A stretch of 64,000 nt of DNA from Intoshia linei. Lineage: Eukaryota > Animalia > Orthonectida. The stretch covers positions 1 through 64,000 of the forward strand of contig LWCA01000045.1 in NCBI GenBank assembly GCA_001642005.1, written 5' to 3'. A program made the translations under genes and the position numbers. Shown here piece after piece: positions 1 to 64,000 of the stretch. How positions within the stretch are numbered: the stretch's first letter is position 1; every line of letters starts with the position of its first letter. Below the pieces are notes generated by a model. That model saw only the letters and a list, made by a program, of their open reading frames with translations, was not told where the DNA came from and made no database searches.

Positions 1-1341
1 GGTGTCCTATGTTTATTGCGCGGCTAATTAGCGATTTGTGTGATAACTTTTCATGTTAAGGTTGCAGAAGAAAAATAATGGTATCAACAAGCGTATTTTT
101 TAATATTTTTTTTAATAGAAATAAAATATTCATGAAAATTAATGTTAATAGGCCAAAAAATAATATAAATCGGTTGGACCTATATATATTGCGCGGTTAA
201 AAATGTAAGTCTGTTTGTTTATTTATTTTTTACAGTTTAATTAAGAAAGTAAGAAGATTCGAGCTTTACAAATTCTATATTCTTATAACAGTTTTTCCTG
301 AGTCTTGTTTTATTGCAAATTTCAATATCATAAATTGAGTACTTCAAGGTTAAAAAACCCAGATTACCCTTTTTTAAAAATGAAAACAGCCCTAGAATTA
401 AAAAAAAATTAAAGATGATATAGTTATATCTTGTTAACACACACAAAAAATTTCAATCTGATAAAGCGCTTTCATGATCAAAAAAACATTTTTTTTATTT
501 TGAAACTATTTTATTAACAAAAACTGTATTAAAAAAAAAGATTATTCGGAATGTGTATACACAATATGTGATATATGAATATATGATTATATATACAATA
601 TGAAAATGTCTTTAAATTATTTTATAGGATTTTTAAACCCTTTTTTTGAATAAAACTTAAGATACAGAAACATTCTACTTTGACTCTATATAAATAGGGC
701 AGTGTTTCTGCTAGGACACCAAACTTTTGAAATTACTTTCTAATGCGCTCCAATGGAAAAAAGGTGAGAACCACTGAGATAAGGGCTACAAAAATTAGGT
801 GCGTTACACTAAATAGTTTAACTGCTAAACCAGTGTGACATCAAAATCAACCATCTATGAAAATAAATTATTAATTTACAATTTAACCTGGTTAACTCTA
901 ATAATTGTAACCATAAAAAAACAAACAATAAAACACATAATCATAATTACATCTACCTAATAAAACCGAAAAAGAAATAATTAATATAATGCAAAATTGT
1001 TGGTTAATAGACTATTAATAAACAAGTTTAAGTCATGTATAATAAAAATCTGATATGTAAACAAATAACAATTCAAAAAAATTGACATGAAAACCAATAC
1101 TGTGAACTCCATGAAAAGTTACAAAAACAAAAGAAATATATAAACCAAAAAAAATTGATTTAAAGTTGGTTAATTATTTAATTAGGCTTTGTCTACGAAC
1201 AAATGGGTACACTAGTATATTAAAATAATGGGATCTTTTCAATTATTAAAACGCAGTAAAGCGTATATTATTAAAATTAACAATACCATGTACAAAATGT
1301 TCCACTTTGAGATATGGTAAATAAAAGTGTAGTAAATATAA

Positions 1342-2216
1342 ATGATTAGACACAATACAATTGATGATTATATTCGGGAAAAATCAAATGTGTCTACAAA
1401 GCAATTGTTTGCAGCAGCTTCCCAGAAATTATCCAAATCATGTGTAGATAGTGATTTTGCATTTCGTATAAATTTAAAATTTAAAAAAATTTTCCAAGTC
1501 AGCACAGAAACAAAGAAACCTACCAAAAACAAAATGAAAGCGATACAAACGGATCAAAATGTTAAAGGTTACTACATAAATTTAAACAAAATATCAAAAT
1601 GGCATTTACCAAAAAAAAGTGAATATGAGCCTGTAAATTTTGTATTTAAAAAGGATACAAAAAAAATTAACCGCAAATTAAAACTTCAAAATGGAGGAAT
1701 ATCCACGAAAAAAAGTGTAAAGCGTTCACATACGATAAATGAAAAACTAGAAGATAGTGAAAATTGGTCAAATTTACACCACTCCAGTCATATCCAAGAT
1801 TACAAAAATTTATATAAATTAAAAATTGCTAAAACCACCAGAAATAAAATTTGTCGTGTTTATACTAATATTAATTCTAACGTTGCGGCCATTTATCCAA
1901 AACTTGATAGGATTATTAAATCCAAAATTAAAACGTCAAAATTGTCAAATTATAATTCCAGTAAAAATTATATTGGTAAAATGTTGGAACATACACAAAC
2001 TCCCATAAAGCCACAAAATTTTAGCCAAAAATCATGTATAGCCAATATTATACCTCATCGGTATCCAATTAAAAAGATTAGGTAAGATTTTAATTTCATT
2101 TGATAAAACTAAATTGTATTAGACCAAAATCAACTAATAATATCAAAACTTATCAGGTTCACAAAAAAAATATCAATGAAATTATTAATACATATGCATC
2201 CAATTATGTAATATAA
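1342..2216 (+). CDS. Hypothetical Lys/Asn-rich protein, probably 2 exons (1342-2081, 2123-2216)
   Basis: 247-aa ORF ends at AG|GTAAG. A 41-nt GT-AG intron (2082-2122) extends the frame to TAA at 2214-2216. No recognisable domain. Confidence 0.5.
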
Positions 2217-4982
2217 TATTATGTAGATTAATCTAGTCAAATTTATTAACACAATGATTCAATATATTATGTTTCACTGTTTGCTCTTATTGACGTATGG
2301 TCTATATCAGTGATGGAAAAAATATGACACGTGTGTCACCAGTGACACATAACTAGAAAAGAAACCAGGAAAAATTTTTTTTAAATATAAACCGAAAAGT
2401 CTTGCCATTTATGTGATAAGGACAAGGGTGGCAGATTTGGTGATACCAGCAACCCTTTGTTAGTTTTGATTACCAGCATAAACAATGCTGGTAACTGTAA
2501 TAGTACCAGAATTTTTTTTGAAACTTAATAACTACAATAATTTAATTTGTATAATGTAAACTGAATGCAATGACGCTTGTGTGTTTGAATTTTGAATGTT
2601 TATATTTAGTTCTCGGAAAAAGAAATTTTACCTTCATGGTTGCTACAATTTAGGTTTAATATTTTGTGGTTGGATTAACATTAACATAACTTATAGCACT
2701 GTTTAGTAAAATCGAAGTTTACAAAAAAATGTAGGAAAAGAGATTTTACTTTAAATTAAGGCTTAAGGGTTAGTAAAATTCGATTTTTTATTTCGAGTTT
2801 GGATTAAAAAAAAATTTTTAAAAAGCGTAAGATGTAGATTTTTACGTAAAGGGCTTGATATGGTATTTTTAATTAAATTTTATCAATGGTAGGATAAAAG
2901 AGGAATTTCTAAAATAATAATTGAGCGATCGTCTAGGCTTTAGGATAAAATCCCAACATCTAGAAACTCTGCCATCATATATTTTACAAAAATATATTTT
3001 TTAATTTTGTTGATAATAAAACCAAAAATGCTGGTAACACGTTTGGATAACGATCATTTGACGAATCGCATAATATTAAATATATCTTATTTTCTTAGTA
3101 AAAAATTTTATTTTTATTTAGTTGAATGAGGACAATAGGGTGTTACATTTTGGGAAGATTTAGAGCATTTGATGGGCAACTAGCATTAAATGTGTTTATT
3201 TTTAAAACAGAAAAACCATTTGGTAATCAAAAACATTGAACGGTCTCTATTCGAGTTGCTTTTGTCATTTGAAATTTATCATATTAAAATGTTGAAAATG
3301 TAAGTAAAAATTAAAACTGAACTTTTTTTGAGTGTAAAGTAGCTATAATGACATATCCATGGTTATGAGGTTATTACGTTGAACCCCGTTTGATATTATG
3401 TATGGTAATTTTTTAAATTTAACTTTTAATCATTAATTTGGTTTTAGAAAAGGTTAAAAGGCAGTCGATTTCGTATCAGTTAAATAAATACACTAAGTCA
3501 TAATAGATGTTTCACAGTCAGATGTGATTATTTAAAACCATTAACTGATGACAAATCAAAATTTATTCCGAATACTATATATAGTGTATCATTCTGTTAC
3601 TACTTTACTATCAATGATACTAAAGTGATAATACGTATTTTTTAGGCCATTTTACTGTTTGGTCAAAAAAATGCCAAAATTTTGGTCGCCCTGAACAATA
3701 TAACAAAAATTTTTTGTAGACATTATTTATTTTCTGCATACAAAAATTTGGTCAACCCTTAATAACCGTTAAATGCGCTTTTTTGCAACATTTGCCATCC
3801 CTATAAATTTTGGTAATACTAATTCACCCGAAAATTTTGTTACTTATACCAAGAAAATGTTTATATTAACGGTGTTATCTGTATCTGTAATTGACTTTAA
3901 ACGCATCCATTTGACTGCGTTATTACTGTTATATATTTATTATACTGTTAGTTTGTATTAATCTATTCACTTTGATGCTGAATTAATTACATCTGACTAA
4001 TATACTCAAATCTGACTGTGGACACTAAGGTCAATTTAACATCTAATTTGATTAATTAAAATCCTCTAAAAATTTTAACTACACATTTTTTTTCATAATG
4101 ATTATAATCAACTCTGGGAAAAATCCACAAAATAAAGTATATTAAATTTTAAATAATAAACCACATATCCTTCATGGATATGCCATTATATATCATTTCC
4201 CTTTTAATAAAGTTCAGTTTTAATTTTTATTAAAATTTTTATATGATAATTGGTTTTTCACTAATATAAACTACTTACCCGCTAACCGTCATTGATTCTT
4301 TGATGGGTCTGATCACATCCATCAAAGTTACACTGTGTGACACCCTAGACACGCATTAATGTATATAATTACAAAAACAAAACTGATACATTTATATTTT
4401 AATAGACAAGAAAATCCAATACTGTATTTTTCAATTTAATACCAATTTCAATTAAACCTTCAAAAAAGTAATCAATCAAATTCAAGTGTATACTGGTTTT
4501 TTCCTCTCCAAAAATCTAAATATTATTTCATTTATATTGATGTACAAATAAAAATATAAATATTAATGACACAAATTAATATAGACGAAATATTAGAGAA
4601 ATATCAAATAAAACATCGAATTTTGATGATTATTTGAGATACGGCTGCAAACCAATACTGGTCACAAAAATTGAGTTAACAAATTTTCACTTTTTGGGGC
4701 GTTGGAGGAAATTTTGTATTTATATTTTTGACATGTATAGTAGAGCGTTAACTTTTTAGTCGAATTTTAGAAATTGATGTAGGATGAGTAATATCATATA
4801 AATCACATCTATAATATTTTTTTTAATATCATAATAAAAAACTCCGGCCACCTTTCACTTTGAAAAATCACCTATTTTATTATGAACGATTGTTCATTAT
4901 TTCTATACATTTTTAAGTATATCAATTGTATCATTGACTAGTTAATCGTAATATACTTGAATGAGGATCCGTTTCGTAGGTA

Positions 4983-5294
4983 TTATACTCTATTTATTGC
5001 ACCACCAAAAACCTCATTTGTTAGAGCAACTTGAAGAGGTGGTACCGATACATATAAATGTTTTTTAAACATTTTAGGACACTGCGCTGTTTTTGATGGA
5101 TGGGGAGGTGGTAATTCTTCTATATGAGAGCTGCAGTGTTCTAGGCCATTTTTTAATGGAAGTTTATACCACTTTATATATTCTCTATGGTTGGTAAAAG
5201 AATAATCTTTGATGTCAAATTTGTTCGTTCCGTTTGATAGGAATGCATCACTTTTTTTCAGATTTGGACGTGGCATAAATGTGTCATATTCCAC
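4983..5294 (-). CDS. Possible exon of an unknown gene
   Basis: 103-codon ORF, locally higher GC. Another exon-like block (AG...GTAAGT) lies at ~4280-4345 on the same strand. No homology recognised. Confidence 0.3.
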   Translation of the reverse strand: MEYDTFMPRPNLKKSDAFLSNGTNKFDIKDYSFTNHREYIKWYKLPLKNGLEHCSSHIEELPPPHPSKTAQCPKMFKKHLYVSVPPLQVALTNEVFGGAINRV

Positions 5295-5646
5295 GATAGT
5301 TTTGATAATTTAATATTTCTATTAATTAATTAATCTATTAATTAATAATTTCTATTCAAAGCAATATTTATAATATTGAATTTTTTATACAAATTATAGA
5401 GTTCTTGAGCTATAATTTAGTAAATCAGATTTACAATTCTGTAGATCTCGAAATTTCAATCTTTGTTAAATATCCTCCAATATTTTACGTTTACAATTAA
5501 GTCGCATTTGATAACGGGTACCCGCGTACAGATTTCTAGAGAAATAAAACATGGATAAAATATATTTGGCTTAGCTTTTATTACTAAATTCGCAGAACCA
5601 TTTTTGTGATTATAAGAGTTATTATACGACATGTGATACATTATAC

Positions 5647-5857
5647 CAGCGTTTCCCAAATGCTGGTCCGTGCAAATTATTTGCGGGTTCATTGTAATGT
5701 AGCAAATAATTGTGAAAAATTTTTTACTATTTAAAAGTCAATTTATTACGTTTCTTATCAAATTTTTTTTAATGGTAGTAATTTCACTTTAATGTTATAA
5801 TAATGATAAATTTTACAATTTATTACCAGTCCCCCGTGAAAAAAGTGGCAACGCCTG
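5647..5857. mobile_element. Buster-type hAT MITE
   Basis: CAG...CTG imperfect TIRs and perfect 8-bp TSD CATTATAC on both sides. Confidence 0.85.
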
Positions 5858-5865
5858 CATTATAC

Positions 5866-6725
5866 CAACTTGGTATCTAGTAACAGAGAAGTAGATTTAA
5901 ATGTCAAAATAGTTTCGAATTGTATGATTAAAACCAAATTTACACGAATAAAAAAGTTTCTACATTTTTGTGATAACAATAAAATCGATAAAACTGATAA
6001 AATCGCAAAAATCAAACCATTAATAAATTTCCTTAATAAATGTTTAAACAATTTGGAGTTTTCAAAACAGATTTGAGCATAGATAACCAAATGATACCGT
6101 ATAGTGGATTTCATGGATCAAGGCAGTATATGCCTAATAAGCCTATTAAATTTGGTTATAAAGTTTGAATGTTAGCATCAAGTGACGGTTATCGATTTCC
6201 TCTAGAAGTATATATAGATATCAAAAAATGAAAGGAAATCCCCATTAGGATAAAGTGTTATTTCTAATTTACTAAAATCTATTGAAATACCTGAAAGTCA
6301 TACTATCACTTTTGAAAATTTCTTTACAACTATTAATTTTATGAAATAATTAAAAACTAAAGGGGTTAAGGCAACTGGGACAATTGGGGATAATCGAGTC
6401 GAATTGAATCAAGGATGCTCCTCTCATGATATCAAAACAGGTGAAAAAGATTTCCCGTGGATTTTATGATTACAAAAGCGATGACATCTTATTGGTAAGA
6501 TGGAATGACAGTAAACCTATGACAATTGCAACAAATTATGATTCTATTTTCTATTGTCCTAAGTTAGTCGGTTTTGTAGACCTTCCCTGAAAAGTGTCAA
6601 ATTGATTGTCCAAATATAATAAAAAATTATAATGAAGTATGGAAGGTGTCGACTACGTAGACTGAGCAGTTAGTAATTACCGTCCAGGCATAGCTGTAAA
6701 AAAATGATAATTTCCATTTTTTCCT
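5866..6725 (+). pseudogene. piggyBac (PGBD-like) transposase relic
   Basis: Motifs FTRIKKFLHFCDN, DKIAKIKPL, SIDNQMIPYSG, QYMPNKPIKFGYKV, RWNDSKP and GVDYVD, with stops and frameshifts. Confidence 0.88.
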
Positions 6726-7387
6726 CATACATAAAACTTCATTCTAATTTTTTTATTAATCTTTTTGAAGCTGATATAAATTTTGTTTCAGAAAAGTTGG
6801 TGAACTGATAGATTTGTAGAATAATGTTTCGTCAGACTGGATATAAAAATTGATGATTAATAAAAAAATCTATTCCCTCATCTTTGGGGAGAGGTTAAGT
6901 TTTTATTGGCGTTCCCTTCTTCATATCGAGTCGAAAAGGAATGTAGTGCTGGAATGATCTTCAGACCAAAAAAACATCCAAATTGAAAAGTGTCCGACAT
7001 AAGTCTTAGGCACCCAATTGTAATTAATCTAAACACTCGTGGTTCATAACTTTAGACATTTTTTTATATCATATCTAGTGTATAATCATGAGAAAATATT
7101 TAAAAAACCTAAAAAAGTAAAAACTATAGAAAAAATATAATAATTAATGAAATATAGGTATTTTTAATTAAAAATGCAAAATTTAGAGCGACATAAGTCT
7201 TATGTACCTATAAAATAATACAATTAGTTATGTTAATTAAATGAAAATGTCAGATAAATATATATAAAATTACTAATATTTTGTATTCCATTATTTCTTT
7301 TTAATAATTGATACAATTCTTCAAAGCAATAAAGAATACAAACCTTGAATAGTTTTAGAGGTACGCGGTCCCATTCGTCCTGTATAT

Positions 7388-8957
7388 CAGGCATTCTCAA
7401 CCCTTTTTCGCTATGAACCCCTAAGATGATATTAAAAAAAACCTGTGGACCTCAAAAAAATAAATAATAATGACAAATTTTAATGAATCATTACATTTGG
7501 GTAACGAATGATGGCCAAATAAGATGGAGTAATCTAGCTTTGCGAGATAAATAAGATTCTTGGAATTCACGTTTTTACAAGATGTTCTATATCAAGTTCT
7601 AAATTTGATTATTGATATTTATCGAATATGTCCGATAGATAAAAAATATCACTTTTGACAGTATATATATTTATTCCATAGCTCCTTTCATTCAGAAATA
7701 CCATTACTGTGTTCAATAACGTAATAAACCGCTTTAAATAAGTGCCTTTGGATAACCACCTAACTTCGGTGCGCAATATTAACATCCTAAAAATGTCGTT
7801 ATTTTCTTAACATAAAACTTTAAATATTCCATCTTCAGAGAATTACTTTTTATAAAATTTACGGCTTCAATAATTAATAATAACGAAGTATTGAGACTAG
7901 TTCCTAATTTCTTCGCGATAAGATGCTCTCTATGTATTACGCAATGTATGGAAAATATTGATCGAACGACTTTTTTAAGCTCCGCTATAAACCTGCCTAC
8001 CAACCATATTTGCTGCTCTATCAGTGGCACATGCTATTATACTCTCAATTAAGATTTGATTTTCGGTAAAATATGTTTTTGCCTAATTAAAAATCGTAAT
8101 GCCTTTAGTATCAGTTTTGATACTACTTATAACATTTCTTCAATTATTTTTGATCTAACTAATATCTAATCTATCTAACTGATAAATCTAACGTATGCCA
8201 TTAACAGAAATGCATTATTTTTTAAGGTTGTTTCATCAATCTGAATAAAAATTTTTGTTGATCTCAGTGAAGTAGTAAATTTATCTTCAATATTTGTTGC
8301 CATTTCATGGATTCTTCTTGACACAGAAGAATTGCTGAATAGAAGAGATCGCATTACACTTCTATCAAGATTTTCAAATAGTTCACACAATACTATACTA
8401 ATTGCTGGAAGAATTAGTGATTCGCCATTACTATGAGGTATTTTATTTTCGGCAATTATTTTACTTATTTTGTAAAATCCCGAAAGCCCCTTTTATAAGT
8501 GCCTTAGATATGGATGTGTAATGATTTATAATCATATTTTCAAAATATGAAATACATTTATCTTTTTCATTTGGATGTATTCTGTTTAGGTGAGTTTTCA
8601 GTTTGATTGGTTTCATACTATCATTTCCTAGAATTTTCATACCAATTAAACACATCAGCAATTTTGGATTATTGGTTGATTCGATAAAGCCATAACATCA
8701 ATAACTAATTAGGTAGGATCAACATTTTTCCTAAAAATCACTAACATAAAGTCACTTTTTCATAGTTATCGTCATATTTTAAAATTGCAGTCTTTTTTTC
8801 AAAACTAAAGTCAGTTTATTTGTTTACTTCTTTAAAAAAATAAGTTTATGATTTGAAAATATGACGTTAGTTAAGAAAAAATGACTTTATGTAGTGAAAA
8901 TGTCTATAATATGTAATAAATGTATATAATTTTCATAGACCCCGTTGATAATGCCTG
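7388..8957 (-). mobile_element. Buster-family hAT transposon (decayed SCAND3/ZBED5-like transposase)
   Basis: TIR CAGGCATT(C/A)TCAAC and TSD CTGTATAT/CTGTATGT. ORF pieces read DSMKPIKLKTHL, SNSSVSRRI, IQIDETT, HCVIHREHL and EVRWLSKG. Confidence 0.92.
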
Positions 8958-9079
8958 CTGTATGTCTTCATATTTCTTCTAAGTTTACTGGATCTAGCTT
9001 ATAAACCTTATTTTTCAAAATTTTCCACACATCTTCAGTAATGTTTAAATCTGGACTTTGCACCGGTAAATCTTTTAAT

Positions 9080-9987
9080 AATTATTTTCCGAGTGTGCAA
9101 GCAACGATTTGTCGAAATATAGTAATCCAGCCTTTGAAACGCTCATAAAAGCTTTAAATAAATACCAAAAGAAAAATTTGAATATACTATATGACACAGT
9201 TACTACTTTTGTTACTGTTATATACCAATCTTTATGTGATAAAGCTATCTTTAATAGATTGTTTGTTTTACTGATTGATAAATGGGAGAAGACTAGTATG
9301 CAAGATTCTACCTTTTTCTATAAGGGAAAGTGTGATTTCATTAGTTATAACGGTGAACAGTTACGTAGAACCTTATGCTGAAAAAATGTACCTAATATTC
9401 TTTGATTTGTTGGAACACACATTAAAATTACAGGAAGCTTATATTTCTTTTTCAAGAAACGTGGATGAACCTGATACAGGGTTTTTTATAGTTCTTTGGA
9501 TTTAATTGGAGCTCTGGTGATCAGTTTAAACAATAATTTTTGCAAATTTTTAAGTTTGGACGTAAAATTAATAAATTTAATACACACTTGTTGTTTGCAG
9601 GATGCCATTGTTATCAAACAAAGTGCTTATGCACTTCTTGGTGATTTAGCTAAGTATTGCTTACAATATTTTTCAGGTTATATTATCGAATTCTTTGACC
9701 CAATAGTGAAACTTTTAAATACTCCCAAAAATCGTGCAGCTAGTAATGCTATATTGCTACTCAGCCAATTATCTCAGCACATGAGCCAAAACTTTGCTGA
9801 ATATGTCCCCATGTTCTTCCCAATATTTATTAATATTATAAATGACTTTTCAATGCCAATTTCAGTTATTCAAAATACAACTGTTTTGATCTGTAGGATG
9901 TGCAATTGTAACTCTGATGAACCCTGGAAATATCTCGATTCATTTATAATTTATAATGTTTTTATACGATTACGCTTTATCAAATGA
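9080..9987 (+). pseudogene. TNPO1: Transportin-1 (karyopherin beta2) internal HEAT-repeat fragment, intronless and frameshifted
   Basis: KYQKKNLNILYD, PDTGFFIV, DLIGAL and KQSAYALLGDLAKYC match transportin KYQHKNLLILYD, PDKDFMIV and RQSSFALLGDLTKAC. The match is split across ORFs 9109, 9275 and 9496. Confidence 0.85.
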
Positions 9988-11734
9988 TGGTTTTCTTTGC
10001 TGTGTGACACGGTGCTTGCTGCTTCTTCAATCCATCGATAAATGTTATTTATTTGCTTTTCTAAGAATTCTGATATTCTTGAGCGTTTATTATTCCTACA
10101 CACTTTATTAATACTCTTTTTCTATCTGCGATAATACCTACCCAAATCATATATGACTGGCTTTGTTTAATACTTCTACTTGTGTACATCGATAAAAATT
10201 TTGTTTTTTTAGGTCTTCATACATAAACTATTCGTCTTGTAAATAATTCAAAACGACTTTCATCAGTGAAGCTTATATTTTTATATTGGTTCGTTCATAC
10301 CACTTACATCATTTAAAACGGTTTATTCAGTGAAATGTTTTAAGAAACAGTTTTCAACTTGCAATTCTTCCATATAATCAAATTCTATATAACACGTTGC
10401 ACCTAATCAAACTCAGCTTTTTTGAAATACTGGAGTGTTACTTAACCCTTAATACTGTCAAGAAAAAGTTTTTATTTGTTTCCCTCATTATAATAGTCTC
10501 TTAGCTGGCGGTTAGCATGCGTTTCGACCGATCTTGGCAAACAAGCTATGCATAACCCTTTAATATTTTGAAACCCACATAGATAAATACTAAAGGTTTT
10601 ACTTATAAAACTGACTATTTTTCTTCCTTGTATTAAGACACGACATTGTATCTTTTTTAGTAACTTGCTAAAAAAATAGTTATATTTAATTTATAGATCA
10701 TTAATAATTCACTACGTTTTAGTTTCATCGATATTTAATATTGTTTAATTGAATTTATCAAGGTGCCTAAGACTTATGTCGTAAATATTTTTAATATCGT
10801 AAACAAAACAGTATTGAAATGTATCTTTTTATAGTAGTGTATGAGTTTATGATATTAGTATGGTTATATATTAGTGAGATCATTCTTTAATTAGTCTCAT
10901 ATTTAAGTTGAAGTTCAACATACGCCTTATTAACTTGATAGTGGTTTTTAATGAGAATATGTAGGGTGCCTAAGACTTATGTCGCGCATTGTATAAATAA
11001 TTACATATTCTACTTCGGTAGTGCTGATAAAACGTGGAGTAAAGTAATCCGACTGGACCACTCATAAGTGCCACGCCGCAAATTGTCAATATAATGTTGT
11101 TTAATTTGTTAACACCCCTTTTGCCCATAGTTTCAAATTTTCGAAAAAGTTTATCCTCTAATGTTTTTGGTTGTTTCATCAATTTGACATACTAAATAAA
11201 AATAAATACAGTATCATTGTCAATATTATTCAATAACACAAATTAAATAAAAATTGTCCATCTTAACACATAATTCAAAAATTTCTACATATATTTCTAT
11301 CTAAATTACTAAATATTTATGGTGTTTTATTTATTGAATAGCGAAACCAAGTTTTATTATTCAAAACGAAAACAAATAGGCGAATGGACATGAGTTATGG
11401 TGATGCTGTTGGCTTCAGGTCGATATTATGGAACAACAAAGTCTTAACTCATGAAAATGTTACTAATCAAGTAACAAAATTCTCGAATAATCAAACGAAC
11501 TTAGAACTATCGACAGCAATGCCACATGCCATATCGTCCATAGAGACAGGAAAAATGGAAAATAAGAGAACCATTTACAAAAGGCTCAATTATCAAACAA
11601 ACAAAACTAGAACATACTTCCCAACATAGATAAATTTCCAAAATGAAGAAATCAACTAATTAATAAAATAATTAAATCGTGTATCAGTCTATATAGATCC
11701 CAACATTTTCTTAAAAAGAAAAAAAATGATTCAT

Positions 11735-12080
11735 ATAGGTTTGTCCTTGATTATAGACTTCTAAATTCAGTAATCATATGTGATAAATATCCTTAAACCA
11801 AGGAATACTATTGTTTTTGTTTTTTGGTATCTAAATAAGATGGTAAGGATAGATTTTTAGTTGATTTTAGAGTTAAATTAGTTGACTAAAATTGATTCTT
11901 ATCCTACTCCATATCCATGAGAGGTGTTTGATTTGTTGAAAGGTGATTCAGTGTTTAGTACATTAGAGTTGTCAAAAGAGTTTTAGCAAGAACCATTGAA
12001 AGAGTATAGGTCGTTGACTACATTTGCTACAAATGCATTAGAGTTGAGTAATAAGTTTTTTCAGTTTAAAATGCTTTAAT
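11735..12080 (+). pseudogene. Ty3/Gypsy reverse transcriptase relic
   Basis: LDYRLLN..DKYP, RFLVDFR, DSYPTP, FSTLEL and TTFAT remnants. Confidence 0.6.
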
Positions 12081-12732
12081 GCACACGTTCAATCTCCCAC
12101 ATATTTTACAACACTTTTTACTCCAATAAATCCTAGAAAAGATAAACAAAAATACTTGAACAGATTACGCAATCGTGATAAATGCAACAAACTTCAAAGA
12201 TTCCTCACGGAACATTGATTTGTTACGGAGGTGTAATATTCTATCTAAACTTACCTTTATTAAAGTTTTAAAATTCATTAAAACAAACTAGTTACTGATT
12301 AATAATATATTTGTACAAATTAAATTGTCCCCTTTTAAATTTATAATTTTAATATAACTGTACTTTAAATATTCCTCATCTATAACATTACAACTATATA
12401 ATAATAATATTAAATAAAAATTAACAAGGAACCATTCTGTCTTTTGAAGTGATAGATTTACAAGCATAATCTATAATCCTTTTCATTTTAATAAAAATAA
12501 GAAATATAATTAAATTAAATAATAATTTATTGAAATATGAAAGAATATATATTTGAAAGTTTATTTATAGAACTAAAGTGACGCAAGATACTATTTACAG
12601 ATTTATTTTATTGTTTCCAAAGTAATATAACGTTAAATTGAATAATGATATATTTAATTTTATAATTAACTTTTAATTACAGAGGATATTTCAATGATAT
12701 ATATTTTTGTATAGAGAGAATAGACTATACAA

Positions 12733-13996
12733 TCCTTACTTATATAATATGCTACGCGATTTTTGTTTGTGTGTGTTCCACTTTATTGAAATAAACCTGT
12801 CTTAGAATTTTATTAAGTCCACATTCCAATTACAGTTTTTTCCGGAACATATAAGAATATAAATTTCAACCTCCCAAACTCACATCTTACGGGTCAAAAA
12901 CCCCAATTGTTTTTTTTTTGAAAATCATAAACATTATCATAAATTTAAATAAATTATATCTATAGTGCCAAAACCCCAAATTACCCTTTTTTTTTTAATG
13001 AAAACAGTCCTAGAATATATAAAAATTTACAGGTGGTACACTTGTATTATATTAACACACACAAAAAATTTTAATCCGAATAAGTGACGACTTCACGGTC
13101 AAAAAAGCATTTAATTCATATATTTTTTTCCGAATTACTGTAAAACAAAAAATGTGAAATAATTAACGGTCCGCAAATTAAAAAAAAGATCATTTTTATA
13201 CTTATTACAATCCTTTGCAATTTTGGTCCAATTTAGGATTTGACTGTTTTTACTTTATTTTTAATATTATACACACATTCTGTCTAATAAAATTGGACTG
13301 TTTTTACTTTATTTTTAATATTATACACACATTCTGTCTAATAAAATTAAAAAGTTTTAACTTTATTTTTAATATTATACACACATTCTGTCTAATAAAT
13401 TAAAAAAATGGAATAACAATTGTTTTTAAAATTCTTTAAGAAAATGTTAACAAACTAAAAATTAAGATGGAATAATTCACTTTAAAGTAAAAAGTAATGT
13501 GATATGATGGTTTCACCTGAACAAAATTTGGGACCACTCTTTTGAAGATTGATAATAGTGAATAGTAGGATTTTTAAGTTAGATTTTCNTTATATAATAT
13601 TTATGCTATTTATGAAAATATTTAGGATTTGACTGTTTTTACTTTATTTTTAATATTATACACACATTCTGTCTATGAATGACATTTGTGTTTACATCTG
13701 TCTATTACACAAAATTACACACATAAAAATAGGATAACAATTGTTTTTAAAATTTTTCACGCAAATGTTAACAAAAAAAATTAAGACGGAATAATTCACT
13801 TTAATCTAAAAAGTAATGTGATATGACGGTTCCACCTGAAACAAGTTGGGAACCACTTTTTTAAAGGATTCATAATAGTGAATATTAGGAACTGTAAGTT
13901 AGATTTTCAACGTGAATTAATTTTTTTGGTATAATAAAAATGTGCCCTTTGCAGAGCTAGGTGTTGTGTATACGTAGTACATAACAGTTAACCTAG
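12733..13996 (+). mobile_element. Non-autonomous Helitron copy (contains assembly N at 13589)
   Basis: A|TCCTTACTTATATAA 5' end, TG-rich tract, 3' hairpin and CTAG|T end. Confidence 0.8.
13242..13400 (+). repeat. 54-bp minisatellite (~3 units) inside the Helitron
   Basis: GACTGTTTTTACTTTATTTTTAATATTATACACACATTCTGTCTAATAAAATTG at 13242 and 13296, plus a degenerate third unit. Confidence 0.9.
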
Positions 13997-14968
13997 TTGT
14001 ACTATAAATCGTTAGTAATGTATTAGTCAGTCATCATCAAAAAAGCAATAAAAACATCAATATGCACTTTATTTTGAATAATTTATAATTTTATTGAAGA
14101 CTAGCAAAATATTCTTTAATGAGGGAGAGTAATTTTTATCTTATTATTAATCCTTACTAAGATAAAATGGAATGTTTGCATGTTCCCGGATATTTTATTC
14201 TGATACTAAGACTTTACCTGCAATCTTTTATCACAAATTTCAACATAAGAAATTTATGTGCTATGTAAAGTTATATTATATATTTTAAATTTACTTTAAC
14301 ATATTTGTATGAATTTCAATAATTACATTTGGGGGGGGGGGTAAATATTAACCGATTTTATTTTTTTTAGATAATAAATGCTTAAAATCAAAAATTGTAT
14401 CCACATACTAAATGGGTTTTCTAATAAAAAAAACATAAAACGTAGATACCCTACTATTCAATTTAGTTTTTATAGAAACTCAATATCAAAGTAGTTACAC
14501 TGATACTTGAGTTATACTTAAGACATGAGTTCTTAACCTGGGATGCTAAACCAATTTGGAAGCGCGCCATTTTGGATTCGGACTCTTAACACACACGGAC
14601 ATTCAATTTTATATAAGTAAAGTTCAACTGAAACAGAATTCTGCAACACGGTCCAAAAGGCTCTTCAAACGAGAACTTTTTGTTGTGATTTAGAACTCTA
14701 CTAATCATCTTTGATTATCAGATGCGTGTGTGATGACAGTGTACCCTTCCACTCTACCGAATATTTTGAGCAATATTCAATTCACTTCGATTACACAGAT
14801 TCTGTTATTTACAATTTTGTCAATTAATAATAATATAATTTAGCTGAGGCATTTATTCAATACATTAAAGTTATAACAAATTTTGTTTTATACGAAAACA
14901 ACGTTTATGATGTGGCAGATTTTCAATCAATTTATAAATTTGGAATAAACATAAAGGTACCACAATAA

Positions 14969-15301
14969 ATATATGTTAAAACGTGGAAACTATCTTATTT
15001 GACAATTGTCTTAAGTATTATTATCAGAGTGATCGATGCTTTTACATACCATATATCGAATATAATGTCTAAACTTTTTGATGCAGTATTAGTGATACAT
15101 TTCTTATAAATTTTTCTTTAGATGTGTAAAATTCAACAAGTTATACATTATATTGATAAATTTTTGTGTAATTCACTTGTGGAGAAAAAATATGGAAATG
15201 TTGTTGATTTGTACATTTTTCTTTATACTGAATCTAAAAAATTGTGTTACATGTACCATTTTGATGTGAATGTTAATTATTACCTCTTGTGTCAAAAGTA
15301 A
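14969..15301 (+). CDS. Possible 3' exons of an unknown gene
   Basis: Open frame to GAT GCA|GT, a ~36-nt intron ending TTTAG at 15121, then a 59-codon frame MCKIQQ...CQK*. Confidence 0.3.
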
Positions 15302-16099
15302 TTGATTAATTTTTTCAAATATTTGTTGTTACCCTAATAACGGTCTAAATTGTTGGACCAAACTAAAATTTTTATAACTGTTGTATTTTGAGATTCCCAA
15401 GATGAGGAAATTTTAATTTATGTAAAAAAATTAGTTTGCCTCTATTTTCTCCTTTCTATTATCTACTTCCATCTTTATTACCCTTGCACTTATGAGTAAA
15501 TATAATTATTATAATTATTAGTTTTGAAGATACTAGAGCTGTTAAAGAAAATTTAGTCGAAATTTACCATACCATTAAAGATACAAAATTATATCATTTT
15601 AATTGTAAATTTTTTTAAATTGTTTTATTACAAATTAAATCTTAGTAAATTGGATGTATGTAGCATCCTGTAAATTAGAGGATTTTAATTGTAAATTAAC
15701 TCAGGTTATATTTTTATTTTTTAGTTTACAATTCAGTTTTAGATGATTAAGGTTTTTGAAAACACGTTGCATTTCTCAGATTTCAAGTTTATACCAATTA
15801 ATGGATTAAAACCGGAATTTGTACTATTTTTGAGTATTATGATATTTTTATAATATTGACTTTTTAGATGAAAATGTATATAAAAAGAAATGAAATTTAA
15901 TTAAATCGAATAATATGGAACTTGAATTTTTCGTTTATTAACTATTGGACAATGAAATTTAAGTTTTTTGTTAAAATTGCACAACTACGATATGTAGTTT
16001 TCAAAAAAATGGTAGTGTATTGTCCGTAACGATATAAATTCAAAACAACTTTTTCTGTAAATAAACTTTATAAATCAAATTTTATAAATTTTTAATTTT

Positions 16100-19000
16100 A
16101 TGCGTAACGCCTGCATAATATGTTGTGAATCATTTCTGCGTGGTGATAGTGATGCCTTGACCGCATTATCTTGCGGACATGTATTTCACATAAAATGTGC
16201 AGACATGTGGTTCATGTCACAAAATCATTTAGGAACTTATCCGAAAGCTAGAACCTGTCCAAATTGCAGAACGCCCGTTGACACTAAAAGAATAATTGAA
16301 AAGTTGTATTTTGAATTTGCAGATAATACTTTATTTGAAAAAGTTACGGACAATGTTGATATGAACGTATCTTTAAAAGAAAATGAAGATATTGACGAGC
16401 AACCTTGTTCAAGTGATTCACTACATGAAAATATTACTCAGTATAGCAAAAAAAGTAGCATGAAAGAATTTATCGAAAACACTACGGCTTCCATTGATTC
16501 GTTGGTAAGTCGTTTAAAAAAAAGCAAATTGGAAACTCTTTTGTATAAACAACAATTGGATATAATGAAATTAAAATTGGATACATATAAAGGTAGTGGA
16601 AAGCTTATTAATTGTTTACAAAAAGACTGTCTTAGACTTAAAAGAAATAATCTTGCGTTTACCCACATAAAAAGAATTATGGGTAATTAATTATACTTTA
16701 TATATTATTTAAAAATTATTTTATGACATCATCCGAACTTATATAAAAGATTACGCGATTTTTGTTTGTGTGTGTTTGTCTGTGTGTTATGCTTTATTTA
16801 AATAACTACCGTATTAAAATTTTTTAAAGACCACATTTCAATTACAGTTTTTTTTGGGACGTATATTAAGATAAATTTCACATCCTACAGGTCAAAAACC
16901 CCAGTTGTCCCTTTTTGTTAAAATCAAACAAATTGGAGAATTTAAAAAAATACGCTGATGCGGATTTTAAAATCATAAACATTATCATAAATTTAATCTT
17001 AATAAAATTATATCTTCAGGGTCAAATTCCATTCCTTTTTTTTGAAAACAGCCCTAGGATTTCAAAAAATTTACATGTTTTACAGTTGTATCCTGTTAAC
17101 ACACACAGAAAATTTCAATCCGAATAAGTGACGACTTCACGGTCAAAAAAGCATTTTAGTATTCATATATTTTTTTTCCGAAATATTTTATTAAAACAAA
17201 AAATGTGAAATAATTAACGGTCCGAAAATTAAAAAAAAAAAATAATTCTGATAGAGCTTATTCCAGTTGATATAAATATAAATTTTCAACCCCAGAAATT
17301 TACGCATTTCCGGTGAAAAATAATTTTTAATATATTATCAACCAATATATTTCAAATATTTCGATTAAATTCAAAAATTAAAATTGTAAAATGATCTTAC
17401 AATTTCAAAAAAAATGTAAATTGAACGTTTACAAATTTCTAATAAAGAAATATGGGTGAAATCTATATAATTCATTCCTTCGGAATTTTTTCATTGCTAC
17501 GCAATTTTTAAATTTCAAATTTTCATTTTCAAAACATTTTTTATAATCTTCAAATTTTAACATTACAGCAACGAATTTAATTATAATTAATAATTAACAA
17601 TGAGTCTAACATAATGAAATTATAGTTACAACCCTCAAAAGTGTCATAATTAACATTAATCCAAGAAAAAATAAAATTTAAATACTTGTAGTACATAATT
17701 TTTTCTTCTATCATTCATTTCGGGTTAAGCAATGTCATCAACATTGAAATAAATCTCAAAGTTATTAAGTTGATTCTAAACTTTGAAAGTTTTAAAAATA
17801 AGAAATTACTTAGCAATGATTAAAAAAACCCTGAAGAATTCAATTTTATATACGTGAAGGGTCCGCGCGAAAACCTAAAAACTAAAATAGGGTACATTTT
17901 TTACTGGTCTTTTTATAAAAACTTTTTTTTTATTTTCTAGGTTTTTCAAGTGGATTCTTGAACATGGAATGGGAATTTGGTGAAATCGATGATTTTTTGA
18001 TAAACATCCTTAATTATGCTTATTAAATATGTACATTAGGGCTATTTTATTTTTTTAATATAAAAATGACATGTATAGAAAATGAGTACTGCTTAATTTG
18101 CTGCAGAATGATATTAATATTTTTAGTTTTTATCCAAAAAAACGCCCGTCTTGAAGTTTAAAATTTTCATTTGATGATTTCTCAGTTAGTTTATTGAAAA
18201 TTTTAATAATCCGTTGTCGTGTTAATATATTTAAATAATAATTTTTAATTATCTTAATCATTATCATAAAATGTCGAATATTGAAATTATTTTATCATTT
18301 GAAAGTTTACAAGAAATGTCCGAAATATTTTCATATTTTGTTGAATTAAATTGAAATTAATATTTTGGTAAAATTATTATTCTATATATTATTCTTATTA
18401 TATATTTATTCGAAAAGCGGTATAATGACAATTGAACCTTGTGAAAGATCGTTTTCGACATTAATTAATGTTAGTAACTTAACTATTAAAGTTGAAAATA
18501 TATGTTCAAAAACTATAAACAAATTTAATTCATATTTGTTTGTTAAATTCAATTTAAATTTAGGCAATATTTATAAAAATGAATGCCTTAAATAATAAAA
18601 GGAGAATTCATAATAATATTGAAATCGCTATGTATATATTGCTATTAGTTATTCGCGATTTTTTGAACAAATTTTGCTACTATTTTTGTCAAAAAATCGA
18701 GAATAACCTGTAGTTTAAATCTAAAAACTTGTAAAATTCCAATTCAACATTATCATTTTGTAACTAAGTAATATGAGTACGTTTTTAATCTGGCAGCTAT
18801 AACTTATGTAAAAAATAGTTAAGATAAAGTGGCCAGAAAAATACGTACTATAACTTTTAGTATATTTGAGGCTAAATGTAAAGCCAAAACTACTTATCTA
18901 TGATGACGAATAAAAATTGTCGGCTTAAAATTTATTCCAAATAAACTAAAAGTTATAGTACGTATTTTTCTGGCCACTTTAGTTAAGAAAAATAAATAGT

Positions 19001-20243
19001 ATCTCCGGTAATAGAATATTCACAAAAGTAAGGAATTAAATTTTATCATTTTTAAATTCGTTTTACTCTTAATATTATAAACTTAACAAAATTATTTTTT
19101 TACAATAGTACTTAAAGAATATTTGAGTTGGAGCGTTTAAAATATTTTGACCCAATTTATATAAATTCATGTGTTTTTTTGAAATTATATAATTTTTTTT
19201 AAAAAATGACGAACAGTTTATCCGTGAACTGTCTAAAATAAACGATTTTTTATTGATTTTTTTTAGTTAATATGATTAGTGTCACATGATTTATGTTATT
19301 TTTTAAAATTATAACAAATGAAAAATGTTAGGAAAATAGAGAAAGGTAAAGACGAGGGGGTTATTTTTGACGAAAATAAAAAAAATTTATATCATTCTGC
19401 AGCAAATTAAATGGAGATTAACTATATATGTATTTTTTAAATTTCAAAAAAAGTCTAAATTGGAATAGTCATAATGTACATTGTACAATGTACAATATGT
19501 GAATATCTGATTTACATCTTAATGTATTATCTTTAGATGAAAATGTCGATATTGATAAGGTAATAGATATAATGAAAAAATTAGGAAATATGCCTACTTT
19601 TATCCGTGCCATGCATGCAAGTTTTTTAAATTTTAAAAAGGAAACTTTACAAACACATGCTGAAAATAAACGATTAAGAGAATTTCACCAAAAACAACTT
19701 CGAAAGGAGTCATTACCAAATGATACGCCAATAATAAAACCAGATGCAGAGTTTAAAAGTTACAAGAGTTTTTCAAATGTATTGACGGACGTTCAGCACT
19801 ATTTAAACAAATGTGGTAAAAAAAGCAATCCCATCTTACCAGATATTAAAAAACAACCGACGCTGACTGATTATGAAAATAATATTTTATCCAACCAAAA
19901 ACCAAAATATTTGTTTAAAAAAAACTCTAATATTAAGAGAGCTAGACTTGATCAAAATTCTAAACCTAGTTTTTCTGGTGAACCTTTTTCATTGGATTCT
20001 AGTGATCTAAATATTGAAATCAACCTACAATCGCCTATACATGGACCTAATATTGAATCAAAAATAATTCCTTGTCAATACAACACTGAAGACTATACTA
20101 AAAGCTTATATAACGATGGTATTAAAGACTTTTATGAAAAATATTTGATAGATTCTAATTCTTATGAAAATGATGCACCTAAACCAAGCACTGATAAACC
20201 CCTGCCGTTGAATGAATTTAACGATAATGCTGCGACTAAATAA
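16100..20243 (+). CDS. TRAIP: TRAIP/NOPO-like RING-H2 E3 ubiquitin ligase; exons 16100-16682 and 19537-20243
   Basis: N-terminal RING CxxC..CGHVFHxxC..W..RTCPNCR..IIEKLYF matches the TRAIP pattern RTCPQCR..IINKLFF and is followed by coiled coil. The phase-1 donor and acceptor join in frame. Confidence 0.78.
16732..17545 (+). mobile_element. Helitron copy, 3'-truncated, in the TRAIP intron
   Basis: A|TCCGAACTTATATAA start, colinear with 50814-51660. Confidence 0.8.
18037..19473. mobile_element. Non-autonomous hAT (hATm-like)
   Basis: TAGGGCTATT...AATAGTCATA termini and perfect TSD ATGTACAT. The right part is repeated at ~61425-61713. Confidence 0.8.
18825..18981. mobile_element. 157-bp MITE with 37-bp perfect TIRs
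   Basis: TAAAGTGGCCAGAAAAATACGTACTATAACTTTTAGT and its exact reverse complement, flanked by direct repeat GTTAAGA. Confidence 0.88.
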
Positions 20244-20526
20244 TCTGATTCTACGAACCCCAAAATGTGTGAATTAACTGATAATACAGAATCTCATTTA
20301 AAACGTTCTCGATTTCCGTTTTATTTACATGTGCCTTTTTGAATAATTTAAAATATAACATACTAAATTTCTCAAAAGTATGTTTCATTTGTAAATGTAT
20401 ATTTAATCATTATTCCTGTACGTATTTGTATTATAGTAGTTCAAATAATTTATTAATAAAGTTTCTAATTAAATATACTTTAACTGTCAGATTTTTATAA
20501 AACTGTCCTATTGTTATTTCGTATAA

Positions 20527-35592
<15,066 letters not shown>

Positions 35593-35933
35593 ATCTCTAT
35601 AAATGTTAATTTAACCTTGTTGTAATTTGACTTAGTTTATTAAATATTGATATGTTACATAAGTGTCGTATTATTAATGGCATATGGAGCAATTTGCAAT
35701 CCCTGATTTTTATTTCAAAATTACCTTATTTTATATGTTATCAGTGATAACTTATCAAAGAACCATTGCCACCCAAATCGAGTTTTCATTTTAAAAATAC
35801 CTAGGAGTCATAGGTCCTAGGCTAGGACTTATTATAATTATAATACGTTAAGTAAAATATTAATATATTTTATTTACACATCCAACATATATTTACCATA
35901 AATTGTAGACTATGTAACAACAATATTTCGTAT

Positions 35934-36717
35934 TTAGTGCATGATATATATGTATTCTTGACTATATTCATCTTTTTTCCAATTTCTCATGTATTTATTG
36001 AAAAATGCAGGATTTTGTGTCATTTTGTATACTGGCCTTCTTAAATGATTTATACGCTAAATTGTAATATAACAAAGATATATTTCAGAAAATTTTTGAT
36101 AAAAATTATGCAGCGGTGCAGTGTAATAAAACATTTATTTGGAAATTTTAATTTCATCGTGAAAAGTTCACTCTTAATATAATTTAAAGATTCATTTTTA
36201 TTTTCTTAAACCCTATTATAATTTTTTATTTTTAATTACGTCTGACAATGATCCTTTTTCTCGATAAATTTGATATACCATCATGCAGGGTATAATCATT
36301 ATAATTGAAAATCCAATAATCCATCCTAACACTATTGACCAGACGGGATACATATTTCCAGCATAAGTTATATTTTTATATCCCATGATGATCATGATAA
36401 GCAATGTCTATATTAATATTTATTAAATATGTTAATAGTCATTAAAGTAATTGAGATTATAGTGATCTCAAAGCCCAAGCAATGAAAATTTGAAAAAGTG
36501 TTGAAAAATCATTGGGTCATGAAAATGTTTACTTTTATTCTTCGGTTTACCAGGGTCTGTATATTGTAACTTGGATCCATGATGAAAAAATTACGAGTGA
36601 AAATATTGGTGCAAAAACGATCATTCCACATTTTAAATAAAAAACAATGTATCTGTATGCACAATTGTCAGAATAGCCAATCATGAGATGTATCTTTCCA
36701 AAATATCGATTCACTCC
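35934..36717 (-). CDS. SLC6 sodium:neurotransmitter symporter, last three exons only
   Basis: GVNRY..I.LMIG, APIF, ITY..YPVWSIVLGWIIGFS..IP..Y.I....GSL and a terminal exon RINHLRRP...* correspond to TM11-TM12 and the C-tail. Confidence 0.85.
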
Positions 36718-36989
36718 TAATGTTAATATATTAATATTAAAAGTTATATAATTGGATAGAACCAATTGCGATCTGCTACTTTATTTTATCGTCCATTTAC
36801 AGTATATGATTTACTTATGAAATTTTAACAGAAATTTGGTAAACAATGTAGTTATTATAATGTAAATGACACTTGGAAAAATATTACAAATTAATTAATT
36901 ATTTGTTAAAAGTATTTTCAAAGGATTGTAATAAATATAAAAATGAAAATAACAAAGTTGTATCACTTTTAGTAATGGTTGTAGTTTTA

Positions 36990-37440
36990 ATTTAAATTTT
37001 ATGCATAATGTTTTAAAATTGAGAATTTCATATTTAAAAATTGCGTAACAATAAAAAAAATTCCAAAGGAATGAATTATATAGATTTTCACCGATATTTC
37101 TTTATTGGAAATGTGTAGACGTACAATGCACATTTTTTTTGAAATTGTAGAATCAATATTTACATTTTCAATTTTTGATTTTAATCGAAATATTTGAAAA
37201 ATATTAATTCATAATAGCTTAAAAATTATTTTTCACCGGCAATGCGTAGATCTGGGGTTAAAATTTTGTATTTATATCACCTGGAATAAGCTCTATAAGA
37301 ATATTTTTTTTTAATTTTCGAATCGTTAATTATTTCACATTTTTTGTTTTAATAAAATATTTCGGAAAAAAAATATATGAATACTAAAATNAATTTTATA
37401 AAGTCCAAATTTCAATTACAGTTTTTTCCGGGGTGTTAGC
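36990..37440. mobile_element. Helitron fragments flanking assembly N at 37391
   Basis: Reverse-strand internal Helitron sequence before the N, forward 5'-region sequence after it. Confidence 0.7.
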
Positions 37441-37481
37441 AGGTTATACTGTATATTTATTATTTTACATTTTATTTAAAA

Positions 37482-38033
37482 TCATACATTAAATAATGGT
37501 ATTAAAAATAAAATAAAAAGTAAAAAGACGTATAAATGAGATTGAAAAAGTGGTGCAGAATTGCAACCGTCTTGATTATTACAAATACAGGTAAACATGA
37601 TGAGACCATAATTATGAAAAATACAAGTTCTCCCTTCATTTAATCCAATGTCATCCTTTCGGCTACAATTTCGAATATACCGTACTTCCCTAGCGGTAAC
37701 GTCAACTTGGATAACTTTGACACAAATATCGTCGAGATTGACACATGGCATCAACGGATATGTGACGTTGTCAAAATAATCTGCACAGCCTCTATCAAAA
37801 TTTGAATCACAATTGTAACATTTTATTATAGATTTCTTTAAATATTTTTTCCTGGAAATATCATAGTTATCAACTGAATTATAATGAGGTGAATCTTGCA
37901 ACGATAATATGGCATCAGAAATATTTTTAAAGTTTTTTATAGAATTTCTATTACTATTTTCGAGAAATTGTCTGCTCCACATTCTGCCAAGTATAATTAA
38001 TAAAAAAAATTTTATCATATTTTCACAGTTCAC
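37482..38033 (-). CDS. Ly6/uPAR (quiver/sleepless-like) GPI-anchored protein, single exon
   Basis: Hydrophobic N-terminus, IKCYNC..C..C..CVK..RNC..C..CIC..DGCNSA (10 Cys) and hydrophobic GPI tail. Confidence 0.88.
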   Translation of the reverse strand: MNCENMIKFFLLIILGRMWSRQFLENSNRNSIKNFKNISDAILSLQDSPHYNSVDNYDISRKKYLKKSIIKCYNCDSNFDRGCADYFDNVTYPLMPCVNLDDICVKVIQVDVTAREVRYIRNCSRKDDIGLNEGRTCIFHNYGLIMFTCICNNQDGCNSAPLFQSHLYVFLLFILFLIPLFNV

Positions 38034-38343
38034 TGAACATTTCTATAGATCCCAAAATGATCTCACCATTAACAATTACATTATTTATTTATAATGTTTA
38101 ATTAAATAACGTTTGATAAATCTTATACATAAAAATGGAGAGCTTTTTTTCGTGTGATCACGTAATTTGTCTGTGTAAATTACAAAAATAAATCGTTGAT
38201 ATGAAATTCTAAGTGTCTTAATTTTTTTATTTATAAATCAGCGAAGCAAGATCTATCATTGGTTAAAATAAATAAAAAAAATTAATTTAATTAATTTAAA
38301 TTAATTTGTAGAAATTTACCTTTTCATTTATATGTAGATATGA

Positions 38344-39476
38344 AAGTTTCAACAATTTTGCAAAACAATAAATATAATTATTTATTGATATATTAACATG
38401 TAAATATATATTATATTCTATACATCTATCAAATTTTTATTATTCATCATTACCTCGTACAATTTTGAATTAAATGATTTATGTAGACTTATAATCATGT
38501 TTTTTTCCTTTAAAATGATTTCCTGGACAATATGAGATATTTTTTGCCATACATGCATTTTCGAATTAAATTGTGAACCATCATATCGCTAATTCTTTAT
38601 AATTGACCATAGATTTTCTATTTGGGATATATCAGAAGAATAATGAGGCCAACATAATAATTTTATTGATTCAGCAGCAAACCTTTCCCTTCTTTTTTTG
38701 CTCACATGAGGTCTACCATTATCTTGTTGAAAGACAAAGCCAGTAACTGTTACTTAGTTAAATAAATGCATCTTCAAATAAAATTTTTTTATAATAATCG
38801 CTATTTACAGTATGGTCCAATTTCCTAATAATAAGTTTCCCGCAAGATGTTAAAAAACCCCAAATCATTATGGAACCACCTGAAAATGCACTTTTTCGGA
38901 GTTTGAATGGATTCTACGACATGAGATTATTACTTCCATCTAAAGAAAATCTACATTAATCCGAAAAACTATTTTATCGATATCAACACCATCAAAAAAA
39001 GGTTGCGTACAAAATAAAGGCGGAAATTCCTTTGTGCATCAGTCAATGTCAGTTTTTCCAATGAACGTCGATACTTAAAACCGATATCATTAAGGTTCCT
39101 GCAAATAGTTGCTCTTGAATTAGTACATCCCATACGGGCAGCAACGGATGTGGATGTACCAACCCTTCCAGATTTTTGCATTGCATCATCAGACTTTTTA
39201 ATTGCTTTTTGAATTTTTTTTAAAGTTGTAATTCGCTTCGATTTGATTCATCTTTCTTTATTTGAAATGTTATACATTATTCTAGGGAAACCTTGCGGGT
39301 TTTGCGATATTTGCCCTTTTGATACCATCCTTCAATCCTTCAAATCTTTTTCTATTAATTTTGCAATATTATTTGACAGTGTCATTTGGGATAATGAAAA
39401 CAGTTTAAAAACAATTATTTGTCAAGAAATACGAGTTTATTATGTATTCGATAGTTTTGCAAAATTGGTGAGACCG
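38344..39476 (-). mobile_element. Tc1/mariner transposon, decayed
   Basis: Degenerate TIRs (CAATTTTGCAAAAC core) with GGSIMIWG, FQQDNGRPH and WPHYSSDISQIENLW motifs. Confidence 0.85.
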
Positions 39477-39559
39477 TATCACCAATCTCGTCTTCTCATT
39501 GAGACGTGCAAAATAACTAAATATTTAAAAAATTCAATTTCTACGACTTTTTTCAGATA

Positions 39560-39769
39560 CAGTCAAAATCTCATTTAACGAAAATGGCAAAAAGTTAAAA
39601 TGGCATATTCATTAAATTCATTTAACGAAAATATCAAAAATGTAAAAATAACCATAGATCACGATCAATGTATTTATATTGACTTATAATATTAACAGAG
39701 TTTATCAATTTTTCGACGTTAAATAAAATATTCGTTAAACAAAACATTCGTTAAATGAGATTTTGACTG
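39560..39769. mobile_element. Tigger/pogo-type MITE, same family as 25598-26242
   Basis: TA|CAGTCAAAATCTCATTTAACGAA...TTCGTTAAATGAGATTTTGACTG|TA. Confidence 0.88.
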
Positions 39770-39866
39770 TATTAATAAATTATATTATAAAATTATCAAT
39801 CCAGTAATAGATCAATAAATCAATCAATAATCAATATTTATTAAATATAAACAATATATGCAAACA

Positions 39867-42800
39867 TTAAATTTGCTGAATAATGAGTTTTCGATCATTA
39901 TCATATGTAAACTTGTTATCTTGAAAAATTTTTGATTTATAAAACTCCAACACATTTGATATATTAAATTGGCGGACCTAAAAATAGATAATATTATAAA
40001 TAAAAGTGAATAATTATATTTTAAAATTTCTAGAAAGATGAATTGTTAAATGCTTTTTTTGTAAAACATTTCTAAATAAATTTTTTCTGAAGTAAAAATT
40101 CTATTAGCCATAATTTTGTTAAATGTTATAATTTAATTTTTATGGGTAAACAAATTATGTGTGGTAACTGGAGATAACTATATGAACTTTTATTTTAAAT
40201 TCTAGGACAATTTTCATTTTTTAAAAAAGGGTAATTTGTTGTTTTGGCTATGAAGATATAATTTTAATAATATATTTTTGAAATTGAAAATTATGATGGT
40301 GTTTATGATTTTAAAATCTGTATCAGACAGAACGAAACTTTTTTGAACCATGGCCTGAAAAAGGTTGAGAACCGCTGAGTTATAGGACTCGTGTGATTGT
40401 TAATATTAATTTTTAAAAAAAGGATAATTGAGGTTTTTTGCCGGTAAGATGTAAGTTTCTGAGATTAAAATTAATCTTAAATTTCTCCCCGGAAAAAAGT
40501 GAATTTGAATGTGTTTTTTTAAATTTTAGCATTCTTAGTCATTGAAATAAACGATAACACACACACAAAAAAAGTTAAGATTAAATAACTTACTTAATTT
40601 TTATGTATAGTAAGAATAACAAAAGTTGTAGGCTTTTGAAAAAATTTTATATCTTTAAATTGAGTAAAAAAACTATGCAAATTGGATTCAAAATAACCCT
40701 AAAAACTCACTAACCACTTAAAATTAAATCTTAATTGACTAATTAATATACCTTAGATCAGTGATTACTAAAGGCGGTGCATCATATAAAATTAAAATAA
40801 ACACATTTTTTTCATTTTTGGAAGTATTTTTTATAAAACCGGGTAATTGTCACGTTAAAATTTTACAGAGAAGAGTATTCACTTTTCCAAGTCAGTTTAA
40901 TGTAATTTAAGTTTGGGACACTAGGGTGTCACATTTTTTTGAAATTTTGAGCGTTTGATGGGCAATTAGCACTAAATGTATATGTTTAAAATAGAAAAAC
41001 AATTTCGTAATCAAATGCATTTAACGTAATCTATTCGAGTTGCGTTTATCATTTTAAATTGATCATATCAAGTTTAAATGATTTTAATGATATGACACAT
41101 CCATTATTATGGGGTTATTATGTTGAAGCCCGTTTTATCTTATGTATATTAATTTTTAAATTTTGATAAATGCTGATTAAGTATAAATCATTTATTTTGG
41201 GTGATGAGAAATGGTTAAAAACCCCCATTTAGAAACCGCTGTTCTAAATCAAATGTAGCACAAAAACAGAAAAACATTAAAGCAAAATACTGGCAATATA
41301 AAAAAACCTTTTCAACAAATTCTCTAGCAGAAACTTGAACAAACTCTAAAATATCCTCATTAGCATTAATAGTAGAATGTTTAAAATTGTACTCTTCAGT
41401 GCACATTTGTTTAAGAACAAAAATCAATAGTTCATTATAATCTTTTTGGAAATTAAGTTGTCGCGAAAAAACCTTTCGCATCGATCGCATCACACTAAAC
41501 TTTTGAGTCGAAATAAAACTATTGAGAACTAATCTAATGGCTAAATTAACGTCATTATCATTAACATATTGACGCAAGTGCATTCGAGCATTGGCTTCAG
41601 AAATTCTAATTAAAGATTCAATGTGTCTGACTGTAATGGGAATGCTGCCAGTTTCAATAGATTGACGTCGAAGTTGCGAGTATACCTTTGAAATTTTATC
41701 CTTATTAATACCGGTGAGTTTGGGGAAAATCTTTTCTCGAGCAAAAATTATATACTTTTTTAATAAAGATTGACTGATCCGAACATTCTCAGATTCACTG
41801 GGATCGGTATTGGAATTGTTAGATTGGTCGTTATGAGGGTGATGTTTTACGTGAGATTTTACGATAAATTTGGCCATATTTTCATCTTGCACGCTATCGA
41901 CAATATCTCTGACTACACACAAAATATCAAATCGAGAAAGGATTGGTTCAGTCAAGTCGACATTGTTTCTGAATGTCATGGATTGATTGTATCTACCATT
42001 AATCGGATTAGCTGCAGCAATAACGGCACACCGCGCGCGCAGAGACGTCACTATTCCTGCTTTAGAAATGGAAATGCTTTGTTGTTCCATAGCTTCATGA
42101 ATACTCGTTCGGTCCTGGTCACTCATTTTGTCAAATTCGTCAATTAGACAGTGTCCCTTGTCAGCAAACACCAATGCACCTGCTTCAATAGACCAAGTTT
42201 GAGATACTGCATTTTTTTGAACACTAGCCGTTAAACCTACAGCAGAGGCTCCTTGACCAGTAGTGTAAACAGAACGCGGAGCAACTACTTGTACAAATTT
42301 CAAAAACTGTGATTTTGCTGTACCAGGATCACCACAAATCAAAATATTAATGTCTCCACGCAATTTATGCTTACCACCCGGGTTTTTCGATTGACCTCCA
42401 AACAAAGACATGGCTATAGATAGTTTAATATCCTCGTGACCGTAAATAGATGGAGCGATGCTATTAATAATTTTTTGGTGAAATTTTTCGTCTTTTGACA
42501 ATTTAATAATTTCATTGATATCCTCATCAGTCAATGATGAAGCAATCATGGAATTGTCCTTTTTGGAGATGTAATTAGCTTCAATTACTGTAGCAAACAC
42601 GGGAAACCCTTGTTTCACATTTAAAGATCCATCGTAATTATTGTGATATACTCCAGTAATCTCAATTTCGTCGCCGGGCTTGCAAAAATCAACTAAATCA
42701 TCTTCCAATATAATATCCTTACATCGTGGTAATCTCCCAGCCGGTACTTTTCCAGGACTCTCTTGAATTCTCAAACGCTGAAAATTTTTGTAAATTGTCT

Positions 42801-43827
42801 CTTCCATATTTATTTCAAACCGTGAACTGGAATGACACTCTGGACATTTATCTGGTTTAATTTCTTTGTCATAATGCTGAGCAAAGGGGCCAATAACATA
42901 TCTACACAATAAACACGTATACCTAACCATTGCCAGTTGTGGCAATATTCCAGTGCACGACGATACTACGCCGCTCGTCCGAACCAATTGATTTAAATGT
43001 AAATGCCTCAATGATCTTAAATCTTCAATTAAAGGTAGTTCAGATATCCTGACATTAATATCAGGCGTAATTTCAACGTATCGCGGATAAATATTAAAAA
43101 TCACTTCTTGAGCAGACTCGTTAAAAATTTTTAACATTTGAGTTGGGGCTTCAGGTAAAAAGTACGCCAAGACTTGTTCTTGGCTAGCTAAATAAGTATA
43201 ATCAACTACCAAACTTTTTGAATTAGTTTCAACCATCTTACGAATAATTTCTCTGTAAAAATAATTACCATTTTCACTTTTATAGGTTCGTAGAAAATTT
43301 TTAAATCTATTAAAAATTTCAGTTCGAGGACCAATCATTGAAACCCAATCACTTACTGAATGACCTTTTAAATCTTCTAAATTGTCAATACTTTCAATTT
43401 GTTTGTCAGCTATAATATTGCCTTGTTTGTCGTCAATTTCATCGTATAATATATTTTTTCGAGTATTTCGATTTGATACTATATCTGTTGCTCGATCTCG
43501 ATAATTTAACTCTTTTTCAGCTGAAACTCGCTCAGATATTGACATGTTTGATAGTTCTTCGTCGTCTATTCCTTCTTCACCGTAAGTATCCAGTTCTGGT
43601 ATTTGTCGGTAGTCTTTTTCCATGTTGTCTCCAAATAATTCTATCCCACCTTCTTCTTCGTCCTCGTATTTCGAATCGTCCAAAAATGCTGACCCGTCAA
43701 ATACTGGCGACGCTAGTTGTTCTATAGTTTCATCGTCCGTATCAGCCGTTTCGTGTAATAATGAGTATATGTCGTCTTCGTTGTCCTAAATTATTATTTA
43801 GGTACATTTTTAGTCTATTACGCTCAT
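39867..43827 (-). CDS. MCM2: DNA replication licensing factor MCM2; exons 43827-43822, 43785-41308, 39977-39867
   Basis: [11 protein letters not shown] histone-binding motif, Zn finger, [30 protein letters not shown] and SRFD. The terminal exon VRQFNI...IIQQI* matches the MCM2 C-terminus. Confidence 0.97.
40920..41160 (+). repeat. Dispersed repeat, also at ~3135-3425
   Basis: Shared TAGGGTGT(T/C)ACATTTT...TTTGATGGGCAA...CTATTCGAGTTGC...GTTGAA(C/G)CCCGTTT. Confidence 0.7.
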
Positions 43828-44321
43828 TTTTTGATTGTCGGAATTTTATTATAAATTTAAATTTATCCTAATTTACCGCTTGAATAAAGTTGTTTGCAAA
43901 AATTTAATTTAGCTAAATTTTGATTAGTTAAGTTAAATGCAATGAAGTTTGAATTGAATCGAATTATATATTTCTTTTTAAAAAATCTTTTCAAAAGATT
44001 GCAATGTACAAATTGCAAATTACAAATTACAAATTACAAATGCCAGTTAAAATAATTAATAATTGTAGATGAAGTGATCGAAAAGTGGAAAGGTGTATAA
44101 ACTTTTAGAATCTACATTTGTAGATTCAAAAAATACAATTTATATTACTCAATTTAAGCGTAAATCAATTACTAAATTTATCTCAGATCGAAATGGCAGC
44201 GCAGCACCTGTTAATTAATGTTGTTTGGCTTAAATCTTGGAATGGACATCTAATTATATTAATAATAATAATTAGATAATTATCCATTTATATTTTACTT
44301 GTATTATATATAGTCAATTAT

Positions 44322-45162
44322 ATTTACTTATATAATATGCTACGCAATATTTATTTCCCGTTTATTTCAATAACTACCAGTCTTAGAATTATATAAAGTC
44401 CACATTTCAATTAAAGTTTTTCAAACTCACATCTTACGGGTCAAAAAGGCCAATTGTCCTATTTTTGTTGAAATCACAAACGAGTTGGAGAATTTAAAAA
44501 ACATACACTGATATGGATTTTAAAATCATAAATATAAAATTAAAAAAATATATCTCCAGGTCTAAGACCACATATTACCATTTTTTTTAATGAAAACAGC
44601 CCTAGAATTAAAAAAAATTACAGGTGGTACAGTTGTATCCTGTTAACACACACCAAAAATTTCAATCTGAATAAGTGACGCTTTCACGGACTTCAAAAAA
44701 GCATTTTAGTTTTCATACATTTTTTTTCCGAAATATTTTATTAAAATAAATTGACCAGAAATATAACTATTGATACATAATTAATATTTTTAAGTATTTA
44801 TTAAATGGGTACTGAATATATATCATCACATTGAAAATGACAAAATAGGTTTTTATAATTTTATTTTTTTTGAAATTTATGCTATTTATGACAATTTTTA
44901 GAATTGGACTGTTTTTACTTTATTTTTAAATGTTAACAAACAAAAAATTAATATAGAATAATTCACTTTAAAGTAAAAAGTCATGTGTTATGACGGTTCC
45001 ACCTGAAACAAGTTTGGGAACCACTCCTTAAAGGATTGATAATAGTGAATAGTAAGATTTTTAAGTTAGATTTTCAACTTGAATTTATTTTTTAAGTAAA
45101 ATAAAAATGTGCCCTCGGCAGAGCTAGGTCTTGTTTGTACGTAGTACATAACAGTCACCTAG
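44322..45162 (+). mobile_element. Internally deleted Helitron copy
   Basis: TACTTATATAATATGCTACGC start; GTACGTAGTAC hairpin and CTAG|T end. Confidence 0.82.
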
Positions 45163-45194
45163 TTTATTTATAAACATAAAAGTATATTTAATGT

Positions 45195-48100
45195 TTAATT
45201 GGTAATATTTTGTCGACGTTTTAGCCATTCGTTTTCTTGGAGTAAAGCTTTGTTTTGTTTTTGTAAATACAACAATTTGTCTTCTAAAGATCTAATATAA
45301 ATTTTTTTTTTCAGTCTACACACTTTAGCAGCTTCCCTAAATTAAAAATACAATTTTATCTAAAAATTAACTAGCATAACGTACATTAAAATGACATACA
45401 GTCAGACCTCTCAATGTCGCCATTTTGGTATTTCGATATTTATGGCGGTATTGACAGTTTTGATTTATTGAGAGTATAATGTAGCGAATATATCATAAAT
45501 AAGATTACTATGTATTAATAAGCAGTCATATCGAAAAATAATAAAAACATAGTGGCGGTACTGAGATGCCTGATTGTATATTATACATCGTATAATGCAA
45601 TGGTTTTCAACTAGGGGTCGCGAAATTTATCAGGGGGTCGTGAGAATTTGAAAATTTATGAATATATTTATTTATTTTTTTTATTTTAATATAATATTAA
45701 AAGTAATAATGTTACGTAAATATTTTTACATTCTGTATCACAATTTCAAATGTTCTTCTTCACTCAATATATAAACTATTCCGATAAAATACAGGATGAA
45801 GTAATAGATTTAATAAATGAATCCACTGCACGTAATATTTTCTATGAAAAACCACCAAGTATTTTTTGGTGTGATATGATTGATTTATATCCAAATGTAT
45901 TTACGATTGCTTTGAGATTGATATTATCTTTTCCATCAACTTATCTATGTGAAGCAGGATTTTCTACGCTTGTTCATATAAAAATAAAGTCAATAAACAA
46001 ATTGAATGTTAAGAATAATATGAGGCTCGCCTTATCGCATACACTGTTCAGGATATCAATAATTGCAGCTAAAATGCAACCTCAAATTTCACAAAAATAA
46101 ATAAATAAATTTCGTTATAATACATTGTACTGAACACAGTATAAAATATAAATAAAACTGAGTATCATTTTTTTAATATTTTTATTTATGTGAATTCATA
46201 TAATATTTGGAGTATATAGAAAATTTTTGGGTCGCGAACACAAAAAGGTTGAAAACCACTGGTATAATGCATATTATACATACATATGCACCATGTACAT
46301 TGTACATATGGGTAATTTTTGTTCACTTGCGACTGTTAACGTTATATTTTAAAAAGTGCTAGCACTAACAGGTAATAATTGTAATAAAGGATAAATTATA
46401 AAAAAATTAATAATATAACTACGGTAACTAAAAATTGCTAGCTGAAATATCTAAAAATGGCTTTAAATTTAAATTAGAAAAAACCTTTGAACATAAATAC
46501 TGTGGTTTGTACGATTTATCAATATCATTTATTTTAGTATCGTTTAATATGAATCGATTTCGTTTTTTATTTAGTAAATGCACAAAATCAAAAATACCAT
46601 CCATATGCAAAATGAATTTTTCTAATAAAAAAAAGTAAACACCCTAATATACATATTAAATTATTTTAAAATGTTAAATTAATAAATAGATTTAACTTCA
46701 TTCAAGTTTAAAAAATATAGCTGTCAAATGATTTTTATTCAAGAATTTTCAGGCACCACCAAAAACCGGTTTGTAACCCCCTGGGTGCCCGCACCCCCGG
46801 TTAAGAATCCATGGATTAAATTGACAAACCTATTTTTAAATTTACGTAATTCTACTCTTGATATAAATTTTGGAGTGTCTTTGTTTTTGGTTGATTCTAT
46901 ATTGCATTTTTCAGAATTGGCTTCTAAATAATCATGTTCCATTTTATTGTATAAATAAAAGTTTCAAATTTTTTTATTAAAAGTTAGATAAGTGTATTAG
47001 CTATTAAATTACGTAATGTTTATATTGAACTGTGTACATTTTATATATAAAGTTACTTATATTTACATACAAAAAAAATACAAATAATTATCGATTTTCA
47101 TAATTTTGCATATCTAGGACAGTGATGACAAAAATATGACACGCGTATAAGTAGTGACATGTACATGGATTCTGGCTGATACGCTTGACATGCCAGAAAG
47201 CTTATTTGAAATTTTTAATATGTTGTGGAAAAATTAACTCAAAAGTGTGTAATAATAAAAATTTTCTATAAATTTTCTATTAGAAAAGTATACATACAGT
47301 GTACTTAAATTATTTATCATTTAAATGAGACACGCGACTAAAAAAGAAAACAGCAACAAAAAATTTTTGACACTCCAACTAAAAATTCTTGCCATCACTG
47401 ATCACGATCTGAAATATTTTTTAATATAGGATCAGGAAAACTTTTATTTTATAATAAAATAAAATTAAATTAAATGTGAATCGGAGAATAAAATGTGGTG
47501 ATATTCAATTAATACAGTTTATCATAAATGGAAAATCCACAACGATATAGAAATATTCTGTGATGTACAGTGTACAATGTACATTAAGATGTCTCACAAA
47601 AAATGAAAAATTATATTTTTGAACATCCTTAAGTATAATAGTGATCAAGTATAAAAAAATCATATTTCCAAAATATTAATGAATTTCAACCAATATTGAA
47701 AATAGCCGACCATTTAAAGTTTTCTATATACAGTCAAACCTGTTCAATATGAATCCTGTTTAATATGAATACAGCTTAATTTGAACAAACTTAATAAATA
47801 TTGATTTTTTTGTATAAAAAAATTATGAAAAGTGATTTGTTTTATATGAATCTTTTCATTTTGTACACTGAACATGAGTTTATGTAAAATAAAACTATTT
47901 TCATTTCATTTTGAGCGTTATTATATTTTATTGTCACATTTATACTGATTTTATGAAATATATTTATTTTTTTAATATGAACATTAAAAATAAAAATAAC
48001 AAGCGAAAAAAAAAAGATTTATCTCTGAATGACAAAAGAAAATAGTGTAAACAAATCAATATATCAAACAATAGCTTGGGTTGCGAAAGCCTGGATAAGT

Positions 48101-51100
48101 GTCAAAAGTAAAAATATAAGTAATTGCTTTGAAAAATCTTTTGAAAACACAAAGGTTAAATTTTTTACACGCCAAAATGAGTGTTATAAAGATATGTTTT
48201 GCATTGATTATAATCCTATTAATGATGACCTATTACTTTTTTGAGTAATTTTATATTTTAAAAGTCATTTATTTTTAATATAACAGAATTTTTAGAGAGT
48301 AATCAAGATTTCAAAACAGTAGATAATCAGATACGAATCAAATGCGAGAAGAACCAATATTGACAAGTTTTGACGCATACAAACATGCAATGAAATTTGA
48401 AAAATTTTTTCAAAAAAATTTACCAGACAAAATAGAAGACACCTAGCAAATAATTGATCGTATAACTTATGAAAAAAGTAAAAAAAAATTAAAAATGACT
48501 GATTTCATTACGTACAAATAAAGAATTTAGATAATTCAATGTAAGACAAAATGTAATTATATTGTAATTGTATATTAATAAATTATTAACTCCTATTAAA
48601 TTTATATCATAAAATAAATTTCTAACATGTATTTTAAACAACAATTTTCCTCATAGATTATCATAACAACATAACCTTGTTCATATTAGTTTCTAATTTG
48701 AACGGCGTCGAAAACTGGTACACAGCTGTTCATATTGATCAGGTTTGACTGTACTATATATTACAAAATTAAAACTGAACTTTGTTTTAACGGAAATTGG
48801 TGTTTGAGCTTTTAAACGTGGTACCGATTTCATAATATTGTTCTCCATGTTTAGTTATACTGTTTATTTTTTAAAATTTGTTTCTAGCTCAATTTTTTTG
48901 GATTTTATTAACGATTAAAATTTCTCGAATTCTGGCTATTTACATTATTTAAATTGTATTCAAACAAACAAATTTAGTATGTATACAGAAAAATTTAAAT
49001 GGTCAGGCTAACTTCACCGTTAGGAGTTGGCCGAAAATATTTTACAATAGTTATTATTTTAGTAATACTATAATTTTAAGACCTAACGATATTTTTTCTA
49101 AATACCCATGAGACACCTTAGTATACATTGTACAGTGTAGATCATTATACAAATGTATATAAATGTATAATATACATTGTATATGTAAATATGATTATTG
49201 TTTATACTATCGTATGGAAACATTTCAATTAACCGTTTACTGTCCGCACATAGAAATGACACGATTCTAATATAAATTTGAGTAGAATATACGATGAATT
49301 TTGCTAAATAACAATAATAACCTTCGAAAAAAAAAATTAGTTCATTAATACGTGCTAATTACGAGTGTTCCATTAATGGAACATTGGTTACTAAAAACAA
49401 AATTATACTATTTAATATGATAAATCTTACAAAATTTTAAGTGCATATTTTTGTGACATTTTTCACATAATTTGTATGTATTCTTATGACACACTGCACA
49501 TCGCGCCTGTTTCGCTTGACTAATAAAGTAATGATTTAATCTATGATAAAGATTTTATAATTATCAATATTATTATATATTTAAATTTCAAAATCTAATA
49601 TCTTCACGGCCAAAACCACATATTACTCTTCTTTCTTTTTTTTAATAAAAAAGTCCTAGAATTTTATACTCCACACATTGCGCTATAGGTTTTAATATCA
49701 TAAATATTGTAATAAATTGCAAACCCAAAAAAGTTCATTATCACGATCAAAACAACGAGATTACCTTTTTTAAAAAATGAAAAGTCATAGAATTTAAAAA
49801 AAATGCAGTTGATACACTCATATCCAGTTAAAGCACATAAAAAATTTTCAATTTGACAAAGACTAAAAAAATGACGCCTTCACAATTTAAAAAGAGATCT
49901 TTAGTACTCAATTTTTTTAATTTTTAAAAAAATTATCAAATCTATCCATGAACGAACATAAACGGTTTAACCCTTCAATTTAATTTTAATTGATTATTAA
50001 GAATACCATCTTGTGAAACATTAGATTCTTTATCTTGAGTATCTTCGTTTGATTTCTCGTAACTTGGGAATATTGGTACTTCAGGTTTTACTACATTGCA
50101 TTGTATGTGATATATATTAAAAGTACATTGCACATTTGTACAAATTCAATAGACTAATTAATGTGGTATAATTCGCTTGTACCAATAACAGTTTTATAAA
50201 TTAGATTAAATTAAGAATGGAATTATCTAATGTATAGTGTTTCTTAAACAAAGTTCGCGCAATGTTTAGTACTACAATCAAAACTTTTAATGTCAAAGCG
50301 GTTAATTTATAATTGCAATTGTATATGCAATTGGGCGTGCAATTATCACTAATAGCACATGATAAATACGAATAGAAAAGTTGTAAAATTAAATAATACT
50401 AAGATATTAAAATTGCATCATTTTACAAATATATAAATAAATGCAATAATTGCGTTGCAATTTGCAAACTACATTATATATATCAATTATGTTGGTTTGT
50501 TATATTTTTAAATTTGGATGGTATCTATATAAATAATAATGTATCAATTAATCTTAATTCTACATGCTATAAAATCAAAAAATATCACATGTATATTAGA
50601 GTGGTTCATTTTAGTGTTTTTTTTTAATTTTAAAAACTATTTTTGCATACCATCCCCATTTTGAATAAGTAGGAGTATACCACAAAAAAATTTTCAAAAT
50701 TATAAAAATTTGCCATGCCCCGATCAGGGTAAAATGTATTTTTTTCATAATCTGATTTTTTTGTTTTCGAATATATTTTTCTATGATCTTCTATGACAAC
50801 CTGTATCAGGTTATCCTAACTTATATAATATGCTACGCAATTTTTGTTTGTGTGTGTGTTCAACATTATTTAAATAACTACCCGTCTTAGAATTTTTTAA
50901 AGACCACATTTCAATTACAGTTTTTTCCGGGACGTATAATAAGATAAATTTCAATCCTCCAATTTTAGATCTTACGGGTCAAAAAATAAACCCTAGTTGT
51001 CCCTCTTTTTGAAGATCAAATCAAACGAGTTGGAGAATTTAAAAAAATATATACACTGATGCAGATTTTAAAATCATACACATTATCATAAATTTAAATT

Positions 51101-54100
51101 TAACAAATTATATCCTTATGGCCAAAACCCCAAATTACTCTTCTTTTTTTAATGAAAACAGCCCTAGAATTTCAAAAATTTACAGGTGGTACAGTTGTAT
51201 CCTGTTAACACACACAGATTATTTCAATCCGAATCAGTGACGACTTCACGGTCAAAAAAGCATTTTAGTATTCATATATTTTTTTTCCGAAATATTTTAT
51301 TAACAAAAAACAAAAAATGTGAAATAATTAACGGTCCGAAAATTAAAAAAAAGATTAATCTGATAGAGCTTATTCCAGTTGATATAAATACAAAATTTGA
51401 ACCCCAGAAATCTACGCATTCCCGGTGAAAAATAATTTTTAATATATTATCAACCAATATTTTTCAAATATTTCGATTAAAATCAAAAATTGAAAATGTA
51501 AATATTGATCCTACAATTTCAAAAAAAATGGCATTGTACGTCTACGCATTTCCAATAAAGAAAGATGGATGAAAATCTATATAATTCATTCCTTCGGAAT
51601 TGTTTTCATTGCTACGCGATTTTTAAATTTCAAATTTTCATTTTCAAAACATTTTTATTACAACATTTAAATTTAAATAAGAAACTAAACAACGAAACTA
51701 AAAAAACTTTCTTAATATCATTTTTATATTACAATTCGTTGCAATAATGGTAAAATTCGACTGAAATGTTTATAAAGTGAAGATTCAGTTAATTATTGAT
51801 ACACAATTAGTATTTTTAAGTATTTATTAAATTGGTACTGAATATATATCATCACATTGAAAATGACAAAATAGATTTTTATAATTTTATATTTTTGAAA
51901 TTTATGCTATTTATCACAATTTTTAGGATTGGACTGTTTTTACTTTATTTTTAATATTATACACACATTTTGTCTAATAAAATTGGACTGTTTTTACTTT
52001 ATTTTTAATATTATACACACATTCTGTCTAATAAAAGTAAAAAAATGGGATAAAAATTATTTTTAAAATTCTTTACGCAAATGTTAACAAAAAAATTAAG
52101 ATGGAATAGTTCACTTTAAAGTAAAAAGTAATGTGATATGATGATTCCACCTGAAACAAATTTGGGAACCACTCCTTTTAAGGATTGATAATATTTATTG
52201 ATATAATTTTTAAGTTAGATTTTCAACATGAATTTATTCTTTTGGTATAATAAAATTGTGCCCTCGGCAGAGCTAGGTGATGTTTGTACTTAGTAAATAA
52301 CAGTCAAATTAGTAATATATATTTATTTTTAAAACACTAGTTATCCATGATTACGTTATTCTTATACAGTCAAGACTCTATAAAATGAACCCTCTATAAC
52401 GTGAACTTCTCCAATAATGAATAACAAAAAAAATTTTTTATAGTTTACTATAAAAAAAGTAAATGAATCGTGAACATTAAACTACATGAACGATGAACAT
52501 GATTTATCCAAATTAAAGTGAAGTTCTTATTGTTATTCACAATTATTGTATACAAAACGTGCTTTTCGAAAATTTTTTATTTGTGCAACATGAACAAAGA
52601 AAATATTTAACTGCATCTACAAAGAAAGAACTAATTCGTTTGTTTAATGAAGACAAAGGTAGTACACAACGTTTTCTTGCTTCAAAACACAATGTATACA
52701 ATAACCATTGAAAAAAAATAATACATATGAAGAAAATCAAATAATGTCTGAACTTAAAGACCCAGAAATCTTACCTGTTACCCATTATGAAGCTAATTAT
52801 CACACTAAAAAATTAGGAACATTTTTTATGATTTATAACCCAGAAAAATTATCCAGTGTATGGACTTTAATGCAAGAAATAAAGTTTGAAAAATTGGCAA
52901 GATCATTAAAAATAACTGATTACTTTGGTTCTATTAAAGAAAGAAAAAATAAATTGATATAATTATTATAATAATGTTTATTATTTAGTTTTCTTTGTAA
53001 AATGTAAAATTAATAAATAAGTTATATATTTTTTTGTGAATTGTTATATCAACTTTAATTTTACGGTTACTATGTCAATAAATTTTTTGTTCACCATTTC
53101 TATGATCATCAACACTTAAATATTCGAGTTCCAAATGTTCACTTAGTAGAAGGTTGACTGTAATAATAATAAATGTAAAATTATACCGAAAAAATAGTTT
53201 TTTATCCAAAATAGAATTTCTTAACATACATGTATAATCAAATAAAATTAAAGTGGTTTTTAAATGATATTATTGATATAACTACAAGTCAGAATTATTT
53301 CCAATTTTCAGAATGTCCATTCCTCATATACTCTTACATAAAAAAATAAAAGTTCCCCAAAACTTTTTAAAAAGTCTTAAAATTTGGTACCGTTATCAAA
53401 TGTATTCTCTACTTACAATGTAATTTTGTAGACTCTACAAAATTAATTAAAAGATAATGTAAAATATCGTTTTATATAAAATTGTAAGGGATAATTTTGC
53501 ACGCGAAAAAATTTAGTTGAAATAAGGAGACCGTGAAATTTAAATAAGAACCACTGATATATGTATTTATACTAAATTGATATTTCTAGCAATGTAAAAT
53601 TTAATTTTATAAATTTTCAAAAATATCGACCAGCAAAAAAAATTTGAAAAATTAAACATTGATCTAGGAACAAAAAAGAAAAATGTAGTCATAATTTTTG
53701 TTACTTTTATTGTCAATTACGTATAAGGTAAAATTAATATTTCGTATTAAAAAAATTTTTGGATCTCTGCCCATATTTACATACAAACTTAAAATTATTA
53801 AATATAGCTATTAAGAAATATATACATATATATATATATTTCTTTATTGGAGATTGTGAATACTAAATAAATACATGTGAATGTTTATAATAAATTATAA
53901 TAGTTATTCAAATAAGTGGGTAGAGAAAAGCTATTTTTAGATTTTTTTAATATCGCTCAATAAAATAAATGTTAATTATAAGTTACTGAAATTTAAAAAA
54001 ATTTACATTTAATATTTTTTATTTATAAATTTATCTGATTTTTGAAAATATTGAAATATTTTGGTTTGCTTTTTTTATTTGAGATAATCTGGTAAATAAA

Positions 54101-55277
54101 TAAGAAAACATATTTTAAGAATAAAATTTTAGTTAACGGAATTTTTGGTTTGTCAAAATATTGAAATTCCGTTAAATAGGACTTAGACTGTAAAATCACT
54201 AATCGTAATATTTAAATTTAAATTGAATATTAATTAAGGTGCAGCTACAATGTAGCTGCTACATGCGCCTTACTGATACCCATCTGATAACAATAGAATG
54301 TAAAAAATTTAATTTAATACATACACAGAATACATACTTTTATGTAGAACAGAGAATGTAAATTAAAATGATTGCGACGAACGTAGAGCTAATCAATATG
54401 AAAAAAATTAGATATAATGTAAATACATTAATTAATATTTGCATTACATGTATTTAAACATTTTTTAATTTCGAAATAAAATATTCTCATACCTTTATTT
54501 TCAAAATATTCCAATACAGAGATTTTCTGTGAAAGTATTAGTCCTTTTTAAACTGTAATTATTAGGTTTAATCAAAGATTCTCAACCTTTTTAACCATTG
54601 CCACCAGATTAAAAAAATTGAAATCTCATTTTGGGCATTATGAAAATTTACGATATAGTGAAGGTCCCATTTAACAGAATTTTTCCAATTCAGACAGTTT
54701 TTTTTTTAACGTTGACTTTACAATAATAAAAAATTTGGAAGATGATTTGTATTAATTAAAAATGACACTTAACATTAATTAACGGTCAAGTCGATTTTAC
54801 AAAGCTTGTTTGCAAACACTATCCCGTTTAATAAGTACTACAGAATAGTTTAAAAATAGACTTTTCTGTTTTTAATTAAAATTGTATACCTAGCAAGTAA
54901 AAAAATATAAAACTCTAAACACGACAATAAACATAAAATATACCTGACGGTATAGTGGTAAATTTAATTTTTCCATTATTGAATGTATCAAATTTGTTTG
55001 AATCCAAATCCATATTCATCCCATTACCTAATATACAATCCGTTTCAGCAGTAAGATCATTAAGTATTTTTCTAATAAGGTTAAGATAATAAATTACTAA
55101 AATGAACTACAAATACGAAGGTCTACCTATAAAATAATAAATAATTAAAATTGGAAACGTACGATGAATTGGAACATGAAAATTATTGAGTCTATTACTC
55201 TCGATGTCAATATTTAATACGTTATTAGACATGTCAATTATTCGTTCGTTTTGCGCAAAATAATCGATACGAGACAT
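45195..55277 (-). CDS. CREB: CREB/ATF1-family bZIP with KID, ~192 aa; exons 55277-55163, 55126-55111, 55071-54944, 50090-50007, 46923-46830, 45336-45195
   Basis: Spliced KID HRRPSYLKILNDL and bZIP RVELRKFKNR|EAAKVCRLKKKIYIRSLEDKLLYLQKQNKALLQE. All six exons join in frame (579 nt). Exon 50090-50007 is supported by phase only. Confidence 0.88.
45399..45576. mobile_element. pogo-type MITE
   Basis: TA|CAGTCAGACCTCTCAATGTCGCCA...TGGCGGTACTGAGATGCCTGATTG|TA. Confidence 0.7.
45598..46261 (+). mobile_element. Buster hAT deletion derivative retaining the C-terminal dimerisation region
   Basis: TIR CA(A/G)TGGTTTTCAAC, perfect TSD GTATAATG, and ORF 45750-46100 with FW..YP..FPSTYLCEAGFS..MRLALS. Confidence 0.92.
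47731..48751 (+). mobile_element. Tigger/pogo deletion derivative
   Basis: TA|CAGTCAAACCTG...CAGGTTTGACTG|TA, with remnant AWISVKSKNISNCFEK. Confidence 0.88.
50814..52312 (+). mobile_element. Most complete (~1.5 kb) non-autonomous Helitron copy
   Basis: A|TCCTAACTTATATAATATGC 5' end, two 54-bp units at ~51932-52035, and 3' GTGCCCTCGGCAGAGCTAGG...TTAG|T. Confidence 0.85.
52367..53160 (+). mobile_element. Tigger/pogo deletion derivative
   Basis: TA|CAGTCAA...TTGACTG|TA, with HTH-like remnant TQRFLASKHNV and KITDYF C-terminus. Confidence 0.75.
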
Positions 55278-55403
55278 TATTCAAAATTCATATACTTTTG
55301 TTTGTACAGGTGAATTAAATTAAAATGTATAAACAGGATTTTAGCTTATTTAAATCGAACTGGAGATAATTTTATTTAAAACATACATAGTACATAAGTA
55401 ATA

Positions 55404-56335
55404 TTAAAAATGACAACGTATTATCATGGGTTTACCTATAAATAAATGAAAAATAAAAAATGGAAAAAACCATCTAGTCTAACCGCGCCATATTTTTCTA
55501 TTGCTGTTTTGGCGTCTTTTTCATTGACAAAAACAACTGTGCCAATGGAAATATTTGTATCCAATTTCGTTCTTTTTAAAGCTCCAATATTTGAAAATAG
55601 CTCCTAAAAAATTTTTTAACTGAAATAATTAAACTTGCATTTAAATCAGCCAATGAGACCGATGGAGCGAGATTTCCAATTGTAATTTTGAATCCTTCGA
55701 TAGGACTTCTGACATTCTATTAAATTAATTGTTAATTTTTTCAAAATTATAAAGTACAGTCAACGACTCCTGTATCTTATTGGTATCGGATTTCTAAAAA
55801 AAATTGCAAATGCTAAATAATATTACTTGGCTTTGAAAAGAAAATTTAATGGATTTCTAAAAATAAATTCAAAATACGATCAAAAAAATAAACAATATCA
55901 TCATTCGAGTAAGGTTTTGATTTAGTTTTGCGTTTGAGAGGAACATAGTCAAATTCCTATATATAATTAACAATTATTTATATTAAAATAAACATCCATA
56001 ATATTATTCAGCTCTGTTGGATAAGTATTTTTAGAAGTGGGTTGAGCTTCATTCTTTACGTATTGTTTACTGAAATGTTGAGTATATAGCTTTGGAGTAC
56101 TGTTAAATGGTGCATGCAGTTTTGAATTTCGGTTATTATCAGTAGTTGGTGCACTTCTTCTTGTTTTCAGAGACAAAAAACCATTTTCAGTCATTTTTTG
56201 TATTCGAAAATTGGATGTATTCTTTCTGATTAATGATTGTCGATTCAATCCCAAAGTTGTTGCTTTGATTCCACTCGCTTTTCCGTTTCGGCTTGTGTTT
56301 ACTGGCTTTTTTATTCGATCCCGCAAATCAAACAT
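55404..56335 (-). CDS. POLDIP3: Polymerase delta-interacting protein 3 (SKAR), RRM protein, ~7 exons
   Basis: N-terminal DLRDRI. The spliced RRM SPIEGFKITIGNLAPSVSLADLN|ELFSNIGALKR..VVFVNEKDAKTAIEKY..RLDG|KPM matches the SKAR pattern SPLEG..ELF..GALKR..LDGQPM. Confidence 0.8.
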
Positions 56336-57669
56336 GTCGAAATATTATATATTTTAATTTGAATTGATGTTTATATGACAGTATTGCGTTGCCAATCTGG
56401 TTACCAGATTTTGGTATATATAGTTGCCTATGAAAAGAATACTCATCAAATAAACATCCATTGTTGTTAAACACTGACAGTGTTTAACACATCTGATTTG
56501 GTAATATTTTCTCGACAACCAATACTGACAGTGATTTACTGTCAATAGTTCACGATATTTTAGATCTAAAGTTATAATTTATTTTATATGTTGAGAACTG
56601 TTCAATGAGAAGTACATTATCCATTGTATATACTTTTTTAGTCTTACAATTCAATTTCAACGTGTTTTGAATCTGGGTTAAAAGCGTAGTTGTATAAACA
56701 CAATGACACATACATACAATGTAAATAGTGGTTTCTGGTAGCATGTTTTGGTTTTGTAATGTGAATGTGAAATTCCTAAATATTTTACTTTATTATATTC
56801 ACATTGAACGAAATATTTTATGATGAAAACACCAAATATCCAGACCCTTGGAATTGAACAACAACCATTAATACAAATTATGTAAAATAAATGAACAAAA
56901 GTTGTAATTGGCACCTCGACAGCATTGTCCATGACATTCTATAAACGGTTTAACTAAAACTTTTTTTACAGGTTCCATAATAAAAAAAATTATAATATAA
57001 ATAATTTTCAAATCAAAGTGTTTTTTCAGCCTATAGCAGTTTACCCTTGACGTATTCATACGTTTTAATTTTAGCATAACATTACATAAACATTTTTTAA
57101 TTTATTTTTTTGACAACAACACTGTTTACAATCTTTTTTCTTTTTCCTTCTTTTTTTGGAGAATTTCTAAAATAAAATAAATATATTTCAGGTAACTGTT
57201 GGTGTGATTTTCTAATTTGTAAAAGAAATAGATCAATGTTTCACAATATAAGCGATATCGAAAACTCATCGTAAAAATTTTTTTCATCAAAACTTGTGAT
57301 ATTTATTTACTGAACAATACAAAAAAAGGATTTGGAAATACTAGAGTAGTTGAAACAATTTTTAAATTATATACATGTAGTTCATGAACAGTGTTCATTA
57401 GGACTATTCCATTTTTCTAATATAAAAATGATTTATATATAGCAGAATGTTTAATAAATATATATATATTATATATAAACAGAAAAGGATTTTTCTACAA
57501 ACATTGAATGCCTAATATGCAAAAGGAGTAAAGCCACCAAGAGTACGTTTAAAGACAAACATTACAATGTACCGAAAACGTCTAGAGTCGGTGAAATTGT
57601 CAGTTCCTATGGTATATATGTGTATATATATGTATATAGTGTATATATGTGTGTATATGTATATATCCA

Positions 57670-60600
57670 TTGTCACTAATGGTATCAATGGAAAAGGAGC
57701 ATGTAAACGAGAAATGGACTCGCTTGAACGTCTGGATATTTACACATTCGTCGATCGTCCAAAGAAGTACAATTGATTCCAACAAGGGTGGTATTTAAAA
57801 TCAAAGAAGATGACAAAAGAAAAGTGAAAAACTTTAAGGTACTTCTTGTAGCAAAAAAATACAAACAACAATACGGTGTTGATTATGAAGATGTATTTGC
57901 TCTCGTATCGAGAATTTCTACGTTTCAATTGATTGTATCAATAGCTTTGAATGAAAATGTCTATATAGAACCTCCAAAAGGTTTTGAAAACTTAGTTCTT
58001 CGACACAAGGTTATGAAATTGAATAAAGCTTTATAAGGCTTGAAACAATCGCCGAAAGTATGGAATGAAACAATTGATAAATTTTTAAAAGACGAATGTC
58101 AATTGACAAAATCAATTGCGGACCCTTGTGCCTACTATTTTCACAATGAAAAAGAGCTTTTAGTGATTGTGCTGATTTATGTCGATGACATAATAATTTG
58201 CTCCAAAACTTTGGATCTCATGAGCAAAATAAAAACAGCATAAAGAAGAACTTCAAAACAACTGACATAGGAAGTCTCAGATACTATCTTGATATTAGCA
58301 TTTGTAGAACTGGTGACTAAATATCAATGTCACAAGAGAACTACATTAATAAGATTTTAGACAAGTTTGAAATGACATCCTGCAAATCACAGTTATCACC
58401 ACTAGGGTCTAAATATTCTCTAAAAAACCTTTCAGAGTCAACTAACGATGATAAACAACAGTTGACCAATGCGCCATATCGCACAATTAGAGGTTCTCTA
58501 TTATACCTCTTAATATGTACAATAGGGTGTCCAAATTTTTTTTATAGAAAAAGTATACCTCGCTAATGTTTCCCATATACCTCAAGAATAATATATAAAA
58601 ATTTATAGACCATGATATTAACATTTGCTCAGGCGGGGACCCGTGCATATTTAAATATAAATTAATATAAAGTTAAAGTTATTTAAAATACTATTTATAT
58701 AATTATTATTAAAACGTATACATTTGTAATGTACATTTTAATTGTGAATTAATCCTTTTTTTAATAAGTAGTAAACTAAAGTATCTATATAACAACACGA
58801 ATTGTATCTTGAATACTACACGTTTCTTAATAAATTGGATTTATTATTATTATATAAGCTAATGAATAGAGAAAAAGTTAATTTGAATAGACTTAATAAA
58901 TGTAGAAGTAAATCATATAGAATGACTACTGAAAAATGCTTGACAGACTTGTCTCGCCTACCGCAAAATAGAGTCATTATTGGAGTCCTATATAACGGTA
59001 TCATTATCTACAAAATCAATATACTATCTCAACAATTAAAATATTAGATAAATATTATGTAGATTTTTACAGACACAACTAAATAGCCAAAGAACTATTG
59101 GTCAATGCAGTTCATCATCTATCGATGATAATAATTTGATGATCGAAGATTTTAATTTTTCGGTTTTTGAATTAATTGAACCTCATTCAGATGACTTATT
59201 GGATGAAGATTATACATTCAATCAAGTTGATACTATTTCAGCAAAACAATCCGCTTTAATATATATTATTACTTCCTCTCGAAAGATGAGTAAAATTCTA
59301 AATTTGTAAATTAATGATTCAAAAATACCAAGTAAAAGTATCATATTTTATAATGCCAACAAAATTTTAAAAACTGTTAAAGATACATCAAAAAATTATC
59401 TATTGTCTTTTAAACTAAAATTCTGTTTGCATTTTGACGATAAACGTAAGATAGAAAAATTAGCAGTTTGCATTTCTGAAGAAAATTACGGAAGACTTAT
59501 AGCCTTACGATCTTTAAGTAATAATAATGGTCGTACAATATGACGAAATTGCAAATATTTTAAAGGAATTTAATCTAAATGATCAAATTTCAATGGTAAT
59601 TTGCGATACGACAAGCGCAAGCACAAATAAAAAACAGGGTGTCATAACATATTTAAAATCTATTATAACTAATTTTACTTATGAATGTTGTCGGTTTCAC
59701 ATCCTAGACCTGATTTTGAAACATGTATTTCTCGCAATTTTTAAAGTAGATACAAATTCTCCAAACATACAATTTTCATTCGTCACAACACTTTAAAAAA
59801 AATTTTTTATTGTTAAAATCACAATATACTGGTGAAATTGAAATCCAAAACAACACAGTTATTAGTGGTAATTGGCGCAATGATTACAAAGAATTGCAGA
59901 ATCTTATTGACGCATACAAAACTCTCAGAAAATTTAAACAAAATCCTATCATCAACTTCATAAAACCTGGATGCATTTTAAATGCTCGATGGAATGGCAG
60001 AACATTATATGCTCTAAAAGCCTATATTATAAACATAGACAGATCCCCTCAAGTTAAAAAAGTTTGTGATTTTATCGTTTATATTTGGTCTCAATGTTGG
60101 TTCACCTGCAGATATCAAATATTTGCAAAATGGAATTCGTTAGAAGAAGAATTGTTATTAAATGTAACATTACTATTATTATTATTTATTTTAGTATCCT
60201 AATGTATTAAAATGCTTAAATAAGCATTGGATTCGTGAAAACCCTTTCAGTAATAGACTTAATATTTCATATATCAATAAAATAGCAGAAAGAAACTGGA
60301 CGAATATTCGATCAGATGCAAATCAAATGAAAAATTGGAACTAATTTGTATACAAAAATTTAATAATTATAATTAAATTATTTTTTCATTAATTTTACAA
60401 ATAAATTAACCTGTCCCGCCAAGCAAAATACTGTTAAATAAAAAACTAAATATTGTATCATACTCTATATCAAAAATGGGACATTAACTGAAAGATACTT
60501 TCTCAATTTCGAAAAAAAAATGTCCATTTAGGACACTCTAATGTACAAGGCCCGATATAACACTTGCAGTAGCAAAATTGACTAAATACTGCATTAACCA

Positions 60601-61200
60601 GCATTACTAGCAGTACCACTGGCAAGCTGCCAAAGGTGTCTTAAGATATTTAAAAGGTACTCAAAAATACCGTCTGAAGTATATTAAACAAGAAACGAGT
60701 CTGAATACGATTGAATCCTATGCAGACGCATCCTTTGCTGATGATCTTATAACGAGAAAATCAAGGAGTAGATTTCTCATTTTCTTCAACCATAATCTAG
60801 TTGACTGGCAATCCAAACTACAGACAATTTGCGCGCACTCAACGGCTAAATCGGAATATATAGCAATTGACAGTGCGGTACGGAAAGTTATTTGGTTTCG
60901 ACCTTTACTCAAAGAACTCTCTTTAACCCAAAATGAACCTAGTGTTATATTTGAGGATAACACAGCCTGCATCGTGATTGCAAAGGGACAGGGAAAATTT
61001 GAAGCTTCCAAGCATATCGAACTAAGGTACCACTACATTCGAGAGAAAGTCGCAGATCCATCAATACGGATGGAATAAGTTACATAGAAAGATCAATTGG
61101 CCGACTTCATGACAAAGCCTTTGGACCGGACAACTTTTGTAAGACTGATTGAAAAAGCTATGAAGCAGCCATTGGATTGAAACAATAATTGACAATTAGC
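57670..61200 (+). mobile_element. Ty1/Copia RT-RNaseH relic interrupted by a hATm
   Basis: GVDYEDVFA, GLKQSP, YVDDII, CT|RPDI, YADASFA, STAKSEY, KHIELRYH and QLADFMTKPL, with stops. Confidence 0.93.
58523..60540 (+). mobile_element. hATm-like DNA transposon with decayed transposase
   Basis: TIR TAG(G/A)GTGTCC and perfect TSD ATGTACAA. Motifs LHFD, CDTT..NK, CRFHILDLIL and PG..NARW are present. Confidence 0.88.
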
Positions 61201-61947
61201 ATGAGAGTTGAAATATTGTAACTATAATTTCTTTAATAAGTTTAATTCTGTAATAAAGTTATATATTGAACGATAATAATTCGACGTGTTTTTGACTTTC
61301 GATATTATCTTTTGTACTTTTCATCCGAAACTCTTTGTCTATAGTTTTGTGCCTCTGTTTGTACAATTGCAGTGATTATTATTATTATCTTGTTGACTTG
61401 ACAAAATTGTTTGAGTGGAAGCATTTAAAATATTTTGACCCAGTTCATATAAACTCGTGTCTTTTTTTTAAATTATATAATTTTTTTAAAAATAACAAAT
61501 ACTTTGTTCGTGAACTGTGTCTAAAGTAAACAATTTTTTAATGATTTTTTTTATTAATATTATTAGTGTCATGATCTATGTTGCCATATTTTTTTACTAT
61601 GAAAAATCTTAGGAAAACAGAAAAGGTAAAGACGCGAGTTTTTTGTGACGATTAATCGGGAGATTATTATCTATATATGTCTTTTTTAAAAAGTCCAAAT
61701 TGGAATAGCCCTAGTGTTCATTGAACACTCATGAAACAATTTCAATTTAATAGGATCAGAAGTAAATTGGTTTGTAAACCCTAGATTAGAGCAAAAATTT
61801 TCAATCACCCATGTAAAATTTTGAGTTGATTGTTTGGTCCGCGTGAGACAAATGCTACTTATTATACATTGATAAATAAAATTTTCATATACTAAAGTTT
61901 TGTCTAAAACTGTTATATAAAAAACGGTAGATACAATTTTTTTATTA

Positions 61948-62165
61948 TCCTTACTTATATAAAACTAGCTTGACTGTTATGTACTACGTACAAACAGCAC
62001 ATAGCTCTGCCGAGGGCACAATTTTATTATACCAAAAAATAAATTCACGTTGAAAATGTAACTTAAAAATCCACTATTCACTATTATTAATTCTTTAAAC
62101 GAGTGGTTTCCAAATTTGTTTCAGGTGGAACCATCATATCACATTACTTTTTACTTTAAAATGAA
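61948..62165. mobile_element. Helitron 5' stub (+) fused to an inverted Helitron 3' end (-)
   Basis: ATCCTTACTTATATAAAA followed directly by CTAGCTTGACTGTTATGTACTACGTAC. Confidence 0.75.
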
Positions 62166-62497
62166 TTGATTCCCAAATTTGGAAAAATGGAGGGTTATTT
62201 ACAAAAATTTCGTCGAGGTTCCCATGCGGTCTCGTGTATGGTAGGTTCGGAGCTGGTCTCCAGCATATACAAACCGCACAATCAAACGATAACACTGCAT
62301 ATTGTATAAGTAAATATTGAAAATTAATGTAAAAACAAAAATAAAATATAATTACTCATTTTCCATAATTTTCTTCAATTTACTAGAAATACGCTGGGCG
62401 TCACTAATTTCACCATTTTGAACATTGATTGAAGAAATCTAAGATTATAAGTTTAATCCTTGCTTATATACAGAAAAAAGGTGTTCATTCTCTAGAG

Positions 62498-62758
62498 CAG
62501 GAGTGCACAACCTTTCCATCAATTCAGCCGCAAAGCCACTTTACTCATTGATACTACGACTGCACAAAATTTATTTGGACACTGAAAAAGTTTAAATCCA
62601 TTTTGAGAAAGTAGCCAAATTCAAAAATGTAACTTTTTGATAAAAATATTTTAAAATGCCCTTGAATAAAATCTGATTTAAACCTTGCAATTTGAAGTAA
62701 AATGATATAGTGCATTATGATCACATGGATTTCCAACGGCCGCAGGTTCTGCACTCTG
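62498..62758. mobile_element. Buster-type hAT MITE
   Basis: CAGGAGTGCACAACC...GGTTCTGCACTCTG with perfect TSD CTCTAGAG. Confidence 0.85.
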
Positions 62759-63166
62759 CTCTAGAGTCATACACCAGCGATATATAGCATGGGTTCTTAA
62801 CCTTTTTCCACTTTGCACCCTTAATTCAATAACTATAACAACCTCTAAGACTCAGATCGACATAATCATCAATATTAATAATTTCACATTATTGATTTTT
62901 TCACGAAATTTTTGTAGGTTTCTTAAGAGTTTTTAGGAATTTTTTTTAACTAATTTTTAAAGATTTTGAATATGCCTTAAAAACTCTACAAATTTCAAAA
63001 TTTTACAAAAATATTTAAAAAATTCAAAATTACCAAAAAATATTTTTAAAATCTTTAAAAACTGGGTAAAAAAATATCTTAAAAAACCCACCAAATCTTG
63101 GGTCAAAAATTATCTTCAATTTGGAGTCTACACAGAAAAAGGGTTGAGAATGTCTGCTATAAATTA

Positions 63167-63651
63167 TCAACTCAAATTTTTCAATTCACAAAAATTTATT
63201 GACAAAATAAATAAATAAATAAAATTCATCCTAAAATTTCGAAATAATGACAATTGAACGTATATATTTGAAATACAGAAATCTTGGTTTAAATCTGATA
63301 AATTGTATCTTTTAAAAACTTTAAGGTATACTTTATTAGATTCAACCGAAATATCATTTAAAAATTTGTAAACTATATTATAAAAATTTTTATACAAAAG
63401 TCAGAATTTCCCAAAAATGTCGATTTTAAAATTTGTCATTTCATAAATATCACTTAAAACGTCGACTGTGACCTACTACACATTAAATAATAAACCTGTA
63501 AAAGTTTTGATTTAATGGAAACTAAATAATAGCTCTTTTCATCATACTTTAACAATTTTTCAGAATACAATAAAACTTGCTCCCTTTCATCCAATTCTAA
63601 GCTATGAAAATAAAAATTAACAAATAAAATTAACAAAATAATAAAAATCAT
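63167..63651 (-). CDS. Possible exons of an unknown gene
   Basis: Two adjacent ORFs, the first with a hydrophobic N-terminus. Further exon-like blocks lie at ~62355-62440. No homology recognised. Confidence 0.25.
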
Positions 63652-63654
63652 AAA

Positions 63655-64000
63655 CTAGGTTGACTGTTATGTACTACGTACAAACAGCACCTAGCTTTGC
63701 CGAGGGCACATTTTTATTATACCAAAAAAATAAATTCACGTTGAAAATCTAACTTAAAAATCCACTATTCACTATTATAAATACTTTAAAGGAGTGGTTC
63801 CCAAACTTGTTTTAGGTGGAACCGTCATATCACATTACTTTTTACTTCAAAGTTAATTATTCCATCTTAATTTTTTGTTTGTTAACATTTGAGTAAAGAA
63901 TTTTAAAAACATATGTTATCCCATTTTTTTAATTTATTAGACAGAATGTGTGTATATAATATTTAAAATAAAGTAAAAACAGTCCAATCCTAAAAATAAA
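63655..64000 (-). mobile_element. Helitron 3' end, running off the window
   Basis: A|CTAGGTTGACTGTTATGTACTACGTAC, the reverse complement of the family 3' terminus. Confidence 0.85.

Follow-up and report, generated by a model that had tools for sequence, protein, structure and literature searches.

A single-copy fragment of a transportin exon within a degenerate Tc1 transposon

The window, that is, the whole stretch of 64,000 nucleotides analysed here, carries a degenerate Tc1-family transposon copy of the IR/DR type that is interrupted by a hAT-type element and by a fragment of a transportin gene (Table 1). Using blastn, we matched the canonical copy of the family (C3227, 1598 bp) to the window in three collinear blocks, at 6989-7387, 8961-9083 and 9951-10994. 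The left end holds the 20-21-nt core CGACATAAGTCTTAGGCACC at 6995-7014 and again at 7189-7208 (spacing 194 bp), and its reverse complement is found at 10762-10781 and 10965-10984 (spacing 203 bp), in agreement with an earlier sequence-only reading of this DNA that described a Tc1 with IR/DR ends. That reading also claimed that the transposase is split by transportin-like sequence in antisense orientation, and both points hold: minus-strand pieces at 9983-10048 (ending in QQAPCHTAKKTII) and at 8971-9078 (with LKDLPVQSPDLN; Pfam DDE_3, E 7e-5) flank the plus-strand cargo. Subtraction of both inserts leaves a Tc1 of about 1560 bp, close to the family length, as had been anticipated. The termini are mutated (left AAAAGTG instead of TACAGTG, right TACAATG) and no TA is visible in the left flank. 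This Tc1 copy is old and inactive. It is flanked by unique DNA, the contig measuring at least 64 kb, and the adjacent minus-strand ORFs (10973-11182 and 6881-7036) gave no Pfam family and, when joined across the Tc1, no convincing gene.

Table 1. Features of the interrupted Tc1 copy, in window coordinates.
Feature	Coordinates	Strand	Basis
Degenerate Tc1-family (IR/DR type) transposon copy	6989..10994	- (transposase sense strand)	Collinear blastn match to canonical copy
Left IR/DR, two direct copies of a 20-nt transposase-binding-type core	6995..7208		Repeat families D7, I5, I7, I8
Nested hAT-type element with decayed transposase, 1570 bp	7388..8957	-	TIRs and target site duplication
Tc1 transposase segment, C-terminal part of the DDE domain, carrying LKDLPVQSPDLN	8961..9081	-	Translation; DDE_3; canonical match
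Pseudogenised transportin fragment, 873 bp	9082..9954	+ (antisense to transposase)	Copied from C3506:9258-10133, minus strand
Decayed Tc1 transposase, N-terminal two-thirds, ...ISFTDESRFELF... and ...QQAPCHTAKKTII	9955..10760	-	Translations; canonical match
Right IR/DR, core inverted	10762..10984		Repeat families D2, I2, I5

The nested element, already recognised as a hAT by the earlier reading, shows structural features of this superfamily, namely an 8-bp target site duplication (CTGTATAT at 7380-7387 and CTGTATGT at 8958-8965) and short TIRs, CAGGCATT(C/A)TCAAC, of 14 nt with 13/14 matching. Its ends recur many times as short MITE-like derivatives of roughly 650-700 bp. The ORF pieces of the element gave no match in Pfam; as a lead only, the Atlas clusters nearest to the protein remnant (score 0.92, 184 shared features) bear the FAM200/ZBED5 RNase-like domain, a domain of hAT transposases, and DUF4371.

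The assembly searched comprises 41.6 Mb in 3520 contigs, and the genome is very A/T-rich (about 25% GC), intron-poor and of animal type, with QVR/Ly6, MCM2 and IFT140 genes present. At least 45 matches to the Tc1 family occur in this assembly, and the family consensus ends read TA-CAGTG. One better-preserved member (L031) matches HTH_Tnp_Tc3_2 (E 3e-11) and DDE_3 (E 1e-10) in Pfam; together with the window piece at 8971-9078, this places the family in Tc1/mariner, with a DDE/D transposase and a paired-like HTH. Repeats of about 200 bp with two direct cores and TA-flanked CAGTG termini, mutated in the window copy, identify it as Tc1-like with IR/DR ends. Among the sampled family copies no ORF longer than 170 aa and no intact transposase was found. 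The window copy diverges by 11.6% from the family consensus and by 8.8% from both subfamily consensuses, its private divergence (only variants common to at most one other copy) being 6.3%. The canonical copy and about 28 aligned copies have the two Tc1 flanks of the transportin fragment directly next to each other. An insertion of about 790 bp in another family copy (C1731) was considered as a host capture and discarded, being apparently another repeat with its own duplication of roughly 11 bp and not host coding sequence.

Translation of the captured segment gives HEAT repeats like those of transportin, interrupted by two frameshifts and several stops; its Pfam matches, to TPR_IMB1 and HEAT, are weak. 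Its parent, which the sequence-only reading had recommended seeking, is a separate gene on the 20.9-kb contig C3506, where a search for this Tc1 family gave no match. Judging from its sequence, this gene encodes an intact homologue of transportin-1: its C-terminal 343 aa match residues 564-888 of the human protein (PDB 1qbk/2qmr, E 7.5e-45) and HEAT and HEAT_EZ repeats occur in exon pieces further upstream; together these assign it to transportin-1/karyopherin beta-2. The source segment lies inside one exon of 643 codons, the last large exon of the gene. Considering that the copied segment is contained in a single parental exon, its intronless character, offered earlier as evidence, carries no information.

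Fragment and parent are 96.0% identical over 876 aligned columns and differ by 31 substitutions and two frameshifting deletions (2 bp and 1 bp). Nine differences are synonymous and 21 non-synonymous, and in 17 a parental G/C corresponds to A/T in the copy, the opposite direction being seen in 6. The fragment has decayed neutrally since its insertion. Its divergence, 3.6% overall, is unevenly distributed, at 5.3% in one part and 0.9% in another (P about 3e-4). This pattern suggests a subsequent gene conversion with the parent, the putative tract lying over C3506:9330-9605; such ectopic exchange would probably have re-homogenised the 3' third of the fragment.

DNA and six-frame protein searches of the 41.6-Mb assembly for further copies of the cargo returned only the parent and the window copy, and the insert site is uninterrupted in all of the other family copies that cover it, about a dozen. 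More copies might lie in unassembled DNA, given the fragmentation of the assembly. The earlier reading proposed a Pack-type element and stated that a single copy would reduce it to a one-off insertion. In structural terms the proposal stands, since non-TE sequence lies within one TIR element and its parent is located elsewhere without TE association, which is how Pack-TIRs are defined (Tan et al., 2021; PMC8277862). As a mobilised cargo element it does not: the searches of the assembly yielded no set of two or more chimeras each with its own target duplication, and by the condition set in that reading the single copy reduces it to a one-off insertion. Stray fragments of the rest of the transportin exon or of the MCM2 exon of the window were sought in the assembly and none was found, so we rejected the idea that stray gene fragments are a general feature of this genome.

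Homology to the parent spans from junction to junction without extra TE sequence, which discards a cargo that belongs to another mobile element nested in the Tc1. At the insert site zero Tc1 bases are missing. Both junctions lie in A/T-only sequence, with 3-9 bp present on both sides (AAT, or AATTATTTT/AATGTTTTT), and family copies differ at this point (AATG, AATT or AATTA), making the base-level position of the junctions ambiguous. If AATTATTTT, seen in two aligned copies, is assumed to be the ancestral site, the left junction displays a 7-nt microhomology (chance about 0.001-0.002) that would fit template switching and is silent on whether a transposase made the initial break. No poly(A) was found at either junction, in agreement with the earlier description.

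A second, independent and single-copy case was found in another Tc1 family (C2710), which carries a piece of IFT140. This fragment is purely exonic, and its insertion replaced 4 bp of Tc1 with near-blunt junctions, as expected for end-joining repair. Its site is 11 codons from the homologous site of the transportin insertion, and both captures fall in one linker of roughly 20 codons that runs from the second catalytic Asp motif to PxQSPD(L/F)N. Both are antisense, single host-exon pieces about 96% identical to their own parents.

We consider it probable that the transportin fragment originated in the filling of a double-strand break in a resident Tc1, independently of transposition, by copying of a transportin exon, and that the chimera was never amplified. 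The Tc1 copy would have been resident, and probably already inactive, before the capture. A break would have struck the coding sequence of the linker that joins the second catalytic Asp motif to PxQSPDLN. In its repair, 873 nt of the large last exon of transportin, a gene unlinked to this locus, would have been copied or captured by transposition-independent gap filling or by templated insertion. The ends may then have been rejoined within A/T-rich bases, sparing all or nearly all of the Tc1 sequence, and the chimera would have remained unamplified while the fragment decayed. Support for this origin comes from the single copy, the parental homology across the whole insert, the Tc1 flanks that have lost no base, the mutated termini, the short ORFs of the sampled family copies, the unique flanking DNA, the lack of poly(A), the IFT140 case and the conclusion that single-copy animal Pack-TIRs arise mostly by transposition-independent gap filling (Tan et al., 2021). 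The insert (3.6% diverged overall, 5.3% in its older-looking part) does not exceed the Tc1 copy in divergence (8.8%, or 6.3% private). The private value is little above that of the older-looking part, making the comparison not decisive for relative ages, and such dating is weakly informative, since the family is divided into subfamilies and the insert has diverged unevenly.

The earlier proposal of transduplication by gap repair or template switch holds in that template-directed repair is likely. In the transposition-dependent form of this proposal, transposase would have excised this Tc1. Gap repair from the sister copy would have switched template to the transportin exon and then returned, leaving a Pack-Tc1 that never moved again or moved only into unassembled DNA. 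The location of the cargo in an element that keeps both IR/DR ends and the possible microhomology at the left junction are in its favour, and the route is allowed for a minority of single-copy Pack-TIRs (Tan et al., 2021). Nevertheless, this route appears unlikely, given that the cargo is single-copy, that abortive gap repair normally comes with internal deletions of the element, of which there are none here, that the termini are mutated with no TA in the left flank, and that the Tc1 copy is at least as old as the insert and probably older. An RNA-templated origin, through capture of a piece of transportin mRNA or cDNA at a break or its insertion by non-LTR retrotransposon machinery, would be compatible with the purely exonic nature of the transportin and IFT140 fragments and with a possible flanking duplication of 9 bp with two mismatches. 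It seems quite improbable to us in view of the lack of poly(A), the truncation of both fragment ends inside one exon, which makes the absence of introns uninformative, and the 4-bp deletion, not duplication, in the IFT140 case. A processed, LINE-mediated retrocopy was rejected, since poly(A) is lacking, the duplication is ambiguous (3-9 bp, where such retrocopies have 7-20 bp) and the segment lies within one exon.

The multi-copy nature of the Tc1 and the fragmentation of the assembly could raise the suspicion that transportin reads were mis-joined into a repeat, and we regard such an artefact as hardly credible: the 31 substitutions and two indel events relative to the parent make the fragment a separate locus, the Tc1 halves on either side of it are collinear, come from one copy and match in divergence, and the element is embedded in unique DNA. 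The recurrence of captures in the same orientation, with similar age and at nearly the same transposase position, is the only aspect that may deserve more work. It would be accommodated if host-exon capture were non-random here, either because the linker corresponds to fragile or specifically cleaved Tc1 DNA or because chimeras are retained for transcripts that give rise to antisense small RNAs targeting host genes, an idea to which we give very little weight. A positional or orientation bias, if confirmed genome-wide, would indicate a break hotspot or selection.

Templated or filler-DNA insertions at double-strand breaks arise by end joining or synthesis-dependent repair. The transportin capture resembles them in its clean, ectopic and unlinked insert, in junction homology of 0-7 nt and in its lack of poly(A) and of transposon ends of its own, as does the IFT140 case in its 4-bp target deletion. 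The difference is one of location, as the transportin insertion happens to fall within a transposon and so formally resembles a cargo element. Most likely, this is a one-off by-product of break repair, of a kind already catalogued in animal genomes. It offers a clean and well-resolved case, from an invertebrate, of a piece of host coding sequence embedded in a Tc1, with the parent identified and both junctions readable, and is valuable as a data point that establishes no new principle.

The closest counterparts are the single-copy cases among the 370 animal Pack-TIRs, in which TcMariner is the second commonest host superfamily, with 115/370 (Tan et al., 2021, Nat Commun 12:4280). They likewise consist of non-TE host sequence flanked by one TIR element, with a TE-free parent elsewhere, a single copy, an internal breakpoint and microhomology that is either short or ambiguous; the possible production of transcripts antisense to the parent is also discussed there. 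The piece captured here is entirely coding and, at 873 bp, larger than the median of 224 bp in the animal set. A cis bias was reported for that set; the parent here is on another contig. Plant Pack-MULEs, Pack-CACTA and Pack-TYPE elements also hold host gene fragments between the ends of a TIR element; these are amplified, mobilisable and non-autonomous, often multi-copy and with several fragments, unlike the transportin Tc1, which is present in one copy, fully retains its transposase remnant and shows no sign of movement. The Turmoil-1 transduplication of C. elegans (PMC2572040) reportedly likewise involves an animal DNA transposon with protein-coding host-derived sequence, although there the captured sequence lies in the terminal repeats and is family-wide, whereas the transportin piece is private to one copy.

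The Tc1 copy belongs to an abundant family, each half of the element giving at least 45 matches in a genome search, and lies in a very A/T-rich window (GC content about 25%). Aligned to C3227, an uninterrupted family copy of 1598 bp, it is collinear in three blocks (6989-7387, 8961-9083 and 9951-10994). A sequence-only reading had described IR/DR ends of about 200 bp, a transposase split between two landmarks, a transportin-like insert within the split and a nested hAT, and all four were borne out by the features collected below. Better-preserved family members encode HTH_Tnp_Tc3_2 and DDE_3, and open frames in the sampled copies do not exceed 170 aa. Both termini of the window copy carry mutations, reading AAAAGTG and TACAATG where the consensus has TACAGTG, and the DNA immediately beside it is unique. 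Another copy of the family, on contig C1731, is interrupted by an insert of some 790 bp (L017:2282-3074) with a duplication of about 11 bp, TTTACAAAAGG, on either side; this insert lacks a long ORF and probably represents an unclassified repeat.

Features of the interrupted Tc1 copy (window positions)
Feature	Position	Strand	Details
Tc1 copy, abundant family	6989-10994	transposase minus	one copy, in three blocks against C3227
IR/DR core CGACATAAGTCTTAGGCACC, 20 nt	left 6995/7189, right 10762/10965		two per end, ends inverted
Transposase landmark ...QQAPCHTAKKTII	9983-10048	minus	
Transposase landmark LKDLPVQSPDLN...	8971-9078	minus	
Transportin fragment	9082-9954	plus	96.0% identity over 876 aligned columns to C3506:9258-10133
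Separate transposon inside the Tc1	7388-8957		TIRs CAGGCATT(C/A)TCAAC; 8-bp duplication CTGTATAT/CTGTATGT

The segment of contig C3506 that matches the fragment lies wholly within an open exon of 643 codons (10898-8970, minus strand), whose C-terminal 343 residues match human transportin-1 residues 564-888 (E 7.5e-45). Together with the HEAT repeats found in upstream pieces of the gene, the exon pieces being searched separately and not as a joined spliced model, this establishes an intact parental transportin gene; no copy of this Tc1 family occurs on the 20.9-kb parental contig. The sequence-only reading had described the insert as intronless, but no intron of the parent falls within the copied segment, which thus cannot tell a DNA from an RNA template. 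With 31 substitutions and frame-shifting deletions of 2 bp and 1 bp relative to the parent, the fragment is a pseudogene. The differences (9 synonymous and 21 non-synonymous; 17 replace a G/C of the parent with A/T and 6 do the reverse) reflect neutral, A/T-biased decay of the fragment.

In an assembly of 3520 contigs that may be incomplete, DNA searches using either the fragment or the entire parental region as query returned no copy beyond the parent and the window copy, and a six-frame search at the protein level, with the C-terminal half of the parent, gave the same two loci. No other spanning Tc1 copy is interrupted at this position, judging from paired half-element matches and from about 28 copies aligned over it. 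The sequence-only reading, which proposed a mobilised Pack-type Tc1, held that a single copy would reduce it to a one-off insertion; by that standard, the single cargo copy and the uninterrupted relatives make it one-off, outside the multicopy (mobilised) Pack class. That interpretation is partly supported: a host transportin fragment lies inside the element, its parent is elsewhere, and template-directed repair is the likely origin.

At the insertion site, uninterrupted copies of the family read ...CAATCTTTT-AAT(G/T)TTTTTATACG..., and in the window the left junction runs ...TCTTTTAATAA and then into the fragment (TTATTTTCCGAG...), the right junction ...ATAATTTAT and then AATGTTTTTATACG, with zero Tc1 bases lost. 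The junctions can be read as a duplication of AAT with two added bases; they can also be read as an imperfect duplication of nine bases (AATTATTTT/AATGTTTTT), TTATTTT being then a 7-nt overlap with the parent, which is expected by chance in only about 0.1-0.2% of random pairings when composition is allowed for. Copies of the Tc1 family vary at precisely these bases, and therefore no choice is made between the two readings. Both are repair-type, and neither resembles a Tc1 (TA) or LINE (poly(A)) insertion. Internal element sequence is usually lost when gap repair after excision aborts, and no such loss occurred here. By eye, the insert is closely preceded by a GT and closely followed by an AG on the transposase strand (minus; 9951-9975 / 9060-9085), putative splice sites whose use would excise the cargo in frame; they are probably meaningless, since the ORF of this Tc1 copy is full of stops.

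The window Tc1 diverges by 11.6% from the family consensus, by 8.8% from both subfamily consensuses and by 6.3% when variants common to at least two other copies are discounted, typical family copies showing 3-6%. Given that the fragment differs from its parent by 3.6% overall, the capture does not predate the Tc1 copy and is probably the younger of the two, by a margin that is not decisive. The divergence is uneven: 28 substitutions and both frameshifting deletions fall in 9082-9607 (5.3%), and three substitutions in 9608-9950 (0.9%). A perfect-identity run of 274 bp (9608-9881 vs C3506:9330-9604) lies beside 526 bp at 5.3% (run probability 2.6e-4 by simulation; Fisher's exact test, P = 2.8e-4), a pattern that suggests, most simply given neutral decay of the copy, that a tract was later converted by ectopic gene conversion between parent and copy.

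Tan et al. (2021; PMC8277862) described 370 Pack-TIRs (208 hAT, 115 TcMariner) from a survey of 100 animal genomes, the majority single-copy, with microhomology at one or both breakpoints in 67.6% (median 2 bp). In primate outgroups the TE was usually present without the insert, single-copy cases were mostly attributed to transposition-independent gap filling, and transcripts antisense to the parent were discussed (PMC8277862). The window element fits their single-copy class in every feature that was tested; it differs in its larger, fully coding cargo, 873 bp as compared with their median of 224 bp. The transportin-bearing Tc1 is a real, tidy feature of an already known kind.

A second case is a single-copy piece of IFT140 (C2710:451-879, 429 bp; TPR_IF140-IFT172, Pfam E 1e-25), in antisense orientation within a Tc1-like element. 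This element belongs to another family, without a DNA match to the window family, and carries DDE_3 on one side of the piece. The piece is 96.0% identical to an intact IFT140 gene on C2335; its 17 substitutions are spread evenly, and 13 run from G/C to A/T. Against an uninterrupted relative on C128 (L083:568-1363), the insertion replaced 4 bp (ATGA) and the junctions overlap by at most 1-2 nt, a typical end-joining scar. The piece lies between ...DPKHKAKITT and SFFQQKGIDVMEWPAQSPDFN, 14 residues ahead of the P in PAQSPD; in the window element the distance is 3, which puts 11 codons between the two sites within the same linker. Such proximity has a chance of about 4%, with two cases that were both picked out through coding disruptions, and we regard it as a lead rather than a result. 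A control search for stray fragments of the window MCM2 exon or the rest of the transportin exon found none.

For the nested element, the 8-bp duplication and the protein Atlas placement of one ORF piece, adjoining FAM200/ZBED5 RNase-like and DUF4371 clusters, together support a hAT identity; its decayed ORF pieces have no Pfam match. Its ends recur many times genome-wide as short derivatives, the interior being rare. A subterminal part (8744-8892) forms an inverted repeat of 56 nt, 79% complementary and with a loop of 37 nt, and matches many MITE-like derivatives on both strands. Elsewhere in the window, a plus-strand ORF at 45750-46097 with a weak Dimer_Tnp_hAT match (E 0.004) is probably another hAT remnant.

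The window also encodes a QVR/Ly6 domain (37485-38033) and a RING finger (16100-16687). MCM2 is a single open frame of 822 codons (41218-43683, minus strand); very large exons occur too in transportin (643 codons open) and IFT140 (1131), and, for an animal-type gene set, introns appear scarce in this genome.
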